Shown: positions 1 to 64,000 of the stretch, piece by piece
How the letters are laid out: each line of letters begins with the position of its first letter
Numbering within the stretch: position 1 is the first letter of the stretch
Source of the DNA: an uncultured Spirochaetia bacterium
Lineage (GTDB): Bacteria > Desulfobacterota_D > UBA1144 > Nemesobacterales > UBA2774
Length of the DNA: 64,000 nt
NCBI GenBank assembly: GCA_964586675.1
Contig: CAZPHQ010000009.1
Coordinates: 16,216-80,215, forward strand
Direction: 5' to 3'
Notes under the pieces: model-generated
The model's input: the letters and a program-made list of their open reading frames with translations, nothing else
Database searches by the model: none
What the model was told of the DNA's origin: nothing
Position numbers and translations under genes: made by a program

Positions 1-55
1 GAGAAATCTTCTTTCAATCCCCCTTAGGAAAAGGGGGGTACGGGGGGATTTAGTT
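1..55. repeat. G-rich hairpin repeat unit (gagaaatcttc...ccccttaggaaaagggg...ggggggattta), copy 1
   Basis: Near-identical copy at 6524..6577; related variant at 42363..42416. Contains a CCCCC/GGGGG stem with loop ttaggaaaa and a second G-run able to re-pair. Confidence 0.6.
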
Positions 56-69
56 TTATCCTCTTTTTT

Positions 70-100
70 GTCATTCCCGAATGCTTGTATCGGGAATCCA
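70..100. repeat. GTCAT-hairpin-ATCC repeat unit (stem ATTCCCGA / TCGGGAAT)
   Basis: Identical unit at 6377.. and 17047..; partial copy at approx 16055..16080. Perfect 8-bp inverted repeat with 9-nt loop. Confidence 0.65.
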
Positions 101-201
101 GCACGCCACGCGTGCAGGAATTCAGAATCTATTCTCCAGCCAAAAAAAAACGGGCCGCCCCAGGGAGGAGACGGCCCGCAGAATGGGCGCAACCGGGTGA
201 G

Positions 202-783
202 TTATTCGCCTGAATTCAGAACTTCATTTGCAAAGTCTTCTATAAGACCACTCTCACTGCCCGAGAAACCCTTTGTAGCCGATAGGTCGGATGCCACACT
301 TCTTACTGTATCCTCAGCTGAAACAGTCAAAACCTCGACACTGTCGCACTCTCCTTCAATATCGAAACTCAGTGGGGTCCCACCAAAAACCAGATCGTTA
401 ACCTGGAATACGGCTCCATTATTGAGCCTTACTCCTTCACCAGATGCATCAAATGTTACCCCTTCGAATACAGCCAGCTCTATGATAGCCAGGTTCGGCC
501 CCTCCGCTAAACCGCCGAACGTAAATACAGACGGGTTAGGTATGTTATCGGCAACAGCAATCGCTACTACCTCACCGTCCGACGACACACCGGTTATCAC
601 GTTATTAAACTCATCAAAGAAAATGTAAAGCTCATTAGAAAAATTAGTATCAAGTGGAGGAACTCGGCATGCAGGTTCAGGGCCTCCACCACCCCCTCCG
701 CCACCGCCACCACATCCTCCAACAATTCCAATGCCTGTAAAAACGAACAAAAGCAATACAGCGAATATCCTTAAAACTCTCAT
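202..783 (-). CDS. secreted Gly/Val-rich putative lipoprotein (hypothetical)
   Basis: 193-aa ORF. N-terminal hydrophobic signal followed by a VGGC lipobox-like site and a poly-Gly linker. Strong RBS AGGAGGG 7 nt upstream on the minus strand. No recognisable catalytic motif. Confidence 0.55.
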   Translation of the reverse strand: MRVLRIFAVLLLFVFTGIGIVGGCGGGGGGGGGGPEPACRVPPLDTNFSNELYIFFDEFNNVITGVSSDGEVVAIAVADNIPNPSVFTFGGLAEGPNLAIIELAVFEGVTFDASGEGVRLNNGAVFQVNDLVFGGTPLSFDIEGECDSVEVLTVSAEDTVRSVASDLSATKGFSGSESGLIEDFANEVLNSGE

Positions 784-1045
784 GAATACCCTCCTCTTAA
801 AAAGGTTTAGTGTTATAAAAACTCTATCGTTCTGAATCTATGGATTATATTCCATAATATATATGTTAACGTATTATAGAATAATAGAGAGTGGTTGTAA
901 AGGGTATTCTTTATATTTAACTAATATTTGTATTATATCGATGCGAATATATCTGATTGGTCAATATTCATTGAGAATAACGCGGAGGTAAATGCCCTTG
1001 TCCCCGTGCAGCGGCAGCGGATGGTTCGCGGATTTCAGCGGCGCA

Positions 1046-1483
1046 TTACTGTCCGCTGTCCCGGGTGGAGTCGGCCGACGGAGCCTGGTCTACGGCTATG
1101 GCGATCTTGCTCAGGCCCTCGGCCTTCACAGTATCCATCACCTGAACCACCTTCCCGTGAGGTACGGTATTGTCGGCCCTGATTATGATTATGGATTCCT
1201 TGTTCTTCACTTCCTTCAGCCTCGCGGCGAGGCCATTTATATCGACGTCCTGGTCGTTGTAGAAGAGCTTTCCGTCCTGGGTCATGTTAACAGTTATCTG
1301 CTCGGCCTCTACAGGGTCCGCCGAAGTGGCCGACGGCAGATTCACATTTATCCCCCCCGACGTCGCGGCGAAGCTCAGCGTCACGGCGAAAAAGATAAGC
1401 AGGTTAAAGACCACGTCTACGATCGGCGTGAGGTCTATGCCTCCGCCCGCTGATTTGGATTGTCTTACGGGTTTGAATTTCAT
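1046..1483 (-). CDS. exbD: biopolymer transport protein ExbD/TolR
   Basis: 145 aa. Single N-terminal TM with the characteristic LTPIVDVVFNLLIFF segment. 4-nt ATGA overlap with the upstream exbB. Confidence 0.9.
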   Translation of the reverse strand: MKFKPVRQSKSAGGGIDLTPIVDVVFNLLIFFAVTLSFAATSGGINVNLPSATSADPVEAEQITVNMTQDGKLFYNDQDVDINGLAARLKEVKNKESIIIIRADNTVPHGKVVQVMDTVKAEGLSKIAIAVDQAPSADSTRDSGQ

Positions 1484-2148
1484 CCTAGTAGGTCCCTCGC
1501 ATTTTCGTTCTTTGTCAGCGCCCGCTCTTTAGCGTCCGTTATGTATTCGAGTATCTTCCGCCCTTCTTCTTCCATGAGCGCGATGAGCTCGTCGGCCTTG
1601 CCGATCGAGTACTTGTAGGCAATGAACGCGGGTATGGCCACGATGAGTCCGAACGCAGTCGTGTATAGCGCTTCGGATATGCCGCCCGCAAGCTCTGGGG
1701 GATTGACTACCGGCTTTAACGCGATGACATCGAATATTTGTATCATACCGGATATGGTTCCGAGAAGTCCGAGCAGCGTGGCGACGTTGCTTATCGCGCC
1801 GAGCCCCTCGATGTATCTGAGCAAATCGAGCGCCTCCTTCCTCCCGGCTTCCTCAATGCTTTCGGCCAGATCGTCGGCCGGCTTGTCGGCATCTTCCAGC
1901 GCGGCCACTGCGATCCTCGCCGCCGAAGAATCGTTCCCCCTCGCGTAAGCCTCGGCCTCCGTCAGCTTCCCCTGCGAAAGGAGCCTGTAAAGCTGTCCCA
2001 GAAAGTTGTCGGGTATGACTTTTTTCGGGCGCAGCGTCCACATTTTCTGAAGGAATATTCCGAGCCCGACGATAGAGCTGAGGAGTATCGGATACATAAA
2101 AAATCCGCCCTTCTGAAAAGTCTCGAATATACCGGTGTCAAAATCCAT
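1480..2148 (-). CDS. exbB: MotA/TolQ/ExbB proton-channel protein
   Basis: ORF track 1480..2244; start moved to the internal ATG at 2148 (MDFDTGIFE...), which has a GGAGG RBS. Three TM helices, MotA/TolQ/ExbB-like. Confidence 0.85.
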   Translation of the reverse strand: MDFDTGIFETFQKGGFFMYPILLSSIVGLGIFLQKMWTLRPKKVIPDNFLGQLYRLLSQGKLTEAEAYARGNDSSAARIAVAALEDADKPADDLAESIEEAGRKEALDLLRYIEGLGAISNVATLLGLLGTISGMIQIFDVIALKPVVNPPELAGGISEALYTTAFGLIVAIPAFIAYKYSIGKADELIALMEEEGRKILEYITDAKERALTKNENARDLLG

Positions 2149-2335
2149 TAATGCCTCCGTCTGTAGACTGAAAAACTGCAATACGGCAGAGAGCCCCGCC
2201 GAAGCGGCGGATTTAGAGGAATAGAATAACCCGCTGGCGGGCATAAGGTCAATTCCAATTATCTATGAACGCCGCGTCGTTAATAACCGCAGGATATTGC
2301 ATTTAACGCCGGAATCGGTAATTTATTCGGCTAAC

Positions 2336-4042
2336 GTGAGATACTCCAATTATTTCATACCGACGCTAAAAGAAGACCCGTCCGACGCCGAAGTCGTGAG
2401 CCAGAAGCTCATGATACGCGCAGGGATGATAAGGAAGGTCGCCGCCGGCATATACAACTATCTCCCCCTCGGACTCCGCAGTATCACTAAGGTCGAGAAC
2501 ATAGTCCGCGAGGAGATGAACAGGGCAGGGGCCATCGAGATACTGATGCCCGCCGTGGTTCCTGCAGAGCTGTGGAGGGAAAGCGGCCGCTGGAACTATT
2601 ATGGCAAGGAGCTCCTACGCTTCAAGGACAGGGCCGAGCGCGAGTTCTGCATCGGGCCGACGCACGAAGAAGTCGTAACGGATATAGTCAGGCGCGACGT
2701 CAGCTCCTACAAGCAGCTCCCGATAAACCTCTACCAGATACAGACCAAGTTCCGGGACGAAATACGCCCGCGCTTCGGCGTCATGCGCGCGCGCGAATTC
2801 ATCATGAAGGACGCCTACAGCTTCGACGCCTCAGTCGAAGACGCGGAGAAATCCTATAAATTGATGTACGACGCCTACACCCGCATATTCGAAAGGTGCG
2901 GGCTCGAATTCAGGGCCGTCCTCGCCGACACAGGCAACATCGGCGGCAGCTTCTCTCACGAGTTCATGGTGCTTGCGCCGACTGGTGAAGACGTAGTAAT
3001 GAGCTGCGATAAATGCGGATACGCCGCCAACCTCGAGCTGGCCGAAATAGACTGGCACACAGAGGGCGTAAAGCCGCCCAACGGTTCGAAGCCGACGGAA
3101 GAAGTGCATACCCCAAGCCTTAAAACTGTCGAGGAAGTGGCGAAGTTTCTGAGCGTAAAGCCGTCCGACCTTATAAAGACGATGATAGTCGAGGCCGACG
3201 GAACGGCGATAGCCGCCCTCGTAAGGGGAGACGCCGAGCTCAGTCTCACGAAGCTCCGGAAGGCCCTGGGCGCTGAGATCGTCGAGCTCGCAACGCCCGA
3301 CAGGATACGCGAGGTCACAGGCGGCATGATGGGGTTCAGCGGCCCCGTCGGGCTCAGGATTCGCGTCATCGCCGACAAGTCCGTCTCCGGGATGGGCCCG
3401 TCGGTCACAGGCGCGAACAAGGGCGACTACCACCTCGTAAACGTCGTCCTCGGAAGGGACTACGACGTCAAGGAATTCGCCGATATAAGGGTCGCGGCGG
3501 ACGGCGACAGGTGTCCTCAGTGCAAAGAAGGCACGCTGGTTTCTACGCGCGGCATCGAGGTCGGTCACGTCTTCATGCTCGGCACGAAATACTCCGAGGC
3601 CATGAACGCCACTTTCGTCGATCAGGATGGTAAAGAGAAGCCCTTCATCATGGGCTGCTACGGCATCGGCATCGGAAGGACAGTCGCCGCCGCGATAGAG
3701 CAGAACCATGACGAGAGCGGCATGATATGGCCGCCCGCGCTCGCCCCGTTCCAGGTAACGGTGCTTCCGCTGAAGGTGAAAGACCCGGAGATCATGGCGG
3801 CCTCGGAGAAGATTTACGAAGAGCTGAAAGCGAAGGGTTATGAGGCGATAATCGACGACAGGGACGTCGGCCCCGGCTTCAAGTTCAAGGACGCCGAGCT
3901 CATCGGCATACCGGTGCAGGTCGCGGTCGGCCCGAGGACGATAAAGGAAGGCGAGGCCGAGCTCAAAGTCCGGAGGACCGGCGAGTCCCGCAACGTCAGG
4001 CTCGAAGAAGTCGTGAAGGAAGTAGAACCCCTTCTCTCGTAG
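2336..4042 (+). CDS. proS: proline--tRNA ligase (bacterial type with editing INS domain)
   Basis: Collinear with E. coli ProRS from MRTSQYLLSTLKE (here VRYSNYFIPTLKE; GTG start at 2336 inside the TTG-initiated ORF 2297..4042). Class II aaRS motifs and C-terminal anticodon-binding domain. Confidence 0.93.
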   Translation: MRYSNYFIPTLKEDPSDAEVVSQKLMIRAGMIRKVAAGIYNYLPLGLRSITKVENIVREEMNRAGAIEILMPAVVPAELWRESGRWNYYGKELLRFKDRAEREFCIGPTHEEVVTDIVRRDVSSYKQLPINLYQIQTKFRDEIRPRFGVMRAREFIMKDAYSFDASVEDAEKSYKLMYDAYTRIFERCGLEFRAVLADTGNIGGSFSHEFMVLAPTGEDVVMSCDKCGYAANLELAEIDWHTEGVKPPNGSKPTEEVHTPSLKTVEEVAKFLSVKPSDLIKTMIVEADGTAIAALVRGDAELSLTKLRKALGAEIVELATPDRIREVTGGMMGFSGPVGLRIRVIADKSVSGMGPSVTGANKGDYHLVNVVLGRDYDVKEFADIRVAADGDRCPQCKEGTLVSTRGIEVGHVFMLGTKYSEAMNATFVDQDGKEKPFIMGCYGIGIGRTVAAAIEQNHDESGMIWPPALAPFQVTVLPLKVKDPEIMAASEKIYEELKAKGYEAIIDDRDVGPGFKFKDAELIGIPVQVAVGPRTIKEGEAELKVRRTGESRNVRLEEVVKEVEPLLS

Positions 4043-4109
4043 TTTATAATTACACCACCTATTTCCTTCCCCTTCATAGGTGAAAGGTCAGGATGGGGGT
4101 GACCATAAT

Positions 4110-4832
4110 ATGGCAAGACCTCAATTGAAACCCCGCGAACGAATAATCCTCGCGCTCGACTTCTCCGAGCTCAGGATAGCCAAGGTCTGGGTCGAAAAAC
4201 TCCGCCACAAGATTAAAACATTTAAAGTCGGCCCGATACTCTTCCTCGACGAAGGCCCGATCGGGATCAGGGAATTCCGCGACATGGGCGCTGAGGTTTT
4301 CCTCGACCTAAAGTTCCACGATATTCCGTCGACAGTAGAGCATTCCTCGCGCCAGGCCGTGCGCTACGGCGTCAGCATGTTCACGATTCACGCCTTGGGC
4401 GGGCTCGACATGATGAAGGCCGCGGAAGATGCAGTCGCCGACGAGGCCGAAAAGCACCGAAGGAAAAAGCCGCTCGTCCTCGCCGTAACTGTTCTCACCA
4501 GCCACGACGACGAAAGCCTGAAAGGCATAGGGATTAATGCTGAAGCGAGGGACCAGGTTCTGAGACTCGCCGCGCTGGCCGACAAGGCCGGGGTAGGGGG
4601 CCTCGTCTGCTCCGGGATGGAAGTCGAAATGCTTAGAAAGGAATTCGGCGACAGGTTCACCCTAGTCGTCCCCGGTATTCGCCCGGGCACTGACTCGCAC
4701 GACCAGAAACGCGTCGTCACCCCAGCCGCCGCAGTAGCAGCCGGCGCGGATTACCTCGTCATCGGCCGCGCAATCGCCGAAGCCGACAACCCCGGCGAAG
4801 CCGTCGGCTCCATAGTGTCTTCAATTTCCTGA
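4110..4832 (+). CDS. pyrF: orotidine 5'-phosphate decarboxylase
   Basis: ILALDF...K(V)GP.LF... and DLKFHDIP motifs typical of OMPdecase. Start taken at MARPQ (ATG 4110) inside ORF 4080..4832. Confidence 0.9.
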   Translation: MARPQLKPRERIILALDFSELRIAKVWVEKLRHKIKTFKVGPILFLDEGPIGIREFRDMGAEVFLDLKFHDIPSTVEHSSRQAVRYGVSMFTIHALGGLDMMKAAEDAVADEAEKHRRKKPLVLAVTVLTSHDDESLKGIGINAEARDQVLRLAALADKAGVGGLVCSGMEVEMLRKEFGDRFTLVVPGIRPGTDSHDQKRVVTPAAAVAAGADYLVIGRAIAEADNPGEAVGSIVSSIS

Positions 4833-4840
4833 ATCACTTT

Positions 4841-5100
4841 GTCATTGCGAGCTGCAAAGCAGCGCGGCAATCCCGCTTTCACAGTTGTCATTTCGAGCGT
4901 ATGCGAGAAATCTTTATTTATTCTTTAATCCGTCATCCTGAACTACGATTTCGAGCAAGCGAGGAATCGAGAGCACTTGGCCAATTGCACCAACGTTTAT
5001 TTAGTACTGCTCCATGGCAATAGAAACCAAAACATTCAGGATCTCGTCTTTTGTCATTTCGAACTGCGATTTCGAGCGAGCGAGGAATCGAGAGCCCTTA
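4841..5100. repeat. mosaic intergenic repeat cluster B (four or more GTCAT-headed hairpin units)
   Basis: Units: gtcattgcgagctgcaaagcagcgcggcaatcc; gtcatttcgagcgtatgcgagaaatc; gtcatcctgaactacgatttcgagcaagcgaggaatcgagagcac; ...tttagtactgctcc...; gtcatttcgaactgcgatttcgagcgagcgaggaatcgagagccc. Copies of the same unit types recur at 6377.., 15915.. and 17047... Confidence 0.75.
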
Positions 5101-5145
5101 GCCTGCTGCACCTCTGACTCCGCAGCTCTTCGTAACGAATACTTA

Positions 5146-6144
5146 CTACAAAGCAGAAGAATCACATGGCCCCTGACCAGGGTCCGGAATACAAGTGAGT
5201 CCTGCCAGGTACGTAACGCAGTTTAGAAAGAACATCAGGTTGTTCTCCATGGTTACTATTCCCGGGGCCGGATCCGGGGACCCATAATCTCCCACCATTC
5301 CCGAGTTGCCCACCACGATAACCTTCCCTTGGCCATATGGAACCAATATCGAGAAATAGTCATTCGGCAAGTCTATATCATGTCCCACTGCATTATCGTA
5401 TGCTGTTGCCCCTTCGGGAAACCTTACGAGAGGAGTAAATTCAGAAGGCGGCAGCATTATGCAGGAATCGTGAGCGGAAACGCGTGCGACCTGATTGGCA
5501 AGATATCTGACGTCTTCCGGCAAATCCGGCTCCATCTCCATCACCATGTAATCAGGGCGATCCGGATGTTTGTGGGTGACAAAGATGTCCCTGAGGGTAA
5601 TTCCGAACACGCTCGCGAGGGCGGCATCGTTTTGGGTCCAGTTTGGGATCTCTGCAGTTGCGCCATGGTCGCTCATAAGGAGAATACCCCCTCCCTGACT
5701 GACAAAATCCTCCAGCGCCGCCAGCTCGAAATCTGTATATGAAAAACCCGTGCCATCCGGAGGCGGGTTGGGCTCATTAATATAACGGGTCAGGCTGACG
5801 TAGACATCCACATTCTCCAGGCGCTCCGGTCTTATTCGAGACTTAGTGTAACGCACATTCCATTTCAGCCCCGTGGAAAGCCCGTAACTCCTGATAGCTC
5901 CCAGGACTGTATTCAGACGCCGCTTGGTTACCTGGGGGTGTCCGACACCGGGAGGATAACGATGCGGCTTCCTTTGAAACATCACCTGAGAGCTCCAGCT
6001 ATCGAAGAGTGTGTTTATCGTGTTGTTTGCGGTGGCTTCCGCTTGCAGGTCCGTGTCAATGCCCGCAAAAGCAAAATCGCCTTTAAGCAATGCGGCTCCG
6101 GTTCCGCCCAGGGCAAGGAACTTTAAAAAATCTCTCCGGTTCAT
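5146..6144 (-). CDS. Tat-signal secreted hypothetical protein
   Basis: 332 aa. N-terminal twin-arginine motif (NRRDFLKFLALGGTGAAL). No confident family assignment. Flanked on both sides by repeat clusters. Confidence 0.7.
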   Translation of the reverse strand: MNRRDFLKFLALGGTGAALLKGDFAFAGIDTDLQAEATANNTINTLFDSWSSQVMFQRKPHRYPPGVGHPQVTKRRLNTVLGAIRSYGLSTGLKWNVRYTKSRIRPERLENVDVYVSLTRYINEPNPPPDGTGFSYTDFELAALEDFVSQGGGILLMSDHGATAEIPNWTQNDAALASVFGITLRDIFVTHKHPDRPDYMVMEMEPDLPEDVRYLANQVARVSAHDSCIMLPPSEFTPLVRFPEGATAYDNAVGHDIDLPNDYFSILVPYGQGKVIVVGNSGMVGDYGSPDPAPGIVTMENNLMFFLNCVTYLAGLTCIPDPGQGPCDSSAL

Positions 6145-6376
6145 TGTTCTTGTTCCCTCCAGACTGAAACTTGTTACAGCTTCCTAATGATAATGGCCAT
6201 TCTATTAGGACGGGGATTTAAAGTCAATATATGATTTCCTGACTTCTTCCCCTTTAAGGCCTGCCTGTTCCCCGGCGACCTGACCCCGCATCGTCTTTTC
6301 AGTGACGGAATTTCGTCATCCTGAATTTGTTTCAGTATCTTGCTTTAATTCTTCTTGCTGTGGAAATACACTGAGC

Positions 6377-6577
6377 TGTCATTCCCGAATGCTTGTATCG
6401 GGAATCCAGTCTTGAATTTGTCATTTCGAACAACGATTTCGAGCGAGCGAGGAATCGAGAGCCCTCGACAGATTCTAAGAAAGCATATCTGGTACTGCTC
6501 GGAAGTACCCCAAATTAGAACGTGAGAAATCTTCTTTTGATTTCCCCTTAGGAAAAGGGGGAAACAGGGGGATTTAA
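6377..6577. repeat. mosaic intergenic repeat cluster C
   Basis: gtcattcccgaatgcttgtatcgggaatcc + gtcatttcgaacaacgatttcgagcgagcgaggaatcgagagccc + ...atctggtactgctcgg... + G-rich hairpin unit (6524..6577), all shared with other clusters. Confidence 0.75.
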
Positions 6578-6588
6578 CCCAGGAAGGT

Positions 6589-6804
6589 TTACCTTTGGAA
6601 TTCGAACACGGGGGTTTCAAGCATGCGGCTAGGTTTCTTTTTGCTCCAAATGGTTTCCTGAATTTTTTCAACGGTTTCCGGAGAAAAGTACTTTTCTCCC
6701 GTTTCGAGACAAACCCTAGCCGGTACATTCTCGATTATAATGAGCTTTCCTTCTAACTCAAGTACATAAGTGACGGTCTTTTCGACCATTGTTTCGTCAT
6801 ACAT
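6589..6804 (-). CDS. putative antitoxin, MqsA/YgiT-like N-terminal fold (zinc-ligand cysteines not conserved)
   Basis: 71 aa. The ...IENVPARVCLETGEKYFSPETVEKIQE segment matches the ...ENVPa.vC.qCGE.Yf..e....i pattern of MqsA/YgiT-type antitoxins. Lies 11 nt downstream of the DUF4258 gene, in toxin-then-antitoxin order as in mqsRA. Confidence 0.5.
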   Translation of the reverse strand: MYDETMVEKTVTYVLELEGKLIIIENVPARVCLETGEKYFSPETVEKIQETIWSKKKPSRMLETPVFEFQR

Positions 6805-6815
6805 ATGTGTATAGT

Positions 6816-7145
6816 TTAATTCTTCCTGTATCTGTTTTCAATCCATCTGTCTCCGTCAGGCTCATAAATGGTCACAAGTTTCACGATAACCCTGGACGGG
6901 TAACTACAATGAATGTGTACAGGCCTTCCCGATTTAGTAAATCCCAGTATCAGGCAGCTTGGCCCGCGATTATCATCAGGATAATCTTCGATAAGCTCTC
7001 CTGATGCAAAAGCTTCCCGAACCTCCCTAACGCTGATATGGCGGATGATGCTTTGGTCCAATGCATGCTTAGAGAATTCAAATCTATCATCCTTGATTTT
7101 CGATTTCAGGAGTTCAATATCCAGAACATCTGCTTTTTTAGTCAT
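6816..7145 (-). CDS. DUF4258-family putative toxin
   Basis: 109 aa. F(E)FSKHALDQ...R.IS..EV.EA...GE(L)IE(D)YPDD....PSCLILGFTK.GRP.H...........I.IVT(I)YEPD...W signature typical of the DUF4258 family. Confidence 0.75.
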   Translation of the reverse strand: MTKKADVLDIELLKSKIKDDRFEFSKHALDQSIIRHISVREVREAFASGELIEDYPDDNRGPSCLILGFTKSGRPVHIHCSYPSRVIVKLVTIYEPDGDRWIENRYRKN

Positions 7146-7184
7146 ACCGACATTGGGTAGATGAAGAAAGATTCTCTGTCAAGA

Positions 7185-7222
7185 TTAAGAAATAAAACGG
7201 ACACCCCCTCATTCCTGAGGGA
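7185..7222 (-). terminator. putative intrinsic terminator downstream of clpB
   Basis: Minus-strand hairpin ccctca-ggaa-tgaggg followed by a U-rich tract (guguccguuuuauuucuu). Confidence 0.4.
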
Positions 7223-7238
7223 GTGCCCGGATTCAGTT

Positions 7239-9884
7239 TCAATTCAACTTGCTCTCCGCCTTTCCCTTCTTTTCTTTCTTCCCGCTCGTCTCCTCGGGGG
7301 TTACCTCTTTCGTCAGGATGAGCTCGTTGTCCTTCCCGACGTCTACCACAACATGGTCTCCTTCCTTGAAGGTGCCGCGAAGAATCTCCGTCGCCAGCGG
7401 GTCCTGTATCATCTTCTGTATAGTCCTCTTGAGCGGCCTCGCGCCGTAAACCGGGTCGTATCCCTTCTCTGCTATGAGCTTCTTCGCCTCCGGAGTAAGG
7501 TCGAGGCTGATCTTCCTCTCGGCGAGCCTCTTCCGCAGGTGCTCGAGCTGGATATCGACAATCTCCTTAATCTGGTCCATGCCGAGCGGTTTGAATATTA
7601 TTGTCTCGTCGATCCGGTTAAGGAACTCCGGCCTGAATGTAGAGCGCAGCAGCTCCATGACCCTGTCTTCCATCGTCGCGGGCCTGTCGATGTATTCCCT
7701 GATGATGTCGCTCCCGAGGTTCGACGTCATGATGATGATCGTGTTCTTGAAATCCACCGTCCGCCCCTGGCCGTCAGTCAAGCGCCCGTCGTCGAGAATC
7801 TGGAGGAGTACGTTAAACACGTCCGGGTGCGCCTTCTCTATCTCGTCGAAGAGTATGACGGCATAGGGCCTTCTCCTGACAGCCTCCGAAAGCTGCCCGC
7901 CCTCCTCGTACCCGACATACCCCGGCGGCGCGCCTATCAGCCTGGCCACCGTATGCTTCTCCATGTACTCGCTCATGTCGATACGTATCATCGCGTGCTC
8001 GTCGTCGAACATGAACTCCGCTAAAGCCCTGGCCAGCTCCGTCTTGCCGACGCCCGTCGGCCCGAGGAACAGGAACGAGCCTATCGGCCTGTTCGGGTCC
8101 GAAAGCCCGGCGCGCGACCGCCTGAGCGCGTTCGACACGGCAGTGATAGCGTTGTCCTGCCCTATGACGCGGAGGTGAAGGTTGTCCTCCATGTGTATCA
8201 GCTTTTCGACCTCGCCTTCGAGGAGCCTCGATACCGGCACGCCCGTCCACTTCGAGACGACCGCCGCGATGTCCTCGGCGTCCACTTCCTCTTTCAGCAT
8301 CTGCTTCCCTTTCTGTATCTCGGCGAGCTCCTTCCCGAGCTTGTCGAGCTTCTGGTTAAGCTCCGGGAGCCTTCCGTAAAGAAGCTCGGAGGCCGTAGAC
8401 AAGTCGCCCTTCCTCTGCGCTATCTCGGCGTCGGAGCGGAGCTGGTCGATCTCCGCTTTTATCTTTCTCATTTCAGATATATGCTCCTTCTCGCGCGTCC
8501 ACTGCGCCTTGAGCGTATCGCCCTCTTCCTTGAGGTTGGCGATGCTCTTTTCTATTTCTGATAGACGCTCCTGCGAAGCCGGGTCCTTTTCCTTCTTAAG
8601 CGCCTCGCGTTCGATTTCGAGCTGCATTATGCGCCGCTGAACATCATCGATCTCGCCCGGAAGGGAGTCTATCTCCATCTTCAGCTTCGCAGCCGCCTCG
8701 TCAATGAGGTCGACAGCCTTGTCCGGGAGGAACCGCGCCGTTATGTAGCGGTTCGAGAGGACGGCCGCCGCTATGATGGCCTCGTCCTTTATCTTGACGC
8801 CGTGATGCACCTCGTATTTCTCCTTGAGCCCGCGAAGGATCGATATCGTCTCCTCGACAGACGGCTCGTCGACGTACACCTGCTGGAAACGCCTTTCGAG
8901 CGCGGCGTCTTTCTCTATATATTTTCTATACTCGTCGAGCGTCGTGGCCCCGATACAGTGAAGCTCTCCCCTCGCGAGGGCGGGCTTCAGCATGTTGGAG
9001 GCGTCCATTGCCCCCTCCGAGCCGCCCGCGCCGACGACAGTGTGTATCTCGTCTATAAAAAGTATTATTTGACCGGCGGATTCGGTCACTTCCTTAAGCA
9101 CTGCTTTAAGTCTTTCCTCGAACTGCCCCCTGTACTTCGCCCCGGCTATAAGGGCCCCGATGTCGAGCGCTATGAGCTTTTTGTTCTTTAGCCCCTCGGG
9201 AACGTCCCCGTTCACAATCCTCTGGGCAAGCCCTTCGACTATAGCCGTCTTTCCAACGCCCGGCTCCCCGATGAGGACGGGGTTGTTCTTTGTCCGGCGG
9301 GACAATACCTGTATGACGCGCCTTATCTCCTCGTCCCTCCCGATGACAGGGTCAATCTTCCCCTCCCTCGCGAGCTCGGTGAAATCCCTCCCATACTGCT
9401 TCAGCGACTGCAGGGTGTCCTCGGGCGACTGGCTCGTAACGTTCTGTCCGCCCCTCACTTCCTTAATAGCCTTAAGCACGTTGTCGCGCGCTATGCCTAG
9501 CCGCTTGAGCTCGTTCTTAAGCTCGCCAGTCGCGTCCTCGACTATCCCCAGGAAGAGATGCTCCGTGCTCGTGTACTCGTCCCCGAGCGACTTCGCTTCC
9601 TTTTCGGCCGTGTTGAAGGCCTTGCTCAGTTCGCGGCTGAGGTATATCTGGTCGTCCTCGGACTGCACCTTCGGCAGCCTGGCAACCTCCTTCCGCGCGG
9701 TTTCCCGAAGCGCGTTTACATTTGCACCGAGCTTTCCGAGGATCTGCGACGGTATGCTCCCGTCGGCCAGAAGCGTTTCGAGAACGTGCGGAATGTCGAT
9801 GACCTGGTTCCTGTTTTCACGCGCAAGGGCCTGCGCCTCGGAAACGGCTTCCTGCGCTTTTATTGTTAACTTGTCGAATTTCAT
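7239..9884 (-). CDS. clpB: ATP-dependent chaperone ClpB
   Basis: 881 aa. Clp N-domain, two AAA+ modules each with Walker A GxxGxGKT, and a long coiled-coil middle domain. Confidence 0.97.
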
Positions 9885-10210
9885 AGATTATTTGATCTCC
9901 ACGGTTGGTTTAACGGCTGAGAGTGAATAGCCGTTATCCTAATAATAGTAATCGGTTAGCCTGTTTTCAACCCGCTCTTGATAAAATAAACAGGGTCTTT
10001 GAGCGGAGCCTTTCCAGACCGTTTTGCGGCTCTTCGCCGGAGCCCGCGCTCAGCCCAAAAGCGCCTCGTCTCCCACGGGCCGTGCCGGCGCCGCGGTTTA
10101 TTAACTTTTAAGGCCGTTTACGATGCGAATTACTTGACTTTTTTTTTCGGAAATAATAATATGGTTATTCGTCTGGTAAGAAAAACAACAAGCATCATAA
10201 GGAGGCCGCA

Positions 10211-11239
10211 ATGAGTCAATTGATAACTGACCATCTTCCAAAGGCCAGCGACGTGGACGTAATGGACACGTTTGAAGCCATTGGTCTTAGAAGGTCTATA
10301 AGGTGGTATGAACCCAATAAATCCGTCGAGAGATGGAAGGTTCAGGCGATGCTCGAAGCTTCGAGGCTCGCTCCTTCCGCTGGTAACTTCAACGGGCAGA
10401 GGGGTATAGTAGTGTACAGGGACGAAGACCCTGAAATATGGGAATTCATCTCCGACTGGAGCCAGATCACAACGCAGATGGCTCCGATTCTTATTTTCTG
10501 GTGTTACGACCTGTCGGCATACGACACGCAGGGACAGCAGCTCCACGACCTTATGAGGACAGGCGCTCTCGATAAGGCTCACGGCTGGGAATACGACCGC
10601 GTTAACAAGCTGTTCCCGCTCCCCGCTCTTCTGCCGGACTTCGTTCTCCACAGGCTCGCGTGTATCGACCTCGGTAACGCGATCCAGAACTCGATCCTCA
10701 CGGCTACCGCTCTCGGCCTCGGCTGCTGCCTCAACGGCGCCAGCGGCGGCGCAAGGCGTAACTTAAAGGACAAGTTCAACCTCCCACCGTCCTACGTATT
10801 CTGCTGGCTGATGACCGTAGGTTATCCGTCCGAGAACCTCGACGGCGGCGGCACCAGGGGACGCCCCCCGTTCGAAACCATGTTCTACAAGGGCAAGATC
10901 GGACAGCCTTTCGAAAGAGATGCGAAGACCGTAAAGCTCCTCGAAGAGCTCAAGATGATCCAGCAGCCCGGGCCGACGCCTGGAAGGCTCGAAGAGATCA
11001 ACAAGCTCACGATCAGGTTCGGACTCGGCGAAGAAGCCCTGACCGACTGGAAGCTTACCCCTTCGCAGCTTGACGACCCCGTCAACGCGGTCGACAGGAA
11101 GGTAGAGCCGCTCAGCGCCGAGGAAGTAAAGGCTTCCGCTGCAGGCGCGACAGAAGGCGACTTCAAGCTCGTTCCGACGGTCAAGAGGGAAGTTCTCGAC
11201 CAGTACAGGAAAGATAAAGGTATCGGCGACGCCGACTAA
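10211..11239 (+). CDS. nitroreductase-family protein with approx 120-aa C-terminal extension
   Basis: N-terminal ...FEAIGLRRSIRWYEP... nitroreductase signature. The body is about 220 aa, followed by an unusual low-complexity/charged tail. Confidence 0.8.
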   Translation: MSQLITDHLPKASDVDVMDTFEAIGLRRSIRWYEPNKSVERWKVQAMLEASRLAPSAGNFNGQRGIVVYRDEDPEIWEFISDWSQITTQMAPILIFWCYDLSAYDTQGQQLHDLMRTGALDKAHGWEYDRVNKLFPLPALLPDFVLHRLACIDLGNAIQNSILTATALGLGCCLNGASGGARRNLKDKFNLPPSYVFCWLMTVGYPSENLDGGGTRGRPPFETMFYKGKIGQPFERDAKTVKLLEELKMIQQPGPTPGRLEEINKLTIRFGLGEEALTDWKLTPSQLDDPVNAVDRKVEPLSAEEVKASAAGATEGDFKLVPTVKREVLDQYRKDKGIGDAD

Positions 11240-11262
11240 GAAAACCAAGGAGGTTTTTAAAC

Positions 11263-11460
11263 ATGGCAGAAGTAACGATTCAGATACCGGATCCGATATT
11301 AAACATTATCAAGAAAAGGGCTGAATTAACGAAGACGACTCCGGAGGCGCTCATAGCCACGACGGCTATCCTCTGCTACGCGTCGGCCCACTACGATTCC
11401 TCGAAGTGGCTGAAATTCCAGGACCCGAGCAAGGGCGAAATGACAGCCCCCTGGAAATAA
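11263..11460 (+). CDS. small hypothetical protein (65 aa), translationally coupled to the nitroreductase gene
   Basis: Strong RBS AAGGAGG 9 nt upstream. Begins 24 nt after the nitroreductase stop and is followed by an intrinsic terminator. No family recognised. Confidence 0.45.
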   Translation: MAEVTIQIPDPILNIIKKRAELTKTTPEALIATTAILCYASAHYDSSKWLKFQDPSKGEMTAPWK

Positions 11461-11510
11461 GCAGGCTTCGCGGTATTATCGGAAAACCGATAACAACATT
11501 AAAAACAAAA

Positions 11511-11550
11511 AGCGGGAAGCATCCTCAGGGTGCTTTCCGCTTTTCTTTTT
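11511..11550. terminator. bidirectional intrinsic terminator
   Basis: Hairpin agcgggaagca/tgctttccgct followed by tttcttttt on the + strand and preceded by an A-run (T-run on the - strand). Sits between the convergent small ORF and the acyl-CoA dehydrogenase gene. Confidence 0.65.
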
Positions 11551-11674
11551 ATGGCTCGGATTAATTCCTGTCGTTAAGTTAAAAGTTATCGGGAAAATCT
11601 ATTGAAAACCGAAAAGTTAATGCTGACCGGCGGGGCAGGCCGCCCCACCGGCATCGAATCCATTTTAATGCGGC

Positions 11675-12820
11675 TTATATTCCCAGCTCTCTCGCTATGA
11701 CGACGTGCTGTATCTCGGAGGTTCCTTCCGTGATGGAGGCGAGCTTGGCGTCCCTGTAATATCTTTCGACAGGGAACTCGACGCCGTACCCATAGCCGCC
11801 CAGAACCTGAACCGCCTCCGTCGCCACCCACTGCACAACCTCGGCAGCATAGAGTTTTGCCATCGAGGCCGTCTTTAAAGATTCCTTGTCATCTCTGCCG
11901 TAGTGCCATGCGGCCTTGTATACGAGGAGCCTCGCGCTCTCAATCTTCACAGCCATCTCCGCCAGTTTAAAGCTTATCGCCTGGAACTTCGAAATCTGCT
12001 TTCCGAAGGCCTCGCGCTCTTTCGAATACTGGAGCGCGAACTCGAAGGCCGCCTGAGAAAGGCCGACTGACTTGGCGGCGTGGGTGATACGCGCCCCGAG
12101 GAGTGTGGCCATGGCGCCGTTAAAGCCGCCTTCGCCGACGAGGAGGTTTTCCTCCGGCACTTCGCAGTTCTCGAATACCAGTTCCGCAGTGTCGGCCGAG
12201 CGGTGCCCGAGCTTGTGTATCTTGTTCTTTTCGGTGAAACCGGGCGCGTCGCCGTCCACGATAAAGAGGCTTATGCCCGTTCCCTTCTTGGTCTTGTCGG
12301 TATATGCGGCGACGATAACGAACTCGGCCATCGTGCCGTTCGTTATCCAGGTCTTAACGCCGTTGAGGACATACCTCCCGTCTTTCTTCACAGCCGTACA
12401 GCGTATGTTCCTTGCGTCCGAGCCCGCATCCGGCTCTGTGAGCCCGAGCGCGCCGATAACCTTCCCCTCGACTCCGGGTATGAGATATTTTTCCTTCTGC
12501 GCGTCCGTCCCGAATTTATACACCGGCACGCACGAAAGGCTCGTGTGAGCGTTCACGCACATGGCGATGCCGGCATTGATCCTGCCCATCTCTTCCGCGA
12601 ATATGCATTCCGTTATTTTGTCGAGCCCGACGCCGCCGTACTCCTCGGGGAACGAGATGCCCAGGAAGCCCATCTCGCCCAGCTTCGGGAATATATGCTT
12701 TGGGAATTTTTCGTTCTTTTCCGCCTCTTCGACAAGCGGCGCAATTTCATTTTCACCGAAGTCCCTGATGGTATCCCTGAACATCTGCTGCTCTTCGGTA
12801 AATTCAAAATCGATAGGCAT
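11675..12820 (-). CDS. acyl-CoA dehydrogenase
   Basis: 381 aa. Canonical ACAD N-terminal, middle and C-terminal domain organisation (...GSDA...TWITNG...YR...EGTSEIQ...). Confidence 0.95.
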   Translation of the reverse strand: MPIDFEFTEEQQMFRDTIRDFGENEIAPLVEEAEKNEKFPKHIFPKLGEMGFLGISFPEEYGGVGLDKITECIFAEEMGRINAGIAMCVNAHTSLSCVPVYKFGTDAQKEKYLIPGVEGKVIGALGLTEPDAGSDARNIRCTAVKKDGRYVLNGVKTWITNGTMAEFVIVAAYTDKTKKGTGISLFIVDGDAPGFTEKNKIHKLGHRSADTAELVFENCEVPEENLLVGEGGFNGAMATLLGARITHAAKSVGLSQAAFEFALQYSKEREAFGKQISKFQAISFKLAEMAVKIESARLLVYKAAWHYGRDDKESLKTASMAKLYAAEVVQWVATEAVQVLGGYGYGVEFPVERYYRDAKLASITEGTSEIQHVVIARELGI

Positions 12821-13009
12821 GTAACCCTCCTTGACGTTAAAAAATTATCAGCTTCCCAACCCCTCAAATTTTTGGTGGAATGATTATAGCATGATTATAA
12901 ATTTTGTGTAAGGAAACGGCCCGGACGGGGTCAAATTTACCTTGACTTTATTTTTGAATTTTTATTATAGTAGTAGTAGACGTGAAAACCACACAAGGAG
13001 GTATTGACT

Positions 13010-13216
13010 ATGGCTGTCGCAAGGATCACGGAGATCATCGGATCGTCTCAGAAATCGTGGGAAGACGCAGTGAAGAATGCGCTCGAAAGGGCTAACAAGA
13101 CCCTCCGGGGCCTCACCGGAATCGAGGTAACCAAAATGAACGCCGCCATCGGCAACGACGGCAAGGTATCCGAGTACAGGGCTCACGTCAGGATTACGTT
13201 CATACTCGAAGGCTAA
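13010..13216 (+). CDS. dodecin (flavin-binding)
   Basis: 68 aa. ..EIIGSS.KSWEDA.KNA...A.KTLR.... matches the dodecin family. AGGAGG RBS 7 nt upstream of ATG 13010, which lies inside the TTG-initiated ORF 13004... Confidence 0.8.
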   Translation: MAVARITEIIGSSQKSWEDAVKNALERANKTLRGLTGIEVTKMNAAIGNDGKVSEYRAHVRITFILEG

Positions 13217-13363
13217 GGTTTGCTTCGGGGTGTCGGCCCGGTAAGAGACAACAGGCCGGTAACTCGATATCGAATATAAGGGGAGGGCGGCGGGCCCGCG
13301 AAAGCGCCCTCCCCATACCTTGTATAAGCCGGAGTCCGGTACGGCACGGCGGCCGCCCAGGGG

Positions 13364-13390
13364 TTGACAAAAAGCCCACCGGATTATAAT
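13364..13390 (+). promoter_or_regulatory. sigma70-like promoter (TTGACA-15-TATAAT)
   Basis: Perfect -35 and -10 hexamers at 13364..13369 and 13385..13390, upstream of the 13421 gene. Confidence 0.45.
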
Positions 13391-13420
13391 AGTAAACATA
13401 CAGGCTCAGGGAGGCGTGCC

Positions 13421-13804
13421 ATGGCCGAAAAAGAAAACCCATTCAGCGAATTTCTCAAGATCCTCGAGACCCAGGGAAAAGAGATAGAAAAAATGATGAA
13501 GCCCCTGCTCGACAGCCAGAAAAAAGCGCGGGAAATGTCGGAGCCTGCCCTCGAGTACCAGCAGAAGCTCTTCCTCGAATCCCTCGAGCTCCAGAAAGCC
13601 CTCATGGAATCCATAATGGATACCACCAAGAGAATGCTCCGTATGATGTCGACCGAGCCCGCCCGCTACAATTTCGGCGGCTCGTTCCCCGGAAGCCAGT
13701 TCGCGGACTATATGCGGACAATGCAGACGATACAGGACAACTGGATGGACCAGCTCAAGTCCACCTCTTCCATGTTCCAGGAATACATGCAGGGAAAGAA
13801 ATAA
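13421..13804 (+). CDS. small coiled-coil protein, phasin-like (hypothetical)
   Basis: 127 aa, highly helical and charged (…EYQQKLFLESLELQKALMESI…). RBS AGGGAGG. Own strong promoter. Family assignment tentative. Confidence 0.55.
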   Translation: MAEKENPFSEFLKILETQGKEIEKMMKPLLDSQKKAREMSEPALEYQQKLFLESLELQKALMESIMDTTKRMLRMMSTEPARYNFGGSFPGSQFADYMRTMQTIQDNWMDQLKSTSSMFQEYMQGKK

Positions 13805-13973
13805 GTCACTTATAAGATGTGCCGGCTTTCAGGTATTTTCCGGCCCTAAGGGCGTATATGCTCTTATCCCGCTGCGAAAGCGGTTCGTCACCGGTTCCAA
13901 AATACAAGCGATTGCGTAATATTTATATCTGTCAAATTAGAATACCCATAAAATCCAACCGGTTACGAAACCA

Positions 13974-13999
13974 AAAATCTTCGCAATTGCGAAGATTTT
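13974..13999. promoter_or_regulatory. perfect 26-bp palindrome (aaaatcttcgcaa|ttgcgaagatttt), candidate operator
   Basis: Perfect dyad. Ends 3 bp before the -35 hexamer of the downstream promoter. Confidence 0.5.
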
Positions 14000-14002
14000 C
14001 TC

Positions 14003-14030
14003 TTGACAACGTCCGTTAAGTTGTTATATT
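14003..14030 (+). promoter_or_regulatory. sigma70-like promoter (TTGACA-16-TATATT)
   Basis: Hexamers at 14003..14008 and 14025..14030. Confidence 0.45.
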
Positions 14031-14055
14031 ACTATTAAATCGCAAACAGGAGGTC

Positions 14056-14481
14056 ATGCAAATGGCAACCAAGGCAAAACCATACGACGTAAAGGACTTC
14101 ACGGAGCCGGTCAAGGAGCTGTCGAGGCTCGTAAAGGAGACATACCTTAACACGATCGAATTCTCCCACTCCGTAACCGAGGAGAACAAGAAAATGTTTC
14201 AGAAGCAGCTCGACTATGCACTCGAGGCGGAGAAGGAATACGTCAACTCGGTAAAGGACCTCTTCGACAAGCTCCCCAAGGAAGAGATGCCCTTCGCAAA
14301 GATAGACGGCAAGGCTTTCGACGACGGTTGGGTAAAGGCGCTCGAATACAGCAAGCACGTTGTCGACTCGCTTAAAAACATGTCTGACAACATGACGGCC
14401 AGCAGCCACGACATGGCGAAGAAGAACGTTATAAAGGCTTTCTCGATTTTCGACGAAGCCCTCGATTCGTTAAAAATATAA
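14056..14481 (+). CDS. small coiled-coil protein, phasin-like (hypothetical)
   Basis: 141 aa, helical and Lys/Glu-rich. RBS caGGAGGt. Preceded by a strong promoter and the palindrome. Confidence 0.6.
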   Translation: MQMATKAKPYDVKDFTEPVKELSRLVKETYLNTIEFSHSVTEENKKMFQKQLDYALEAEKEYVNSVKDLFDKLPKEEMPFAKIDGKAFDDGWVKALEYSKHVVDSLKNMSDNMTASSHDMAKKNVIKAFSIFDEALDSLKI

Positions 14482-14684
14482 GAGCTGAAGGTTAAAATAT
14501 CCGCGGGGGCCCGGGACGGTCCCCCGCATGCTATTACCCGGTTCTCAGTCGTTAACAGTTCTCTTAGCTCATATTCAATTCACATACCGGGAATTACAGG
14601 TACCCTCATATCCTATAGGGATTCTGATGGAGCCCGCAGCTTTAACCTTCGAGATTTAAAGCTGCGGGGGCATAAAGGGGATTT

Positions 14685-15872
14685 ATGAAAAAGCCAAAGG
14701 AATATCCAAAACTCGCTGCCGGATTAAGGGCGCTCGAAACCGAGCCCGAATACGACGTCGCGGCGTTCGAAGACAACGATACGCTCCAATTCGACGACGA
14801 CGATACGGGGGCCGAATTCCGTCCGGGTGCGCCGCAGAGGAAGAGGAAGAAAAAAGCGGGGGCCTCGAAGCTCGAAGAGCACCTCCGCCTCCTTCATGTT
14901 TACTTCCGCGACCTCGAGCACGAAACCTCTCTCCTTTCGCCGAAAGAAGAGCTTCGTATCGCGGCAAACATACGGAAGTGCGAGAACAAGGCCGAGGCGA
15001 TAAGAACGCTTCTCACAGAGCTCGCCGAAGGGAAATCGCCGAAGAAGCAGAAGGGCTATCCCCTTTACGACGGGGGAGGCGAAGTCCTGGACTATGTCCA
15101 GAGGATGAACACCCTCTCGAACGCCTATGTAAAGCGCTCCCACGAGCTCAAAAACCGCTTCATCAAATCCAACCTCAAACTCGTCATCAGCATCGCCAAG
15201 AACTACATGGGAAGGGGCCTCCCCCTTGCCGACCTCATACAGGAAGGCAACCTCGGCCTCATGCGGGCCGTCGAAAAATTCGACTACACCCTCGGATATA
15301 AATTCTCCACATACGCCAGCTGGTGGATACAGCAGGCCGTATTCCGCGCCCCGTTCGAAAAGACGAAGACGATTCGCATACCCGTTTATCTCTACGAATG
15401 GGCGGGAAAGGTTAAGGCCGTGACGGCTATGCTCACGAAAGAGCTCGACAGGGAGCCGACGTGCGAAGAGATAGCGCGCGAGCTCGAGATCGCGCCGTCG
15501 GTCGTCAAGCGCATCATTCAGACGGCGTCCGACGTTATGAACAACGTGCAGTCGCTCGACGCCCCGATATCCAACGACGACCAGCGCACCTATATTGAAT
15601 TCGTAGAAGACTCGAAAATACCCCCGCCCGACACCGCAATACTCAAACGCTCTGTACAGAACAGGATAGAGGATGTCCTCTCCACGCTGACGCCCAAGGA
15701 AGAAGAAATAATAAGGATGCGTTTCGGGATAGGGATAGAAACCACCTACACGCTGAACGAAATCGGCGACAAGTTCGGCGTCACAAGAGAGCGCATCAGG
15801 CAGATCGAAAAATCCGCCCTCGACAAGATAGCGTCCTCCTACCTCGGCGACTATCTCAGGGATTTAGTTTAG
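14685..15872 (+). CDS. RNA polymerase sigma factor, sigma-70 family (group 1/2-like, with regions 1.2-4.2)
   Basis: Region 2 [19 protein letters not shown]...[16 protein letters not shown]. Region 3 TIRIP. Region 4.2 [27 protein letters not shown]. Confidence 0.9.
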
Positions 15873-16135
15873 AATCCGACGTCGCGGCTGTGAGCCGCGA
15901 CAACCATCCATCCGTCATCCTGAATTTAATTCAGGATATCCTTTTTATTCTGTCATCTCGAACAACGATTTCGAGCGAGCGAGGAATCGGACGCCGCCCC
16001 CTTAAGCACAAGCGTTTATCTAGTACCGCTCAAGACCTGCTTTCTTTAGTATCAAGCTTGTATCGGGAATCCATTCTATCATTTTTGTCATTTCGAGCGT
16101 ATGCGAGAAATCTATTTTTGCTTATAATCCATCAC
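15873..16135. repeat. mosaic intergenic repeat cluster D
   Basis: gtcgcggc-tgtga-gccgcgac hairpin, then gtcatcctgaatttaattcaggatatcc, gtcatctcgaacaacgatttcgagcgagcgaggaatcg..., ...atctagtaccgctcaag..., half-unit agcttgtatcgggaatcca, gtcatttcgagcgtatgcgagaaatc. Confidence 0.75.
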
Positions 16136-16137
16136 CA

Positions 16138-16479
16138 CTACGGCACCGTCCCATTCAGCAAATAAGTCCCCAACTTGGCAACATACGCGTCGAGGTCGAA
16201 GGGCGGCGTCCAGTCCTGATCCACTGTTATGTAAAGCACCTGCCCTGGATAAATCCTGTTCGGATTCCGGATCGTGCCCGCGTTATCCTGGTAAATCCTC
16301 ACCCACTGCCTTGGGTCCCTGTAGTAATACCCCGCCAGCAGATGAAGCTGCTCGGAGCCTTTTACAGTATGCGCGATAACCCGCTTCGGCGGATCGGGCG
16401 GAAACTCGATGGAATGGGAATTAGGAACCACGAAGCCGAGTAAAATCAGGAATGGCGTCAAGAACCTGAGAATGTGCAT
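16138..16479 (-). CDS. LysM-domain secreted protein
   Basis: Start moved to [15 protein letters not shown] (signal peptide). LysM motif HTVK.GE.L..LAGYYY.DP..W..I...N.....P..I.PGQVL.I. Confidence 0.7.
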
Positions 16480-16570
16480 CGTTTCATCCCGTTTGATTTC
16501 AAACCCCGTTATCCATATTATAATGCATCGGCATCGGTCAGCATACCGAAATGTCAGCGGCACACAAACC

Positions 16571-17020
16571 ATGCGCGCCATAATCCAACGTGTAAAAGAA
16601 GCCAGGGTCGACATCGGCAGCGAAACTGTCGGCCAAATAGGCGAGGGGATTCTCGTTCTCCTCGGGGCCGGCAAGGACGATACCCGCGCCGACGCCGATT
16701 ATCTCGCCGACAAGATCCTTTCCCTCCGCATATTCGAGGACCCGGACGGCAAGATGAATCTCTCCGTCGCAGACACGGGCGGCTCGCTCCTCGTCGTCTC
16801 CCAGTTCACCCTCTACGGCGACTGCAGGAAGGGCAGGCGTCCGTCGTTCGACAAGGCCGCGCCGCCAGAAGTCGCGGAGGCCCTCTACGAAGAATTCGTT
16901 TCGAAGCTCCGCTCCCGAGGCGCCCGAGTCGAAACCGGCCGCTTCCGCGCTATGATGGACGTCCACCTCGTCAACTGGGGCCCAGTCACGCTCCTTATCG
17001 ACAGCAGGAAAGAGTTTTAG
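16571..17020 (+). CDS. dtd: D-aminoacyl-tRNA deacylase
   Basis: MRAIIQRV...SQFTL(Y)GD...G.RPSF motifs typical of Dtd. Start at ATG 16571 inside ORF 16409... Confidence 0.9.
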
Positions 17021-17044
17021 TTCCGGGCTAAGCGCTCCGTTTGT

Positions 17045-17145
17045 ATGTCATTCCCGAATGCTTGTATCGGGAATCCATTTCCGCCAGCAATCCATCAAGC
17101 GTTTCTTGTCATCTCGAACGTACGTGAGAGATCTATTTGTAATTT
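17045..17145. repeat. mosaic intergenic repeat cluster E
   Basis: gtcattcccgaatgcttgtatcgggaatcca + ...caagcgtttc... + gtcatctcgaacgtacgtgagagatc. Confidence 0.7.
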
Positions 17146-17298
17146 CTCTTTGCGGACAGCGTCCGCAGGCATACGACGTAGCATGGACAATGCTATCAGC
17201 TAGTGCCGTGCGGCCACTCTTTAAAGCTCCACCGTGCTATGCCGAAAAACGCACACCGCGTGTGTTGATTTCCCCCCGCCAGACATTATATTACCCCC

Positions 17299-17748
17299 AT
17301 GGAAAAGGTGGTCTGCACTCATCCGAGGGCTAAGCGCGATTACGACATCGAGGAAAATTACGAGGCCGGCATCGAGCTCAAGGGCTCCGAGGTAAAATCC
17401 CTCCGCGCGAACCAGGCGAGCATAAAGGAGAGCTTCGCCATGATCAGGGACGAAGAGGTGTTTCTCATTAACAGCTACATCGCCCCCTACGAACAGGCGA
17501 ACCTGTTCAACCACGAGCCCCGGCGCGAGCGTAAGCTCCTCCTCAACAAGCGCGAGATAAACCGCCTCATGGGGAAAACCCTCATCCGCGGCTACACCCT
17601 CATCCCGCTCAAGATCTACTTCAAGAAAGGGAAGGCTAAGGTCGACCTCGCCCTCGGCAAGGGAAAGAAAGTCCACGACCGCCGCGACGACATCAAGAAG
17701 CGCGAGGCCGACAGGGAAATGGAAAAGGCCTTAAAGCGTCGCTACTGA
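17299..17748 (+). CDS. smpB: SsrA-binding protein
   Basis: 149 aa, collinear with SmpB (…AKRDYDIEE.YEAGIEL.GSEVKSLR…GYTLIPLKIYFK.GKAK…). Confidence 0.95.
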   Translation: MEKVVCTHPRAKRDYDIEENYEAGIELKGSEVKSLRANQASIKESFAMIRDEEVFLINSYIAPYEQANLFNHEPRRERKLLLNKREINRLMGKTLIRGYTLIPLKIYFKKGKAKVDLALGKGKKVHDRRDDIKKREADREMEKALKRRY

Positions 17749-17884
17749 CCTGTGGCGTCCTCCCCACGCATAGTGTATCTTTATAACTCTTTACCCTGGC
17801 ACAGCCCGGGGTTGAAATCGGCGTAACAGTAATTATTTTATTTAGAGCGTTTACGCTGCATTACTCAAGCGTGTTCTTTGACAT

Positions 17885-18237
<353 letters not shown>

Positions 18238-18348
18238 CCCGAAGCTCGAAGAGCTAGGGTGGTGTCCCCCATAGCTTTAGCGAAGGGGGACAAGCCCACG
18301 ATACACGGCATCACGAAGCCTTAATTCCCCGAAGCTTCAGGGAGGGGA

Positions 18349-18621
18349 ATGGCGAAGGGGGACAAGCCTGTAAATAAAATGTTCTATGTATATCTGATTC
18401 AAAGCGAATCCCACCCTGACCGGCGCTACATAGGATGTACCCGAAATTTAAAAGATCGTTTACAAAGGCATAACGCTGGTAGATCTTCACATACGGCGCA
18501 GTATACTCCCTGGAAACTCGTAACCTACCATGCTTTCTCTGACAAACTTAAAGCACAGGAGTTTGAACGTTATTTGAAATCCGGTTCCGGGCAGGCTTTC
18601 GCTCGCAAGCGCTTTTGGTAA
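18349..18621 (+). CDS. GIY-YIG nuclease-family small protein (COG2827-like)
   Basis: FYVYLIQSE...RYIGCTRNLK.RL..HN.G.S.HT..Y.PWKLV.Y.AF....A...E.YLKSGSGQAFARKR. Confidence 0.8.
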   Translation: MAKGDKPVNKMFYVYLIQSESHPDRRYIGCTRNLKDRLQRHNAGRSSHTAQYTPWKLVTYHAFSDKLKAQEFERYLKSGSGQAFARKRFW

Positions 18622-18683
18622 TTAAACGCACCGCAATAGATAATCCTCGAGAGCTACAAAACGCTTCCGCTGCCTGTATCCGC

Positions 18684-19184
18684 CTAAAGCGTCTTCACAA
18701 ACGCCACAAGCTGATCGAGTGCCGCTCCCCATCCCTCCTGGAATCCCATTTCCTCGTGCTGCTTCCTTCCTGCTTCGGTCGGGTGAATGGCGATCGCCGT
18801 GTACTTCGTGCCGCTGCCGTGCGGCTCGAGCAGAAGTATAGCCGTCATGAAATTATCGATGCAGTGGCCGACCTTGTCAGCCGGGCGATAACCCGCCTGA
18901 AGAGCGTCTGTCCAGACGAGCTTCTCGTTCTCGACGACTTCGAGATAGCAGCCGACATTCGGATAATCTTCGCCTTCGGGTGAGCGCATCACGGTATAAA
19001 ATATACCGCCGGGACGAAGGTCTATCTTGCAGTCAACCGTCTGCCACGGGGCGGGCGTAAACCACTTCGTCACGTATTCCGGCGTTGTCCACGCCTTCCA
19101 TACCAGCTCTCTTGGCACATCGATGACGCGCTCCAGTATAAGGTCGAGCTTCGGATTAAGGTTGTATTTCGTGCTAGCCATCAT
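18684..19184 (-). CDS. SRPBCC-fold protein (AHSA1/activator-of-Hsp90-ATPase-like)
   Basis: 166 aa. Sequence pattern of SRPBCC ligand-binding proteins commonly paired with ArsR regulators. Confidence 0.75.
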
Positions 19185-19516
19185 TCTTTCTCCTTAAGCG
19201 TTTTTAGAAAATTGTCCAGCTGATCCAGTCGCTTTTCCCAAATCTTCCGCTGTTTTTCGATCCACGTTCCGGCCTCTTCGAGCGGCCCGGGCACAAGGCT
19301 GTACGTCCTCACGCGCCCTTTCTTCTTCGAGCTCACGAGCCCGCATTTCTCGAGCACCCCAAGGTGCTGCGTGAAAGAGGGAAGGGCCATGTCGAACGGC
19401 CCCGCCAGCTCGCTCACGGCGGCGGGCCCCCTTCCGAGCCTCGCGAGGACAGCCCTCCGCGTCGGATCGGAGAGCGCGTGAAACACCCTATCGAGCTGCA
19501 TATTATTGTTAGGCAT
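19181..19516 (-). CDS. ArsR/SmtB-family transcriptional regulator
   Basis: [17 protein letters not shown] winged-HTH signature. 4-nt overlap with the downstream SRPBCC gene. Confidence 0.85.
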
Positions 19517-19742
19517 ATGCCTAAGTATTTACGATACCGGTCTTCCTGTCAATTCTTTTTCTCTTCCCGCTTTTATTGGATAGGAAGCAGAGAGAAAAGC
19601 TGCGGTATGTCCTGAAACCTGAAGCGAGTTGAACATCCTTGAACATAATTTCATCTCACTGCTCATAACGGGAGGGTAAGGGTAGGGGTTCCCTCATAGT
19701 CCGGTAAACTAATGTCGATACTACGCCGGAGGAGAAGCTGTC

Positions 19743-20690
19743 ATGGGAATGAGAAAACTTGGAAACACTGACTTATACACGGCCCCCGTCGTTCTGGGCG
19801 GCAACGTGTTCGGCTGGACGATAGACGAGAAGCAGTCGTTCGAAGTCTTAGATGAATTCACAGGGCTCGGGTTCAACGCCGTCGACACGGCAGACGTCTA
19901 CTCCCGCTGGGCGCGCGGCAACCAGGGCGGCGAGTCCGAAACGATAATCGGCAAATGGATGAAGGAGCGCGGCAACCGCGGCAAAATTCTCCTGATCACG
20001 AAAGTCGGCTACGACATGAGCGAGGGAAAGAATATCAGCAGGAAATATATACTGAAACAGGTCGAGAGCTCCCTCAGGCGGCTTCAGACGGACCATATCG
20101 ACCTCTACTTCACACACCAGGACGACGACATAACGCCTGTCGAAGAAACGCTCTCGGCACACGAAGAACTCATAAAGGCAGGAAAGGTGAGGTGGATAGG
20201 GGCTTCTAACATCTCGCCCGAAAGGCTCGAAGACTCGATCGCCGCGAGCGCCGCAAAAGGCCTCCCGAGATACGAGGTCTTCCAGCCCGAATACAACCTC
20301 TACGACAGGCAGGGATTCGAAAAGGGAGTCGGGCCGATATGCAGGGAGCACGGCCTCGGCGTCATAGTATACTTCGCACTGGCAAAGGGCTTCCTCACCG
20401 GCAAGTACAGAAACGAAGGCGATCTTGGGAAGAGCGTCAGGGGACGCGGCATACCAAACTATCTCGACGAGCGCGGCCTGCGGATACTGAAAGCCCTCGA
20501 CGAGACAGCCGAAAAGCACGGCGTCTCGCAGGCCGCCGTCTCACTGGCGTGGCTCATGGCAAAGCCCCCCGTAACAGCGCCGATCGCGAGCTCGACGAAG
20601 CCTCATCACCTTAAATCCTTCGCCGAGGCGGCAGGGATCAAATTAGACGCCGACGACATGGCGAAGCTCGATACAGCGTCGGCTTATTAG
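19743..20690 (+). CDS. aldo/keto reductase
   Basis: 315 aa. LGGNVFGW...FNAVDTADVY..G.SE.IIG.W....R....ITKVG... AKR signature. Confidence 0.9.
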   Translation: MGMRKLGNTDLYTAPVVLGGNVFGWTIDEKQSFEVLDEFTGLGFNAVDTADVYSRWARGNQGGESETIIGKWMKERGNRGKILLITKVGYDMSEGKNISRKYILKQVESSLRRLQTDHIDLYFTHQDDDITPVEETLSAHEELIKAGKVRWIGASNISPERLEDSIAASAAKGLPRYEVFQPEYNLYDRQGFEKGVGPICREHGLGVIVYFALAKGFLTGKYRNEGDLGKSVRGRGIPNYLDERGLRILKALDETAEKHGVSQAAVSLAWLMAKPPVTAPIASSTKPHHLKSFAEAAGIKLDADDMAKLDTASAY

Positions 20691-20813
20691 CCCAGCCGAC
20701 TATGGGGTGCCACAGCGTCACTTGAAACTCGCCGAGCGTCCTGCATCCTTTATAACCTGCTGCGATACGGAAAAGATGTGCAACTTTCCACGGCAAGCAT
20801 ACTCAAATAACTT

Positions 20814-21842
20814 ATGGATAACGCAATCGTAGTCGAAGGTCTCCGAAAGTCCTACGGAAAACTTAGCGTACTCGAAGGGATAGATTTCTCTGTCAGGAGG
20901 GGCTCCGTCTTCGGCCTCCTGGGCCCTAACGGCGCCGGCAAGACGACGACTGTCCGCATACTCAGCACGCTTCTGAAGCCCGACGGCGGCCGCGTCACTG
21001 TAAACGGCCACGACGTCGTCGCGGACGCGCATAAAGTGAGGGCCAGCATCGGTCTCACAGGACAGTACGCCGCCGTGGACGAATACCTTACAGGCGAGGA
21101 GAACCTCCTCATGATGGGCCGGCTCTACAGGCTCAGCATGTCCGATGCGCGGCGGCGGACAGCCGAGCTCCTGGAACAGTTCGGTCTCGTAGACGCGGCA
21201 CGGAGGCCGCTCAAGACCTACTCCGGCGGCATGAGGAGGCGTCTTGATCTGGCGGCGAGCCTCATAGCGTCTCCCTCCGTGATATTCCTCGACGAGCCGA
21301 CGACGGGCCTCGACCCGCGAAGCAGGCTGATAATGTGGGACATCATAAAGGAGCTCGCCGCGGGCGACACGACCATACTCCTGACGACACAGTACATGGA
21401 AGAGGCCGACAGGCTCGCCGAAGATATAGTCGTCATCGACAAGGGCACCGTAATATCCCAGGGCACGCCGGACGAGCTCAAGGCCCGCGTTGGAACGGAG
21501 CGCATTGAACTCATAATAGCGGTAGGGTCGGACTTCGTCGCCGCCCAGAGAGCCATATGCGCGGACGGCGACCATGCCGATCATCACAAACGAACCATAA
21601 GCGTCGCCACGAAGGGCGGTGTAGGAGAGCTGAAGGATATTTTAGACAGGCTCACGCGCGCCGGGGTGGAAGTCGAAACGCTGTCGCTTCACCGCCCGAC
21701 ACTCGACGACGTGTTCCTCACACTCACGGGCCGCGCCGCGACACCCGCCGAAGCGAACGGCAACCCCAACGGCGGCCCCGATAAAGACGCGGCGGCGGAT
21801 AAAAATGGAGAGCCGAAAACAAAGGAGAGAATAAAGTCATGA
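20814..21842 (+). CDS. ABC transporter ATP-binding protein (DrrA-like)
   Basis: Walker A GPNGAGKTT, signature YSGGMRRRL, Walker B ILDEPTTGLD, plus a C-terminal extension. Confidence 0.9.
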   Translation: MDNAIVVEGLRKSYGKLSVLEGIDFSVRRGSVFGLLGPNGAGKTTTVRILSTLLKPDGGRVTVNGHDVVADAHKVRASIGLTGQYAAVDEYLTGEENLLMMGRLYRLSMSDARRRTAELLEQFGLVDAARRPLKTYSGGMRRRLDLAASLIASPSVIFLDEPTTGLDPRSRLIMWDIIKELAAGDTTILLTTQYMEEADRLAEDIVVIDKGTVISQGTPDELKARVGTERIELIIAVGSDFVAAQRAICADGDHADHHKRTISVATKGGVGELKDILDRLTRAGVEVETLSLHRPTLDDVFLTLTGRAATPAEANGNPNGGPDKDAAADKNGEPKTKERIKS

Positions 21843-22657
21843 CTCCCATGCCGCGCAGGGTCGAGCCCGCCCGCCATTCCGAGCTCTACTGGATGCTCAG
21901 CGATTCGTGGGTGCTGACGAGGCGGAGCATAAAGCACATCACCCGAAACCTCGACCAGCTCCTGTCGCTGATAATAATGCCGGTCATGTTCCTGCTCCTG
22001 TTCCGTTACGTCTTCGGCGGCGCGATAGACACGGGCGGGACGACTTACGTGAATTTTCTAGTCGCGGGCATACTCGTCCAGACGCTCGCGTTCGGCTCCA
22101 GCAATACGACAGTCAATCTCGTTCTCGACCTCAGGCGCGGAATCGTAGACAGGTTCCGCTCGCTCCCGATGTACAGCTCGTCGCTGCTCACGGGCCACGT
22201 CCTGGCCGACCTCTTCCGGAACACGATCTCAGGCCTCATCATGTTAGCCGCGGGGCTCGCCGTCGGATTCCGCCCGACGGCCGACGCAGAGGAATGGCTC
22301 AAGGTACTGGGGCTTCTCCTCCTCTTCACTTTCTCCATATCGTGGTTCTGCGCCATACTCGGCCTCGTCGTCAGGAGCCTCGAGGCCGCGCAGTGGATAA
22401 GCTTCCTCTTCATAATGCCGCTGACGTTCGCATCGAGCGCATTCGTCCCGACCGACGGCATGCCGACCGCGCTCAAGATATTCGCCGAGAACCAGCCGTT
22501 CACGATAGTCATTCAGGCCATGCGCGCATGGCTCGTCGGAACACCGATTGGAAACGACGGCTGGCTCTCTGTCGCATGGTGCATCGGCATAACTGTAGTC
22601 TGCATGCCGATTGCGGCGTGGCTCTACAGGCGTCAGGCCCGCTTCCCAGCGCTCTAG
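21839..22657 (+). CDS. ABC-2 type transporter permease (DrrB-like)
   Basis: Six predicted TM helices. 4-nt overlap with the upstream ATPase gene. Confidence 0.8.
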   Translation: MTPMPRRVEPARHSELYWMLSDSWVLTRRSIKHITRNLDQLLSLIIMPVMFLLLFRYVFGGAIDTGGTTYVNFLVAGILVQTLAFGSSNTTVNLVLDLRRGIVDRFRSLPMYSSSLLTGHVLADLFRNTISGLIMLAAGLAVGFRPTADAEEWLKVLGLLLLFTFSISWFCAILGLVVRSLEAAQWISFLFIMPLTFASSAFVPTDGMPTALKIFAENQPFTIVIQAMRAWLVGTPIGNDGWLSVAWCIGITVVCMPIAAWLYRRQARFPAL

Positions 22658-22972
22658 TCCACCCATTTTCACAACTCCGCAGCACCTTGATACGGCGGGG
22701 GAGTGGTCTATTCATTCAGTCTTTTCACGGATTCTCTCCGATATGCTTGACTGGTTCTCTTTTCCCTGAACAATTATAATATTCGGTTTATTAACTCTAA
22801 TGAAGGTACACGCTACGTATATACACGCATATCTGACATTAAATACCGCTTTCAAGACAGACGTAAATAGTGCGCGCCCGCTTCTCAGCGGCTGAAGAAT
22901 AACGGGCCGGGAACCATAACCCGGAGCGCGATTCGACAATTCGACCCCATTCGTTCAAAGCAACGGAGCGCA

Positions 22973-24709
22973 ATGCTTAAACCCAAGCTGTTTACGACAC
23001 TCGGAACGTATAACAAAAAAACATTCATGGACGACCTCTTTGCCGGACTCACCGTCGGCGTCGTCGCCCTTCCTCTCGCCATGGCCTTCGCCATAGCGAG
23101 CGGCGTGCCGCCCGAGCGCGGACTTTTCACAGCCATCATCGCCGGTTTCCTCATATCCTTCCTCGGAGGAAGCCGCGTCCAGATCGGGGGCCCGACGGGC
23201 GCGTTCGTCATCATCGTCTCCGGCATCATGGCCGAGTACGGCTACGACGGCCTCGTCTACTGCACGATCATGGCTGGGTTCTTCCTGATAGCGCTCGGCC
23301 TCAGCAGGATGGGCGGCCTCATAAAGTTCATCCCGTTCCCCGTCATAACGGGCTTCACATCCGGCATCGCGGTCGTCATATTTTCGACGCAGATAAAAGA
23401 CCTCCTCGGTCTCCAGATGCCGAACCCTCCGGCCGAGTTTATCCCGAAATGGATTGAGTACGTAAAGCACCTGGGCACCTTAACACCCGCCGCTGCGGGA
23501 CTCGGAATAGGGACGATAGCCGTCATCTCGGTGACGCGAAAATTCGTCCCCAGGTTCCCGGCGATGCTCATAGGCATGGCGGCGGCCACTTTGGCAACTG
23601 TCCTTCTCGGCCTCGATGTCGAGACAATAGGCAGCCGCTTCGGAGACCTCCCGCGAGTCCTCCCGGCGCCCGAGCTTCCGGCATTCGACATTGAAAAGTT
23701 GAAGAGCCTCATCGCGCCGGCGTTCACAGTCGGATTACTGGCGGCCATAGAATCGCTTCTTTCCGCGACAGTCGCCGACGGCATGATAGGCGGGCGGCAC
23801 CGCTCCAACATGGAGCTCATCGCACAGGGCACGGCCAACATCGGCTCGGCGATCTTCGGCGGCATACCCGCGACAGGCGCAATCGCCCGTACAGTGACGA
23901 ACATCAAGAGCGGCGCGAAAACGCCAGTGGCCGGAATAATTCATGCCGTATCCCTCGCCCTCATACTTCTTCTCTTCGCGCCTTATGCGAAGATGATCCC
24001 GCTCGCCGCGCTCGCCGGGATACTCGTCGTTGTAAGCTACAACATGAGCGAGATCGAAAATTTCCTCGGGCTTCTGAAGGCCCCGAAGAGCGACGTGATG
24101 GTGCTGCTGACGACATTCGCGCTCACAGTCTTCGTCGATCTGACGGTCGCCGTCCAGGTAGGCATTGTCCTCGCGGCGCTCCTCTTCATACGCAGAATGG
24201 CCGAGGTCACGAACGTCGGCGTCGTCACACGGGAGCTCCACGGAAACGGCGAGGACGACAGCAAAGACCCGAACGCCATCTCCAGGCGCGACGTGCCGGC
24301 CGGCGTCGAGGTATTCGAGATACAGGGGCCGTTCTTCTTCGGCGCGGCCGACAGGTTCAAGGAAGCCGTCGGGTTCATCGAGAAACCCGTGCCCGTCATA
24401 ATCCTCCGCCTCCGGAGCGTCCCGGCGATTGATGCGACAGGGCTTTACGTCCTGAAGGACTTTCTCAAGAGGTGCAGGCGCGACCGGACGACGCTCATTC
24501 TCTCGGACGTTCACGCACAGCCGCTCTTCGCGATAGAGCGCTCAGGCCTCTGGGACGAGATAGGGGAGGAAAACATCTTCGGCAACATCGACGACTCACT
24601 CAACCGCGCGAGGGAGATACTCGGCCTCCCGAAGGCCCCGCGCCCCGTGCCCTTCGTTCCCGTCGTCGCGAGGGAAGCGGAAAAAGACAAAGAAGGAAAT
24701 CGCGTTTAA
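22973..24709 (+). CDS. SulP-family anion transporter with C-terminal STAS domain
   Basis: Collinear with SulP permeases (…GLTVGVVALPLAMAFAIASGVPPE.GL…). STAS segment ...VEVFEIQGPFFFGAADRF.... The true start may be the internal MDDLFAGLTV. Confidence 0.9.
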   Translation: MLKPKLFTTLGTYNKKTFMDDLFAGLTVGVVALPLAMAFAIASGVPPERGLFTAIIAGFLISFLGGSRVQIGGPTGAFVIIVSGIMAEYGYDGLVYCTIMAGFFLIALGLSRMGGLIKFIPFPVITGFTSGIAVVIFSTQIKDLLGLQMPNPPAEFIPKWIEYVKHLGTLTPAAAGLGIGTIAVISVTRKFVPRFPAMLIGMAAATLATVLLGLDVETIGSRFGDLPRVLPAPELPAFDIEKLKSLIAPAFTVGLLAAIESLLSATVADGMIGGRHRSNMELIAQGTANIGSAIFGGIPATGAIARTVTNIKSGAKTPVAGIIHAVSLALILLLFAPYAKMIPLAALAGILVVVSYNMSEIENFLGLLKAPKSDVMVLLTTFALTVFVDLTVAVQVGIVLAALLFIRRMAEVTNVGVVTRELHGNGEDDSKDPNAISRRDVPAGVEVFEIQGPFFFGAADRFKEAVGFIEKPVPVIILRLRSVPAIDATGLYVLKDFLKRCRRDRTTLILSDVHAQPLFAIERSGLWDEIGEENIFGNIDDSLNRAREILGLPKAPRPVPFVPVVAREAEKDKEGNRV

Positions 24710-24792
24710 CAGACTCTGCACCTGTCCGGAGGACCGGATTTTTACCGTATCCGCGGTCTGAAATAATGCGGACGGGGTTGCTTACCAGCGAT

Positions 24793-25203
24793 CTATTTTT
24801 TTATAGTTCCTTTATAGGTATATATGATCGGGTCCTGACCGTCCTTCGACCAAAACATTGTCCCCGAAATTTCGTCTCCCGTGACAGAGCCTTCCCATTC
24901 CGTCTTTCCTTCATTACCGCTCGTGAGTGCGGATTTGAACAATACGACGCCCGCTTTTGACTTCGATTCATAAGGAGCCGGAGTAAAGCCATGCTTTTCG
25001 CACTCGGTGGAGAAGAAGGTCCCGTCCTTAAAAATCAGCTCATCCTTGGTCGCTTCGCTTTTATTCATTTCAGTCAGCTCGACTGAAAAAGACCTGCCGT
25101 CAAGCGAATCGTCCGCTGACGCGGCATTCAGGTTCGTATCAAACAATGACGCACAAATTGAAAAAATAAAAAGATATGCTGATATAATTAGTATATGTCT
25201 CAT
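24793..25203 (-). CDS. secreted hypothetical protein
   Basis: Signal peptide MRHILIISAYLFIFSICASLF. No family recognised. Lower GC than the surroundings. Confidence 0.55.
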   Translation of the reverse strand: MRHILIISAYLFIFSICASLFDTNLNAASADDSLDGRSFSVELTEMNKSEATKDELIFKDGTFFSTECEKHGFTPAPYESKSKAGVVLFKSALTSGNEGKTEWEGSVTGDEISGTMFWSKDGQDPIIYTYKGTIKK

Positions 25204-25512
25204 ATGCCCCCCTGTTTGCTTAAATTGCACCTGGAATTAACTCTACTGGAGTACGTAAAGTGATGTCAATACCGCCGAATGGCCGGATCTGTTATTAAAT
25301 CGGCTGGCTTTGCATTCGTGCTGCCCGGCTTTGACTCAACAATTAAGGGACGATGCAAGCGGCCGATCTCATAAATTGCCCGGATTCGCATTTGTTCCCT
25401 TATAAGTAATCAGCAAGAGGCCGCCAAGTATGGCGATTATTCCGTAAGTATAAACAAAAAGGGAGCCTTGCAGGCTCCCTTTCATAATAAACTCTGTACA
25501 ACAATTTTATTT

Positions 25513-26442
25513 TTACGATAGACGTGTCTTTCTTCTGTGTATTATCAGCGCCCCGGCAATTCCTATAATTCCGGCCAAGGCGATAAGCCCCCATTCGGAA
25601 AGCGTCGGGATCGGATTAGGCAGGACAAGCCATATTTTTTCGACCGGTATCGATTCCAGCCCATCGACCGATGCCGTTATCCTGTCCGTACCAGGCGCAG
25701 AGCCTGTGTATGTCCACGACACCTGTCCGTTCGTATCGGTCCGACAGTCGATTGGGGAGCATTCACCGCTGCTGTTGCTCGCCTGACCGAGATTCGGTCC
25801 CGCAACCACCCTGAAAAATACAGGAGTACTGACTGAAGGGGATAGGTTGTCGAGCACCGTAGCCGTGACAGTGTGCTGTGTTCCGGTATCGTTCGTCGCC
25901 GTCGGAGGGGCTAATGAAATCGTGAAGTTCGAAGTGCAAAGGTAATTTTCAACCGTGAAGCTGTAATCGCAGGTAAATGTACCGAAACTAGTCATGGCGA
26001 CCAGAACCAGGCTGCTTCCCGCAGGCACTTCGAATGAAAAGCTTTGTGGAAGACTCGATCCGATATCGCCTATGTAATTTTCGCTCAGGTCTGCCGGATT
26101 ATACGAGTTGAGATAAGCCGCGGCGAATACGTTCGTGCCGCAGGTCCCCGTATTGAAATTGACGGTTACGCAGCTCGTGCTATTGGGGGCACGGAAAGCA
26201 TGTGTCGCGTAATTGAATGTCGTACCGGCGTCGAAAGTGCCCGGGAATGCCTTTGTCGGACAAGAGCTCGGTACGGCGTCTCTGAATAATCTGCCGTTCT
26301 GGAAGGGCCCGGTAGCTGAATTAAGAGAACCGTTTATAACCTGGCCGGCGTCGGGGCACACCTGACCTGCCGCATCGTTCGCGCTGAAAACCAGTACTGA
26401 ACTAAAGATAATCCCGAACAGGATTCCGTAGATTTTCATCAT
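25513..26442 (-). CDS. secreted Cys-rich protein with IPTL-CTERM sorting signal
   Basis: N-terminal signal peptide. C-terminus ...PNPIPTLSEWGLIALAGIIGIAGALIIHRRKTRLS, giving an IPTLSEWG motif + TM helix + basic cluster (IPTL-CTERM class). GGAGGA RBS. Confidence 0.8.
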   Translation of the reverse strand: MMKIYGILFGIIFSSVLVFSANDAAGQVCPDAGQVINGSLNSATGPFQNGRLFRDAVPSSCPTKAFPGTFDAGTTFNYATHAFRAPNSTSCVTVNFNTGTCGTNVFAAAYLNSYNPADLSENYIGDIGSSLPQSFSFEVPAGSSLVLVAMTSFGTFTCDYSFTVENYLCTSNFTISLAPPTATNDTGTQHTVTATVLDNLSPSVSTPVFFRVVAGPNLGQASNSSGECSPIDCRTDTNGQVSWTYTGSAPGTDRITASVDGLESIPVEKIWLVLPNPIPTLSEWGLIALAGIIGIAGALIIHRRKTRLS

Positions 26443-26685
26443 TCCTCCATCCTCCTTTTCTTCCTTTAATTTATAAATCCACTACACCCAGTATAGTAAA
26501 TAACTACAGAATAGCAACACTTTATATTTCATATTTCATGAATTTAAGTAGTCATAGATGAATTTCGATATACATAGCTGGAGACCCGGCACTTCGATTT
26601 TCGTTATAACCCGCCGCCCAACGACGGACTTATGTTAAAATCAATGCCTTAATCCCTGAATCGATACGACAAGAGGTATACGAAC

Positions 26686-27402
26686 ATGCGCTCAGACGGA
26701 AGGAACTGGGACGAGCTCAGGCCGGTAAAAATCACACGCGGCGTCATGAAATACGCAGAAGGCTCCGCGCTCATAGAAACGGGAGAGACGAAAGTCCTCT
26801 GCACGGCTACGGTCGAAACGAGGGTTCCGCCCTTTTTAAGGGACACGGGCAGGGGATGGGTCACGGCGGAATATTCGATGCTCCCCCGGTCTACAAAAGA
26901 AAGGGTCACACGCGACAGCGTGAGGGGCAGGATAGGCGGCCGCTCTCACGAGATACAGCGCATCATAGGCCGGGCGCTCCGTTCCGTGATCGACCTCGAC
27001 AAGCTCGGCGAGATGTCCATAACGATAGACTGCGACGTGCTCCAGGCGGACGGCGGGACGCGAACCGCCTCCATAACAGGCGCGTTCGTCGCCCTTTCCG
27101 ACGCCGCGCTTCATCTCGTGAACACGGGCGTCCTCGCCGACAATCCCGTCGAGGATTACATTGCCGCGGTCAGCGTGGGTATAGTTGACGGCAAGCTGGC
27201 GCTCGACCTCGACTACGAGGAAGACTTCGCCGCCGAGGTCGATATGAACGTCGCCATGACAGGCTCGGGGCTCCTCGTGGAAGTGCAGGGAACGGCGGAG
27301 GGAAAGCCCTTCAGCAAGAGAAGGCTCTCCCAGCTCGTCGCGCTCGCCGAAAAAGGAATCACCGGGCTGATTCAAAAACAAAGGGAGGCCCTCACGGAAT
27401 GA
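26686..27402 (+). CDS. rph: ribonuclease PH
   Basis: 238 aa, collinear with RNase PH (…LRP..I.R.......GS.L...G.T.VLCTA…[18 protein letters not shown]…). Confidence 0.95.
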
Positions 27403-28022
27403 CCATGTTCGACGAAATAGTCCTCGCCACGGGCAATAAGGGGAAGGTAAAAGAATTCGCCGGGCTCCTTCAAGGTATCGCCGGGAAAATAATCGGCCTC
27501 GGCGACCTCGAATCCCCTCCTGAAGTGGTCGAAGACGGCGAAACGTTCATGGAGAACGCGCTCAAGAAGGCGCGGGCGATAGCCAAGTATTCAGGGAAGC
27601 TCGCGCTCGCCGACGATTCCGGCCTCGTTGTGGATGCCCTAGGCGGAAGGCCGGGAGTGTATTCCGCAAGGTACGCCGGTGAAAAAGCGACCGACGACGA
27701 AAACATCGCCAGGCTCCTTCGTGAGCTCGGCGACGCCGCCGACAGAAGAGCCCGATTCGTCTGTTTTCTCGCCCTCGTCACGCCCGGCGGAAAAGAGACC
27801 GTCGTCAGCGGGGAGTGCGAAGGCGTGATACTTTCAGAGCACCGGGGAAGAGGCGGCTTCGGATACGATCCGGTTTTTTATCTGCCCGAATACGGAAAGA
27901 CCATGGCCGAGATACCGCCGGACCTTAAGAACAAAATCAGCCATAGGGCCCGCGCCGCGGAGAAGCTGCTCTCCATCCTCGTGGGAGAGTCGTCTGAGGG
28001 AGTAACGCGGCGCGGAAGCTAA
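27399..28022 (+). CDS. rdgB: non-canonical purine NTP pyrophosphatase RdgB/HAM1
   Basis: ...IVLATGN.GKV.EF...... and ...GFGYDP.F... motifs. 4-nt overlap with rph (classic rph-rdgB operon). Confidence 0.9.
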
Positions 28023-28141
28023 CGCTCCTGTCACGCCTGCGCCGGCTTTTAGCGGCAGGGGTCTTGCAACCGGCCCGGCTTTTGAATATATTAGTTAAGA
28101 CCTAGACGGTCCCTTCATAAAAATTCAAAAAAGTTCTCTGA

Positions 28142-29767
<1,626 letters not shown>

Positions 29768-29913
29768 CCCCGCAAAAGAGAGAACCGGTTTTCACAGTAA
29801 ACCGGATTTGCCGTCGAAATCCAGCGTTTTTAACTCATTCAATTAAATTATATTGAGACTGAATTTTTGATGTAATATTTCATTAAGCGATACGGACTGG
29901 TCCATACGGAGTT

Positions 29914-31470
29914 ATGGCGATGATGTCCCTGACCAAAACAGAATCTGGACCATATTTTTTCCCTGAAAAAGGGATGTACAGGTTGCTGCTGCTCTTCTTA
30001 ATCTTTTTAGCCGGCCTTGCGGTTCGCCTGAACGATATCAATATCCCTCCCATGGATTTTCATCCGATCCGCCAGTACCGTTCGTTCAAGCTCGCAAGGG
30101 CTCTTTATTTCGAATCCTCGGATTCCATCTCGCAAAGCGATAAAATCATTGCGGAGGCCGCGAAGCCTTTTCAGCTCGAACCCCCAATTCTGGATTACAT
30201 GACAGCCTTCCTCTACCATATTTTCGGCGGGGAAAACATGGTAATCCCGCAAATGCTCAGCATCCTGTTCTGGCTGTGCGCCGCCGTGCTGATACTCAAG
30301 CTCGCCGAAGACCTCATATCCCCCGACGCGGGGATAATAGCGGTTGCCTTTTTCCTGTTCCTGCCCTTTGGGATAAGGGCCAGCCGAAGTTTCCAGCCGG
30401 ACCCGCTCATGATAATGATGTTCGTGGCTTCGATCTATGCCATATACAAGTACTATTCTAATCCCTCAAACCGCCTGCTCGCGCTCGCGTGCGTGCTCTC
30501 GGGCCTTGCCGTTTTCGTAAAACCAGTATGCATCTTTCCCATTCTGGGCGCTTTCATGGCTTTGAGAATAGCCACCATGGATATCAGTAGCGTTTTTTTC
30601 AGGCGCGATGTATTCATATTCGCCGCAGCGATCATCGCACCGTCCGTTTTATATTACTGTTACGCTATTTTCATAACCGGACTTTTGAAGATCCAGGCCG
30701 ATCAGAGTTTCGTGCCGTCTTATTACCTCACATACCGTTACTGGCGTGACTGGTACCATCTGGTAAACGCCGTCATGGGTAGGTGGAGCGTAGCTTTATC
30801 TATTCTGGGAGTGCTACTATTACGGTCCAAAATACAAAGAGCGTTCCTTTTCGGTTTGTGGTCGGGTTATGTCGTTTACGGACTCTTCTTCACCCATCAT
30901 ATAAGCACTCACGATTACTACAGCCTTATGCTGATCCCTATCGGTGCTCTTTCGCTCGGCGGCCTGGGCTCGTTACTTCTGCAGGAGTTCAAATGGAGCA
31001 AAGGCATCCTCCGCTTTGCGGTATGGTGTGTATTCGTGGTTCCAATTCTCTTTACCATACGTGACGCAACCTGGCCGGCGAACGATGCGGATTTTCAAAA
31101 GACGATTAAAATGTACGAAGAGATCGGAGACCGCGTGAACCACAGCACAAATACGATTTTCCTCGACAAGTATTATGGAGACGTTCTCTTGTATTACGGC
31201 AAATTTGCAGGGAGGTATTGGCCGAACAGGGATGATTGGGAATTCGCAGATAGAAGCCATATAGAAAGAGGGAAAACCCTTCTGGATCACTATATAGCCA
31301 AAAAAGCCTACGAATATTTTATTGTCAGCAGCATGGAGGAGCTTGTGGATCAGCAGGATTTAAAAAAAGTGCTTGACGAGAGATATGTCGTTGTGGCGGC
31401 TACTCCCGATTACATCATTTACGATATGAAACAACATAAAACGCCTGCCGGCGGGAACGGCGATCGATAA
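29914..31470 (+). CDS. GT-C fold membrane glycosyltransferase (ArnT/PMT family 39-like)
   Basis: 518 aa. Roughly 11 TM helices in the N-terminal two thirds, then a soluble C-terminal domain. Resembles the dolichyl-phosphate-mannose/undecaprenyl-phosphate-sugar transferase family. Lower-GC block. Confidence 0.65.
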   Translation: MAMMSLTKTESGPYFFPEKGMYRLLLLFLIFLAGLAVRLNDINIPPMDFHPIRQYRSFKLARALYFESSDSISQSDKIIAEAAKPFQLEPPILDYMTAFLYHIFGGENMVIPQMLSILFWLCAAVLILKLAEDLISPDAGIIAVAFFLFLPFGIRASRSFQPDPLMIMMFVASIYAIYKYYSNPSNRLLALACVLSGLAVFVKPVCIFPILGAFMALRIATMDISSVFFRRDVFIFAAAIIAPSVLYYCYAIFITGLLKIQADQSFVPSYYLTYRYWRDWYHLVNAVMGRWSVALSILGVLLLRSKIQRAFLFGLWSGYVVYGLFFTHHISTHDYYSLMLIPIGALSLGGLGSLLLQEFKWSKGILRFAVWCVFVVPILFTIRDATWPANDADFQKTIKMYEEIGDRVNHSTNTIFLDKYYGDVLLYYGKFAGRYWPNRDDWEFADRSHIERGKTLLDHYIAKKAYEYFIVSSMEELVDQQDLKKVLDERYVVVAATPDYIIYDMKQHKTPAGGNGDR

Positions 31471-31515
31471 ATCCCGGAATCGGCACGCAGGGTAATAATT
31501 ATTGAGAGGCCTGTC

Positions 31516-31896
31516 ATGAGAAATAAATATGCAATTCTCGCGATAATTCTTCCGATCATTATACAGTTTACGGAACTCGCGGCGGCCGACGTGCCTCCGT
31601 CGCAGAAGCCCGAGGTCGAATTCCTTATAGAGACGGTACGCACGACCGACTGCAAATTCGACAGGAACGGCAAGAAATACGACGGCAAAAAGGCGGCCAG
31701 CCACCTCGAAAGAAAATACAACCATTACAAGGACGAGATAACCTCGACGGAAACCTTCATAGAATATGCCGCGACGAAAAGCATGATTACAGGCGCGGAT
31801 TACTACATCATATGCCCCGGGGCCGCGCCTGTAAGGTCGCAGGACTGGCTCCTCCAGAAGCTTTCGGAATTCAGGAAGAAAAACGAAGCGAACTGA
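31516..31896 (+). CDS. secreted DUF5329-like protein
   Basis: Signal peptide. ...C.F.RNGK.Y.G..A..HL.RKY..........TE.FIE.AA..S...G..Y.I.C.G pattern reminiscent of DUF5329. Confidence 0.5.
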   Translation: MRNKYAILAIILPIIIQFTELAAADVPPSQKPEVEFLIETVRTTDCKFDRNGKKYDGKKAASHLERKYNHYKDEITSTETFIEYAATKSMITGADYYIICPGAAPVRSQDWLLQKLSEFRKKNEAN

Positions 31897-31966
31897 AACG
31901 CCGTATTCACGCCTGTTTCGAAAAATTTTTTGTAAATCTCCCCCGCTCAATTAGAATAGATACCCC

Positions 31967-33976
31967 ATGGTTTTAGAGAAGCTGCCCAGGCCGGGCGAAG
32001 TAGTTCTGTTCAGAAAACGCCAGGAGCCGTCGCTCGGAATATTCTCGCACTTAGAAGGCGATAAGCTCCTTCTGTTTTCGGAAGAGGGACGCGAAATTAC
32101 CATAGAGCGCGAGAAGATAGCGTTTGTCAGCTCTTTGACAATAACCGGCGACCTCACTCAATCTGAAAAAAAACTCGCTCTCAGAGACGTCCGGAGAAAG
32201 CTCGACGAGGCCCGTGAAAATATAGACCTCGTCACAGTGTGGGAGTGTTTCGAGGGCGAAAAGCGCGAAGTCCCATACGAAGAGCTCGCGGAATTTTACT
32301 ACGCTGGAGGCGAGTCCGCGGGCATTGATACCGTCGCCTTTTTCTGGTCCGTGGACAAAAACGACATCTACTTCCGCCGGGGCGCTTCGGGCTACGAGCC
32401 CAGGACCCACGAGGAAGCCGCCGAGATAATCCATAAGAAGGATGTCGAGGAAAAGAAAAAAGAAGAGCGGGAAATGGCCATTCGGTGGGCGAAGGGAATA
32501 ATGTCGGGCCACGAGGATAATCCTGGCGGCTTTTCGCCCGACGGCTACATCGAGCTCCTTCGCGGCTATGTCATACACCTCGACAAGTTCGGCCGCGCAC
32601 CGGAAGCGAAATCGTTCCTCTCCGAGATAGGCATACGCGACCCCGAAGGGACGATCGAGTTTCTCATAAAGGCCGGAGGCTGGGGCGAGGACGAAGACCC
32701 GATGATAAAAAGGTTCTACGTCCGTGACGATTTTCCCGCCAGGGTCGAGGATGAAACGAAAAGGATAGTCTCCGAGCCGCTCCCGACCGAAGGCTTCCGC
32801 GATCTTACACATCTCGACATATTCTCGATAGACGACGAGAACACGGAAGACATAGACGACGCGCTCTCGGTCGAGGAAGCACCGGGGGGAGGCATGACTA
32901 TAGGCATACACATAGCCAACGTCGCCGGCCTTGTCCAGAAATGGGGCAACGCCGACGAGGAGGCGTCAAAGCGCGGCGAAACGATCTACCTCCCCGAAAA
33001 ACGGATACACATGTTCCCGCCCGATCTCGTAAAAGAAAGACTCTCGCTCGTGGAAGGCACGGAGCGCCTTTCGCTCTCGCTGATGGTCAATGTTGATCCC
33101 GAGCTCAACGTCAGGGGAACAGAATTCGCCGCTTCTGTAATCAAAGTCAATCGAAACATCACTTACAAACAGGGCACCGATTACTTTCTCAACGATCCCC
33201 TCGGCATGAGGATGCGGGAATTCGCTTTAAGGCTGAGAAATTCGCGGCTCGACTCCGGGGCGCTCATAGTCCAGCTCCCCCAGCTGAAGGTGAGGATAGG
33301 GGAGGGCGGCGCTATCTCGATAGAGAAGAACCCGATGAATTCCGAGGCGCACGTCGTCGTCGCCGAGATGATGATCCTCATGAACAGGACGGCCGGGAAA
33401 TTCCTCAAGGACAAGCGCATCCCCGCCATCTACCGCTCGCAGCCCGAGTCCGTAACAGAAGACGCGCGCGTCCTCGACGAAACGAACCCCCTCTATGCGC
33501 TCCAGATCGTGAAGTTCCTCCGGGCCCCCCGCGTCGGACTCGCCCCGGACGTCCACAGGTCGCTCGGTATAGACGTTTACACGCAGGTCACCTCGCCCAT
33601 AAGGCGCTACGCCGACCTTGTCATGCAGCGGCAGATAGTCTCGGAGCTCCTCGACGGCGAGCCGATGTATACAGAGGACGAGCTTGAAAATCTCTATCCG
33701 ATGATCGAGGTAGGAATACGCGACAAGAAAACCATAGAGCGGAACAGGGAGAGGTACTGGATTTATAAACACCTGAAGTTGCTCGAGGGGACCGCCATAA
33801 ACGGCATAGTCAGCTCTACGGCCGGGAAGAGGGTTGCGGTATATCTTCCGGACTATCTATTCGAGACGACAGTCAGCCATGGGCAGGAAACCGCCGTAAC
33901 GGAAGGCGACAACGTGCGGCTTTTCGTGACGAAAGTCGATCCTTTAAGACGTATACTGACCCTTTCGCTGACGTAA
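31967..33976 (+). CDS. RNB-domain exoribonuclease (RNase II / RNase R family)
   Basis: RNB catalytic core (…DIFSIDDENTEDIDDALSVE…IHIANV…) and a C-terminal S1-like domain. Confidence 0.85.
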   Translation: MVLEKLPRPGEVVLFRKRQEPSLGIFSHLEGDKLLLFSEEGREITIEREKIAFVSSLTITGDLTQSEKKLALRDVRRKLDEARENIDLVTVWECFEGEKREVPYEELAEFYYAGGESAGIDTVAFFWSVDKNDIYFRRGASGYEPRTHEEAAEIIHKKDVEEKKKEEREMAIRWAKGIMSGHEDNPGGFSPDGYIELLRGYVIHLDKFGRAPEAKSFLSEIGIRDPEGTIEFLIKAGGWGEDEDPMIKRFYVRDDFPARVEDETKRIVSEPLPTEGFRDLTHLDIFSIDDENTEDIDDALSVEEAPGGGMTIGIHIANVAGLVQKWGNADEEASKRGETIYLPEKRIHMFPPDLVKERLSLVEGTERLSLSLMVNVDPELNVRGTEFAASVIKVNRNITYKQGTDYFLNDPLGMRMREFALRLRNSRLDSGALIVQLPQLKVRIGEGGAISIEKNPMNSEAHVVVAEMMILMNRTAGKFLKDKRIPAIYRSQPESVTEDARVLDETNPLYALQIVKFLRAPRVGLAPDVHRSLGIDVYTQVTSPIRRYADLVMQRQIVSELLDGEPMYTEDELENLYPMIEVGIRDKKTIERNRERYWIYKHLKLLEGTAINGIVSSTAGKRVAVYLPDYLFETTVSHGQETAVTEGDNVRLFVTKVDPLRRILTLSLT

Positions 33977-34165
33977 ACTGCTTAGCTTATCATCAGATTG
34001 GCGCTCACAGGTACTGTACGGTTCGCTCTACAATCCTGCGCCAAGTCAATAGGCCAGCCAAATACTTAAAGTCATTAGTGAAGTATTATTAATCACATAA
34101 TATCAATAGATTATACTGCATACCTACAACAATTTATATCTCGAAAGCCTTCTGCTCTATACCAC

Positions 34166-35560
34166 TTAAGGCTGATTTTTCAGGGCTTCAAGTATTTCTT
34201 CAAGGCTCGTATACTTGAGCCTCGGCCTGCCAGCCGCCTTTCCGCGCTCTATTTCAAGGACATCCAGCCTTAGCCAGTCCTGGTAAGTTATGTGGTCCGG
34301 CTGGCAGTCCTTTATAAACGCCTCAAGACTGCCCCTGTCCGGGCTTTCGGGCCGAATGAGCTTCCCCGATTTTATATCTTCCACAATGCACTCTACCGTC
34401 TCGCCGGAATCCTGCTTGTTGGTGCCTATCACGCCCGAAGGCCCGCGCTTTATCCACCCGGTGGCGTAGAGCCCGTCGAGGTGCTCGCTTGTTCCCGGGT
34501 CGGTGACGCGCCCCTTCTCGTTATGTATCACACCCCACTTCTCGTGGAACGGAACCTCCGGAAGCGGCACGCCGTGATAGCCTATCGAGCGGAATACGAT
34601 CCCGGCTTCGAGCTCCTCGTATTCTTCAGTCGAGCGGGAGCGTATCTCCCCGTTATCGTCCCTGTAGAGCTCGTTCTTAACCAGCTTGACGCCTCTTACC
34701 CTGCCGTTCTCGTCCCCCAGTATTTCGACAGGCGAAACTAAGAACCTTATGTGAAGCTGCCTCTGCTTGACATGCCCGGCCGGATCGCAGAACGATTTCA
34801 GAATCTCTATCTTGTTTATGGTCGACTGGTCCTTCGACGTTTCGAGCTCGGCTTTGGTCTCTGCGTCGAGCTCGACCTCGTGCGGCAGCGTCACAGCATG
34901 CGCGTCCATCATCTTGCCGAGCTCTCTAACCTCGGGGTTCGTGAAGGCTGCCTGCATCGGGCCTCTTCTGCCGAGTAGATAGACTTCCCTGATTTCGCTT
35001 TGGTTAAGTGCGGCGAGGGCGTAGTCGGCGATGTCCGTTTCTTTCAGCTCTTCCTCCGTCCGGCACAGTATTCGGGCGACATCTATCGCCACGTTCCCGA
35101 CGCCTATTACGACGGCCCTTTTAACGGAGAGGTCGAAGTCGAGGTTCCTGTAATCCGGGTGCCCGTTATACCACGCGACGAACTCCGTCGCCGTGTGGCT
35201 CCCTTTCAAATCCTCTCCGGGGATGCCGAGCTTTCTGTCTGTCTGCGCCCCGGTCGCGAATATTATAACGTGGTAAAAACGCTTCAGATCCGAAAGCCCG
35301 AGGTGCTTTCCGAACTCGACGTTCCCGTAAAACCTTACCTTCGGATGTGTCGCTATCTTGTCGTAAACCTTCGTCACGGATTTTATCTTCTGATGGTCCG
35401 GCGCGACGCCCGATCTTACCAATCCGTGCGGCGTGGGCAGCCTGTCGAATATGTCTATCTCGAAGTCGTGCTCCGTTCTTTTAAGCAAATGCTCGGCCGC
35501 GTAGAAGCCGGCCGGTCCCGAGCCGATTATTGCGACCCTTATCGTATCGTTCATCTTCAC
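34166..35560 (-). CDS. FprA-type (adrenodoxin-reductase-like) NADPH-dependent ferredoxin reductase
   Basis: N-terminal VAIIGSGPAGFYAA FAD-binding Rossmann. Second Rossmann VVIGVGNVAIDVAR. Confidence 0.8.
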   Translation of the reverse strand: MKMNDTIRVAIIGSGPAGFYAAEHLLKRTEHDFEIDIFDRLPTPHGLVRSGVAPDHQKIKSVTKVYDKIATHPKVRFYGNVEFGKHLGLSDLKRFYHVIIFATGAQTDRKLGIPGEDLKGSHTATEFVAWYNGHPDYRNLDFDLSVKRAVVIGVGNVAIDVARILCRTEEELKETDIADYALAALNQSEIREVYLLGRRGPMQAAFTNPEVRELGKMMDAHAVTLPHEVELDAETKAELETSKDQSTINKIEILKSFCDPAGHVKQRQLHIRFLVSPVEILGDENGRVRGVKLVKNELYRDDNGEIRSRSTEEYEELEAGIVFRSIGYHGVPLPEVPFHEKWGVIHNEKGRVTDPGTSEHLDGLYATGWIKRGPSGVIGTNKQDSGETVECIVEDIKSGKLIRPESPDRGSLEAFIKDCQPDHITYQDWLRLDVLEIERGKAAGRPRLKYTSLEEILEALKNQP

Positions 35561-35937
35561 TGCTCCGTTAGATTATGTAGTTCTCTTAGTGTCGGTCCTC
35601 ATAAAAAGAGCTTCAGCCTGGAAACGGAAATCCCCGCGGGGCCACGGGACTCTGAAAATTTCGTTGACTAGTTGTGCATAGTTCTTTTTACCAAGTATTA
35701 TAATTTAGATGAAATAAATATACCAAAAATTCCGGCCCGGCGGGTGTACGCCGGCCATACCGCGCCCTCAGCGGTTGTTTATACCATTTAATTAAGCCCG
35801 GTTTTTCCGGGCATGATGCGCGCCCCAAGGCAGCCCCTGGTGGCTCACTCCCGGGGCGGGGCGTTCGAAGACAAAACGGAAAGAGTAGTATCCGGGAATC
35901 CCGGAATGCAGCGCCAATAAATACCGGTAAAGAACGT

Positions 35938-38265
35938 ATGCACGCCAAAACCCGGCCAGGCACATCTTCTAAAAAGACTATAGACAGGGCGGATTTCCAC
36001 CTCAAAATCGTTCAGGAAATAAGCGACCTCGTAAACACCTCCACAGGGCTCAACATCATCTTGAAAAAGGTCGTCAACAAGATTGCCGTCTCGCTCCGGC
36101 TCGACGTCGTCTCCGTTTATCTCTGGGACCCGGAAAGGAAACTGCTCACGCTGAGATCGACGAAGGGGCTGAACGTCGACCCTCTCCGTCATCCGATAAC
36201 GCTGAGCCCAGAAGAGGGACTCACGGGCCTCGTCTTCGAAACCTCGCGTCCTATAACCGTGATGCCCGCCTCCGAGCACCCGCGCTACAAGTACTTTCCC
36301 GAGATAGGCGAGGAAGAGTACGAAAGCTACATCGGCGTCCCGATACTCCTTCAGAACCGCTGCATAGGCGTCCTCGTCGGCCAGACGAAAGAAAAGCGCC
36401 TGATTAATCCGGCCGAGGAAACCCTCTTCCAGATAATCGCGTCTAGGCTCGCGGGGCTCCTCGAAGTCGCCGACAGGCTCGAGCGTCTGAAAACTCCTTC
36501 GATCGTAAAACACGAGACGAGGACATACCAGGGTAAGGGCGTTTCTAACGGCGTCGCCATAGGCAACGTCTTCATATTCCGCGGACTCTTCCAGCAGGTG
36601 AATACCGAGAAGCTCACGGCCTCGACTCCCGCCGTCGAGCGGAAAAGGCTCGAGCAGGCGTTTCAGGAAGTCGAGCTCGATCTCAAAAGCCTGATCGAAA
36701 CGCTCGACTCGGAGGCCGTCCTCTCACGCGAAGAGATAGACATATTCCGGGCGCACTTTCTCATACTCCGCGGCTCGACCCTGAGAAAGGCCGTCATGGG
36801 CAAGCTAGAAGGCGGCAATATAGCCGCCGAGATGGCGGTCATAGAGGGCATCGAGGCCATAGCCCAGCAGTTCGAGGCCATGAGCGACAAGTATCTTCAA
36901 GAGAAGGCGCAGGACTTCCGCGACATCGGCGAGCGTCTCCTTCACGAGCTCATAACCCACACCACCGGCGCCAAGGCCGCTGCAGAGCCTAAAGACGGCT
37001 CCATACTGGTCGCCTACGAGATCGGCCCCTCGTTCATATCGATGCTTCTCAAAAATAAAGTCTCCGCCGTCGTCATAGAAAAGGGCGGCGAGACCTCTCA
37101 CGCCATAATAATAGCGAAGTCCCTGGGCATCCCCGCAGTCGTCGGAATAGACAACATAAGCAGGCTCCTCCGCTCCGGAGAAAAGGCTATAGTAGACGGC
37201 AAAACGGGCTTCATATTCTCTAACCCCGACGAAAGCCTCATCGCCGAATACCAGAACACCTACTCCCGCATGGTGAAGGTGAAAGAGGAGATCGAGCAGG
37301 CGGCCATGGACGCCTCTAAAGACCCCGGCCTCGGCATAAAGATATCCGTCAACATCGGCTTCCCTATAGACGTTCAGCTCGCCAAGCAATACGGCATAAA
37401 AGACGTCGGCCTCTTCAGGACGGAATTCGCCTTCAGCCAGTACGCGAAGTGGCCGGGCGTCCGTCAGCAGGCGCGCATATACAAGAACATAGGCGACGCT
37501 TTCGAGGGCTACGTCACGATCCGAACCCTCGACATCGGGGCCGACAAGCTCCTTCCCTATTTCGAATTCCCGAGGGAAGACAACCCGCTCCTCGGCCTCC
37601 GGGCGATAAGGTTCTCGATGGAATATCTGGAGCTTTTCAAGGACCAGCTCCGGGCTATTCTCCTCGCAGCGAAGAAGGGCTCCAGGTTCAGGATACTCCT
37701 CCCGATGATAACGAACCTCTGGGAGGTCGAAACGGCGAGGGATATAATCGACGACCTCGTAAAGGAAATAGGGGTCCCGGAATCCGACGTCCCGCCGCTC
37801 GGGATAATGATGGAAGTGCCTGCGATACTCTACCAGCTCGACGACTACAAGAGCATGATAGATTTCGTCTCCGTCGGCACGAACGACCTCATACAATATA
37901 TACTGGCCGTCGACAGGAATTCGAACGTCGTCGGACACCTCTACTCTGGCTTTCATCCCGCGGTGCTGAGGGTGCTCGACGATATATACTACAAAACCCG
38001 TCATTCCGGCATGGACGTCTCCGTCTGCGGCGAGCTCGCGGGCACGCCGTCCGGAGCGCTCGGCCTCATAGCCCTCGGCTTCAAGCAGCTCAGCGTTTCG
38101 CCGTCTAACCTGCCTTATGTAAGGTTCCTCTGCAACAAGGTGGATAAGTACATGCTGAGCACCGTCAGAAGAGACATACTCAACCTCAAGAAAAACAGCG
38201 AGATCGAGCGTTATCTCATAGAGGCGCTCGAATCCATACACCCCGCACTGATTGAAATCGAATAG
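35938..38265 (+). CDS. ptsP: phosphoenolpyruvate--protein phosphotransferase PtsP (GAF domain + enzyme I-Ntr)
   Basis: N-terminal GAF domain, PEP-utilising phosphohistidine domain, and TIM-barrel PEP-binding domain (…GGETSHAIIIA…). Confidence 0.9.
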   Translation: MHAKTRPGTSSKKTIDRADFHLKIVQEISDLVNTSTGLNIILKKVVNKIAVSLRLDVVSVYLWDPERKLLTLRSTKGLNVDPLRHPITLSPEEGLTGLVFETSRPITVMPASEHPRYKYFPEIGEEEYESYIGVPILLQNRCIGVLVGQTKEKRLINPAEETLFQIIASRLAGLLEVADRLERLKTPSIVKHETRTYQGKGVSNGVAIGNVFIFRGLFQQVNTEKLTASTPAVERKRLEQAFQEVELDLKSLIETLDSEAVLSREEIDIFRAHFLILRGSTLRKAVMGKLEGGNIAAEMAVIEGIEAIAQQFEAMSDKYLQEKAQDFRDIGERLLHELITHTTGAKAAAEPKDGSILVAYEIGPSFISMLLKNKVSAVVIEKGGETSHAIIIAKSLGIPAVVGIDNISRLLRSGEKAIVDGKTGFIFSNPDESLIAEYQNTYSRMVKVKEEIEQAAMDASKDPGLGIKISVNIGFPIDVQLAKQYGIKDVGLFRTEFAFSQYAKWPGVRQQARIYKNIGDAFEGYVTIRTLDIGADKLLPYFEFPREDNPLLGLRAIRFSMEYLELFKDQLRAILLAAKKGSRFRILLPMITNLWEVETARDIIDDLVKEIGVPESDVPPLGIMMEVPAILYQLDDYKSMIDFVSVGTNDLIQYILAVDRNSNVVGHLYSGFHPAVLRVLDDIYYKTRHSGMDVSVCGELAGTPSGALGLIALGFKQLSVSPSNLPYVRFLCNKVDKYMLSTVRRDILNLKKNSEIERYLIEALESIHPALIEIE

Positions 38266-38323
38266 CCCTTCTGCGCCGCCGCTTTCAATTTCGCGGCGCT
38301 AGTGTAACTTTTACTCCCTGTCC

Positions 38324-39232
38324 ATGAGGCCCCGGAAAATACACGTAATCCTTTTTCTGCTGACGGTTCTGACGACGTTCCTGACGGGGCTCGGCATGTG
38401 GGGGAGCTACCTCAATGCCGCGCTCTTCTCCGGGGCGCTTCTCTTCATACTGGGCGCCCACGAAATGGGGCACTACTTTTACGGCAGGAAATATGGAATA
38501 GACATCACACCGCCCTATTTCATCCCGGCCCCGCCCGTAATCTCCCCGATAGGCACATTCGGCGCATTCATAAAGATAAAATCCCCCATATATTCCAAGA
38601 AGGCCCTCTTCGACATAGGCATCGCGGGCCCGCTCGCGGGGATCATAGCCACGATACCGATAATGATAGCGGGGATAGCGCTGTCGACGTTCGTCAACCC
38701 CGAAAATGTCAACGGGAATGGCGGCTACATGCTCGGCATCCCGCTTATATTCGGATTCGTGGCCGAAACCATATTAGGCCCCGTGCCCGAAGGGCAGAAC
38801 ATATTCCTCCACCCACTGGCCTTCGCCGGGTGGGTGGGGCTTTTCGTAACGGCACTTAACCTGATCCCCTGCGGTCAGCTCGACGGCGGCCACATCGTTT
38901 ACGCCCTCTTTTCGAAGCGTTTTCACAAGATAGTCTCCGGGCTCATGATAGCCGTCCTGTTCGTGTTCGGCGTCGGGACAGAACCGCTCCTGGCCCTCGC
39001 GGAGAAATACGGCGGCGCGGCTGTCGCGCCGTATCTCGCCCACGTGCCCGTCTTCGGGGGCTGGCCGGGCTGGGTCCTCTGGGCGGCCCTCCTCACGCTC
39101 ATGGGTACGCGCCACCCGCCGACATACTATGAAGACGGCGGACTCGGAGCCGGCAGGATGGCCCTCGGCCTCCTCTCGCTCCTCATATTCGTAGGGTGCA
39201 TTTCGCCCGTGCCTATCTCGCTGGCGTATTAA
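38324..39232 (+). CDS. site-2 protease family (peptidase M50) intramembrane metalloprotease
   Basis: HEMGH zinc motif inside a TM helix. Multi-pass membrane protein. Confidence 0.85.
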   Translation: MRPRKIHVILFLLTVLTTFLTGLGMWGSYLNAALFSGALLFILGAHEMGHYFYGRKYGIDITPPYFIPAPPVISPIGTFGAFIKIKSPIYSKKALFDIGIAGPLAGIIATIPIMIAGIALSTFVNPENVNGNGGYMLGIPLIFGFVAETILGPVPEGQNIFLHPLAFAGWVGLFVTALNLIPCGQLDGGHIVYALFSKRFHKIVSGLMIAVLFVFGVGTEPLLALAEKYGGAAVAPYLAHVPVFGGWPGWVLWAALLTLMGTRHPPTYYEDGGLGAGRMALGLLSLLIFVGCISPVPISLAY

Positions 39233-39473
39233 ATAGAGAGGGTCGAACCGGGTTCGGCTGCCCGGGGTCCGGCGACTGGAAGCGACGTCATTTAACCGGC
39301 GCACGTGGCCGTTTATATAGCCCAGTGTCTAAATTTCGGACAATATTGAAAAACTCGTGAGTTAAGGTAAGTTTACTTGTCCGAACCGCCGTCCGTTCCG
39401 GATCGTGCTCCGTTTTTTAGCTTTAAAACAACTTGGATAACAAAAGGAAAACAGCTAACAGGAGGGATTTACA

Positions 39474-40766
39474 GTGGCACAGAAAGATACATTAACCATA
39501 ACCGATAACCGGACTGGTAAAACGTACGAGATACCTATCACGCACGATACCATCCGGGCGAGCGATCTCAACCAGATAAGGGTCAATCCTGACGATTTCG
39601 GGATGATGAGCTACGATCCCGCGTTCGGTAACACAGCCGCCTGTATCAGCCGCGTAACCTACATCGACGGCGACAAGGGCGAGCTCATCTACAGGGGCTA
39701 CCCGATAGAAGTCCTGGCGGAAAAGAGCAACTATCTTGAAGTCGCTTACTTACTCCTGAACGGCGATCTGCCAACGCAGGCCCAGTACGACCAGTGGGTC
39801 CACGACATTACACATCACACAATAGTGCATGAGAACATAAAGAGGTTCATGGACGGCTTCCGCTACGACGCGCATCCGATGGGAATGCTCCTCGGAACGG
39901 TCGGCGCGCTTTCGACTTTCTACCCAGAAGCCAAGGACATATTCAACAAGGAAGTGCGCGATATACAGGTCCACAGGCTCATAGCGAAGATGCCGACGAT
40001 GGCGGCCTTCGCATACCGTCATGCAATGGGCATGCCCTACGTTTACCCCGACAACGACCTTTCCTACGCAGGAAACTTCCTCAACATGATGTTCAAGATG
40101 ACAGAGCTTAAATACGTTCCGGACCCTGTAATTGAAAGGGCGGTCGATATCCTCTTCATCCTCCATGCGGACCACGAGCAGAACTGCAGCGCGAGCGCCA
40201 TGCGTAACGTCGGCAGCTCTCTCCCCGATCCGTATTCGGCGACGGCTGCGGCCATCGCCGCGCTCTACGGCCCGCTCCACGGCGGCGCCAACGAGGGCGT
40301 TCTCCAGATGCTGAAGGAGATCGGCTCTGTCGACAAGATCCCCGAATACATCAAGCGCGCGAAGGCCGGCGAGTTCAGGCTCATGGGCTTCGGACACCGC
40401 GTCTACAAATCCTACGACCCGAGAGCGAAGATAATAAAAGAAGCCGCCTACGAAGTTTTCGAGGCCAAGGGCAAGAACCCGCTCCTCGACATTGCGCTCG
40501 AACTGGAGCGTATCGCTCTCGAAGACGATTACTTTGTAAAACGTAAGCTCTACCCGAACGTCGACTTCTATTCCGGCCTTATCTACCAGAGCCTTGGAAT
40601 CCCGGTCGAGATGTTCACAGTCATGTTCGCCATAGCGCGTACTTCCGGATGGCTCGCCCAGTGGATAGAGCTCCTCGAAGACCCGGAGAGAAGGATCGCC
40701 CGTCCGAGGCAGATCTATCTTGGCGAGAAAGACAGGAAGTATGTGCCGATAGGAAAGAGGAAGTAA
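39474..40766 (+). CDS. gltA: citrate synthase
   Basis: 430 aa, collinear with type II citrate synthases. GTG start with AGGAGGGA RBS. Confidence 0.95.
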   Translation: MAQKDTLTITDNRTGKTYEIPITHDTIRASDLNQIRVNPDDFGMMSYDPAFGNTAACISRVTYIDGDKGELIYRGYPIEVLAEKSNYLEVAYLLLNGDLPTQAQYDQWVHDITHHTIVHENIKRFMDGFRYDAHPMGMLLGTVGALSTFYPEAKDIFNKEVRDIQVHRLIAKMPTMAAFAYRHAMGMPYVYPDNDLSYAGNFLNMMFKMTELKYVPDPVIERAVDILFILHADHEQNCSASAMRNVGSSLPDPYSATAAAIAALYGPLHGGANEGVLQMLKEIGSVDKIPEYIKRAKAGEFRLMGFGHRVYKSYDPRAKIIKEAAYEVFEAKGKNPLLDIALELERIALEDDYFVKRKLYPNVDFYSGLIYQSLGIPVEMFTVMFAIARTSGWLAQWIELLEDPERRIARPRQIYLGEKDRKYVPIGKRK

Positions 40767-40797
40767 CACTGGCGGATTTTGACAGAGAAGGCGTCGG

Positions 40798-41157
40798 CTA
40801 CGTGCTGGAAAAATGCCTTCCGATCATGCTGGTGTGATAATAATTGATCATGTGTTCGAGGGAGGCGATAAAGATCCTTATCGCCTCCTTTTTTATTTCA
40901 TCGCTTTTTAAGAATTCTTCCCTTTCATTATCAGACGCGAGCCTTCCGAGCAGGCCGTTCATGGCTCCTACAAATGATTCTTTCAGGTCTTTCTGATCGT
41001 CCCTCAGAATCACTTCTATAAATCCCTCGTCCTGGAGGTCATATTTTCTGGCGAGGAGCGCCGCCCTGAGGTCACCCGAGAGGGCAGGGGACCCAAGACC
41101 CGGAAACCCTTCGGCCGCCCCTTCGAAGACCTGAACAAGTTCGTCGATATAAGCCAT
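40798..41157 (-). CDS. hypothetical protein
   Basis: 119-aa ORF from the internal ATG. No motif recognised. Modest coding signal. Confidence 0.3.
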   Translation of the reverse strand: MAYIDELVQVFEGAAEGFPGLGSPALSGDLRAALLARKYDLQDEGFIEVILRDDQKDLKESFVGAMNGLLGRLASDNEREEFLKSDEIKKEAIRIFIASLEHMINYYHTSMIGRHFSST

Positions 41158-41160
41158 GGA

Positions 41161-42363
41161 TTGAAATATAACCTGAGATGGAAGGGGGGACAATGCACGG
41201 CGTGCGTGCGGACAGTCGTCCCGTCATTGCGAGGGCCCGACAATCTCGACACCCGCCATCGGGTGAACAGGGCTGGTAAAATACCCCGAAAATCGGAGAC
41301 GTTCGGCGATGAGGTCGATGTAACCCTCATCGACAAGAGCGCCCACTTCATTTTCGGCTTCTCCAAGCTCGACGTCATGTTCAGCCTTAAGACCCCTGAC
41401 GCCGTCCGTCTGCCGTACCGTAACTTTGTAAAACCGGGCGTCAGGTTCAGGCAGGAGACGATTACCGGCATCGATCCGGACGCGCGGCGCGTCACGACCA
41501 ACGCCGGCAGCTACGAGGCCGATTTCCTTGTCGTCGCGCTAGGGGCCGACTACGATCTGGGCGCCACGCCGGGGCTTGCCGTCGAGAGCAGCGAGTTTTA
41601 CTCCGAAGCCGGGGCGGAGGGGCTGCGCAGTAAGGTTCACGACTTCTCGAAAGGCCGGGCCGTTATCGGCGTTTCCGCGGCGCCCTACAAGTGCCCGCCG
41701 GCTCCCAGCGAATGCGCGCTGATGCTGCACGACCACCTGACGAAAAAGGGCGTCCGCGGCAGGTGCGAAATTACGCTGGTCCTGCCGTTCGGGAGCCCTG
41801 TCCCGCCTTCGCCCGAGACTTCCAAGGCGCTGGTCAGCGCTTTTTCTGAGCGCGGCATCGAGTTTATACCCAGCCGCCGGGTGGCTTCGCTCGACCCCGG
41901 CCGCCGCCTCGCCGTTCTGGACGACGGCGGCGAATTGCCCTACGACTTATTCCTGGGCGTGCCCAGGCACCGTGCGCCTCATGTCGTCGAGGAAAGCGGC
42001 ATGGCCGAGAACGGCTGGGTGCCCGTCAATCCGAAGACCCTCGAAACACGGTTCCCCGGGGTTTATGCGATAGGTGACATAGCGAATACCGGAACGCCAA
42101 AGGCGGGGGTGTTCGCCGAAGCTGCCGCCCGCGCTGTCGCAGATTCGCTGACCGCGCGCATACGCGGGAGCGAGCAGCCCGGATTTTACACCGGCGCGGG
42201 TTCCTGCTATATCGAGTTCGGAGACGGGAAAATCGGCCGGGTCGACGTGGATTTCTTCTCGGGGCCTTCGCCGACCGGAACTTACCACGAGCCATCGGTT
42301 CAGCTGCGGTCCGAGAAGGAGCATTTCGGATCGAGCAGGCGTGCCCGCTGGTTCGGCCTGTAA
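41161..42363 (+). CDS. sulfide:quinone oxidoreductase / NDH-2-like flavoprotein with atypical (possibly degraded) N-terminus
   Basis: From ...DVTLIDKSAHFIFGF onward it is collinear with SQR-type pyridine-nucleotide-disulfide oxidoreductases. No GxGxxG precedes this segment in the reading frame. A frame-shifted VIARARQS remnant and a GTCATTGCGAG repeat-like sequence lie at 41223... Confidence 0.65.
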   Translation: MKYNLRWKGGQCTACVRTVVPSLRGPDNLDTRHRVNRAGKIPRKSETFGDEVDVTLIDKSAHFIFGFSKLDVMFSLKTPDAVRLPYRNFVKPGVRFRQETITGIDPDARRVTTNAGSYEADFLVVALGADYDLGATPGLAVESSEFYSEAGAEGLRSKVHDFSKGRAVIGVSAAPYKCPPAPSECALMLHDHLTKKGVRGRCEITLVLPFGSPVPPSPETSKALVSAFSERGIEFIPSRRVASLDPGRRLAVLDDGGELPYDLFLGVPRHRAPHVVEESGMAENGWVPVNPKTLETRFPGVYAIGDIANTGTPKAGVFAEAAARAVADSLTARIRGSEQPGFYTGAGSCYIEFGDGKIGRVDVDFFSGPSPTGTYHEPSVQLRSEKEHFGSSRRARWFGL

Positions 42364-42416
42364 TTCGCTTCAATTCCCTCTTTGGGAAAAGGAGGGTCAG
42401 GGAGGATTTATTTTTT
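42363..42416. repeat. divergent copy of the G-rich hairpin unit between convergent genes
   Basis: tcaattccctctttgggaaaaggagggtcagggaggattta parallels tcaatcccccttaggaaaaggggggtacggggggattta. Confidence 0.4.
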
Positions 42417-43229
42417 CACTTCCTTCCCCGCGTCCGTGTTGGCCTCTATACCCTCCATCATCCTGAGCGCATACTTCCTGTTCTCGTACCAGTCGGGGTA
42501 AAAAGAGGGCTTCTTGTCATCCAGCAATAATCTCAGCTGCTCCATCGCGTCATCGAATCTCTTCTGCTTTATGTAATTCGCCGCGAGGTAGAGCCGCGCC
42601 GAGGAAAGGTGCGGGTCGATGTTGAGCGAGCGCTCAAGGTATATTTCGGAGATGTGAATGTCGCCGCCGAGAAGCCCCGGCAGGTAGAAATATAGCGCAC
42701 CGTTCATGGCGAGCCCCTCGGGGTGGTTCGGGTCGAGCTTGAGGATCGTATCCAGCTCCCTTCTGATCTCGGGCAGCATGAAGAGCGAATTGAAGAGTCC
42801 CTTCGTATCCCCGAGTGAAGCGAGGTTGGCGACGTAGAAGAAATGCGCGTCGGGATTATCGGGCTGCAATTTGACGGCCTTTTCCCCCTCTTTCTTCCCG
42901 TTCTCGAAAGCCCGTATGAGCTCGTCCTTCGTCCTTGCCTCGATATAGCCGTATGTCAGCCAGGCGCGCGAAAGGAAGAGGAGGGCGTCTATGTTATTCG
43001 GCTGAGCTTGCAGAACCCCCTCGGCGATTCGAATTGACTCATCGATACTGCCAGGCTTCTTGTAATAATCGCAAAGGAGCGTCCAGGCCTCCTGGAGCTT
43101 TTTCGAAGCGTCTGCCTCAGCTATGGATTCGGGCTCAGTGCCCGGCGCGGAATTCCCCGAAGAATTCGAGGCGGCTAAAAAGAGGACAATCAGCACGAGG
43201 CCGAATACGCGTAAAACAAAGAGCTTCAT
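42408..43229 (-). CDS. tetratricopeptide-repeat secreted protein
   Basis: Signal peptide, then several TPR-like helical repeats. Confidence 0.75.
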   Translation of the reverse strand: MKLFVLRVFGLVLIVLFLAASNSSGNSAPGTEPESIAEADASKKLQEAWTLLCDYYKKPGSIDESIRIAEGVLQAQPNNIDALLFLSRAWLTYGYIEARTKDELIRAFENGKKEGEKAVKLQPDNPDAHFFYVANLASLGDTKGLFNSLFMLPEIRRELDTILKLDPNHPEGLAMNGALYFYLPGLLGGDIHISEIYLERSLNIDPHLSSARLYLAANYIKQKRFDDAMEQLRLLLDDKKPSFYPDWYENRKYALRMMEGIEANTDAGKEVKK

Positions 43230-43252
43230 ACTGAATAAGTTTAGCCCACGGT

Positions 43253-44281
43253 TCAGTCCAAACCAAAGGTTCCTATATCTTCTATGACCGCGTGGAGGAG
43301 AGAAATCGTATACGCTATGTCCGACTTGTAGGCGAGGCAGCTCGGGCTGTGAAGGTAACGTACGGGCACTGAAATCGACGCCGCACGCGTGCCCTTTCCC
43401 GTAATTTGCATTGCAGTCGCGTTCGTGCTTCCCGCTTTTTTGACGGTTATCTGGTAGGGGATGTCGTTCTTCCGGGCCGTCTCCATGATGAAATCGCTGA
43501 ACGGCCTGTGAGCGACAAGGAACCTGTCGGAGAGCCTCACCTCCGGGCCTTTGCCGCAGTTGGCGAGCGTCTTGTAATCAGTGACTCCTGGAACGTCCAT
43601 GGCCACAGTCCCTTCGAGCGCTATGGCGAAATCGGGCTCGATCGCGGGCGTGATGATGTGTGCGCCACGGAGGCCGACCTCTTCCTGCACGGTCGCCGTT
43701 AAATAAAGGTCGCACGACTGGACCGGATTTTTCCTCATCGCCTCTATCATGACGAAAAGCCCGACCCTGTCGTCTATGGCCTTCGATATGACCGCCTCAT
43801 CCGTCTCTTCGAAAGGATAGTAGAAGGAGGCGACGTCGCCTACGCCAACGAGCTCCCTGACCTTATCCCCCGAAAGCCCGACGTCGACGACGCAGTCCTC
43901 TATCTCGGACACTTCCTTATTGTTCGTGTTCCGGCTTATGTGGGGCGGTATGGCGGCCACCGTTCCGACAAGCGGCTTTCTGCCCCAGACGAGTATACGC
44001 TGCCCATAGAACACCCTCGGGTCCATCCCGCCGAGGGGTATGACTCGGAGAAAGCCCTTGCTGTCGATGTGGCTCACCATGAAGCCGACCTCGTCCATGT
44101 GAGCGTCGACTACCAGCCGCGGCCCGTCGCCCGGGACATGGGCGATGACGTTACCCATCGGATCCTCCGATACCTCGTCCGTGAATTCGGAGAAGAGTCT
44201 CTTGATAATTTCCCTGACGGGGCCTTCGTGGCCGGGGAGGCCCGTGGCCTCGCAAAGCTCGATGAGAAGAGGAGTGTTCAT
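43253..44281 (-). CDS. M42-family metallopeptidase (glutamyl aminopeptidase/FrvX-like)
   Basis: ...HMDEVGFMV..I...GFL....GG... and ...D.RVG.... motifs. Start chosen at MNTPLLIELCE by family collinearity. Confidence 0.85.
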   Translation of the reverse strand: MNTPLLIELCEATGLPGHEGPVREIIKRLFSEFTDEVSEDPMGNVIAHVPGDGPRLVVDAHMDEVGFMVSHIDSKGFLRVIPLGGMDPRVFYGQRILVWGRKPLVGTVAAIPPHISRNTNNKEVSEIEDCVVDVGLSGDKVRELVGVGDVASFYYPFEETDEAVISKAIDDRVGLFVMIEAMRKNPVQSCDLYLTATVQEEVGLRGAHIITPAIEPDFAIALEGTVAMDVPGVTDYKTLANCGKGPEVRLSDRFLVAHRPFSDFIMETARKNDIPYQITVKKAGSTNATAMQITGKGTRAASISVPVRYLHSPSCLAYKSDIAYTISLLHAVIEDIGTFGLD

Positions 44282-44428
44282 AGGAAAATTGATTATAACC
44301 AAAGCCGGGCGGATTTCCAGCCGTCCGGGGCGACAAACTTAACGCAAAATTCACGCGATTTTAACCGCCAATTTACCGGGCTCCGGCATTCTGTCCGGAA
44401 CGTTATTAAAACCCAATGGAGGAATAAG

Positions 44429-47269
44429 ATGGTGAGGATAAATTTCAGACAAAAACTGATGTACTGTTTTGCCTTTTTAGCCTTCGCGTCCTTTCCGGCG
44501 TCCGCGATCGCCGGGCTGGATCTTACGGCCATAGGCACCTATGAAACAGGCGTTTTCGAAGGCGGGGCTTCGGAAATTGTGGCGTTCGATCCCGAAACGA
44601 ACAGGCTTTTCGTAATCAATGCGACAGACGCCGTCGTCGACGTGCTCGACATTTCCGATCCGTCCGCCCCAGTTAAAATATCCACTATAGACGTAACTAA
44701 CGACATAGGCCCCAACTCCGGCGTCAACAGCGTAGACGTAAAGAACGGCCTCGTGGCAGTCGCCGCGGAAAACGCCGACCGGACACTTCCGGGCTACGTC
44801 GTCTTCTATAATACTTCCGGGCAATTCATTACGAGCGTAGGCGTAGGGGTTCTTCCCGACTCGGTCAAGTTCTCGCCCGACGGCCTCATACTCGTCACAG
44901 CGGACGAAGGAGAGCCAATAGAAGACGATGATGGCAACCTTATAGCCAACCCGCCGGGTTCGATAAGCGTGATAAACATTTCAAACGGCGTACAGTCGGC
45001 TGTGGTCACAAGGCTCGGCTTCGAAGCGTTCGACGGCAGGGAAGCCGAATTCACGCAGAAGGGGCTCAGGCTGCAGCAGGGCGTCCCGATGTCGCTCGAG
45101 CTTGAGCCGGAATTCCCGGCCATATCTCCGGACGGCACGCGCGCATACGTTACGATTCAGGAGGCGAACGCCCTTGCAGTGGTCGACCTCGTGAACCCCG
45201 CGATAATCGATCTTCTTCCCCTAGGTTTCAAGGATCATTCCAAAGGCGCGCCTGCGCTCCAGACATTACCATTCAAGAAATTCCCGAATCTCGGAAGGGA
45301 CGCGAACGGCGTTCAGATCAAGCTGGGCGGTTTTTCGGGTCTCTGGTTCGAGGGCCCGGTAAAGAACAAGGGCAGGATAAGATTCCTCACTGTCGGCGAC
45401 AGGGGCCCGAACGGCGCCGACGTGGTGGACGGCTCCCGCACGTTTAATCTCCCAGGCTACCAGGCGAGGATAGTGACGATAGAAACCAACCCTGAAAAGA
45501 AACAGAATGCCGAAATAATGAAGGGCAAAACGATATTCCTCACCCGCGAAGACGGCTCGACGCCTATAACCGGGCTTCCGAACATCCCCGGCCACGACGA
45601 GATACCAGTCGACGCAGTGGGCAATCCGGTCAGCTACGACGCATTCGGCGCCGACCTCGAAGGCATAGTCAGAGACCCTTCCGACAACTCCTTCTGGATG
45701 GTCGACGAATACAGACCGGCAATATACCACTTCTCCCCCGATGGAACACTGATAACCAGGCTCGTTCCGGAGAATACGCATCTCCTCGGCGACTCAGCCC
45801 TGAAAGAGGCCGAGTTCGGCCCGGACGCGAATTCCCCGGGATTTTACGGCGAGGAGGCGCTTCCTGAGGTCTACAGCCGGAGGATGCTCAACCGCGGCTT
45901 CGAGGGAGTAGCTCTCGATCCCGAAAAGAGGCTCCTCTACGCGTTCGTGCAGTCTCCGATGGAAAACCCCGACAGATCGACCCGGAGCTCGCTCCTCCTG
46001 AGGATACTCGCCGTCGACGTGAACGAATCGTCGCCGACGTACCTCAGCCCGGTCGCCGAGTACGTATATGTCCTCGAAAGACCGATTGTCACGCCTAGCG
46101 ACGTCGACAAGATCGGCGACGCGGTGTTCATCGGGCAGGACAGGTTCTACGTGGTCGAAAGGGACAGCTCCTTCGACACGGACGGAAAGAAATTCATATT
46201 CGAAGTAGATCTCGCCGGCGCGACCAACATCAGGAGCCTTCCCATAGCTGACGAGGCAGTGACGGGGACACTCGAGCAGCAGACACCCGACACCCTCGCC
46301 GAGCTCGGCATAAGGCCGGTCTTCAAGAGAAAGCTTCTCAACCTTCCATCGATCGGATATACGCCGAGCGACAAGACGGAAGGCATCGCGCTCCTCCCGG
46401 ACGGCAGGATTGCGGTGATTAACGACAACGACTTCGGCATAGAGGCGGCCGCGGGCCTCGAGCCAGTTCTGGGGATCATTTCCCTAGGCAGCAACCATGC
46501 GCTCGACGCCTCGGATGAAGACAGCGCCATAAACATCGTGAACTATCCGGTTCTCGGCATGTTCCAGCCCGACACGATAACGTCGTATGAGTTCGACGGG
46601 AAAACCTATTACGTCACCGCCAACGAGGGCGACACGAGAGACTTCGGCTTCTTCTCCGAAGAAGAGAGGGTGGAAGACCTGATACTCGACCCGTTCGTTT
46701 TCCCTGACGCTTCCGACCTCCTCCTCGAAGAGAACCTCGGCAGACTTAAGACGACGAACATAATCGGCGATATAGACGGGGATGGAGACAACGACAGGAT
46801 ATTCACTTTCGGCGCGAGGTCTTTCTCGATATGGGACTCCTTCGGGAACCTCGTCTACGACAGCGGCGACGACTTCGAGAGGATAACGGCCGAGCTTCTG
46901 CCCGACTTCTTCAACAGCGACAACACTGACAACGATTCCTTCGATTCCAGGTCCGACGACAAGGGTCCCGAGCCGGAAGTTATAGATATCGGCAGGGTAG
47001 GAGACAAGGTCTACGCCTTCATAGGGCTCGAAAGGATAAGCGGCGTGATGGTGTACGACGTGACGAGCCCGTTCGCACCGTTCTTCGTGACCTATGTCAA
47101 TAACAGGGACTTTTCAGTCGATGCTACCGACCCCGCAGCGGGAGATTTAGGCCCCGAGTGCATCAAGTTCGTCCTGGCGGAAGACAGCCCGAGCGGAGAG
47201 CCTATTCTAATAGTAGGCAACGAAATCAGCGGTACGACGACTATTTACAGCATAGTCGAAACAGAATGA
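44429..47269 (+). CDS. large secreted beta-propeller protein (choice-of-anchor-I / phytase-like esterase domains)
   Basis: 947 aa. Signal peptide. Repeated ...DP.....L(Y)V.......V.V.D... propeller-like segments and phytase-like ...EGIA.LPDGR..V..DND.. segments. GGAGGA RBS. The upstream in-frame extension from 43940 overlaps the M42 gene and is rejected. Confidence 0.8.
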   Translation: MVRINFRQKLMYCFAFLAFASFPASAIAGLDLTAIGTYETGVFEGGASEIVAFDPETNRLFVINATDAVVDVLDISDPSAPVKISTIDVTNDIGPNSGVNSVDVKNGLVAVAAENADRTLPGYVVFYNTSGQFITSVGVGVLPDSVKFSPDGLILVTADEGEPIEDDDGNLIANPPGSISVINISNGVQSAVVTRLGFEAFDGREAEFTQKGLRLQQGVPMSLELEPEFPAISPDGTRAYVTIQEANALAVVDLVNPAIIDLLPLGFKDHSKGAPALQTLPFKKFPNLGRDANGVQIKLGGFSGLWFEGPVKNKGRIRFLTVGDRGPNGADVVDGSRTFNLPGYQARIVTIETNPEKKQNAEIMKGKTIFLTREDGSTPITGLPNIPGHDEIPVDAVGNPVSYDAFGADLEGIVRDPSDNSFWMVDEYRPAIYHFSPDGTLITRLVPENTHLLGDSALKEAEFGPDANSPGFYGEEALPEVYSRRMLNRGFEGVALDPEKRLLYAFVQSPMENPDRSTRSSLLLRILAVDVNESSPTYLSPVAEYVYVLERPIVTPSDVDKIGDAVFIGQDRFYVVERDSSFDTDGKKFIFEVDLAGATNIRSLPIADEAVTGTLEQQTPDTLAELGIRPVFKRKLLNLPSIGYTPSDKTEGIALLPDGRIAVINDNDFGIEAAAGLEPVLGIISLGSNHALDASDEDSAINIVNYPVLGMFQPDTITSYEFDGKTYYVTANEGDTRDFGFFSEEERVEDLILDPFVFPDASDLLLEENLGRLKTTNIIGDIDGDGDNDRIFTFGARSFSIWDSFGNLVYDSGDDFERITAELLPDFFNSDNTDNDSFDSRSDDKGPEPEVIDIGRVGDKVYAFIGLERISGVMVYDVTSPFAPFFVTYVNNRDFSVDATDPAAGDLGPECIKFVLAEDSPSGEPILIVGNEISGTTTIYSIVETE

Positions 47270-47317
47270 AAAAAAACGGCACCCCATTACAATATCTCTC
47301 TAACCTTCCTTGAGTTA

Positions 47318-47352
47318 CCCCCTCCCGAAAGGGAGGGGGTATTTCTTGTTTA
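47318..47352 (+). terminator. intrinsic terminator
   Basis: ccccctccc-gaaa-gggaggggg followed by tatttcttgttt. Confidence 0.75.
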
Positions 47353-47563
47353 GACTGTCTTCCTATCCTCGGGAAGCCAAGATTATTGGCGGTCAGTTTC
47401 TTCATGTACGTCTTCTCCTTGTAATATGCTATATATGTTATATATACTTTTAAGCGCGGAGCCTGCACGCCGCATTTATATCATTATCAAATTCCGGGTT
47501 ACATATACCGTCCGCGCAGCGGGTGAATCAAATCTCCACCCTCGCTACGTCGTAAAACGCACA

Positions 47564-48640
47564 CTACGTGTGCTCCTCCCAGGAGAGCATGCCGCTCCTG
47601 TATTCGGTGACCCTCGTCTCGAAGAAGTTTTTTTCCTTCCTGAGGTCTATAATCTCGCTCATCCACGGAAACGGGTTCTGTGAATGGTAGACCTTTTCGA
47701 GCCTTATACGCTCGAGCCGCCTGTCGGCGATGTAGCGGACGTACTCACTGACGAGGCCGGAATTAAGCCCGAGTATCCCCGCCGGGAGACAGTCGCGCGT
47801 GTAAGTCATTTCGAGCTCGACCGCTTTTTTGATATTGTCAGTGAGGAGCGCCTTGAACTCATTCGTCCATATACCCGGGTTCTCGTCGACGATGTTGTTT
47901 ATGAGCTCGGTGCCGAAGGCGAGGTGTATGGACTCGTCCCGGAGTATGAACTGGAACTGCTCCCCGAGCCCGGCCATCTTGTTCTGCCGGAGGAGGGACA
48001 GTATCATCGCGAAGCCGGCGTAAAAGAATATGCCCTCCATGATGACGTAGAACCCGACTAGGTCGTGAACGAAGCTCCGTATGTTGTCCTCGGTGTTCGT
48101 CGTAAAGCCGGGATCGAGGACGTTCTTCGTGAGCCTGACGACGAAATCGTCCTTCTCCTTTATCGTGGGGTTGTTTATATACATGTTGTAGACCTCGTCT
48201 GGGTCGAGGCCGAGCGTGTCGCAGCAGTAGATGAACGTGTCCGTGTGAATGGCCTCCTCGAATGCCTGGCGGAGTAGATACTGCCTGCACTCGGGGTTCG
48301 TGATATGGCGGTAGATCGAGAGCACGATGTTGTTGGCCGTGAGGCTCTCGGCCGTCGAGAAGAAGCCGAGGTTGTAGATTATCATCCGGCGCTCCTCTTC
48401 TGAAAGTGCGGCCTGGTCTTTCCACATCTCGATGTCCTTCTGCATGTTGACCTCGTCGGGCACCCAGTTGTTCGCGACGCCGACTTTATAATACTCCCGG
48501 GCCCACTTGTACTTGATCGGGAGTATCTTGTTCGGGTCCGTGACAGAGCAGTTGATTATGCGCTTGTGGTCGCCGCCCGCCTTTCCACCGCTTCCGCCGA
48601 CCTTGCCGTGGCTGCCGTTGCCGTTTTCGTTTATTGACAT
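47564..48640 (-). CDS. nrdB: ribonucleotide reductase class Ia beta subunit
   Basis: Ferritin-like di-iron fold residues present. Start at MSINENG, which has a GAGGAGG RBS. Overlaps the nrdA stop by 10 nt. Confidence 0.9.
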   Translation of the reverse strand: MSINENGNGSHGKVGGSGGKAGGDHKRIINCSVTDPNKILPIKYKWAREYYKVGVANNWVPDEVNMQKDIEMWKDQAALSEEERRMIIYNLGFFSTAESLTANNIVLSIYRHITNPECRQYLLRQAFEEAIHTDTFIYCCDTLGLDPDEVYNMYINNPTIKEKDDFVVRLTKNVLDPGFTTNTEDNIRSFVHDLVGFYVIMEGIFFYAGFAMILSLLRQNKMAGLGEQFQFILRDESIHLAFGTELINNIVDENPGIWTNEFKALLTDNIKKAVELEMTYTRDCLPAGILGLNSGLVSEYVRYIADRRLERIRLEKVYHSQNPFPWMSEIIDLRKEKNFFETRVTEYRSGMLSWEEHT

Positions 48641-51372
48641 GATTCGCATCCCTCCTCGAGGCCGCACGCGTTTAAGGTTTCGTCCGCCTGCCGGACGGTG
48701 CCGGTCGTTATCTGGTCCCTCGCCTCGACGGTGCTCTTCTCGACGCCGGACGCCCCGAGAGAGCGGAGGTAGTAGGTCGTCTTGAGGCCCGATTTCCAGG
48801 CGTAGATATACGTCTCGGAGATGCGCTCGCCGGATAAGGTATCGACGAATATGTTCACCGACTGGCTCTGGTCGATCCACTTTGACCTGTAGGCGGCGTG
48901 GAGTATCACCCACGAGGGGTCGATCTCGAATGCTCCCAGGTATTTTTCGACGAGCTTGTTCGGGAGGTCCTTCATGCCGACGATACTCCCGTCCGTCTGC
49001 TTCAGCTTTTCGAGCATGGACTTGTCCCAGAGGCCGGCTTTCCTGAGGTCGTCTATCAGGAACTGGTTCACTATCGTGAACTCGCCGCTCAGATTCGATT
49101 TGACGTAGAGGTTCTTGTATATAGGCTCTATCGAAGGGTAGCAACCCGCGATGTTGGCTATCGTCGCCGTAGGGGCGATAGCCAGGCAGTTAGAATTCCT
49201 GAGCCCATGCTTTTTGACCTTCTCACGTAGCGAGCCCCAGTCGAGCCGAGAGTTCATGCTGACTGACGTCGGCACGCCCCGCTCCTCTTCGAGCATCTTC
49301 ATCGTGTCGAGCGGAAAGAGGCCCCTGTCCCATTTCGATCCTTCGAACGATGAGTATTTTCCTCGTTCGAGCGCAAGGTCGGAAGAGGCCGAAATGGCAT
49401 GCAGGGAAACGGTCTCCATGACGAGGTCTGAAAATTCCACGGCCTCGTCGCTCGCGAAATTGAGGCCGGCCTGGTAGAGGGCGTCCTGAAACCCCATGAC
49501 GCCGAGCCCTATGGGGCGGTGAGCGAGGTTAGAGCGGCGGGTCTCTTTCGTCGGGTAGAAGTTGAGGTCGATGGAGTTATCGAGCATGCGGACCGCCGTT
49601 TTTATAGTCTCCGCGAGCGCCGCCTCGTCGAGCGCACCGTCTTTTATATGCAGGGAGAGATTGACCGAGCCGAGGTTACAGACGGCGAACTCGTCACGCG
49701 AGGTGTTGAGCGTTATCTCCGTGCAGAGGTTCGAGCTGTTGACGACGCCCTCGTGGTCCTGCGGCGAGCGGATGTTACACGGGTCTTTGAACGTGAGCCA
49801 CGGGTGGCCCGTTTCGTAGAGCATCGTTATGATCTTCCGCCAGAGCTTCTGCGCGGGGACACGCTTTGAGAGGCGTATCTCGCCCCTGTCGGCCGCGCGC
49901 TCGTATTCTTCATAACGGCGCGCGAACACCTTTCCGTAGAGGCTGTGAAGGTCGGGCGTTTCGTTCGGGGAGAAGAAAGTCCAGTCGCCCCTTTCGATGA
50001 CGCGCTTCACGAAAAGATCGGGCACCCACGCCGCGATGTTGAGGTCGTGCGTACGCCGCCTCTCGTCTCCCGTGTTCTTTCTTAGCTCGATGAAGTCCTC
50101 GAAGTCGTAGTGCCACGCTTCGAGGTAGGCGCACGTCGCGCCCCGCCGCTTCCCGCTCCGGTTTATGGCGGAGGTCGTCGAGTCCAGTATCTTGAGGAAC
50201 GGGATCACACCCTGGCTGTTGACGTTAGTGCTTCGTATCATCGCGCCCGTGCCGCGTATCGTCGTCCAGTCTATGCCTATGCCGCCCGACCACTTCGCGA
50301 GCTGTGCGACGTCGCCCATCGTCTTGAAGATGTTGTCGAGCTCGTCGGAGCAGGTGAGAAGATAGCACGAGCTCATCTGGGAATTGACCGTGCCCGAGTG
50401 GAACAGGGTAGGGGTCGAGGGGACGTATCTCATCGCCGAGATGGCGTCGTAGAACTCTATCGCCTTACGTTCTTTGTCCTCTTCGTTGAGTGCGAGGCCC
50501 ATGGCGACGCGCATCCAGAAATACTGCGGGACCTCCAGGATGTTCTGGTCGTAATCCTTCATGAGATAGCGGTCGTAGAGGGTCTGGAGGCCGAGGTATT
50601 TAAGCAGGCCGTCGCGCGAGGCGTCGAGCGCGCGGGATATGGCGTCGAGGTCGTAACCCGCAAGCCCCTCGGAATACCGGCCTTCCGCGACTCCCCTGGC
50701 GATGCTCTTCCTGAACGTCTCGCGGTATGCGGCCTCGAAGCCGTCCTCGTATTCATAGCGGCCGATGACGTCTTTGTAGAGGTCGTTGAGCAGTACGCGC
50801 GCGGCGAGGTAGGAATACGTCAAATCCGTCTCTATGCGGGAGCGGCACACCATCACGACCGCCTGGTTTATGTCCCTCGTCGTAATGCCGTCGTACATCA
50901 GCGATTTGGCCTCGTCTATGATCTCGTCGACCATCGCCGGCTCTTCGGCCCCGCTGCAGCACGACCTAATGAACCTCTCTATCTCGTATGCGTTAAACGG
51001 CTTCACCGCGCCGCTCCTCTTGCGGACGCTGATGAGCCCCTTGTTGACCTTGTCGATAAGCTCGCGCTTCTTGTCGAGACGCTTCTTTTTGTGGTCCTCG
51101 CGGTAGAGGATGTATGCGGTCGCTACTCGGACGTATCCGCGATCCGCGATCTTCTGCTCGACGAGGTCCTGTATGTTTTCGACGCCGGGAACTCTCTCGG
51201 CGAAGAGCGCCTCGAGATCTTCGAGCACGTCGTCGGTGATGGACCTCATCAGCTTTTCGTCCGACTTGCCTAGGGTCGCGGCGAAAGCCTTCGATATGGC
51301 GGCCTCGATGCGCACCCTGTCGAACTCGACTATGCGCCCGTCCCGCTTCTTGATTAGATTGATATTGCCCAT
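48631..51372 (-). CDS. nrdA: ribonucleotide reductase class Ia alpha subunit
   Basis: 913 aa. N-terminal ATP-cone(s), catalytic barrel, C-terminal CxxC tail (...EEGCESCQ). Confidence 0.95.
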   Translation of the reverse strand: MGNINLIKKRDGRIVEFDRVRIEAAISKAFAATLGKSDEKLMRSITDDVLEDLEALFAERVPGVENIQDLVEQKIADRGYVRVATAYILYREDHKKKRLDKKRELIDKVNKGLISVRKRSGAVKPFNAYEIERFIRSCCSGAEEPAMVDEIIDEAKSLMYDGITTRDINQAVVMVCRSRIETDLTYSYLAARVLLNDLYKDVIGRYEYEDGFEAAYRETFRKSIARGVAEGRYSEGLAGYDLDAISRALDASRDGLLKYLGLQTLYDRYLMKDYDQNILEVPQYFWMRVAMGLALNEEDKERKAIEFYDAISAMRYVPSTPTLFHSGTVNSQMSSCYLLTCSDELDNIFKTMGDVAQLAKWSGGIGIDWTTIRGTGAMIRSTNVNSQGVIPFLKILDSTTSAINRSGKRRGATCAYLEAWHYDFEDFIELRKNTGDERRRTHDLNIAAWVPDLFVKRVIERGDWTFFSPNETPDLHSLYGKVFARRYEEYERAADRGEIRLSKRVPAQKLWRKIITMLYETGHPWLTFKDPCNIRSPQDHEGVVNSSNLCTEITLNTSRDEFAVCNLGSVNLSLHIKDGALDEAALAETIKTAVRMLDNSIDLNFYPTKETRRSNLAHRPIGLGVMGFQDALYQAGLNFASDEAVEFSDLVMETVSLHAISASSDLALERGKYSSFEGSKWDRGLFPLDTMKMLEEERGVPTSVSMNSRLDWGSLREKVKKHGLRNSNCLAIAPTATIANIAGCYPSIEPIYKNLYVKSNLSGEFTIVNQFLIDDLRKAGLWDKSMLEKLKQTDGSIVGMKDLPNKLVEKYLGAFEIDPSWVILHAAYRSKWIDQSQSVNIFVDTLSGERISETYIYAWKSGLKTTYYLRSLGASGVEKSTVEARDQITTGTVRQADETLNACGLEEGCESCQ

Positions 51373-51539
51373 AATCCCTCCTTGCTGCGCCTCTGGGTGG
51401 CGCGTTGAATTTCAGGTTCGGGGGCGGCCGGCGATAAAATTAGCCGCGGACAGGGGGCGACGCGAGGAACCGTGAAACGGAACAGTCCCCTCTGTGGCCT
51501 TTTTTCAGTTCTGAAAGTGAGCTTGCTGTGTGAACAGAC

Positions 51540-51745
51540 ACGAGGCTCCCCCTGCAATACATCTCACAGGGCTCCCCTCGCATATATGGATAATATTTCG
51601 GCGAGACTGTTGTGTCCGTTACCAATTCGCGAGTAACCGAACACGGGAAGATCTGGCTTATGCAGGAGATAAAGCCCCTGCAATCACAGTTGCGCGACAG
51701 CGCGGGATTCTAACCCGCTTCCTCCCTGTGGATTAATTTAAATTA
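51540..51745 (-). promoter_or_regulatory. candidate cobalamin riboswitch in the nrdAB leader
   Basis: mRNA-sense GGAGGAAGCGGGUUAGAAUCCCGCGCUGUCGCGCAACUGUGA resembles the GGGAA..GGUG..AAUCC...GCUG.CCCGCAACUGUAA core. The downstream AAGCCAGAUCUUCCCG is a weak B12-box-like segment. The leader is about 360 nt. Confidence 0.45.
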
Positions 51746-51795
51746 TCACAAAGAACCCGCTATATCAAGACGGCGGTTAAGGACAATGAGGAAAA

Positions 51796-51833
51796 GAAGG
51801 CTCCCGGAAAAGCCGGGCCGGGAGCCTCTTTTA
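51796..51833 (-). terminator. intrinsic terminator after the IPTL-CTERM gene
   Basis: ggctcccgg/ccgggagcc stem followed by a U-rich run on the minus strand. Confidence 0.55.
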
Positions 51834-51841
51834 TAATCCGA

Positions 51842-52354
51842 TTAAACGCCGGCGGTCTTCCGCCTCCTCAAGACGTAAAACGCTCCGGCAAGCCCGAGCC
51901 CGGCCGCCGCGGCGAGCATGCCCCATTCCGAAAGTGTGGGAATCGGCCTGATAGAGATGCTTTCGGGCGCGTTGATGAAGGTGCAGGTGCCGCTGCCGCC
52001 CGGAGCCGGGCACTCGACGAATATGCCGCCCCGAATTGGCGTGATCTCGAGCCCGCTGACTCCACAATCAACGTCGGCCAGCACCCAGTCTGGCAAAGCG
52101 ACCTCGACTACTCGCAAGTCGTTCGTGGGATCGAGAGGCAGAAAAGCGCATTCCGATCCGGCAACCAGATCGAATTCAAAAATGTCGCCGGGCCTTTGGC
52201 CAGTGAATGTGAAAACAGTGTCTCCAGCGCCCGGGGCCGATTTGCATATCGATATACTGCAGCTCTGGGCCCGGGCTTCATCTCCCGGTGAAGGAATGAA
52301 CAGGAAAGCAGATACGGCAAGTACGAACAAAAGGGTAGGTGTCAGGGATCTCAT
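51842..52354 (-). CDS. small secreted Cys-rich protein with IPTL-CTERM sorting signal
   Basis: C-terminus ...IRPIPTLSEWGMLAAAAGLGLAGAFYVLRRRKTAGV. Start at MRSLTP with GGAGGA RBS. Confidence 0.8.
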   Translation of the reverse strand: MRSLTPTLLFVLAVSAFLFIPSPGDEARAQSCSISICKSAPGAGDTVFTFTGQRPGDIFEFDLVAGSECAFLPLDPTNDLRVVEVALPDWVLADVDCGVSGLEITPIRGGIFVECPAPGGSGTCTFINAPESISIRPIPTLSEWGMLAAAAGLGLAGAFYVLRRRKTAGV

Positions 52355-52565
52355 AACATCCTCCAGATTCATGTATTAATGAGATTATGAGATATTTACG
52401 GCAGGATTTCAATGGACTCAAGCGGGTCTGTCATTCAGGGCGCATCGATCCTCCGCATCCGCCGCTCCCGGAGAATAGCCGGGCATGATTAATACGCCTC
52501 CTTGTTACGGTATAATGGCATAGGCGGGGGCGCATAAAGGCCGGCGAAGACGCGGAGGAAATCAC

Positions 52566-53945
52566 ATGACGAAAAGATACGACGCGGTAATAATCGGGAC
52601 AGGACAGGCAGGGCCGCCGCTCGCGGAAAGACTCTCCGCGGCAGGGATGAAGGTCGCGATACTCGAACGGGAGCTCTTCGGCGGGACATGCGTCAACACG
52701 GGCTGCACGCCGACGAAAACGCTCATCGCATCGGCACGCGCGGCGCACGTCGCAAGGACGGCCGGAAAATACGGGGCAATAGTAAGCGGCGACGTGAGCG
52801 TCGACATGAAGAAGGTCAAAGCCAGAAAGGACGAGGTCGCCGGCGCTTCCGAGAAGGGCATCGAGGACTGGCTCGCCGGCATGAAGAACGTGACTGTCTA
52901 TAAGGGACACGGGCGGTTCGAATCGCCGCGCACTGTGAGCGTGAACGGTGAGCTCCTCGAAGCCGACAAGATATTCGTGAACACGGGCGGAAGGGCGTTC
53001 GTCCCCCCGGGCGGGGAGGAAGACGGGACGCCGTGCTTCACCAACTCCTCGATAATGCATGTCGATTTTTTGCCGAAGCATCTTATCGTTATAGGCGGGA
53101 GCTACGTCGGCCTCGAATTCGCGCAGATGTACAGGCGGTTCGGGAGCGAGGTGACTGTTATCGAGAAGGGAGCGCGGCTCGCGGGACGGGAGGACGAGGA
53201 CGTTTCCGAGGCCCTCAGGATAATAATGGAGAAGGAGGGGGTTAACGTCGTCACGGGCGCTAACTGCATCTACGCCCGGAAGCACCCCGAGGGCGCGGAG
53301 GTGGTGACGGAATGCGAGACGGGGGAGGAGACTGTCGCGGGCTCGCATGTCCTCTGGGCTGTCGGGCGCGTTCCCAACACCGACGACCTCGGGCTCGAAA
53401 AGGCGGGAGTCGCCACCGACAAAAGGGGGTTCATTATCGTTGACGACCATCTCCGGACGAACGTTCCGGGGATATGGGCGCTGGGGGATTGCAACGGCAA
53501 GGGCGCGTTCACACATACGAGCTATAACGACTTCGAGATCGTCGCCGCCAACCTGCTCGACGGCGACGACAGGAAGGTGAGCGACAGGATAACCGCCTAC
53601 GCCCTCTATACCGACCCGCCCCTCGGCCGTGCGGGCATGACGGAGAAAGAAGTCAGGGAATCCGGGAGAAAGGCGCTCGTGGGGAAGAGGGCGATGGAGC
53701 GCGTCAGCCGCGCGAGGGAGCGCGGGGAGACGGACGGGTTCATAAAGGTTCTCGCCGACGCCGGCACAGGGGAGATACTCGGCGCGGCAATCATCGGCAT
53801 AGAGGGCGACGAGACCGTACACTCGATACTCGACGTCATGTATGCGAAAAAACCCTACAGCGTTATACAAAGGGCCGTTCACATTCACCCGACGGTATCG
53901 GAGCTCATACCGACGTTATTCGGCGAAATGAAGCCCCTCGACTGA
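52566..53945 (+). CDS. class I pyridine-nucleotide-disulfide oxidoreductase (dihydrolipoyl dehydrogenase / glutathione-reductase family)
   Basis: GGTCVNTGCTPTK redox-active disulfide. Two Rossmann motifs. C-terminal HxHPTxSE dimer-interface motif. Confidence 0.85.
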   Translation: MTKRYDAVIIGTGQAGPPLAERLSAAGMKVAILERELFGGTCVNTGCTPTKTLIASARAAHVARTAGKYGAIVSGDVSVDMKKVKARKDEVAGASEKGIEDWLAGMKNVTVYKGHGRFESPRTVSVNGELLEADKIFVNTGGRAFVPPGGEEDGTPCFTNSSIMHVDFLPKHLIVIGGSYVGLEFAQMYRRFGSEVTVIEKGARLAGREDEDVSEALRIIMEKEGVNVVTGANCIYARKHPEGAEVVTECETGEETVAGSHVLWAVGRVPNTDDLGLEKAGVATDKRGFIIVDDHLRTNVPGIWALGDCNGKGAFTHTSYNDFEIVAANLLDGDDRKVSDRITAYALYTDPPLGRAGMTEKEVRESGRKALVGKRAMERVSRARERGETDGFIKVLADAGTGEILGAAIIGIEGDETVHSILDVMYAKKPYSVIQRAVHIHPTVSELIPTLFGEMKPLD

Positions 53946-54009
53946 GCCGCCGCCGGGGCGTCTGAATCCAAAATCTGTTATATTTAATCCAAGACCTGAG
54001 AGGTGTCTT

Positions 54010-54609
54010 ATGATAGAAGAGCTCCAGAAAAGGATTGAAGAGCAGAGGATGCTGATGGCGGGCATTTGCTGCCCCGCGCGGAATATCAACACGGCGACGC
54101 TGGAGAGCGTCCTCAGCCTCGGCATCGAGATAGCGCGCGAGGGAAGGGAGGGGCGAAAGATCGGGACGATGTTCATAATCTCGGATACCGAGGAGACGCT
54201 CAAGCACTCGCGCCCCCTGATACTCGATCCGCTCTACGGACATCCCGATTCGATGAAGAGGGCGGAAGACCCGAACATGCGCGAGACAGTCAAGGAGCTG
54301 GCCCAGATGGACGGGGCTTTTATCGTATCCGACGACGGCATCTTCGTTTCGGCCTGCAGGTACATTTTCCCGACGTCCGAGAACATCGACCTCCCCCTCG
54401 GTTTCGGGAGCAGGCATTTAGCGGGAGCTTCCATAACCAAAAGAACGAACTCCGTGGCCGTAGTCGTTTCGGAGAGTTCCATGGTGAGGGTCTTTGACAA
54501 CGGCAAAGTTGTAGGCGAAATTATCCCCGAGCTGTGGTTCCTCCGGGAATACTCGTCGGGCGGCAATTTCACGCTGGCGAGCGCGTCGGGCGGCACCGTG
54601 GTGTCTTAA
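54010..54609 (+). CDS. stand-alone DAC (DisA_N) domain protein, putative diadenylate cyclase
   Basis: ...DGAFIVSDDG.I.SA.RYI....LGFGSRHLAGASI...T.SVAVVVSESS.V.VF.NGK... matches the DGA / RHR DAC-domain core. No TM or other domain. Confidence 0.7.
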   Translation: MIEELQKRIEEQRMLMAGICCPARNINTATLESVLSLGIEIAREGREGRKIGTMFIISDTEETLKHSRPLILDPLYGHPDSMKRAEDPNMRETVKELAQMDGAFIVSDDGIFVSACRYIFPTSENIDLPLGFGSRHLAGASITKRTNSVAVVVSESSMVRVFDNGKVVGEIIPELWFLREYSSGGNFTLASASGGTVVS

Positions 54610-54621
54610 AGGCGAGGCTGG

Positions 54622-55278
54622 ATGATAATAGTTTTTATAGTAGACATTCACGGCAACTCCGCGCCGATAGACCTGCTCAGGGACCAGCTGTCCTCGGCCG
54701 ACCTCGTACTCATCGGGGGCGACATAACGCACTTCGGCGGAGAGGACAAGGCGCGCGAGGTCATGGACAAGGTCAGGTGGTATAACCAGAACGTCCTCGC
54801 CGTCACGGGGAACTGCGATACGAAGGAAGTAGACGACTATCTTTACCGCGAGAACATAAACCTCCACGCGAGGGGCTTCAGGCGGAACGGCCTGTGCATA
54901 GTAGGCGCGGGAGGCTCCCTCCCGGCCCCGAGCCCGACGCCGAACGTTTATTCCGAAGAAGAATACGAGGCCATCTTCGAAAGAAGTCTCGAGGACTGCG
55001 ACATGACGGTGCCGATGGTGCTCGTATCGCACCAGCCGCCCATAGGCACGCTTAACGATACCCTCTCCAGCGGGGCCCACGTCGGGAGCGCGGCCGTGAG
55101 AACCTTCATCGAGCAGTACCATCCGCTAGTCTGCTTCACGGGGCACATCCACGAGGCCCCGGGCATAGACAAGATAGCCGGGAGCAAGATCGTAAATCCC
55201 GGCCCCTTCGGGACTCGCTCCTACGCATATCTCGACGTTACAGATACCGTCCGTACGCTCGAAATAAGGAAGTTCTGA
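54622..55278 (+). CDS. calcineurin-like metallophosphoesterase
   Basis: D-x-H-G-N, GD-x-x-H, GNCD and GH-x-H motifs of the MPE superfamily. Begins 12 nt after the DAC gene. Confidence 0.8.
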   Translation: MIIVFIVDIHGNSAPIDLLRDQLSSADLVLIGGDITHFGGEDKAREVMDKVRWYNQNVLAVTGNCDTKEVDDYLYRENINLHARGFRRNGLCIVGAGGSLPAPSPTPNVYSEEEYEAIFERSLEDCDMTVPMVLVSHQPPIGTLNDTLSSGAHVGSAAVRTFIEQYHPLVCFTGHIHEAPGIDKIAGSKIVNPGPFGTRSYAYLDVTDTVRTLEIRKF

Positions 55279-55424
55279 GGAGCCGCGTTCGATTTTCCGA
55301 ATGCATCACGGGCTCGTATATTTTCAAACGCCGTTCGTGTATATTACTCTTTTTCGGAAGCTTTACTCTGTGAAGACCCGCCAAAGGGGTTTAATCGACA
55401 TCATACCGGGGAGGTATTGTAGTA

Positions 55425-56132
55425 ATGAAAGGTTATAAAACCCAGTATTTAACAAACTGTTTTATGTATATTCCATGCCTTCTGCTCGTTGCCGCGGCCG
55501 TTTTAGCGCCTCTTCCGGCCGGCGCGCAGGAGCCGAAGCTTCATCCCCTCGCAAACTACATGGTGAAATACAAGTCCGAAGGCAACGCAACCGGAGAGAA
55601 AATCCAGTTCTCGCAGGACTATGGAAGGAAAATCTGCCTTAAGGAAAGCCTCCAGATCACGATGCCCGAGATCGGCAGCGTCAAGCGCAACGAAAAGATG
55701 GTTTCCTGGATCGAAAACGGAGAGCGCTGGATAGTGGTCGTTAACCTCGACGACAATACCGGCACGAAGTTTAAAGACCCGACGTTCGCCAAGGTAAGCG
55801 AATCGATAAAAGGGAAAGACCCCAAGGATTTCAACCAGCAGCAGCTCATGAGCATGGGGGGATTAGTCAAGGGTCAGAAGACTGTGAGCGGAGAGCAGTG
55901 CAGCATGTGGAGCTTCCCGCAAGGGATCGAAATGTGCATCACCGAAGACTTCATAATGCTGGAGACGGTGGCCAACGTGCAGGATCTCACGGTTAACGAA
56001 ACCGCCGTCGAGGTGAAGAGGAATTCGCCCGAGCCCGCCGGACTCTGCGACCTGACCGGCGTCAATATAACGGAGAGAGACATCAACCAGATGATGCAGC
56101 AGCAGGCGCCGCCGCAACAGCCCGCGCAGTAA
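55425..56132 (+). CDS. secreted hypothetical protein
   Basis: Signal peptide ...LLLVAAAVLAPLPAGAQEP. GGGGAGG RBS. No family recognised. Confidence 0.55.
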   Translation: MKGYKTQYLTNCFMYIPCLLLVAAAVLAPLPAGAQEPKLHPLANYMVKYKSEGNATGEKIQFSQDYGRKICLKESLQITMPEIGSVKRNEKMVSWIENGERWIVVVNLDDNTGTKFKDPTFAKVSESIKGKDPKDFNQQQLMSMGGLVKGQKTVSGEQCSMWSFPQGIEMCITEDFIMLETVANVQDLTVNETAVEVKRNSPEPAGLCDLTGVNITERDINQMMQQQAPPQQPAQ

Positions 56133-56204
56133 CAGGCGACCGGAGCTTTAAAATTTTAAGTATAAAAAGGGAGAGGGCTGGCGCCCTCTCCCGGAATCGG
56201 TAGA

Positions 56205-56825
56205 TTACTGCTTTTTGTGTATTCCCTCTATTTCGAGGGTTATTTTCACTTCGTCCCCGACGACAAACCCGCCCGAGTCGAGCTTCTTGTTCCAGTTGAC
56301 GTTGAAGTCCTTCCTGTTTATCTCCGTCTTTGCTTCGAACGCCGTGCGCTCGTTGCCCCAGGGATCGGTAGTCTTGCCGCCGAACTCGGCTTCGAGCTCG
56401 ACTGTCTTCGTGACGCCGTTAATCGTGAGGTCGCCGACTATACTGTATTCGTTCGGGTCGTTCGTGTCCTGTACGACGCCCTTGCTGACGAAGGTGATGT
56501 CGGGGTTCTTCTCGGCGTTCAGGAACTCGTCCGACCGGAGATGCTTGTCGCGGTCGGCCTCGTTGGTGTTTATGCTGGCCGCTTTTATAGTGGCCGAGAC
56601 CTTGTAATTGGCGAGGTTCTCGGGGTCTAAGGTGTAGGAGCCTTCGAAGGTGTCGAACCTTCCCGTAACCGTGCTGATGCCGAGGTGCTTTACCTTGAAG
56701 ATTATTTGCGTGTGCGCCGGGTCGATCTGGTATACGACCGGTTCCGCTTCCGAAGCCGACGGGGCGGCAAGCCAGAGCGCGGCGGCCGCGAGCATTGAAA
56801 AAGCGATTCCGCTCAAAAATTTCAT
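56205..56825 (-). CDS. YceI-family periplasmic protein
   Basis: ...Y.IDP.HT...F.V.H...S.V.G.F..F.G... YceI signature. Start at MKFLSG with AAGGAGG RBS. Confidence 0.85.
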   Translation of the reverse strand: MKFLSGIAFSMLAAAALWLAAPSASEAEPVVYQIDPAHTQIIFKVKHLGISTVTGRFDTFEGSYTLDPENLANYKVSATIKAASINTNEADRDKHLRSDEFLNAEKNPDITFVSKGVVQDTNDPNEYSIVGDLTINGVTKTVELEAEFGGKTTDPWGNERTAFEAKTEINRKDFNVNWNKKLDSGGFVVGDEVKITLEIEGIHKKQ

Positions 56826-57047
56826 ATGGTACAACCTCCTTGGAGTTTCTTTAGATATTAAGAAGCCCGAAACGAGCATAAGGTTTCAAGAATTAAAAAA
56901 AATACCACATGAACGTAATTATTCAGAACAAATTCGACCGGAGACCAGTGAAACGCACTTCAGGCTGGGTTAGAGCTCTGCATAACTCCCAGAGCACGCC
57001 GGGATTCACGCATCAGAGTACGCAGTAAAAATCGCCGCGATATAATT

Positions 57048-57872
57048 TCAGACCCGGAGTCTTCTTCTCGAGAGGTACACAGCCGACACGATTCCCAGGG
57101 CTCCCGCGGCGCAAATCATCCCCCATTCCGAAAGGGTAGGTATGGGAGTCGTAAGATCGACGACTTCGCCCACCAGCTGAAAGGCGAGGCCCCCGTCGTC
57201 CGCGCCGCAGCCCTGGAGCGGCGTGAAGGCGACGCATCCCGTTCCGAACCCGTTGCCCGGGTTCTCCCATACGGCGGCGCCAAGGTCCTGAACGGTCCGC
57301 TCGAACCAGAACCACTGTCCGTTGGGCACGAAGAGCATATCGGCCTGGACGGAGACCCAGTATCTTCCGGCGGTAAGCATGCAGGGCGCCGGCAGCTCGG
57401 TGCTGAAGCTGGGGTCGAGTATGTTATCGGGGAGTACATTTCTGTAATTGCAATACCAGATTATCCCGTCCGGCCTGGCACCGCGGTTCGTATAGAACAC
57501 TATATTGAGCGACTGTATCGGGTCGGGCGTGTCGTCGTATATTCCGAGCACATTCACGCGCTCTATGCGCCATATGTCTCCTTCCGGAATTTTGAAATCG
57601 TCTGCCGCACGCGTATCGTAGATATTGAACGAGCTGTCGCTGTCTATGAAATCCTGAGAGGAGATATCGGAATCGGCGACGTCATTGAACTGGTTCCAGA
57701 GCACGTTCGGCGGCGTGGGCGGGATAAGCGGGGCGGGGTCCTGATCGCGCATTATAGGCGCGCCGTTCGCCGACGAGAGCCGGGGCAGACAGAAAATAAC
57801 GGACAGGAATGAAAGCAGCAGGGCAATACGGAGATATTTTCCGGCACCTGACAGGCCTTCCGGGTTGCGCAT
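57048..57872 (-). CDS. secreted protein with IPTL-CTERM sorting signal
   Basis: C-terminus ...TTPIPTLSEWGMICAAGALGIVSAVYLSRRRLRV. Start at MRNPEG with GGAGGA RBS. Confidence 0.8.
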   Translation of the reverse strand: MRNPEGLSGAGKYLRIALLLSFLSVIFCLPRLSSANGAPIMRDQDPAPLIPPTPPNVLWNQFNDVADSDISSQDFIDSDSSFNIYDTRAADDFKIPEGDIWRIERVNVLGIYDDTPDPIQSLNIVFYTNRGARPDGIIWYCNYRNVLPDNILDPSFSTELPAPCMLTAGRYWVSVQADMLFVPNGQWFWFERTVQDLGAAVWENPGNGFGTGCVAFTPLQGCGADDGGLAFQLVGEVVDLTTPIPTLSEWGMICAAGALGIVSAVYLSRRRLRV

Positions 57873-58113
57873 TGGAATATCCTCCACAGGGGCGGCCTGA
57901 ATGAAGCCGGCCGCTGATTAATCCTCTTCACCTCATTCTAGCAGGCGACAGTGAGCGCTTCAATAGCCCAGGAAAATCGCCCGAGCATGCGAACTGAAGT
58001 CTGAATTCGTTCGCTTTAAAGTCCGGGAACAGGCGCAGTTCACGAACCCTGAGCCGCACGAAGTATTGACCACTGTGACTTCTGCTATATCCTGAGAATA
58101 TGGAGGTACGCAG

Positions 58114-58602
58114 ATGGCCGATATAACCGTAAGGGTGGCAGCGCACGGAGACGCCGTGCGGATGGCGGAAATCCTGAGAGAGATAGGGTGGTCCGCCAGG
58201 CGGAACGCCCTTCAGATCGAGGAAGTTTCGAACCCCATTGAAGAGCTCATAGAACACTGCATAAACAACAGCCATGGACATTCGATGCTCGTCGCAGTGG
58301 ACGAGAATGACACGGTCGTCGGCTTTACATGCGTACACTGGGTTCCGTTCGTCATGCTCGGCAGCTGGGAAGGATATGTATCGGACATGTTCGTAAGCCC
58401 CGAGGCGAGCGGCATGGGTGTTGGAACGACTCTCATAGAGCGCGTCATGGAGGAGGGCAGGGAGCGTGGCTGCATGAGGCTCATGGTGACGAACGGAAAG
58501 GAGAAGGCGTCTTACAAGCTCGGGTTTTACAAGAAGCTCGGCTGGACGGAGAGACCATTGGTCGCGAATTTCGTATACTATTATAAAGAGCCCTGGTCGT
58601 AG
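58114..58602 (+). CDS. GNAT-family N-acetyltransferase
   Basis: 162 aa. Acetyl-CoA binding ...V.PE..G.G.G..L.. motif. Confidence 0.85.
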   Translation: MADITVRVAAHGDAVRMAEILREIGWSARRNALQIEEVSNPIEELIEHCINNSHGHSMLVAVDENDTVVGFTCVHWVPFVMLGSWEGYVSDMFVSPEASGMGVGTTLIERVMEEGRERGCMRLMVTNGKEKASYKLGFYKKLGWTERPLVANFVYYYKEPWS

Positions 58603-58669
58603 CGCCCGGGCGGAGTTTTGGGGCGCGGAGGCGGTGCCCCGGGAGACAGCTGCGGGACGGGAACAAAGC

Positions 58670-59170
58670 ATGAAATCCAAAACGCTGATAATCGTGAGGC
58701 ATGCGAAGTCGAGCTGGGAAGAGCCGGGGCTCGACGACAGGGAGCGACCGCTCAACGACAGGGGAAAGAAGGACGTCCCCCGCATGGGAAAGCATCTCTC
58801 GGACAGCGGCGTCCGGCCCGGGCTGATAACGTCGAGCCCGGCGGTGAGGGCGAGGAAGACAGCCGAGGGCATTGCGAAGGAGCTCGGCTTTAAGAAATCG
58901 GACGTCAGGATAGACGAGCGGCTCTACACCTTCGACGAGGACGCGCTGCTGAGGGTCATCTGGGGATTCGACGACGGGCTCGACGAGATTATGGTCGTCG
59001 GGCACAACCCGGCGGTCACGGCCCTTTTGAACCGCCTGACGAGGGCGGGGATAGATAACGTGCCCACGTGCGGGGCGGCCGTGATCGAGATACGCTCCGA
59101 GAGCTGGGCCGGCGCCGACGACGGCGCGGGGCGCCTCGTGTCTTTCGATTATCCGAAAAACATCTCCTGA
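58670..59170 (+). CDS. histidine-phosphatase family protein (SixA-like)
   Basis: LIIVRHAKS catalytic RHG-type motif at the N-terminus. Confidence 0.8.
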   Translation: MKSKTLIIVRHAKSSWEEPGLDDRERPLNDRGKKDVPRMGKHLSDSGVRPGLITSSPAVRARKTAEGIAKELGFKKSDVRIDERLYTFDEDALLRVIWGFDDGLDEIMVVGHNPAVTALLNRLTRAGIDNVPTCGAAVIEIRSESWAGADDGAGRLVSFDYPKNIS

Positions 59171-59215
59171 ATTACCCTTGATATTTCATTCCGCATCCGG
59201 TTTAATGCCTCCCAC

Positions 59216-59698
59216 ATGGAGATATCGACACCTGACCTCTGTGACAAGTACCTTGACCTCGTCCGGATCGCCGAGCCCGTATTCAGGAGCTACGGCGGAC
59301 GCGGCGCGTTTTCCGGCAGCATCGTGACAGTCAGATGCTTCGAGGACAATTCGTTCGTTAAGGAGCTCGCGGGGAAGGACGGCTCGGGGAAGGTGCTCGT
59401 CGTCGACGGCGGCGGCTCACTCAGGAAGGCGCTTCTTGGCGACCTCATAGCCGCGAGCGCGGCAGAGAACGGCTGGGCAGGGATCGTCATTTACGGGGCC
59501 GTTAGGGACGTGGAAGAGATAGGACGCACCGACCTCGGAGTCCTGGCTCTCGCATCCATACCGCTCAAGACAGAAAGAAAAGGAGCGGGCGAGACAGACA
59601 TACCTGTCACGTTCGCAGGAGTGACGTTTAACCCGGGCGAGTATCTTTACGCCGACGCGACCGGGCTCATCGTGTCTACCGAATCGCTTCAGCCTTGA
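59216..59698 (+). CDS. RraA-family protein (RNase E regulator / 4-hydroxy-4-methyl-2-oxoglutarate aldolase fold)
   Basis: 160 aa. ...G.VLVVDGGG....A..GD.IA..A...G..G.VI.G..RD... pattern. Confidence 0.85.
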
Positions 59699-59905
59699 AA
59701 CCCGTGCATTGGAATATGTAATGCCGAAAACTTCACCCGTTTCTTTCGCTTATGCGAAGCCGTTATCAACACACAATTTTCTTGATTAAAATCCGAAAAT
59801 ATTCTAGAATGGACATACCGGATAATACCTGTATTAGACATAGAAGGGCTGAAACACGGCTCCCCCTGGTGCGGCTCACCTGGGTTGAGACGATCGGAGG
59901 ATTTG

Positions 59906-61780
59906 ATGAAACTGCTTCTTATTAACCCGAGATTCCCTGAAAGCTTCTGGAGCTTCAAATGGGCAGTGGACAACATAATGCCCAGGGGAATAAGGACGAT
60001 CAATCCCCCGCTCGGCCTCGCCACGCTGGCCGCGCTCTGCCCGCCCGACTGGGAAATCGAAATAGTGGACGAGAATATAGAATCTATACCACTCAATCCC
60101 ACGGCCGACCTTATCGGCATATGCGGCATGGGAGTTCAGTTCAAGCGGCAGAGCGAGCTTTTAAGATTCTACAGGAGCAAGGGGCACTATGTTGTCGCGG
60201 GCGGGAGCTATGCTTCTCTCTGCCCGGAGTATTTCGAAACCCTTGCCGATACTATAGTCGCGGGCGAGGCGGAATATATATGGAAGGAGTTCTGCAGGGA
60301 TTTCGAGAACGGCGCTCCGAAGAAGCTCTACCAGGAAACGGAGGAGGTGTCGCTCGAGGATTCCCCGACTCCGCGCTTCGATCTCTTAAAGCTCGACAGG
60401 TACCAGGCGGTGAGCCTCCAGTTCTCGCGCGGCTGCCCGTACAGGTGCGAGTTCTGCGACATCATCGTCATGTTCGGCAGAAAGCCGAGGGTGAAATCTA
60501 TGGAGCAGGTCGGGCGAGAGCTCGATGAGCTCAGGCGTCTCGGCATCAGGAACGTATTCTTCGTAGACGACAACCTCATCGGCAACAAGCCCGTTGCGAA
60601 GAAGCTGATGGCTTATCTGAGGGACTATCAGAAGCAGCATAACTATACATTCCTCTTCGGAACGGAGGCTTCGCTCAACCTCGCGCAGGACGACGAGCTT
60701 TTAAAGCTCTTCGCAGAGGCCAATTTCGGATGGGTGTTCATAGGCATCGAATCGCCGGACGAAGGCAGCCTCAAGGAAACGCTCAAGTTCCAGAACACGC
60801 GCTGTGACATACTCACCTCTATCAGGCATATTTATTCCTACGGCATAGAGGTGCTCGCCGGCTTCATAATCGGGTTCGACAACGATACCGTGAGGACGTT
60901 CGACCTCCAGTACAATTTTATTCAAAATTCCGGCATACAGGCGGCGATGATAGGCCTCCTGACAGCCGTGCCGAAAACCCCCCTTTACGAGCGGCTCGAA
61001 AAGGACGGGAGGCTTATAAAGGAAGCGAGCGGGACGGACAACACCAAGCTCGGAACGAACCTCATCCCGAAGCAGATGTCTTACGACGAAATGGTCGAGG
61101 GGTACAGGCAGCTTTACTACAAGCTCCTCGACGACGGCACGATAGCCGACAGGATTTTAAACAAGACGCGCTATATGAAAAATCCCCTTTTCAGGAGCAC
61201 GTACGACATACCGGACCAGCTGAGGTCCCTCAGGGGATTCATATGGAGAGGCATTCTCCCCGGTGGGCCCGCGAGGATCTACCATTTCCTAAGGACCTTC
61301 CCCTTCACGCAGCCGAGCCTCGTCCCTCTCGTCATACAGGACTGGACGATAGGCATATCGATGCGGAACTACATCGACAGGCATTTCATAAGGGTGCAGG
61401 ATACGGAAGAAAGCGTCGCGAGAAATCACTTCGAATCGTTCGAAAAGTCGCTCGGGAAGTATCTCAGCAAGGGGATCGTCGAGGTGTCGTTCGACAAGTA
61501 TAAGAATGCGGCGGCCAATCTCCTGATCGCGATAAAGCGGAAGCCCGACGGCGACTTCTTCGAGAGCGTCGCGCCCCACATCGAAAACGTGCTCAAGAAT
61601 ACGCCTTCGTCCATAACGCTAAAGATCGAGGAGTTTCACGACGAGCATCAGCGCCACCTCCACAGGCTCTTCAACCGCCTCTCGCGCTACGGCGACAGGA
61701 TATACATCGCCGTCCACGAGAAGCTCCGCGACAAGGTGCATATCGACTCTTCGGTTTTCAACCTCGTGCTCGAGAGCTAG
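59906..61780 (+). CDS. B12-binding radical SAM protein with C-terminal DUF4070
   Basis: N-terminal B12-binding Rossmann-like segment. CPYRCEFC radical-SAM cluster motif. Long C-terminal DUF4070-like region. GGAGGA RBS. Confidence 0.9.
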   Translation: MKLLLINPRFPESFWSFKWAVDNIMPRGIRTINPPLGLATLAALCPPDWEIEIVDENIESIPLNPTADLIGICGMGVQFKRQSELLRFYRSKGHYVVAGGSYASLCPEYFETLADTIVAGEAEYIWKEFCRDFENGAPKKLYQETEEVSLEDSPTPRFDLLKLDRYQAVSLQFSRGCPYRCEFCDIIVMFGRKPRVKSMEQVGRELDELRRLGIRNVFFVDDNLIGNKPVAKKLMAYLRDYQKQHNYTFLFGTEASLNLAQDDELLKLFAEANFGWVFIGIESPDEGSLKETLKFQNTRCDILTSIRHIYSYGIEVLAGFIIGFDNDTVRTFDLQYNFIQNSGIQAAMIGLLTAVPKTPLYERLEKDGRLIKEASGTDNTKLGTNLIPKQMSYDEMVEGYRQLYYKLLDDGTIADRILNKTRYMKNPLFRSTYDIPDQLRSLRGFIWRGILPGGPARIYHFLRTFPFTQPSLVPLVIQDWTIGISMRNYIDRHFIRVQDTEESVARNHFESFEKSLGKYLSKGIVEVSFDKYKNAAANLLIAIKRKPDGDFFESVAPHIENVLKNTPSSITLKIEEFHDEHQRHLHRLFNRLSRYGDRIYIAVHEKLRDKVHIDSSVFNLVLES

Positions 61781-61863
61781 GCTCTGACGCTTTCTCGTCC
61801 GCCGTCTTTACACGGCCCCCGGTTCGAATATAATTCGAGTATTTCGAACAGAAGGAGCTCGGC

Positions 61864-62889
61864 ATGACTGTAAATACGGACCCCTCCGCCATACTTAAAA
61901 CCGCGTTAGGCTTCTGGGAGTCGAAGGTGCTCCTGACGGCCGTCGGGCTCGGGCTCTTCACGAAGCTCGGCGACCACGCGATGACCGGGAAAGAGATAGA
62001 AGAAGCCCTGTCCCTCCATCCGCGGGGGACGTGGGATTTTCTCGACGCCCTCGTATCGATGAATTTCCTCGAACGGCACGGCAACGGCCGCGATGCGCTT
62101 TACAGGAATACTGTTGACACGCAGCGGTTCCTCGACAAGAACAGCGAATTTTACATCGGCGGTGTGATCGAAATGCTCGACGCGCGGCTATTTAGATACT
62201 GGAACGATCTCGGAGAGGCCCTCAAGACCGGGAAGCCCCAGAACGAGACCAAGCACAGCGGCACGTCCATATTCGAAGAGCTCTACCGCGACGAAGCCGG
62301 GCTCGAGCAGTTCATGGGCGCGATGGCGGGACTTTCGCGGGGGAATTTCGAGGCGCTTGCGGAAAAGTTCGATTTTTCGAGGTACAAAAACCACTGCGAC
62401 GTGGGCGGGGCGACCGGGCTCTTGTCCTCACTGGTGGCGAAGAGGCATCCGCATCTGAAAAGCGTCTCGTTCGACCTGCCTGTGGTCGAGCCGATAGCCG
62501 GGCGTCACATAGAGCGCGCCGGGCTTTCGGGCCGCGTTTCGACTGCCTCGGGCGATTTCTTCAAGGATCCGCTCCCTAAGGCAGACGTTATAACGATGGG
62601 GATGATACTCCACGACTGGAACCTCGAAAACAAGAAGCACCTGATAAGGGCCGCCTACGACGCGCTGCCCGAAGGGGGCGCGCTGGTGGCCGTCGAGAAT
62701 ATAATCGACGACGAGCGGAGGAAAAACACATTCGGCCTCCTGATGTCGCTCAACATGCTCATAGAGTTCGGGGACGCGTTCGATTTCTCGGGGGCCGACT
62801 TCAGGGAATGGTGCGGCGAGGCCGGATTCAGGGAGTTCGAGGTGATACACCTGGCCGGGCCGTGCAGCGCCGCCGTGGCATATAAATGA
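61864..62889 (+). CDS. family-2 O-methyltransferase (class I SAM-dependent, CrtF/BchU-like)
   Basis: N-terminal dimerisation domain. SAM-binding CDVGGATGLL motif. Confidence 0.9.
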   Translation: MTVNTDPSAILKTALGFWESKVLLTAVGLGLFTKLGDHAMTGKEIEEALSLHPRGTWDFLDALVSMNFLERHGNGRDALYRNTVDTQRFLDKNSEFYIGGVIEMLDARLFRYWNDLGEALKTGKPQNETKHSGTSIFEELYRDEAGLEQFMGAMAGLSRGNFEALAEKFDFSRYKNHCDVGGATGLLSSLVAKRHPHLKSVSFDLPVVEPIAGRHIERAGLSGRVSTASGDFFKDPLPKADVITMGMILHDWNLENKKHLIRAAYDALPEGGALVAVENIIDDERRKNTFGLLMSLNMLIEFGDAFDFSGADFREWCGEAGFREFEVIHLAGPCSAAVAYK

Positions 62890-62972
62890 GCGCATTTTCG
62901 GCGAATCCGGGGAGATTTGAACCCGAAAGCCCGAGAATCTGGCGGTCCCGATAAAAAAATCGGCCTAAATAT

Positions 62973-63001
62973 TTGACAACATGGCATATTCGGGGATAAT
63001 T
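62973..63001 (+). promoter_or_regulatory. sigma70-like promoter for rplU-rpmA (TTGACA-17-GATAAT)
   Basis: Hexamers roughly 35 nt upstream of the GGGAGGAG RBS. Confidence 0.4.
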
Positions 63002-63035
63002 TTCTCTTCTATACAAGCGGGAGGAGTATATCATC

Positions 63036-63350
63036 ATGCAGGCAGTAATTAAGACGGGCGGAAAGCAGTACAGCGTATCGAAGGGCGACGTCATAACCAT
63101 CGACCATCTTTCCGGAAATCCGGGCGACGAAGTCGAGTTCAAGGACGTCCTTCTGGTTTCGGACGGGAACGGCGGTGTGAAGGTAGGCTCGCCCGTGCTC
63201 GACGGCGCGACTGTGAAGGCGAAGATAGTCGGCGACAAGAAGGGCAAGAAGCTCATCGTCTTCAAGTTCAGGAGAAGGAAGGATTTCAGAAAGAAGACGG
63301 GCCATCGCCAGACGTTCACCACAGTCGAGATAACCGACATAGTAAACTAG
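63036..63350 (+). CDS. rplU: 50S ribosomal protein L21
   Basis: [16 protein letters not shown]..... typical bL21. Confidence 0.95.
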
Positions 63351-63363
63351 AGAGGAACATAAA

Positions 63364-63624
63364 ATGTCAACAAAAAAAGGCGGCGGAAGCAGTAGAAACG
63401 GAAGAGACTCCAGAGGCAGGCGGCTCGGCCTGAAGAAGTTCGGCGGCGAGACGGTAAAGGCCGGCAACATACTCGTAAGGCAGCGCGGGACGAAATATCA
63501 CGCGGGGCTTAATGTGGGCCTCGGCCGCGATCATACGCTCTTCGCCCTTAAGGACGGCGTCGTAAAGTTCGACACGGGCAAGAACGACAGGACCCGCGTC
63601 AACATCGAAACCCCGGCCGAATAG
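63364..63624 (+). CDS. rpmA: 50S ribosomal protein L27
   Basis: ...KKGGGS.RNGRDS.G.RLG.K.FGG... typical bL27. Confidence 0.95.
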
Positions 63625-64000
63625 CCGGCCGCTCGGAATGGGGAAGGCTTGAGGCCCTCCTTAACCGATGCCCTTCGCCGGGGTATGAGTTTGCCCAACC
63701 ATACCGGTACAACACTTGTGATCAAGCGGAGGTCGTTTAGTTGCGGCGACTGCGCTCAAGCCCATCGGTAAACCCCCGGGAATTTTGTTAAGGTCGCGTG
63801 AAAAACAGGCTTTACTAGTTAAATTTTAGCCAGTATTATGAATTAAGGCTTGCCGATTTTTTCATCGCCATGACCTGTGCATTTCGGCCTTGCGAAGTGC
63901 GTTACGCCAATCAACCGGAGAAACGAGGTATATGGAATTAAAGTCCAGGATCGGGAATTTCTATTCGGGAAATACTATCATTCTGGCGGTCATACTAATC

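Follow-up and report, generated by a model that had tools for sequence, protein, structure and literature searches.

Intergenic head-to-tail mosaics of REP-like, CGTC/TGTC-tagged hairpins with inserts nested in their loops

The window, that is, the whole 64-kb stretch of DNA that was analysed, carries 13 short modules in which a hairpin is framed by GTCAT on its 5' side and ATC on its 3' side. All of them lie on the plus strand, within the first 17.2 kb, at five intergenic sites, and none has an intragenic position. These five sites and the stems quoted for them in an initial annotation of the sequence are all present as described. Each unit consists of an unpaired (C/T)GTC tag (TGTC in 10 of the 13 modules and CGTC in the remaining 3), a hairpin whose foot reads AT-Y-N-C on one arm and G-N-R-AT on the other, and a C-rich tail. 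AT is found at both stem ends in 13 of 13 window modules, and the corresponding AT foot pairs (columns 4/25 and 5/24 of alignment A3) are invariant. Four main types, A to D, can be told apart by their stems and tails. The tail is CCA in all three copies of A, CCC in C, (AT)CC or CTC in B and CTT or CTA in D, its first base being a C in every module but the B copy at 15914. Module A has an 8-bp stem and a 9-nt loop, module B a 9-bp stem and a 3-nt loop, and the stems of C and D are interrupted, with 5+2 or 5+5 pairs and G.A or internal loops.

At the left edge of the window, positions 1-11 (gagaaatcttc) are the 3' half of a D-type module truncated by the edge; they are identical to the D 3' arm and linker at 6524-6535. 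Like all the features described here, they lie on the plus strand. They are followed by a companion repeat of P type at 12-52 (repeat family D3), made of one C-run and two G-runs, in that order (CCCCCTTAGGAAAAGGGGGG-tac-GGGGGGATTTA), and by the first copy of module A at 70-100 (tGTC ATTCCCGA atgcttgta TCGGGAAT CCA; DNA fold of -6.9 kcal/mol, z = -3.9). The P-type repeat has its strand in common with the GTCAT modules, and phage contigs carry copies of it too. The second site opens 9 nt after the stop codon of pyrF with module C at 4841-4874 (tGTC ATTGC-ga-GCTGC aaa GCAGC-gcg-GCAAT CCC) and continues with module D at 4887-4913 (tGTC ATTTC-GA-GC gtat GC-GA-GAAAT CT), which contains tandem G.A mismatches. 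Next come a module B split by a nested segment of about 90 nt, called X, at 4932-5043 (cGTC ATCCTGAAC [X] ATTCAGGAT C), and, at 5053-5097, a D''-type 5' arm with the 5' part of X and no recognisable 3' arm, near-identical to 6420-6464. The third site comprises a degenerate B module at 6315-6339 (cGTC ATCCTGAAtttgtTTCAGtAT C), the second copy of module A at 6378-6408 (repeat family D5), a module D'' that encloses X, at 6420-6531 (tGTC ATTTCGAAC [X] GTGAGAAAT C) and the second P-type repeat at 6536-6576 (family D3). Module B is found again, uninterrupted, at 15914-15941 (cGTC ATCCTGAAT tta ATTCAGGAT ATCC; DNA fold z = -5.9), where it precedes a chimeric long unit at 15952-16072, composed of a D' 5' arm, an A-type X and the 3' arm of module A (GCTTGTATCGGGAATCC), and the second copy of module D at 16087-16113 (repeat family D7). 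At the last site, the third copy of module A (17047-17077) is directly followed by a companion segment, K, at 17079-17099 (ttccgccagcaatccatcaag), a pairing of A with K that also occurs in contigs L016 (8447-8500) and L095, and then by module D' at 17108-17134 (tGTC ATCTC-GA-AC gtac GT-GA-GAGAT CT), which shows two compensatory pair changes with respect to D. The three copies of A are identical to each other, as are the two copies of D. No GTCAT-type module is present in the window past 17.2 kb; the sole member of these repeat families beyond this point is a diverged P-type repeat at 42370-42410. Two further candidate copies, at 47805 and 41223, were rejected as chance matches inside coding sequence.

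The initial annotation had also singled out a longer unit. It does occur four times, with starts at 4932, 5053, 6420 and 15952, the fourth copy having ggacgcc in place of gagagc; it is not a separate module, but a hairpin with an insert of ~90 nt in its loop, X, after which the 3' arms are found at 5034-5043, 6522-6531 and 16056-16072. In the unit at 4932-5043, X is enclosed by two B-hairpin arms (GTCATCCTGAAC ... ATTCAGGATC), and this unit is 88% identical, over its full length, to positions 3542-3671 of L016. The 5' start of X forms a REP-like inner hairpin, C-GATTTC-GAGCGAGCGA-GGAATC-G, in which a G-C to A-T covariation is seen, and one T.G pair, found in 7 of 10 copies, can be accommodated on the GTCAT strand only. 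RNAalifold detected little structure in X beyond the host arms and the REP-like inner hairpin (-8.4 kcal/mol), and X was ruled out as a structured RNA on account of this scant conservation. No target-site duplication or clean insertion footprint was definable for X. Its subfamilies follow the type of the host hairpin, and the X of the chimera at 15952-16072 belongs to the subfamily of A-hosted copies in L055 and L198. This weakens the idea that X hops freely between hairpins. It was interpreted as meaning that arms and X probably propagate together, as a unit of ~110 nt, and the chimera would therefore be a recombinant.

The number of modules is well above what chance would give. The pattern GTCATYNCGARC, with at most one mismatch, has 18 matches against 5.6 expected, and 18 was reached in 0 of 100 shuffles. 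A scan for GTCAT followed by a hairpin and a C finds 13 matches on the plus strand, whereas 200 dinucleotide shuffles average 2.7 +/- 1.6 and never exceed 8, so that the excess is about fivefold; on the minus strand the same scan finds 4, which is the chance level. As for covariation, D-type units were collected with few fixed bases, because selecting on pairing had to be avoided: they were gathered from loci fetched by another pattern, and only GTCAT, two GA dinucleotides and ATC were fixed. All 5 free positions turned out to be paired in 24 of the 25 units retrieved, with two to four pair types at each position. Once the one hit due to chance had been set aside, together with the units whose loops measure 5 nt, the alignment held 17 distinct sequences; 100% of its cells are paired and both sides are changed in 26 cells, compared to 7.4 +/- 3.1 in shuffles (0 of 500 reached this number). 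When the partners are slid, pairing falls to 10-60%. Taking all loci together, a stem of eight pairs is perfect in 271 cases and contains a single mismatch in 32. Conserved flanks with compensatory stem changes had been claimed from the start, and the excess of such substitutions is indeed there in the D type. As judged from these alignments, the hairpin is evidently under selection.

The modules are not confined to the window. Among the matches listed, more than 117 stretches, from GTDB species genomes of more than 15 phyla, contain module A; the chance expectation is ~0.7 matches (22 fixed bases, 596 Gb; our own arithmetic). The carriers listed include Nitrospirota, Ignavibacteria, Bacteroidota, Omnitrophota, Elusimicrobiota, Zixibacteria, Dadabacteria, Atribacteria, KSB1, Calditrichia, Planctomycetes, Thermodesulfobacteriota, several gamma-proteobacteria and others. 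Between taxa, the stems and tags of module A are constant and the loops vary. In IMG/VR, module D is carried by 49 contigs and module A by 19. The syntenic contigs L016, L035, L063 and L066 encode terminase, portal, tail-tube and tail-morphogenesis proteins and are therefore tailed phages; the phage contigs bear the same mosaic in a very dense form, with 29 units in 13 kb of L016. Five metagenome contigs (L001-L005) are 99.99-100% identical to the window, come from the same uncultured population and are thus uninformative on polymorphism. A literature search with the module sequence strings returned unrelated primers only. From these matches, the same units are evidently common to many phyla and phages, and constitute neither a new family nor a lineage-specific one. 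An origin of the modules as palindromes formed by chance or as mere local duplications, to which we attach practically no probability, would fit the identity of several window copies but is refuted by counts far over those of shuffles, by the compensatory stem changes and by the occurrence of the same stems and tags, with varying loops, in unrelated phyla and phages. The initial claim of something other than simple duplication was well founded.

The units obey a strand rule, which was observed on about 8 independent contigs and for which gene orientation is a confounder on those of the phages. They keep to one strand in the window and on eight further contigs (e.g. 29:0, 15:1 and 0:22), the companion repeats P, S and K lie on the same strand, and the strand that bears them is the C-rich one in every case. 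Modules less than 150 nt apart in the window and related contigs form 15 head-to-tail pairs and 0 inverted ones. The 77 neighbouring pairs in loci of other phyla are distributed as 59 with the tags outside, 12 head-to-tail and 6 with the tags inside. In the phage contigs, the modules are antisense to all genes, and replication and transcription are therefore inseparable there as explanations. In the window, their orientation relative to genes is mixed: four arrays adjoin the 3' end of a minus-strand gene and the modules between the genes for a 332-aa and a 71-aa protein are antisense, while those at 17047-17134, between Dtd and SmpB, are in the sense orientation. This shows that the direction of transcription is not the full explanation of the strand rule.

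Comparison with related genomes, proposed in the initial annotation, brings out polymorphism in the form of whole-unit differences, in the chromosomal relatives L198, L189 and L190, which were found by a metagenome scan with PyrF, as well as in phages. The genes of L198 are ~96% identical to those of the window, and the order of the array after pyrF differs: P, an A with X, a different C and half a B, against C, D, B with X and D with X in the window. The D'' hairpin is empty and intact in L198 (GTCATTTCAAACGAACGTGAGAAATA), and filled with X in the window and in L189. The segment 4835-6416 of the window, which contains the gene for the 332-aa protein, with its TAT signal, and the flanking arrays, is absent from L189 (~85% identical) and from L190. 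In the window, direct copies of the 5' part of X stand on both sides of this gene, the left one being 5053-5097; L189 has a single copy. L198 carries a 98-nt duplicate of the 3' end of pyrF beyond the 332-aa gene. In relatives whose PyrF identity is down to ~69%, the syntenic 7-9 kb are free of units. In four phages, the portal gene is separated from the gene after it by 600 to 1400 nt of intergenic DNA; the flanking proteins are 68-98% identical, and the differences in this region concern whole units, which join at GTCAT heads. On the basis of these comparisons, whole units are evidently acquired, lost and swapped in the arrays of near-identical strains, hairpin loops appear to take up further small inserts, and an array-flanked gene is seen to be present or absent among relatives. 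The arrays had been described as a BIME/NIME-like mosaic in which modules are shuffled. The mosaic stands, but 'shuffling' is better explained by the gain and loss of whole modules, by deletion between GTCAT heads and by inserts nested in loops. All the turnover observed could stem from recombination or gene conversion alone, without transposition.

Judging by their sequences, the units appear to belong to a described class, the CGTC/TGTC-tagged REPs, and not to a new kind of element. Four families of CGTC-tagged REPs were described in five phyla (Di Nocera, De Gregorio & Rocco 2013, BMC Genomics 14:522; PMC3733652). Their unit is made of a CGTC tag (with the variants TGTC and CCTC), a stem opening with A-T and T-A, and a tail of consensus CCA; the stems are uninterrupted, of 8-9 bp, and the loops measure 4-5 nt (PMC3733652). 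They are mainly found as doublets, head-to-tail pairs being 'negligible' and clusters rare, and no RAYT/IS200 partner or dedicated transposase is known for them (PMC3733652). The dRS3 repeat of Neisseria is CGTC-1, RPE-4 and RPE-6 of Rickettsia also fall into CGTC families, and bulged or atypical units were missed by the authors' own search (PMC3733652). The window units share with this class the tag, the AT foot, the C-rich tail, the intergenic location, the coexistence of several types per genome, the occurrence in many phyla and the lack of a linked transposase (in the window, 183 loci and 1.6 Mb), and the tags-outside doublets of the class are also those of the loci examined in other phyla. 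They differ from it in the size of their loops (3-9 nt) and in the interrupted stems of C and D, with conserved tandem G.A. The window arrays, in contrast to the published ones, are exclusively head-to-tail, on one strand, and contain loop-nested inserts, which is a feature of organisation rather than of the unit. To the five published phyla can be added Nitrospirota, Omnitrophota, Elusimicrobiota, Zixibacteria, Dadabacteria, Atribacteria, KSB1, Calditrichia, Planctomycetes and others, as well as tailed phages.

Arrays of dRS3 and NIME are long, intergenic, strain-variable in number and length, located near variable genes and linked to a phage (PMC1797815). Module A has the hairpin foot ATTCCC...GGGAAT in common with dRS3, whose 20-bp unit is ATTCCC-N8-GGGAAT, whereas module A is ATTCCC-N13-GGGAAT and most other modules have different stems; the closest to the dRS3 unit is the phage E type, ATTCCTGC-N4-GCAGGAAT. 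Like NIMEs, the window arrays 4841-5097, 6315-6576 and 15914-16113 mix hairpins with other repeats and vary between strains. However, the RS units of NIMEs stand between complete dRS3 copies, while the long inserts of the window stand within a split hairpin. NIMEs are the nearest analogue for the arrays and for their link to variable genes. The GTAG REPs, BIMEs and REPINs of E. coli and Pseudomonas also resemble the window units, by the association of a tag with an imperfect palindrome, the mosaic clusters and the intergenic location; inverted doublets are common to them and to many carriers of the present units, and a single-strand DNA hairpin is the suspected substrate in both. The differences are that the tag is GTAG in REP/RAYT systems and (C/T)GTC in all the modules of the window, that the RAYT gene is flanked by repeats there and that no such gene was found here in the 64-kb window or in 1.6 Mb of loci, and that BIME/REPIN partners alternate in orientation whereas the window arrays are unidirectional. 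GTAG REPs with RAYT serve as an analogue for the mechanism only. Elhai et al., in Genome Res in 2008, reportedly described very small nested dispersed repeats (SDRs) of cyanobacteria. These, as they are said to behave, and the RPEs are like the window units in measuring tens of bases, in being nested and in coming and going between close relatives; their sequences differ. RPEs often lie in frame inside genes, whereas the window modules never do.

A Pfam search of the window ORFs found no transposase or recombinase family, in agreement with the initial statement that no cognate transposase is in the window. Clustering of the ORFs of 183 module-bearing loci revealed no recurrent mobile-element protein beside the modules; the clusters that head the list consist of generic ABC-F ATPases, sensor kinases and phage proteins. 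When 1.6 Mb of module-bearing DNA was searched with E. coli RayT (phmmer), two Y1/RAYT-like ORFs were found, on phage contigs of acidobacterial type, and no modules flank either of them. No recombinase or integrase, whether of phage or of IS110 type, was detected by Pfam among the remaining ORFs of the examined portions of the phage contigs, and no IS or prophage end inserted in a module was seen. The earlier comparison with REP/RAYT or IS200-type elements holds as regards the REP-like class, but finds no support as regards the tag and a linked RAYT gene, and the suggested association with an IS200/IS605 TnpA or RAYT gene elsewhere did not materialise in these 1.6 Mb. We regard it as very doubtful that the modules are REPs or REPINs strictly mobilised by a RAYT or IS200/IS605 transposase encoded outside the window. 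Their tag-and-hairpin architecture is that expected of such elements, the 59 tags-outside doublets among the 77 pairs in other phyla are REPIN-like, and the strand bias recalls single-strand transposition. IS200/IS605 elements, however, use the lagging-strand template. The GTCAT strand is C-rich; supposing that GC skew identifies the leading strand, the strand with the stable hairpin would therefore not be the lagging-strand template. The GTC tag, in place of GTAG, and the scarcity of RAYT-like ORFs, neither of them module-flanked, point in the same direction, as does the observation by Di Nocera et al. that CGTC units flank no Y1 transposase gene in any carrier (PMC3733652).

Whether the hairpin acts as DNA or as RNA can be considered from its details. 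Tandem G.A is the conserved interruption of D and C units on the GTCAT strand; the complement would give T.C. Three-base D loops are G-N-A in 44 of 63 cases, and four-base loops are G-N-A-Y, not GNRA. The DNA mini-hairpin d(GCGAAGC) and GNA triloops are exceptionally stable in DNA. Nearest-neighbour DNA energies make A and B strong hairpins (z = -3.9 and -5.9) and D and D' weak ones (z = -0.7 and +0.9), and we assume that DNA energy parameters probably give no credit to tandem G.A pairs. The comparison of G.T with A.C mismatches, a test for one-strand folding, gave 11 versus 9, that is, no strand-specific signal.

Alternatively, the modules might act in cis at the RNA level, as terminators, 3'-end stabilisers or small RNAs, and be maintained for that function, which we consider improbable. 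An RNA role would suit the position of three of the five sites, which start 9 to 42 nt past the stop codon of a plus-strand gene, in the sense orientation, and the location of four sites at the 3' end of a minus-strand gene was also counted in its favour; yet orientation tracks the DNA strand and not the gene, being sense between Dtd and SmpB, and antisense in the gap from the 332-aa gene to the 71-aa gene as well as with respect to all phage genes. The published CGTC class is likewise mostly downstream of genes, and an action through RNA was suggested for it (PMC3733652). The T.G pair of the X inner hairpin (7 of 10 copies), tolerated on the GTCAT strand only, is another point for RNA, but the preference for G-N-A and G-N-A-Y loops over GNRA is one against it. 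In a scan for terminator-like structures, B at 15917-15937 passes, which is consistent with an RNA role, whereas the other 12 of the 13 modules do not, and genes own separate canonical terminators (179-150 and 7229-7198, both on the minus strand, and 11508-11544); module A at 70-100 sits beyond one of these, the terminator 179-150(-) of the neighbouring gene. The modules were rejected as intrinsic terminators on these grounds. Only tmRNA reaches the gathering score of Rfam 15 in the window, the arrays giving nothing relevant at E <= 1, and this absence of a match also argues against an RNA element. Finally, a required signal should change more slowly than the arrays do, and the differences in array content between ~96% identical strains therefore speak against an RNA function.

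According to another reading, the arrays exist by promoting the exchange of neighbouring genes and the integration of phages, and not through transposition of their units. The indel of the 332-aa gene between direct repeats, the 98-nt duplicate of the pyrF 3' end past this gene in L198, the chimeric units joined at GTCAT heads and the presence of the same arrays in phages are all in keeping with it, and so are the NIME hypothesis and the integration of the Nf phage into dRS3 (PMC1797815). By itself, however, gene exchange does not explain the identity of 22-30-nt units over more than 15 phyla (among the matches listed), nor their one-strand orientation. The failure to find a recombinase or integrase in the window or in the examined portions of the phage contigs, or IS or prophage ends within modules, also weighs against it. 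We consider this reading rather unlikely as a full account; it overlaps with the explanation that we favour and is no true alternative to it.

The explanation that we favour, and consider likely, is that the modules are CGTC/TGTC-tagged repeats of the REP superfamily, arranged in intergenic mosaics and propagated at the DNA level, with recombination. The units would then be selfish or recombinogenic DNA rather than RNA signals. Their active form may be the single-stranded DNA hairpin of the GTCAT strand, since only that strand offers tandem G.A pairs together with G-N-A loops. This hairpin might be recognised by an enzyme encoded elsewhere, which would be a HUH-type nuclease specific for hairpins or else a site-specific recombinase; that a dedicated hairpin-recognising enzyme is behind the units is a serious possibility, which we hold tentatively. 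Ordinary recombination between the repeated GTCAT heads would give rise to the chimeras, the deletions and the indel of the gene cassette, and phages with the same arrays would be the likely vehicle between hosts. A bolder proposal, and one that we think has a small chance of being right, is that the units are substrates of a hairpin-specific single-strand DNA machinery, found in many phyla and carried by phages. Here, insertion would be one-way relative to replication and would prefer hairpin loops, leading to nested arrays that move gene cassettes.

The placement of the repeats near REPs and NIMEs, as made at the outset, was right, and what is new is the one-way nested arrays and the fast change at the level of units. 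Head-to-tail arrays on the C-rich strand, inserts of ~90 nt in loops, the complete reshuffling of an array at ~96% identity and the indel of an array-flanked gene are what is unusual here. CGTC-tagged palindromes are one of the two large bacterial REP classes, the one without a known route of spreading. To this class are added a broader host range, including phages, the gain, loss and nesting of units at the strain level, and a strict strand rule, and one strand alone has the tandem G.A pairs and the G-N-A loops, which hints at a one-strand DNA hairpin as the active form. The arrays also yield spurious small ORFs, are likely points of breakage and mis-assembly in metagenome bins, and mark sites of gene exchange. 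If the reading of the units as substrates of single-strand DNA machinery is true, CGTC-type REPs, orphan since 2013, would gain a mechanism and a tractable model.

In four syntenic tailed-phage contigs (L016, over positions 1-13185, L035, L063 and L066), structural genes are separated by intergenic regions of 0.6-1.4 kb, packed with up to 29 repeat units that are antisense to the genes in every case. Intergenic packing this loose is unusual for a phage. The hairpin loops of modules B and A, two of the GTCAT-unit palindromes, accommodate further short inserts (CCTGCCCGGCGTAGCTTTAGCGAAGAGGGGAAC is one) measuring some 20-33 nt, at L016 6428-6480 and 8944-9000 and, in a chromosomal relative, at L189 8762-8817. 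Nesting in hairpin loops is therefore not restricted to X, the insert of about 90 nt that splits a module hairpin. Module A is regularly followed by the segment K, ttccgcMagcaatccatcaag, in three unrelated contigs (window 17079-17099, L016 8475-8500, and L095), which suggests that A and K together form one longer composite unit.

A second repeat family, P, has the pattern CCCCCTTAGGAAAAGGGGG-N-GGGGGATTTA: a C-run and a G-run separated by a loop, then, across a short spacer, another G-run, and finally ATTTA. Its copies in the window (12-52, 6536-6576 and 42370-42410) share their strand with the GTCAT units, as P does without exception, and the strict P pattern is confined to phage contigs bearing GTCAT units and to one further contig, L203. 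In the S repeats of L016 (4950-4990 and 8685-8725), a C-rich arm comes first and two G-rich arms come after it, with mirror symmetry (TCCCCTCTCCC..GGGAGAGGGG..GGGGTGAGGG). Either G arm could be the pairing partner of the C arm; alternatively, all three could form a purine-motif triplex.

RAYT-like Y1 transposase ORFs are found on the minus strand of two homologous high-GC phage contigs (L010 1167-1817 and L015 1407-2165), both of which also contain D-type doublets; no GTCAT units flank either ORF. The cumulative GC skew of the window has its minimum near 47-48 kb, adjoining a 589-nt intergenic region (47270-47858) upstream of ribonucleotide reductase. This region could be a replication origin, and no GTCAT units occur on either side of it. 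The SmpB gene (17299-17748, plus strand) and, after it, a full-length tmRNA (17885-18237; 173 bits) are in an ordinary arrangement and serve as a landmark only.

The gene for a 332-aa TAT-signal protein (5146-6144, minus strand) forms, with its two flanking arrays, a segment (4835-6416) that is missing in L189 and L190 and found in L198, all three being chromosomal relatives. In the window, direct copies of the 5' part of X stand on both sides of the gene (5053-5097 and 6420-6464). The gain or loss of this segment has the look of a gene cassette indel mediated by the arrays. In L198, at 1937-2034, 98 nt of the pyrF 3' end are duplicated on the far side of the gene; only a remnant of this duplicate is seen in the window, near 6300-6320, apparently left by a deletion with its end at a GTCATC head.

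Follow-up and report, generated by a model that had tools for sequence, protein, structure and literature searches.

Three genes on the minus strand of the 64 kb stretch of DNA analysed here (hereafter the window) encode predicted secreted proteins that share one kind of carboxy-terminal tail. The gene of protein 1 (25513..26442, minus; 309 aa in the ORF listing) codes for a signal peptide at about residues 1-26, an N-terminal beta-sandwich domain at about residues 27-170 (26364..25933, minus; placed by homologue alignment and an AlphaFold2 model), a Big_1-like Ig domain at about residues 172-272 (25929..25627, minus) and an IPTL-CTERM tail at residues 278-309. In this tail the IPTLSEWG motif (residues 278-285; 25588..25611, minus) comes first, after it the hydrophobic segment LIALAGIIGIAGALII (25587..25540, minus) and then the basic cluster HRRK (25539..25528, minus). 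Protein 2 (51842..52354, minus; 170 aa) joins a small Cys-rich passenger domain to its IPTL-CTERM tail, with the motif at 51921..51943 (minus), and protein 3 (57048..57872, minus; 274 aa) carries an acidic passenger domain and a tail with the motif at 57121..57143 (minus). Each protein has two hydrophobic segments, one of them N-terminal; signal peptides, that of protein 1 included, were judged by inspection of the hydrophobic N-terminus, as were their cleavage sites.

A tandem GGAGGA ribosome-binding sequence (26443..26455, minus) abuts the protein 1 start codon on its upstream side, and a promoter-like site, recognised by its consensus match only, lies at 26490..26517 (minus; TTGCTA, a 16 nt spacer and TATACT). 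An intrinsic-terminator-like hairpin with a 12 bp stem and a T run (25457..25483, minus) is found 30 nt past the stop codon. Given the promoter-like site, the double GGAGGA and the strong terminator hairpin, the protein 1 gene looks monocistronic. For protein 2, a promoter-like site was seen at 52384..52412 (minus) and a terminator-like hairpin at 51799..51817 (minus). Going by the ORF listing, proteins 2 and 3 could each be slightly longer; the start codons proposed in an earlier, sequence-only reading of the window are nevertheless the better calls, since GGAGGA stands 4-6 nt before them and the resulting products match public gene calls letter for letter. That reading had given each gene a GGAGGA ribosome-binding site, and one is indeed seen before all three starts.

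The tails of the three proteins follow a single plan, in which IPTLSEWG(L/M) is followed by 16-18 hydrophobic residues and then by HRRK, RRRK or RRR, the basic cluster ending 3-6 residues short of the stop codon. The NCBIfam IPTL-CTERM model (TIGR04174) gave 31.4, 30.1 and 27.9 bits for proteins 1, 2 and 3, respectively, with a cut-off of 20.5, and PF18203 gave 32.8, 19.1 and 21.1 bits with a cut-off of 20.8, which proteins 1 and 3 pass and protein 2 misses by 1.7 bits. Other anchor models did not fit: for PEP-CTERM (TIGR02595) protein 2 stays at 12.3 bits against a cut-off of 16 and proteins 1 and 3 give no match, and for the LPXTG anchor (TIGR01167) protein 2 stays at 12.9 bits against 15.9; neither a PEP nor an LPXTG motif is present. 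The scores on NF033207, the family named "midcut-by-XrtH", were 26.1, 20.4 and 22.0 bits, all under its cut-off of 45, and these matches span model positions 31-65 of 175, that is, the tail region only; in each of the three proteins the motif stands at the C-terminus, unlike the mid-protein IPTL-like signal of NF033207. These sub-threshold matches nonetheless serve as a pointer to exosortase H.

The motif is short, and the shared tail could in principle be a chance similarity, or the leftover of a recently duplicated DNA cassette, with no function as a signal. Nothing else speaks for such an explanation, which is extremely improbable and is already refuted by our results. Besides the fact that all three proteins pass the curated TIGR04174 model, the back-translated motif has three matches in the window, against 0.00 expected from 100 dinucleotide-preserving shuffles. 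The codons of the motif vary among the three tails (ATC CCG ACG, ATT CCC ACA and ATA CCT ACC), and these synonymous differences indicate that the tail is conserved as a peptide and is not a recent DNA duplication. Among 120 motif-bearing ORFs, drawn from public genomes of many phyla and from contigs of this organism and picked by the motif itself, 115 have it at most 45 residues from the stop, followed by a hydrophobic stretch and RRR[RK]. Orthologues with overall identities of 63% and 82% also retain the motif unchanged, and IPTLSEWG is kept where the passenger domains of orthologues have diverged. We thus agree with the sequence-only reading in identifying all three tails as predicted IPTL-CTERM sorting signals.

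The organism is assigned, by its marker genes, to Candidatus Dadabacteria from anoxic marine metagenomes. An SmpB gene (17299..17748, plus) is followed by a tmRNA (17885..18237, plus; Rfam RF00023, 173 bits), and this region has 82-90% DNA identity to Candidatus Dadabacteria MAGs. At 90% identity, the CTP synthase of the window clusters with proteins that, wherever an organism is named, come from Candidatus Dadabacteria or Thermodesulfobacteriota, Dadabacteria being a class of Thermodesulfobacteriota in the NCBI taxonomy. Proteins identical to those of the window are present in JGI, ENA and Logan assemblies, and this organism is represented in ENA ERZ23498995, ERZ23499007, ERZ23499038 and ERZ23498983 as well as in JGI 3300009106, 3300009110, 3300009126 and 3300009129. 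The nearest species-representative genome is the MAG CAZUDM01 (loci L017 and L074), which has about 86% DNA identity and is syntenic with the window over 50.5-62.7 kb; its deposit label, "uncultured Spirochaetia bacterium", is probably wrong, since the markers of the window point to Candidatus Dadabacteria. At least 4 IPTL genes are present on OZ244197.1, the closed chromosome of a relative. About 3.5 kb from protein 1 lie a PMT_2-type glycosyltransferase with 9 predicted transmembrane segments (29914..31896, plus) and a DUF5329 protein, an arrangement kept in all contigs of this organism, and it is conceivable that the PMT_2 enzyme glycosylates surface proteins. Elsewhere in the window, a 332 aa protein (5146..6144, minus) has a twin-arginine (TAT) signal and a Cys-rich C-terminus, and matches no family.

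As had been claimed from the sequence alone, the mature domains of the three proteins are unrelated to one another (best BLASTP E = 0.11). All three are acidic, with a pI of about 4.0-4.3, and there are 8, 6 and 4 Cys in proteins 1, 2 and 3, respectively. The AlphaFold2 model of protein 1 (mean pLDDT 86.6) consists of two beta domains and a C-terminal helix (283-308), and its PDB fold matches are weak and generic, namely adhesin, S-layer and Ig tandems; the Big_1 match itself is below threshold (E = 9e-5). Protein 2 belongs to a family of Cys-rich IPTL-CTERM proteins of about 170-190 aa, with a weak match to the prealbumin-like SpaA_4; MAGs of Thermodesulfobacteriota and Dadabacteria carry from two to six genes of this family in a tandem array (loci L022, L026, L048, L052, L046 and L032). 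The passenger domain of protein 3 matches no family; its orthologue in the sister MAG (L017), the 82% identical one, keeps the motif.

Protein 1 has 13 full-length homologues, and about 100 further proteins share only its C-terminal Ig-like (Big_1-type) domain together with the IPTL tail, a cassette to which N-terminal domains of many different kinds are joined. Conversely, its N-terminal domain (25933..26364, minus), which matches no Pfam or NCBIfam family, also stands alone in proteins of about 200-240 aa. Conserved blocks of this domain are RxFRD, CVTVNF and NYxGDxGSS (homologues P0378, P0395, P0458, P0468 and P0474). The tails found on homologues of the N-terminal domain are IPTLSEWG, a degenerate IPTL-like form or a bona fide PEP-CTERM (26-27 bits on TIGR02595, cut-off 16), all at the same aligned position. 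The domain would thereby behave like an undescribed "choice-of-anchor" domain, and since it swaps IPTL-CTERM and PEP-CTERM anchors, the comparison supports treating IPTL-CTERM as the likely equivalent of an exosortase-type signal. A named domain of this sort is also encoded in the window: a protein of about 1109 aa (43940..47269, plus) combines a phytase-like domain with "choice-of-anchor I" (PF22494, E = 7.5e-116) and has no C-terminal anchor of any kind, and in two homologues of the protein 1 C-terminal cassette from other organisms (P0376 and P0443) choice-of-anchor I is joined to IPTL-CTERM.

In regards to the enzyme that would process these tails, no exosortase, rhomboid or CPBP-like gene was found in the 64 kb window, whose multi-pass membrane proteins are limited to SulP, an ABC-2 permease, the PMT_2 glycosyltransferase, an M50 protease and ExbB/TolQ. 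A six-frame hydropathy scan and an unfiltered search of every six-frame segment with two exosortase HMMs both gave nothing (best E = 4.3 for the HMMs), and the possibility of a hidden exosortase was rejected. The statement that no sorting enzyme is encoded within 64 kb therefore stands, the HMMs and the hydropathy scan being empty. An exosortase just past the window was likewise discarded: on contigs that carry the first and last genes of the window, a further 10 kb at either end was examined and contained none. The M50 site-2 protease (38324..39232), which the sequence-only reading had listed among the membrane proteases to be profiled against the motif, is an ordinary, general protease named RseP by JGI and shows no tie to the tail, and it was dropped as a candidate enzyme. 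A TPR protein (42408..43229) was considered as a PEP-CTERM component and rejected, its 42 bits on PrsT (cut-off 312) amounting to generic TPR similarity. Neither an exopolysaccharide locus nor a PrsK/PrsR-type regulator was seen in the window.

The same reading took the processing enzyme of this signal class to be experimentally undefined, and it named, as something that would count against it, the presence elsewhere in this genome of an exosortase or archaeosortase gene already known to co-occur with IPTL-CTERM. A co-occurring family of that kind does exist: the curated partner of IPTL-CTERM is exosortase H (XrtH, TIGR04177), whose homologues are named "exosortase H (IPTLxxWG-CTERM-specific)" by JGI and "exosortase H" by NCBI. 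What holds of the claim is its experimental part, given that the literature yielded no report of XrtH cleaving an IPTL-CTERM tail, nor of any IPTL-CTERM/XrtH biochemistry, and so no biochemical proof of cleavage. XrtH forms a very large family that spans phyla and numbers 5790 representatives (50% identity, E <= 0.001); Cys, Asn, Arg and His are invariant across its alignments.

The motif was scanned in the codons of this organism, with one genome per species, and the scan yielded 98 tiles from Dadabacteria, other Thermodesulfobacteriota, Planctomycetota, Acidobacteriota, Bacteroidota and Betaproteobacteria. In seven MAGs, which represent three phyla, an XrtH-type gene adjoins one with an IPTL tail. 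Small multi-pass ORFs by the motif in two betaproteobacterial MAGs reach 225.6 and 209.6 bits on TIGR04177 (cut-off 86), and in four Bacteroidota MAGs and one Planctomycetota MAG XrtH is the best family for the adjoining ORF (81-103 bits). At these loci the IPTL gene and XrtH share a strand and the IPTL gene is mostly directly upstream, one Bacteroidales XrtH having IPTL genes on either flank. From the enzyme side, a strict IPTLxxWG gene is found at 4 of the best 80 metagenomic XrtH loci, each time immediately upstream and on the same strand, against a chance expectation, roughly estimated, of about 0.03. This adjacency in three phyla confirms the predicted functional pairing of IPTL-CTERM with XrtH.

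Several features of these loci were recorded alongside. XrtH genes with the active-site motif GCDAIEP, which is the non-betaproteobacterial type, are followed on their downstream side by an ORF of about 214-248 aa that overlaps them by 14-23 nt and belongs to no Pfam family (L192 4788..6051 and L196 8001..9627, as well as L033, L038, L063, L081 and L098), and this ORF may encode a conserved partner protein. In five proteins (L038 4802..6190, L058 386..775, L059 1070..2833, L073 1801..3246 and L085 6927..8000) IPTLSEWG, a transmembrane helix and a basic cluster lie mid-protein, with 80-300 residues beyond them; at least two of the five have a second hydrophobic segment, and the one in L038 is encoded directly upstream of XrtH. 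Their layout is similar to that of "midcut-by-XrtH" proteins, though they belong to other phyla.

The sequence-only reading found the lack of linkage noteworthy, a view that does not survive the comparison with other genomes. Any exosortase was present in just 8 of the 98 IPTL tiles, and with the 4 linked loci among the best 80 for XrtH, linkage is missing for over 90% of substrates and enzymes. Scattered substrates with the enzyme elsewhere are the normal layout of C-terminal sorting systems, in which one enzyme serves many substrates, and since linkage is rare, the absence of the enzyme from the window is to be expected. Usitatibacter offers an example, as the MAG tiles with IPTL genes (L031 and L103) hold no exosortase while NCBI annotates a Usitatibacter XrtH (P0075).

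The reading we favour, in which an XrtH encoded elsewhere in the genome acts on the three proteins, has to be weighed against another, in which the Dadabacteria lineage has no XrtH and the tail is either cut by some other membrane enzyme or left uncut as a permanent C-terminal anchor. We consider this second possibility unlikely, even though part of the evidence leans its way. The window and its 10 kb flanks together cover about 84 kb of this organism and hold no exosortase; this is, however, a small share of the genome, and even in lineages that do bear XrtH at least 90% of IPTL genes are unlinked. By an approximate count, an XrtH-type gene is present in 0 of about 40 IPTL tiles from Thermodesulfobacteriota or Dadabacteria and in 7 of about 58 from other phyla, a contrast compatible with an unlinked enzyme, though a slight probability of a lineage without XrtH is left. 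None of the named XrtH matches listed is from Dadabacteria: the best 120 of 2863 profile-search matches are all betaproteobacterial-type or seed copies, a cluster look-up of ten diverse XrtH representatives returned no organism names, and none of the best 80 metagenome XrtH loci, which share about 51-70% identity with the betaproteobacterial query throughout, is from datasets holding this organism (contig prefixes Ga01179xx and Ga01187xx). However, these were only the best 80-150 matches, in which other phyla are dominant, so that a missing Dadabacteria XrtH says little. The literature likewise gave nothing on Dadabacteria exosortases. A further point against a lineage without XrtH is the eight-residue motif, which is identical to that of the XrtH-adjoining tails in Betaproteobacteria, Bacteroidota and Planctomycetota and argues for a homologous recognition enzyme; the size of the XrtH family and its span across phyla count on the same side.

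An exosortase of another kind could also be taken to favour a lineage enzyme other than XrtH. A Desulfobacterales MAG encodes a distinct protein of 467 aa with two exosortase-like domains in tandem (L056 6593..7996, plus), about 4 kb from a cluster of secreted paralogues, one of which has an IPTL-CTERM tail. No named subfamily scores above its cut-off on this family, which has 33 members; as none of them is from Dadabacteria, it was set aside as the enzyme of the lineage. Two XrtH representatives that shared the multi-source pattern of the window proteins were also followed up and proved to come from unrelated samples.

Compared with the catalogued IPTL-CTERM/XrtH system, the tripartite tail is the same, the proteins of this host score above the curated cut-off, and several substrates with unrelated passengers occur per genome, likewise here; the difference lies in the host, which belongs to Dadabacteria, whereas the XrtH-adjoining substrates are from Betaproteobacteria, Bacteroidota and Planctomycetota. 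In the PEP-CTERM system, one polytopic Cys/Arg/His enzyme, exosortase A (XrtA/EpsH), serves many dispersed substrates (Haft 2006, PMC1569441). The logic shared with it is that of a signal peptide, a passenger, a short motif, a transmembrane helix and a basic cluster, and homologues of the protein 1 N-terminal domain bear PEP-CTERM in place of IPTL-CTERM; the motif there is PEP, against IPTLSEWG in our three proteins. The pairings of PGF-CTERM with archaeosortase A and of LPXTG with sortase A are outlined in a preprint (bioRxiv 10.1101/2023.06.07.544157). Both are C-terminal tripartite signals removed by a dedicated membrane-associated enzyme, as IPTL-CTERM would be, but their motifs and enzyme subfamilies are unlike those of IPTL-CTERM. 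Sortases and exosortases, moreover, are not known to be related in fold.

Near to protein 1 in size and layout is the S-layer protein mela_00855 of Methylomirabilis lanthanidiphila, an IPTL-CTERM protein according to PMC8671808, in which an exosortase is not mentioned. Concerning function, the passengers of the PEP-CTERM-tailed homologues gave weak matches to PepA (NF033554, 40 bits, cut-off 80) and FxDxF (NF038126, 30-31 bits, cut-off 50), all of them sub-threshold, and neither family is matched by protein 1 itself. PepA is required for floc formation in Aquincola (PMC9850573). This likeness is a possible lead on function, not a family assignment.

Taken as a mechanism, the course of events that we hold to be probable begins with Sec export, continues with tethering through the C-terminal helix and ends when an unlinked XrtH removes the tail. 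The three genes would encode precursors of cell-surface or matrix proteins of Candidatus Dadabacteria, each made of a Sec-type signal peptide, an acidic beta-rich passenger and the IPTL-CTERM signal. Once exported, the precursor would remain anchored to the inner membrane through the C-terminal helix, its Arg/Lys cluster facing the cytoplasm. A polytopic enzyme of the XrtH subfamily, with its invariant Cys/Arg/His, would then recognise IPTLSEWG on the outer side of the membrane and cut off the tail, whereupon the passenger could be released or transferred to a surface acceptor; many substrate genes, scattered over the genome, would depend on a single enzyme gene located elsewhere in it. The presence of XrtH in this genome, the cleavage itself and the attachment of the mature protein are the parts of this scheme that we infer. 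A surface role is proposed given the beta-domain model of protein 1, with its weak adhesin and S-layer matches, and the IPTL-CTERM S-layer protein of Methylomirabilis.

The three genes are ordinary instances of a catalogued system, whose signal class, HMMs and predicted enzyme are already in public annotation libraries. What is gained is the documentation of IPTL-CTERM substrates in marine Dadabacteria, backing for the IPTL/XrtH pairing from raw gene neighbourhoods in three phyla, and the swap of IPTL-CTERM and PEP-CTERM anchors on the N-terminal domain of protein 1. It is very unlikely that Dadabacteria, and perhaps other Thermodesulfobacteriota, carry many canonical IPTLSEWG proteins and no XrtH, with an undescribed membrane enzyme reading the signal. 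Were this true, the assumed pairing of one signal with one enzyme family would be broken, and the lineage would provide a clean comparative-genomics handle on the new enzyme.

Follow-up and report, generated by a model that had tools for sequence, protein, structure and literature searches.

The leader of the nrdAB operon in the window, by which we mean the whole 64-kb stretch of DNA analysed, probably carries a compact cobalamin-binding riboswitch. The resemblance of this leader to a cobalamin aptamer exceeds chance. A cobalamin riboswitch in the nrdA leader had already been proposed by a sequence-only reading of the window; what stood of this proposal is an aptamer-like core that is conserved far above neutral expectation, whereas the Rfam score of the window copy lies 0.3 bit under the cut-off. 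Binding of the ligand by this aptamer is suggested by its sequence, while the direction of regulation (less nrdAB when B12 is present) and the output step are proposals.

The operon is encoded on the minus strand. The nrdA gene (48631..51372) encodes a class I ribonucleotide reductase (RNR) alpha subunit of 913 aa, in which Pfam recognises two ATP cones along with the all-alpha and barrel domains; the open reading frame also passes NCBIfam NF005544 at 1201 bits. It is followed by nrdB (47564..48640; gene call in L001), which encodes the beta subunit of 358 aa and overlaps nrdA by 10 nt. According to the sequence and the list of open reading frames, the nrdA start codon (51372-51370) is preceded by the Shine-Dalgarno (SD) sequence AAGGAGGG (51383-51376). 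The gene upstream encodes an IPTL-CTERM protein and ends in a strong intrinsic terminator (51791..51827, minus strand), retrieved in the scan for terminator-like sites and composed of the stem AGGCUCCCGG/CCGGGAGCCU and the tract UCUUUUCC, so nrdA needs a promoter of its own. Counted from the predicted start of transcription (~51734) up to the AUG at 51372, the leader agrees with the roughly 360 nt that the first reading had given it. The PIPTLSEWG / IPTL-CTERM motif ends three secreted proteins in the window (51842-52372, 25513-26442 and 57048-57887, all on the minus strand), which suggests that the organism has an exosortase-type sorting system.

The enzyme had first been taken for a class Ia RNR. 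In class Ia, as defined here, the beta subunit has a radical-harbouring tyrosine (Y122 in E. coli) and an Asp as first metal ligand. This assignment was not borne out by NrdB, whose ...EEAIHTDTF... segment aligns with EEAVHTHTF of its best PDB matches and places a Phe at the radical-tyrosine position, while ...STAES... in the same alignment places a Glu at the first metal ligand. The top PDB matches were 4D8F and 1SYY (E~1e-142, about 65% identity), which we take to be Chlamydia trachomatis R2c, with F127 (Phe) and E89 (Glu) as the aligned positions. With Phe for the radical Tyr and Glu for Asp, the operon is class Ic-type, like Chlamydia R2c. The best solved relative of NrdA is 5IM3, presumably the double-ATP-cone NrdA of P. 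aeruginosa. As a class I nrdAB, the operon encodes a B12-independent isozyme, which is the kind of gene that a B12 regulon places under control.

Scanned with Rfam at the default gathering thresholds, the window gave no match to the Cobalamin family RF00174, because the score falls 0.3 bit short of the gathering score; the sole match was a tmRNA gene (17885-18237, plus strand; RF00023, 173 bits, full model). A permissive scan of the leader (601 nt against all 4227 families) matched RF00174 at 51768-51611 over the full model length, with 31.2 bits and E=3.8e-6, a value that rises to only about 4e-4 when rescaled to all 64 kb of the window. The curated gathering score of this family is 31.5 bits. 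When genome and metagenome collections were scanned with NrdA, ~130 loci were retrieved, among which seven distinct versions with the leader were found, 82-100% identical. Their RF00174 scores were 34.8, 33.7, 32.4, 31.2 (the window), 30.5, 30.5 and 29.4 bits; with a span of 29.4-34.8 bits, the leader family straddles the cut-off. The RF00174 search suggested as a check by the sequence-only reading thus supports its proposal in part, since the leader was matched at E=3.8e-6, whereas the window copy has 31.2 bits against the required 31.5 and only 3/7 versions pass. On the transcribed part of the match (51737-51608, a 130-nt core), the best model was the AdoCbl family RF01482, with 38.2 bits and E=3.9e-6. 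This match is local, aligning model positions 24-97 of 149 to 51726-51645 with zero non-canonical pairs, and remains far below the gathering score of 50 bits, with only half of the model covered. Nearly all strongly conserved consensus positions of RF01482 were matched, the B12 box included.

The putative aptamer core (51645..51726, minus strand) is supported by both models (RF01482, 38.2 bits; RF00174, 31.2 bits), by the minimum free energy (MFE) structure and by conservation. P3 is formed by GGGAGGA/UCUUCCC and is followed by the J3/4 junction GGAA. P4 (GCGGG/CCCGC) encloses the L4 loop UUAGAAU at 51718-51702, P5/L5 is UGUCGCGCA at 51699-51691, and P6 (51689-51653) consists of CUG/CAG and the hairpin UGCAGG/CCUGCA. 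In the RF00174 alignment, P3, the GGAA junction, the P4/L4 motif GGU..AAUCC, P5/L5 and the ACUGUGA entry into P6 are all present with high posterior probability. The strings quoted in the first reading do occur on the minus strand, GGAGGAAGCGGGUUAGAAUCCCGCGCUGUCGCGCAACUGUGAUUGCAGGGG at 51725..51675 and AAGCCAGAUCUUCCCG at 51659..51644. The second had been placed about 60 nt after the first, which holds when the distance is taken from start to start (66 nt) but not from end to start, as it begins 15 nt past the end of the first. This B12-box-like segment AAGCCAGAUCUUCCCG (51644..51659), which would provide J6/3 and the 3' strand of P3, is invariant in 7/7 versions. Its identification as a B12 box is probably correct, since RF01482 aligns exactly the same segment, AAGCCAGAUCUUCCC, to the consensus AAGUCAGGUCUUUug, with a good fit. 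Folded as a 94-nt RNA, the aptamer has an MFE of -37.8 kcal/mol (z=-3.1) and reproduces the expected junction unaided. Taken together, the sequence and its predicted fold indicate that the four-way core (P3-P4-P5-P6) is intact and that P1/P2 and the P6 extension are missing or reduced.

The missing periphery and the promoter have to be considered together. In the alignment of the seven versions, we inferred a sigma-70-type promoter at 51740..51768 (minus strand), with a -35 element TTGATA (51768-51763), a 17-nt spacer, a TG extension (51748-51747) and a -10 element TAATTT (51745-51740). TTGATA-17-TGnTAATTT corresponds to an extended -10 promoter, and the -10 reads TAGCTT in relatives. The seven-way alignment shows GTCTTGATATAG and CTTTGTGATA conserved, with the intervening 6-7 nt varying freely, and the sequence upstream of ~51773 is unconserved among the seven versions. 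A simple promoter scan did not call a promoter at 51740..51768. The terminator sits immediately upstream and leaves too little space for a second promoter. From these sequence features, the most likely start of transcription is ~51734, just 5' of the aptamer. RF00174 aligns its P1/P2 to 51768-51731 in every copy, with an inconsistent 3' partner. We found no P1/P2 there: the segment shows the conservation pattern of a promoter, and only a 3-bp CAC/GUG helix is left. The aptamer is compact because the P1/P2 aligned by Rfam is better read as the promoter, and the score lies below the cut-off in part because the model, at full length, has to accommodate promoter DNA as its P1/P2. The absence of P1/P2 depends on the inferred transcription start.

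The 3' half of RF00174 was put in three different places among the copies, so part of its score is spurious. Its B12 box was placed on GUGUUCGGUUACUCGCG in the window and on ACACAGUAGUCUCGCC in relatives, neither of which is the RF01482 box. The P1/P2 and B12-box placements of RF00174 were therefore rejected, as they vary between copies; the P1/P2 placement overlaps the promoter, and one of the B12-box placements overlaps a helix with a compensatory change. Further departures from the models concern J6/3, which is two nt shorter than the RF00174 consensus, P6, which has no extension and just a hairpin with a 10-nt loop, and L5, which reads UCGCG against CCCCCG in the model and is one nt shorter than in RF00174. 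We also observed an imperfect palindrome, TGTGATAATTTAAATTAATCCACA, at 51725-51750 (minus strand), spanning the -10 element and the predicted start; its centre shows a compensatory change in relatives (C-G vs U-A). It could be an operator for some repressor or, if transcription starts further upstream, the P2-like hairpin of Rfam.

Conservation of the leader peaks at the aptamer. In comparisons of the window with its relatives, identity reaches 97-99% in the aptamer core but only 55-68% at the four-fold synonymous sites of nrdA, a difference that shows the core to be under strong selection. Identity is 94-97% in the hairpin that follows the aptamer, 75-85% in the remaining 240 nt, 73-82% in the promoter and 41-47% just upstream of it. 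The 90 nt with the highest conservation in the leader are exactly those of the aptamer. Judged by sequence comparison, the leader clearly behaves as a functional RNA. Every pair of P3, P4 and the P5/P6 region is invariant across the seven versions, so the aptamer provides no covariation evidence, for or against. A covariance model of our own, built on the aptamer and the hairpin, retrieved no further or divergent copy in ~870 kb, which included the nrdA loci of relatives at 50-60% identity. Among the loci searched, copies of the leader are confined to one narrow clade. The NrdA of the window is identical on several metagenome contigs, and the nearest genomes are Candidatus Dadabacteria metagenome-assembled genomes (MAGs; 89-90% NrdA identity) together with one Spirochaetia-labelled and one Thermodesulfobacteriota-labelled MAG. 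The next relatives of NrdA (~60%) belong to Krumholzibacteriia/Latescibacterota. In the two MAGs with other labels, L004 (CAZUDM010000001.1, 'Spirochaetia') and L014 (JAWKQD010000015.1, 'Thermodesulfobacteriota'), nrdA and its leader are 85-94% identical to those of the Dadabacteria MAGs; these labels probably reflect inconsistent taxonomy or binning, not transfer. The nrdA frame is broken after 294 codons in L014 (L014:3001-5715) and after 182 codons in L062 (L062:1501-4081), with the leader intact in both. Either assembly errors in these MAG and metagenome contigs or pseudogenes would account for the broken frames.

Right after the aptamer, the consensus fold contains a P13-like hairpin of 12 bp (GUGUUCGGUUACU/GGUAACGGACAC; 51612..51644, minus strand), which is invariant in the seven versions save one broken pair in L004. 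Its loop UCGCGAAUUG (51632-51623) holds CGCGA, complementary to the UCGCG of L5 (51697-51693). This 5-nt complementarity between L5 and L13 is intact in 7/7 versions; the chance of a 5-nt complement is ~0.005, and the pairing is invariant and thus without covariation. The same arrangement is seen in solved cobalamin riboswitch structures, where L5 and L13 form a kissing loop. L5 and the CGCGA loop are thus a candidate kissing loop, as modelled from the predicted structure. The first GUG of the hairpin can instead close P1 with CAC (51730-51728).

The rest of the leader is folded less uniformly. Helix Ha (51559..51610, minus strand) pairs ACAGUCUCGC (51610-51601) with GUGAGAUGU (51567-51559), and its pair 188/238 changes from C-G through U-G to U-A across versions, a compensatory series; the Ha segment is what RF00174 takes for its B12 box in relatives. 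Ha is mutually exclusive with a local hairpin at 51581-51540. The two structures compete for a near-invariant block, GCGAGGGGAGCCCUGUGAGAUGUAUUGCAGGGGGAGCCUCGU (51540..51581), also recorded as direct repeat D1, which single-sequence folds assign to the local hairpin and the consensus fold to the 3' strand of Ha and the 5' strand of a second helix, Hb. A C-rich segment, CGGUUCCUCGCGUCGCCCCCUGU (51450..51472, minus strand), may serve either as the 3' strand of Hb (with 51555-51539) or as a candidate anti-aptamer. It is complementary to the 5' strand of the aptamer, namely to GAGGAAGCG at 51724-51716 and to ACAGGG at 51729-51724 (inverted repeat I4), and relatives keep 7-8/9 and 5-6/6 of these pairs, respectively. 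The unconstrained MFE structure of the full leader prefers this pairing and breaks the aptamer, and an anti-aptamer role of 51450..51472 is suggested by the models. Just upstream of the ribosome-binding site (RBS), the hairpin He (GCGCC/GGCGC; 51387..51403) pairs 51403-51399 with 51391-51387 and shows one compensatory change, G-C to A-U, in L004. Compensatory changes thus occur in three platform helices (Ha, Hc and He), and the observed counts were reached by 5/500 and 19/500 shuffles. Structure prediction indicates that alternative folds of the leader exist. An 18-nt quasi-duplication is present in the leader, with copies UGCGAGGGGAGCCCUGUG and UGCAGGGGGAGCCUCGUG (51539-51582, minus strand), and the 10-mer AUUGCAGGGG occurs both in P6 of the aptamer (51675-51684, minus strand) and again in the platform; these internal repeats suggest strand-swapping alternative structures.

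No recognisable expression platform, that is, a terminator or an RBS-sequestering helix, was found. The terminator scan detected no intrinsic terminator within the leader. Constrained partition functions of the seven leaders showed no consistent change in SD/AUG accessibility between folds with the aptamer forced and folds with the aptamer blocked, and a switch that acts by sequestering the RBS was rejected on these folds. Since neither a terminator nor consistent masking of the RBS is seen, regulation may act through Rho-dependent termination or mRNA decay.

These elements can be combined into a tentative mechanism. The nrdAB RNA would start at ~51734 and fold into the four-way core at 51726-51645, with the GGAA junction, L4 and the B12 box AAGCCAGAUCUUCCC, a P1 of 3 bp only and neither P2 nor a P6 extension. 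The hairpin at 51644-51612 would present CGCGA to the UCGCG of L5, and cobalamin would lock the kissing loop and the P3 helix. The locked aptamer would then withhold its purine-rich 5' strand from the C-rich segment at 51472-51450 and thereby re-route the folding of the 270-nt structured platform. When B12 is available, nrdAB expression would go down and a B12-dependent reductase would take over, with an output that may consist of Rho-dependent termination or mRNA decay instead of simple attenuation. In its strictest form, this would be a minimal, terminator-less cobalamin riboswitch that starts at P3, has an anti-aptamer reach of ~270 nt (51729-51716 with 51472-51450) and switches a Mn/Fe class Ic RNR off in favour of the B12 enzyme. 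We regard this complete reading as possible but doubtful. If it is true, a riboswitch would for the first time connect B12 with a class Ic RNR, and the element would offer a natural minimal scaffold for aptamer engineering.

The same observations have to be weighed against readings in which B12 is not sensed. A structured 5'UTR that merely resembles a cobalamin aptamer, and that tunes the stability or translation of nrdAB mRNA through protein, sRNA or RNase sites, is a serious rival, if on balance an unlikely one. The long 5'UTR of nrdAB in P. aeruginosa is reported to act in this way (PMC12528414), and the NrdA of the window is closest to the P. aeruginosa type, whose predicted riboswitch ignored B12 (PMC12528414). 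Sub-threshold or borderline Rfam scores, the inconsistent alignment of the 3' half, the absence of P1/P2 and of covariation, the failure to recover an expression-platform logic and the lack of B12 genes within ~84 kb would all be expected of such a leader. It explains less well why two independent models of the clan match the same core at E~4e-6, while the Pseudomonas region has no Rfam match (PMC12528414), why nearly all strongly conserved core nucleotides are present and why the peak of conservation is the aptamer. It is also conceivable, with still lower probability, that the element descends from a cobalamin aptamer and has an altered specificity, for a particular corrinoid or another ligand, or that it is an ON switch. 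The selectivity of cobalamin riboswitches depends on peripheral and junction elements, and the periphery is atypical here (short P6, no P2, J6/3 two nt shorter, L5 UCGCG instead of CCCCCG). We found no positive evidence for another ligand, and nrdAB is the classic setting of B12-OFF control (PMC545781), which argues against both variants.

Two further explanations were considered. The conserved DNA might be mainly a promoter with a protein operator, such as NrdR boxes or the site of another repressor, with an incidental likeness to an RNA; this is very improbable. An operator would fit the imperfect palindrome TGTGATA...ATCCACA over the -10 and start region, with its one compensatory change, and nrd promoters are commonly controlled by NrdR (PMC13584703). 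This control involves two 16-bp boxes (C4, A6, A8, T9, T11, G13) close to the promoter and separated by 15-16 bp (PMC13584703). A consensus NrdR box was absent at <=3 mismatches, and so was the core pattern CNANATNTNG in 51373-51900; since neither the consensus box nor the six-position core occurs in promoter or leader, an NrdR-controlled promoter was rejected. Any operator would also have to account for conservation that continues for 360 nt within the transcript and is highest at the aptamer, not at the promoter. Least probable of all is attenuation mediated by a leader peptide translated from the conserved AUG at 51583, where a 47-codon open reading frame begins. Only the first seven codons are shared among versions and are followed by 47, 27 or 24 unrelated codons, no Shine-Dalgarno sequence precedes this AUG, and the leader peptide was rejected because the frame is not conserved.

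The genomic surroundings of the operon add little on B12. A genuine element would, according to the sequence-only reading, imply a class II NrdJ and uptake or synthesis of B12 in this organism. No nrdJ, btuB or cob genes were detected by Pfam annotation and look-ups in the 64-kb window and ~10 kb beyond each end (~84 kb), and a literature search on B12 or RNR in Dadabacteria yielded nothing useful. A radical SAM and DUF4070 protein of 631 aa (59885-61780, plus strand) is followed by an O-methyltransferase, the pair spanning 59885-62889. The radical SAM/DUF4070 protein matches many families of B12-binding radical SAM methylases weakly and below threshold, and it has no match to a B12-binding domain; it is possible, from its sequence, that it uses cobalamin. 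An ExbB/ExbD pair is encoded at the start of the window (1480-2244, minus strand, and L134:8750-9852), a sequence-based indication that the organism has a TonB-type energy transducer, and no TonB-dependent receptor such as BtuB was found within 10 kb.

If the predicted riboswitch is functional, uncultured Dadabacteria-type organisms would be able to sense cobalamin and to switch between two reductases, the class Ic enzyme that depends on O2 and Mn/Fe and a B12-dependent one. Their genomes would then be predicted to contain nrdJ and a supply of B12, by uptake or synthesis, which bears on their ecology and on cross-feeding. The case also indicates that a plausible member of the family can fall short of the Rfam cut-off by 0.3 bit and that annotation pipelines would miss such a copy. 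The regulatory principle is about twenty years old, and the gain is therefore incremental. The present case matches the known logic and differs in its little-studied lineage, its class Ic-type RNR, its compact aptamer scoring at threshold and its long, unconventional platform.

Among known elements, the leader is most directly comparable to the Rfam families. With RF00174 (clan CL00101) it shares the GGAA junction, the P4/L4 hairpin 'GGU..AAUCC', the P5/P6 entry 'GCUG..CGCAACUGUGA', a putative CAG-containing B12 box and the 5' leader position before a gene of the B12 regulon; it differs in lacking a credible P1/P2 or P6 extension and in its shorter L5 and J6/3. The transcribed core is best described by RF01482, which likewise has a short P6 hairpin and to whose consensus AAGUCAGGUCUUUug the putative B12 box AAGCCAGAUCUUCCC aligns, but model positions 1-23 and 98-149 have no counterpart in the present leader.

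Control of B12-independent RNRs by B12, invoked in the sequence-only reading, has precedents. Comparative genomics has revealed B12 elements before such RNRs (PMC545781 and its reference 26), and the B12-element regulon context of RNRs goes back to Borovok 2006 and Vitreschak 2003, in so far as these are cited in PMC12528414. In Streptomyces, which also has NrdJ, a cobalamin riboswitch in the long leader of nrdABS represses the class I RNR when coenzyme B12 is given (Borovok et al. 2006, J Bacteriol 188:2512, as summarised in PMC12528414). On that summary, the riboswitch there and the probable one described here both lie in a long leader before a class I RNR operon whose enzyme depends on oxygen. 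They differ in that the Streptomyces enzyme is class Ia according to the title of the paper, whereas the present one is class Ic-type and comes from Dadabacteria-type MAGs, the comparison being one of descriptions rather than of sequences. Desulfovibrio vulgaris and Desulfuromonas have B12-elements upstream of nrdDG in genomes with NrdJ (PMC545781). There too a B12 element precedes a B12-independent RNR isozyme, but it is the anaerobic class III enzyme, in contrast to the aerobic class I (Ic-type) RNR described here. The nrdAB operon of P. aeruginosa likewise has a long 5'UTR before a double-ATP-cone NrdA, in which a cobalamin riboswitch was predicted and gave no B12 response in reporter assays (PMC12528414). 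That prediction was based on motifs, with partial agreement to the B12 box and no Rfam match in the region (PMC12528414), whereas the present element is matched at E~4e-6 by two cobalamin models of Rfam and hardly varies among genomes.

Follow-up and report, generated by a model that had tools for sequence, protein, structure and literature searches.

c-di-AMP is essential yet toxic, so that every producer needs a means of removing it; we know of no c-di-AMP hydrolase in many phyla outside Firmicutes and Actinobacteria. The locus described here lies in a 64,000-nt stretch of DNA (the window) and places the gene of a short diadenylate cyclase (DAC) directly ahead of that of a calcineurin-like metallophosphoesterase (MPE). 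This raises the question of whether the two genes form a dedicated module for synthesis and turnover of c-di-AMP, one of the possibilities put forward by an earlier, sequence-only reading. The answer favoured here, with moderate confidence, is that a genuine c-di-AMP synthase is co-transcribed with a backbone phosphodiesterase that is mainly c-di-AMP-independent. The gene order and coordinates given in the sequence-only reading hold, with both ORFs on the forward strand and 12 nt apart (Table 1). Both genes are considered real because word-indexed searches returned 7,182 homologues of the DAC and 694 of the MPE.

Table 1. Features of the DAC-MPE locus, in positions of the window
Feature	Position	Strand	Basis
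Class-I pyridine-nucleotide disulfide oxidoreductase, 459 aa	52566..53945	+	Pfam Pyr_redox_2 + Pyr_redox_dim
Gene of the short, soluble diadenylate cyclase, 199 aa	54010..54609	+	Pfam PF02457, NCBIfam, AF2, Foldseek
DGA motif D101-G102-A103 of cyclase	54310..54318	+	Sequence reading; alignment A1
R135-H136-L137 of cyclase, the family's version of RHR	54412..54420	+	Sequence reading
12-nt spacer AGGCGAGGCTGG between DAC and MPE, with GAGG Shine-Dalgarno-like element	54610..54621	+	Sequence reading
Calcineurin-like binuclear MPE gene, 218 aa, TT1561/aq_1956 type (Metallophos_3)	54622..55278	+	Pfam, AF2, Foldseek
MPE motif I, D8-I-H10	54643..54651	+	Invariant in alignment A2
MPE motif III, G63-N64-C65-D66	54808..54819	+	Invariant in alignment A2
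MPE motif V, G174-H175-I176-H177	55141..55152	+	Invariant in alignment A2
Conserved 235-aa protein, hydrophobic N-terminus, no Pfam family	55425..56132	+	Pfam; locus comparison

The first protein had been described as a stand-alone DAC domain, and a Pfam search bears this out. It matches PF02457 (DisA_N) with 67.8 bits (E=8e-19, cut-off 27), residues 42 to 166 aligning to profile positions 3 to 118 of 119. Its AF2 model (pLDDT 80) retrieves the structures of CdaA, CdaM, and DisA in Foldseek at a probability of 1.00, with E-values down to 1.5e-8. The protein consists of an N-terminal helix (residues 2–17), a DAC core (about residues 28–183), which begins in the model with helix 28–46, and a disordered tail (residues 184–199). 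An N-terminal region ahead of the core had been noticed correctly, but its length was overestimated at roughly 60 aa; the Pfam start, the alignment of relatives, and the modelled core place it at about 25–40 aa, and multi-domain relatives align from about residue 20–30 onwards. The protein is called soluble, as it was before, because the maximum Kyte-Doolittle average over 19 residues is only 1.12, which indicates no transmembrane segment. The D-G, R-H, and S-E residues of the DAC family are invariant across phyla, at a mean column identity of 65%. In alignment A1, D101 and G102 never vary and A103 hardly does, while the S-E segment reads V151-V-V-S154-E155. The cyclase is a member of a large, highly conserved short-DAC family of about 200 aa that is already annotated. 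A redox switch involving the conserved residues C20 and C116 was considered and dropped, since C116 aligns with a cysteine of Bacillus subtilis CdaA.

The best NCBIfam match of the cyclase is DacZ (NF041371) with 127.6 bits, far below the equivalog cut-off of 430 and confined to the C-terminal half of the profile (positions 124–268 of 270). DacZ/CdaZ provides the nearest catalytic domain, and the form G-S-R-H-(hydrophobic)-A of the RHR motif is common to both. Relatives sharing 40–50% identity have the DacZ architecture with the DAC domain at the C-terminus, and one of them, P0290, contains both DacZ_P and DacZ_T. Neither these domains nor a PK_C-like sensor domain was matched by Pfam in the 199-aa protein, where a helix of about 25 aa stands at the site that the roughly 125-aa N-terminal PK_C-like/DacZ_P domain occupies in DacZ/CdaZ. 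Furthermore, DacZ/CdaZ is of archaeal type, whereas the cyclase of the window is bacterial (Dadabacteria). Judged by sequence, the catalytic domain of the 199-aa family is closest to the DacZ branch, without the sensor domain of DacZ.

The other cyclase classes are more distant, and their cut-offs lie well above the scores obtained: 26.7 bits for CdaA (TIGR00159, cut-off 188.8), 22.9 bits for DisA (NF010009, cut-off 201), 21.3 bits for CdaS (NF038328), and 33.4 bits for CdaM (NF038327), the last two with cut-offs of 225. CdaA (DacA; 4rv7, 6huw, 8ogk) shares the DAC fold, and its DGA, R-H, and S-E segments align. The cyclase differs from it in having no N-terminal TM helices, in an identity of about 20%, in RH-L for RH-R and S-E-S for S-E-E, and in the absence of a cdaR/glmM neighbourhood. 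DisA carries a linker and a C-terminal helix-hairpin-helix DNA-binding domain, whereas the cyclase ends 16 disordered residues past the core. The classification of DAC architectures followed here is the one relayed second-hand by two papers (PMC12901056, PMC10249747).

In place of the canonical RHR, the 199-aa protein contains RH-L (R135-H136-L137-A-G, 54412–54426), which the sequence-only reading regarded as a possible defect of activity. An improbable alternative holds that the protein is inactive as a cyclase and now serves as a nucleotide-binding regulator, or makes another product, owing to the lost third arginine of RHR and the serine in place of the second glutamate of S-E-E. S154-E155-S156 does align to the S-E-E of CdaA, and an RHR-to-AAA triple mutation abolished the activity of M. 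tuberculosis DisA (PMC3328451). That mutant changes all three residues together, however, and is therefore uninformative on the third residue alone. Within the close family, R135 and H136 are invariant and the third position is occupied by methionine (100 sequences), leucine (7), isoleucine (7), or valine (5), being hydrophobic in 119 of 120 and arginine in none. Most relatives of the DacZ branch, a bona fide protein with a DacZ_P domain among them, likewise carry a hydrophobic or small residue at this position. The substitutions are conservative and family-wide, the family being under strong purifying selection across phyla, and the same deviations occur in relatives with the architecture of DacZ/CdaZ, enzymes that are reported to be active (PMC6741144, PMC10249747). 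RH-L therefore appears to be a trait of the family and the branch rather than a lesion, which weakens the case for the suspected defect. The first gene is proposed to encode a genuine diadenylate cyclase without a sensor, which represents the DacZ-like branch in short form and which, by homology with solved DACs, would join two ATP into c-di-AMP as its DAC domains dimerise face to face.

The second protein is, as recognised earlier, a calcineurin-fold MPE. Its matches to PF00149 (51.7 bits) and PF12850 (50.3 bits) both exceed the cut-offs, and so does a partial match to PF14582 (Metallophos_3; 39.1 bits, cut-off 28.2) over residues 132–208. All five metal-ligand motifs of the superfamily (DxH, GD, GNH/C-D/E, H, GHxH) are present as D8/H10, G33-D34, G63-N-C-D66, H137, and G174-H-I-H177, and all are invariant in alignment A2; in motif III a cysteine replaces the usual histidine. 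Only Metallophos families were matched in Pfam, which revealed no DHH-DHHA1, 7TMR-HD, or PF01663 domain and no 5_nucleotid_C domain in this single-domain protein, and no signal peptide was found. With the AF2 model (pLDDT 93), Foldseek places 2yvt and 1uf3 on top (TM 0.79), followed by GpdQ, MPPED2, and Rv0805.

These two top structures, aq_1956 (2yvt) and TT1561 (1uf3), are the best match of the MPE in both sequence and fold. Both are of similar size and, like it, binuclear MPEs of a single domain, at an identity of only 18–20%. Since neither has an assigned substrate, the match transfers no function, and a literature search on TT1561, aq_1956, and COG2129 returned nothing informative about function. 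The label 'YfcE-like' applied earlier holds only loosely. YfcE, an Mn2+-dependent phosphodiesterase of E. coli, is likewise a small single-domain MPE, and its motif III has the same unusual form G-N-C-D. The match to TIGR00040 (YfcE), however, covers only residues 1–77 and remains at 40.2 bits below the cut-off of 56.25, and YfcE is absent from the top 50 structural matches. The protein therefore appears to be a TT1561/aq_1956-type enzyme and no member of the YfcE family. Rv0805, MPPED2, and GpdQ, which are class III cyclic-nucleotide and glycerophospho-diesterases, are also binuclear phosphodiesterases of cyclic or diester phosphates (TM 0.64–0.71 to the MPE), but show 15–18% identity and have other cap and dimerisation elements.

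The spacer between the two genes contains no terminator-like site, and its length is 11–20 nt in 11 of 12 paired loci. From this same-strand spacing and the missing terminator, co-transcription of the two genes is inferred, in line with the operon partnership suggested earlier. The oxidoreductase gene ends 64 nt upstream of the DAC gene, and the transcription unit may begin with it; a sigma-70-like site at 52489–52516 is the only one near the pair. This upstream gene is kept only in the window and at four further loci (L001, L002, L009, L010). The 235-aa protein downstream of the MPE is found in all 11 clade loci as part of a conserved block. As a side observation, thiol-redox genes recur as neighbours. 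In the rest of the window, about 40 further annotated ORFs include no canonical cyclase, phosphodiesterase, or receptor of c-di-AMP, the annotated ORFs contain no DHH-DHHA1, PgpH-type HD, or PF01663 domain, and an Rfam scan for a c-di-AMP (ydaO) riboswitch gave a tmRNA as its sole match. A literature search on c-di-AMP in Dadabacteria returned no papers.

The pair is conserved in related genomes. It is present at 10 of the 10 closest species loci, at 17 of 18 informative close metagenome loci, and at locus L093. The two points on which the sequence-only reading had staked its proposal, a match of the first protein to DAC models and synteny of the pair in relatives, have thus both come out in its favour. 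The adjacency survives divergence of the MPE down to about 59–63% identity, and it survives a change of the upstream gene, which is the oxidoreductase in the window and a methyltransferase in L093. The DAC and MPE trees are congruent, with the same three subclades, and the pairwise identities of the two proteins correlate with r=0.97 over 66 pairs. None of the 12 DAC-bearing loci of the lineage lacks the MPE.

Outside the lineage the association ends. An MPE within 4 kb of the DAC gene was found at 0 of 70 DAC loci, and a DAC neighbour at 0 of 44 informative distant MPE loci outside the clade; four further distinct MPE contexts are likewise without a DAC. A single DAC-linked locus falls under 55% identity (L120), with an MPE truncated by the contig, and looks like a clade member. 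Among the DAC representatives at 50% identity, no fusion with an MPE was seen. The 392-aa protein P0241 was rejected as a candidate because what it carries in addition is a DsbA-like thioredoxin domain, and others of the relatives checked carry DsbA or zf-UBP domains. Neither sign of functional pairing, an association beyond one lineage or a fusion, was thus found. The pairing appears to be ancestral and co-inherited by vertical descent within one Candidatus Dadabacteria-related lineage, to which it is confined.

Within this lineage the MPE also occurs without the cyclase. At six loci (L090, L091, L092, L094, L095, and L116) the MPE is kept and the DAC is absent, and the catalytic residues are all invariant in these orthologues. 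L090, L091, and L094 have the backbone of the window and the MPE. In L092 and L095, the sole difference from L093 is that the DAC ORF is cleanly missing between the stop of the methyltransferase gene and the start of the MPE gene, and the MPEs are 83–85% identical. Among the 120 proteins closest to the DAC of L093, none comes from the contigs without a DAC at this site, three of them 1.8–2.7 Mb long; this indirect search covers close DACs and would miss divergent ones or those of other classes. The DAC-less loci are scattered over the MPE tree, which implies at least three events of DAC loss. The MPE gene itself belongs to a long backbone in the order M50 peptidase, citrate synthase, M42 peptidase, MPE, YceI, GNAT, His-phosphatase, RraA, and a radical-SAM gene. 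The cyclase gene seems to have been excised several times inside the lineage while the MPE stayed, apparently under selection whether the cyclase was there or not.

These observations bear directly on the proposed module, in which the MPE would act in the cytoplasm as cognate phosphodiesterase of c-di-AMP or 5'-pApA, co-expressed with the cyclase to avert toxic build-up. This is considered rather unlikely, although much of the evidence is consistent with it. The operon is tight and ancestral, the trees are congruent, and the adjacency has outlasted both the divergence of the MPE and the exchange of upstream genes. The binuclear site of the MPE is complete, its structural neighbours are phosphodiesterases, among them Rv0805 and MPPED2, which act on cyclic nucleotides, and hydrolysis of c-di-AMP lies within the reach of MPE-fold domains, as CpdB/CdnP enzymes show (PMC4905662, PMC7922932). 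The window offers no canonical c-di-AMP phosphodiesterase among its annotated ORFs. In addition, the one-sided dependency, with no DAC lacking an MPE in the lineage, would be expected of an 'essential poison' cyclase that cannot do without its hydrolase. Against this stand the fully equipped MPEs that outlived several independent deletions of the cyclase, the 70 other species whose DAC of the same family has no MPE neighbour, the MPE orthologues of other phyla without a DAC neighbour, and the lack of fusions among the representatives. The whole region is, moreover, collinear throughout the lineage, so that conserved adjacency counts for less than usual. The module proposed from sequence is thereby weakened.

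Its chemistry would also be less novel than supposed. Enzymes of the CpdB/CdnP class, which the sequence-only reading itself had named, hydrolyse c-di-AMP with a calcineurin-like MPE catalytic domain (PMC4905662, PMC7922932, PMC13229355), so that a calcineurin-fold c-di-AMP hydrolase is not unprecedented. They belong to the same superfamily as the protein of the window, but are large, two-domain, and secreted, periplasmic, or cell-wall-anchored, whereas the window MPE is without their substrate-binding 5'-nucleotidase C domain. The novelty would lie in c-di-AMP hydrolysis by an MPE that is small, cytoplasmic, and single-domain. It is doubtful that the MPE represents such a new intracellular class of c-di-AMP phosphodiesterase, and with it the first function for Metallophos_3/COG2129; as a new c-di-AMP-degrading enzyme it is at best a weak candidate.

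A cyclase without any sensor domain would need some external control, and the MPE could in principle supply it as a protein-level regulator or partner, as GlmM and CdaR do for CdaA, without hydrolysing a nucleotide. Predicted tight co-expression and co-inheritance of the two genes would fit such a role. The invariant catalytic residues of the MPE argue for an enzymatic role instead, and its persistence without the DAC also speaks against regulation, which makes this explanation very unlikely. It is extremely unlikely that the two genes form an anti-phage signalling system in which the cyclase would be the sensor and the MPE would serve as effector or clear the signal. Among PADLOC models, the candidate family PDC-S10 is matched by the MPE with 65 bits and a 'diadenylate cyclase' model, weakly, by the cyclase with 29 bits, but these are superfamily-level matches to unvalidated candidates. 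The locus furthermore lies in a vertically inherited backbone of core genes rather than in a defence island, and the trees are congruent with vertical descent.

The reading preferred here thus combines a sensor-less cyclase with a downstream TT1561/aq_1956-type binuclear metallophosphodiesterase, the two being probably co-transcribed and their adjacency probably ancestral and vertically inherited in the one Candidatus Dadabacteria-related lineage. As the MPE belongs to the backbone and would be maintained regardless of the cyclase, it most likely serves primarily in a phosphodiester hydrolysis independent of c-di-AMP, and its share in the turnover of c-di-AMP or pApA would be facultative at most. 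The result is negative but specific: an ordinary member of the short DACs, an RH-L motif normal for its branch, and a lineage-restricted operon with a cyclase-independent MPE. Should the MPE prove to be the hydrolase after all, it would define a new class of phosphodiesterase and give a function to the structural-genomics orphan family TT1561/aq_1956. The 'essential poison' logic of c-di-AMP would then account for the one-sided dependency, in which the MPE sometimes occurs without the cyclase but never the reverse. For the link between the two genes, L093 compared with L092 and L095 forms a natural presence/absence series and thus a ready comparative system.

The diadenylate-cyclase (DAC) and calcineurin-like metallophosphoesterase (MPE) genes were found on the window sequence as the sequence-only reading had placed them. 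The DAC stop and the MPE start lie 11–20 nt apart in 11 of the 12 paired loci; in L009, the distance is 144 nt. No terminator-like site was found between the two genes, and the sole sigma-70-like site near the pair lies upstream of the oxidoreductase gene. Judging from the sequence, DAC and MPE are likely co-transcribed.

Coordinates of features in the window and in loci from other genomes
Feature	Location	Coordinates	Strand	Remarks
DAC ORF	window	54010-54609	+	199 aa
MPE ORF	window	54622-55278	+	218 aa; also the PDC-S10 match
DAC-MPE spacer	window			12 nt, AGGCGAGGCTGG, GAGG ribosome-binding-like element inside
Sigma-70-like site	window	52489-52516
Class-I disulfide oxidoreductase	window	52566-53945
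235-aa protein	window	55425-56132	+
tmRNA	window	17885-18237	+	RF00023
IPTL-CTERM-type protein	window	25513-26442	-
IPTL-CTERM-type protein	window	51842-52372	-
IPTL-CTERM-type protein	window	57048-57887	-
Ribonucleotide reductase, small subunit	window	47564-49144	-	526 aa as listed
Ribonucleotide reductase, large subunit	window	48631-51372
TGTAATAATA element	L091	~4985-4994		equivalent sites in L092, L095
TrkH	L092	5708-7165	-
TrkH	L093	5704-7224	-
TrkH	L095	5701-7158	-
Rubrobacter/Actinomycetota-type DAC locus	L055	2610-3983
Rubrobacter/Actinomycetota-type DAC locus	L027	1959-2537

The DAC matches the Pfam family PF02457 (DAC/DisA_N) over residues 42–166 with 67.8 bits (cut-off 27), and the motifs first read by eye were verified as D101-G-A103, R135-H-L137-A-G, and V-V-V-S154-E155. 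Its solubility is likewise upheld, as no hydrophobic segment is present (19-residue Kyte-Doolittle average at most 1.12). The N-terminal region, previously put at about 60 residues, comprises about 25–40, since the Pfam match starts at residue 42 and multi-domain relatives align from about residue 20–30. In the AF2 model (pLDDT 80), a low-confidence helix (2–17) is followed by a confident core beginning with helix 28–46, and the catalytic domains of CdaA, CdaM, and DisA superpose with a Foldseek probability of 1.00. The top NCBIfam model is archaeal-type DacZ, with 127.6 bits (cut-off 430) and a match restricted to its catalytic C-terminal half. Scores for the CdaA, DisA, CdaS, and CdaM models are far under every cut-off, and membership of DacZ proper or of any of these four groups was rejected.

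A word-indexed search yielded 7,182 relatives of the DAC. The best 120 are nearly all 185–225 aa long, originate from Thermodesulfobacteriota, Syntrophobacterales, and Anaerolineales, among others, and already carry the NCBI and JGI annotation 'diadenylate cyclase'. The family is very conserved, with a mean column identity of 65% across phyla. The next relatives, found at 40–50% identity in an exhaustive search of 50%-identity representatives, are mostly 265–715 aa long with a C-terminal DAC domain; one of them, P0290, carries genuine sensor domains of the DacZ_P and DacZ_T types. Because DacZ is the best NCBIfam match and these relatives are DacZ-like with a C-terminal DAC, the window protein is a short form of the DacZ-like branch, differing from DacZ in the lack of sensor domains. 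It belongs to the DAC superfamily and to a large, already recognised short-DAC family.

The RH-L motif had been suspected of impairing activity, a suspicion at odds with the relatives. The residue following R-H is M in 100, L in 7, I in 7, and V in 5 of the 120 close relatives, and R in none. Among 150 more distant representatives it is chiefly L, V, A, M, or I, and sequences of DacZ architecture read G-S-R-H-L-A, G-G-R-H-I-A, or G-S-R-H-A-S at this site. Furthermore, the family has S-E-S where CdaA has S-E-E. Both RH-L and S-E-S are branch traits under purifying selection, and not a lesion of the window copy. The evidence for an essential RHR stems from a triple RHR-to-AAA mutant of Mycobacterium tuberculosis DisA (PMC3328451), which leaves the third residue's own role unisolated, and activity has been reported for DacZ/CdaZ enzymes (PMC6741144, PMC10249747). 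The window DAC is thus predicted to be active; there is little chance that it is an inactive cyclase.

The identity of the second protein as a calcineurin-like metallophosphoesterase is borne out by Pfam matches to Metallophos, Metallophos_2, and Metallophos_3, each over cut-off. All five metal-ligand motifs are present (D8-x-H10, G33-D34, G63-N-C-D66, H137, and G174-H-x-H177) and do not vary across 20 aligned sequences of 48–90% identity. The earlier label 'YfcE-like' is only loosely apt, as the YfcE subfamily model scores under its cut-off, covering residues 1–77 only, and YfcE lies outside the top 50 structural matches; the common G-N-C-D motif is the main resemblance. The sole solved relative by sequence is aq_1956 (2yvt, E=1e-8). 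The structures nearest to the AF2 model (pLDDT 93) are aq_1956 and TT1561 (TM 0.79), followed by the phosphodiesterases GpdQ, MPPED2, and Rv0805. Both aq_1956 and TT1561 are structural-genomics proteins without known substrate, and no literature on the function of this group was found; MPE belongs to a structural family that is known but an orphan. The PADLOC phage-defence candidate PDC-S10 also matches MPE nearly full-length (65 bits, E=1e-18). Given the core-genome context of the gene, this is probably a superfamily-level resemblance, and with PADLOC matches at that level only, the pair has a slim prospect of being a defence system.

A DAC-alignment scan with one genome per species gave 80 loci. 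MPE lies directly downstream of DAC in the 10 closest, which belong to Candidatus Dadabacteria and related MAGs with a DAC identity of at least 68%. Within 4 kb of DAC, it is absent from the other 70, including Syntrophobacterales, Rubrobacter, Elusimicrobia, and Planctomycetes, so that the two-gene cassette proposed earlier is conserved in this lineage and not beyond. The MPE-less loci have other lineage-specific neighbours, such as AcrB in Syntrophobacteraceae and Hsp20 elsewhere. Distant MPE orthologues (47–53% identity) of Chloroflexi, Anaerolineales, and Planctomycetota adjoin uvrB, kpsF/kdsC-like genes, or bactofilin, and were never found beside a DAC. Scanning metagenomes with the MPE alignment added 80 loci. 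At an MPE identity of at least 55% and with enough upstream sequence, DAC is present in 17 loci and missing from one; below 55%, 44 loci are without DAC and one has it. This single locus, L120, is probably a clade member, because the contig ends within its MPE and its DAC is 69% identical. No description of the pairing was found in the literature. The metagenome contig L096 (PJQE01000770.1, 5.9 kb) encodes DAC and MPE 100% identical to those of the window at the protein level; a public metagenome assembly has therefore captured the same population. A different conserved neighbourhood is seen in Rubrobacter/Actinomycetota (L021–L065), with a cNMP-binding histidine kinase upstream of DAC and, downstream, an MFS transporter and DUF924, the latter about 56 nt away and present in 22 loci.

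In the 12 paired loci, the DAC and MPE trees divide into the same three subclades, and the pairwise identities of the two proteins correlate with r=0.97 (66 pairs); the pair is therefore ancestral and vertically co-inherited. MPE, however, has its place in a conserved backbone that is far longer than the pair. In the window, GAF-PtsP, M50 peptidase, citrate synthase, TPR, M42 peptidase, choice-of-anchor-I protein, ribonucleotide reductase, and oxidoreductase precede the pair, and DAC and MPE are followed by a small exported protein, YceI(-), GNAT, His-phosphatase, RraA, and radical-SAM/DUF4070. Loci L090, L091, and L094 (contigs of 2.67, 2.46, and 1.78 Mb) have this backbone and MPE, with DAC missing. 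The sharpest case of MPE without DAC is the comparison of L093 (methyltransferase, DAC, MPE, TrkH(-)) with L092 and L095 (methyltransferase, MPE, TrkH(-)). In L093 the methyltransferase TAA abuts the DAC ATG, whereas in L092 and L095 the entire DAC ORF is gone, a 66–78 nt spacer takes its place, and the MPEs are 83–85% identical to that of L093. The DAC-less loci are scattered on the MPE tree (L090 basal, L094 beside L003–L008, L091 alone, L092 and L095 sister to L093), which, together with the congruent trees, implies at least three independent losses of DAC. Every catalytic residue is retained in their MPEs. The DAC-less contigs harbour none of the L093 DAC's 120 closest relatives, which suggests that these genomes are without this DAC family altogether.

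The DAC-less loci have a conserved TGTAATAATA element in common, which resembles an extended -10 box and ends up only 10–15 nt ahead of the MPE start codon (ATG). In the absence of DAC, MPE thus seems to have gained or retained a promoter of its own, one with a very short leader. In one subclade, a convergent TrkH potassium-transporter gene lies about 45–50 nt past MPE, with or without DAC. As potassium uptake is the classic c-di-AMP-controlled process, this proximity may be more than coincidence.

The synthesis/turnover module of the sequence-only reading, with MPE as the dedicated c-di-AMP turnover partner of DAC, retains the tight spacing in one lineage, an adjacency that outlasts upstream-gene changes, and phosphodiesterases as structural neighbours. 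Hydrolysis of c-di-AMP is known for the MPE-fold CpdB/CdnP enzymes (PMC4905662, PMC7922932, PMC13229355), although these are large, exported, two-domain proteins and the window MPE has 218 aa. However, MPE is kept unchanged through repeated DAC loss, the association is missing from all other lineages with either family, no DAC-MPE fusions were found, and collinearity in this lineage extends over the entire region; we consider such a module unlikely. A regulatory complex of the two proteins has a small probability. We lean towards a cyclase that is genuine and shares its transcript with a backbone phosphodiesterase independent of c-di-AMP. Within the lineage, DAC never occurs without MPE, an asymmetry which fits an essential-poison cyclase with its obligatory hydrolase and, equally, an accessory gene located ahead of a gene of the core backbone. 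The cyclase is another member of a known, already annotated kind and the pairing a lineage-restricted operon; the locus would gain interest only if MPE proved to be the lineage's c-di-AMP hydrolase.

Thiol-redox proteins recur beside or within the short-DAC family in several phyla. A DsbA-like gene adjoins DAC in 6 of the 80 species loci (L028, L036, L050, L051, L068, and L071), a thioredoxin-reductase-like gene lies at most 4 kb away in 7 of the 80, and a class-I disulfide oxidoreductase is located upstream in the window and four further loci. Apparent DsbA-DAC fusion proteins and one zf-UBP-DAC fusion also occur (clusters P0241, P0242, P0247, and P0244). The family is associated more widely with thiol-redox proteins than with MPE, and these neighbours and fusions may point to redox control of the family.

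The 235-aa protein, with a hydrophobic N-terminus and a Gln/Pro-rich C-terminus, matches no Pfam family and is kept directly downstream of MPE in 11 of 11 clade loci. An IPTL-CTERM-type sorting signal (IPTLSEWGM, a hydrophobic stretch, then basic residues) is found at the C-terminus of three predicted exported proteins, two of which flank the DAC-MPE block; the Pfam model matches two of the three, and in the remaining one the motif was recognised by eye. The tmRNA gene (173 bits) is the only Rfam match at gathering score in the window. In the ribonucleotide-reductase small-subunit ORF, the catalytic domain covers residues 204–490 only, and the 5' portion of the ORF shares sequence with the large-subunit gene. 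The TTG given as its start probably lies too far upstream.
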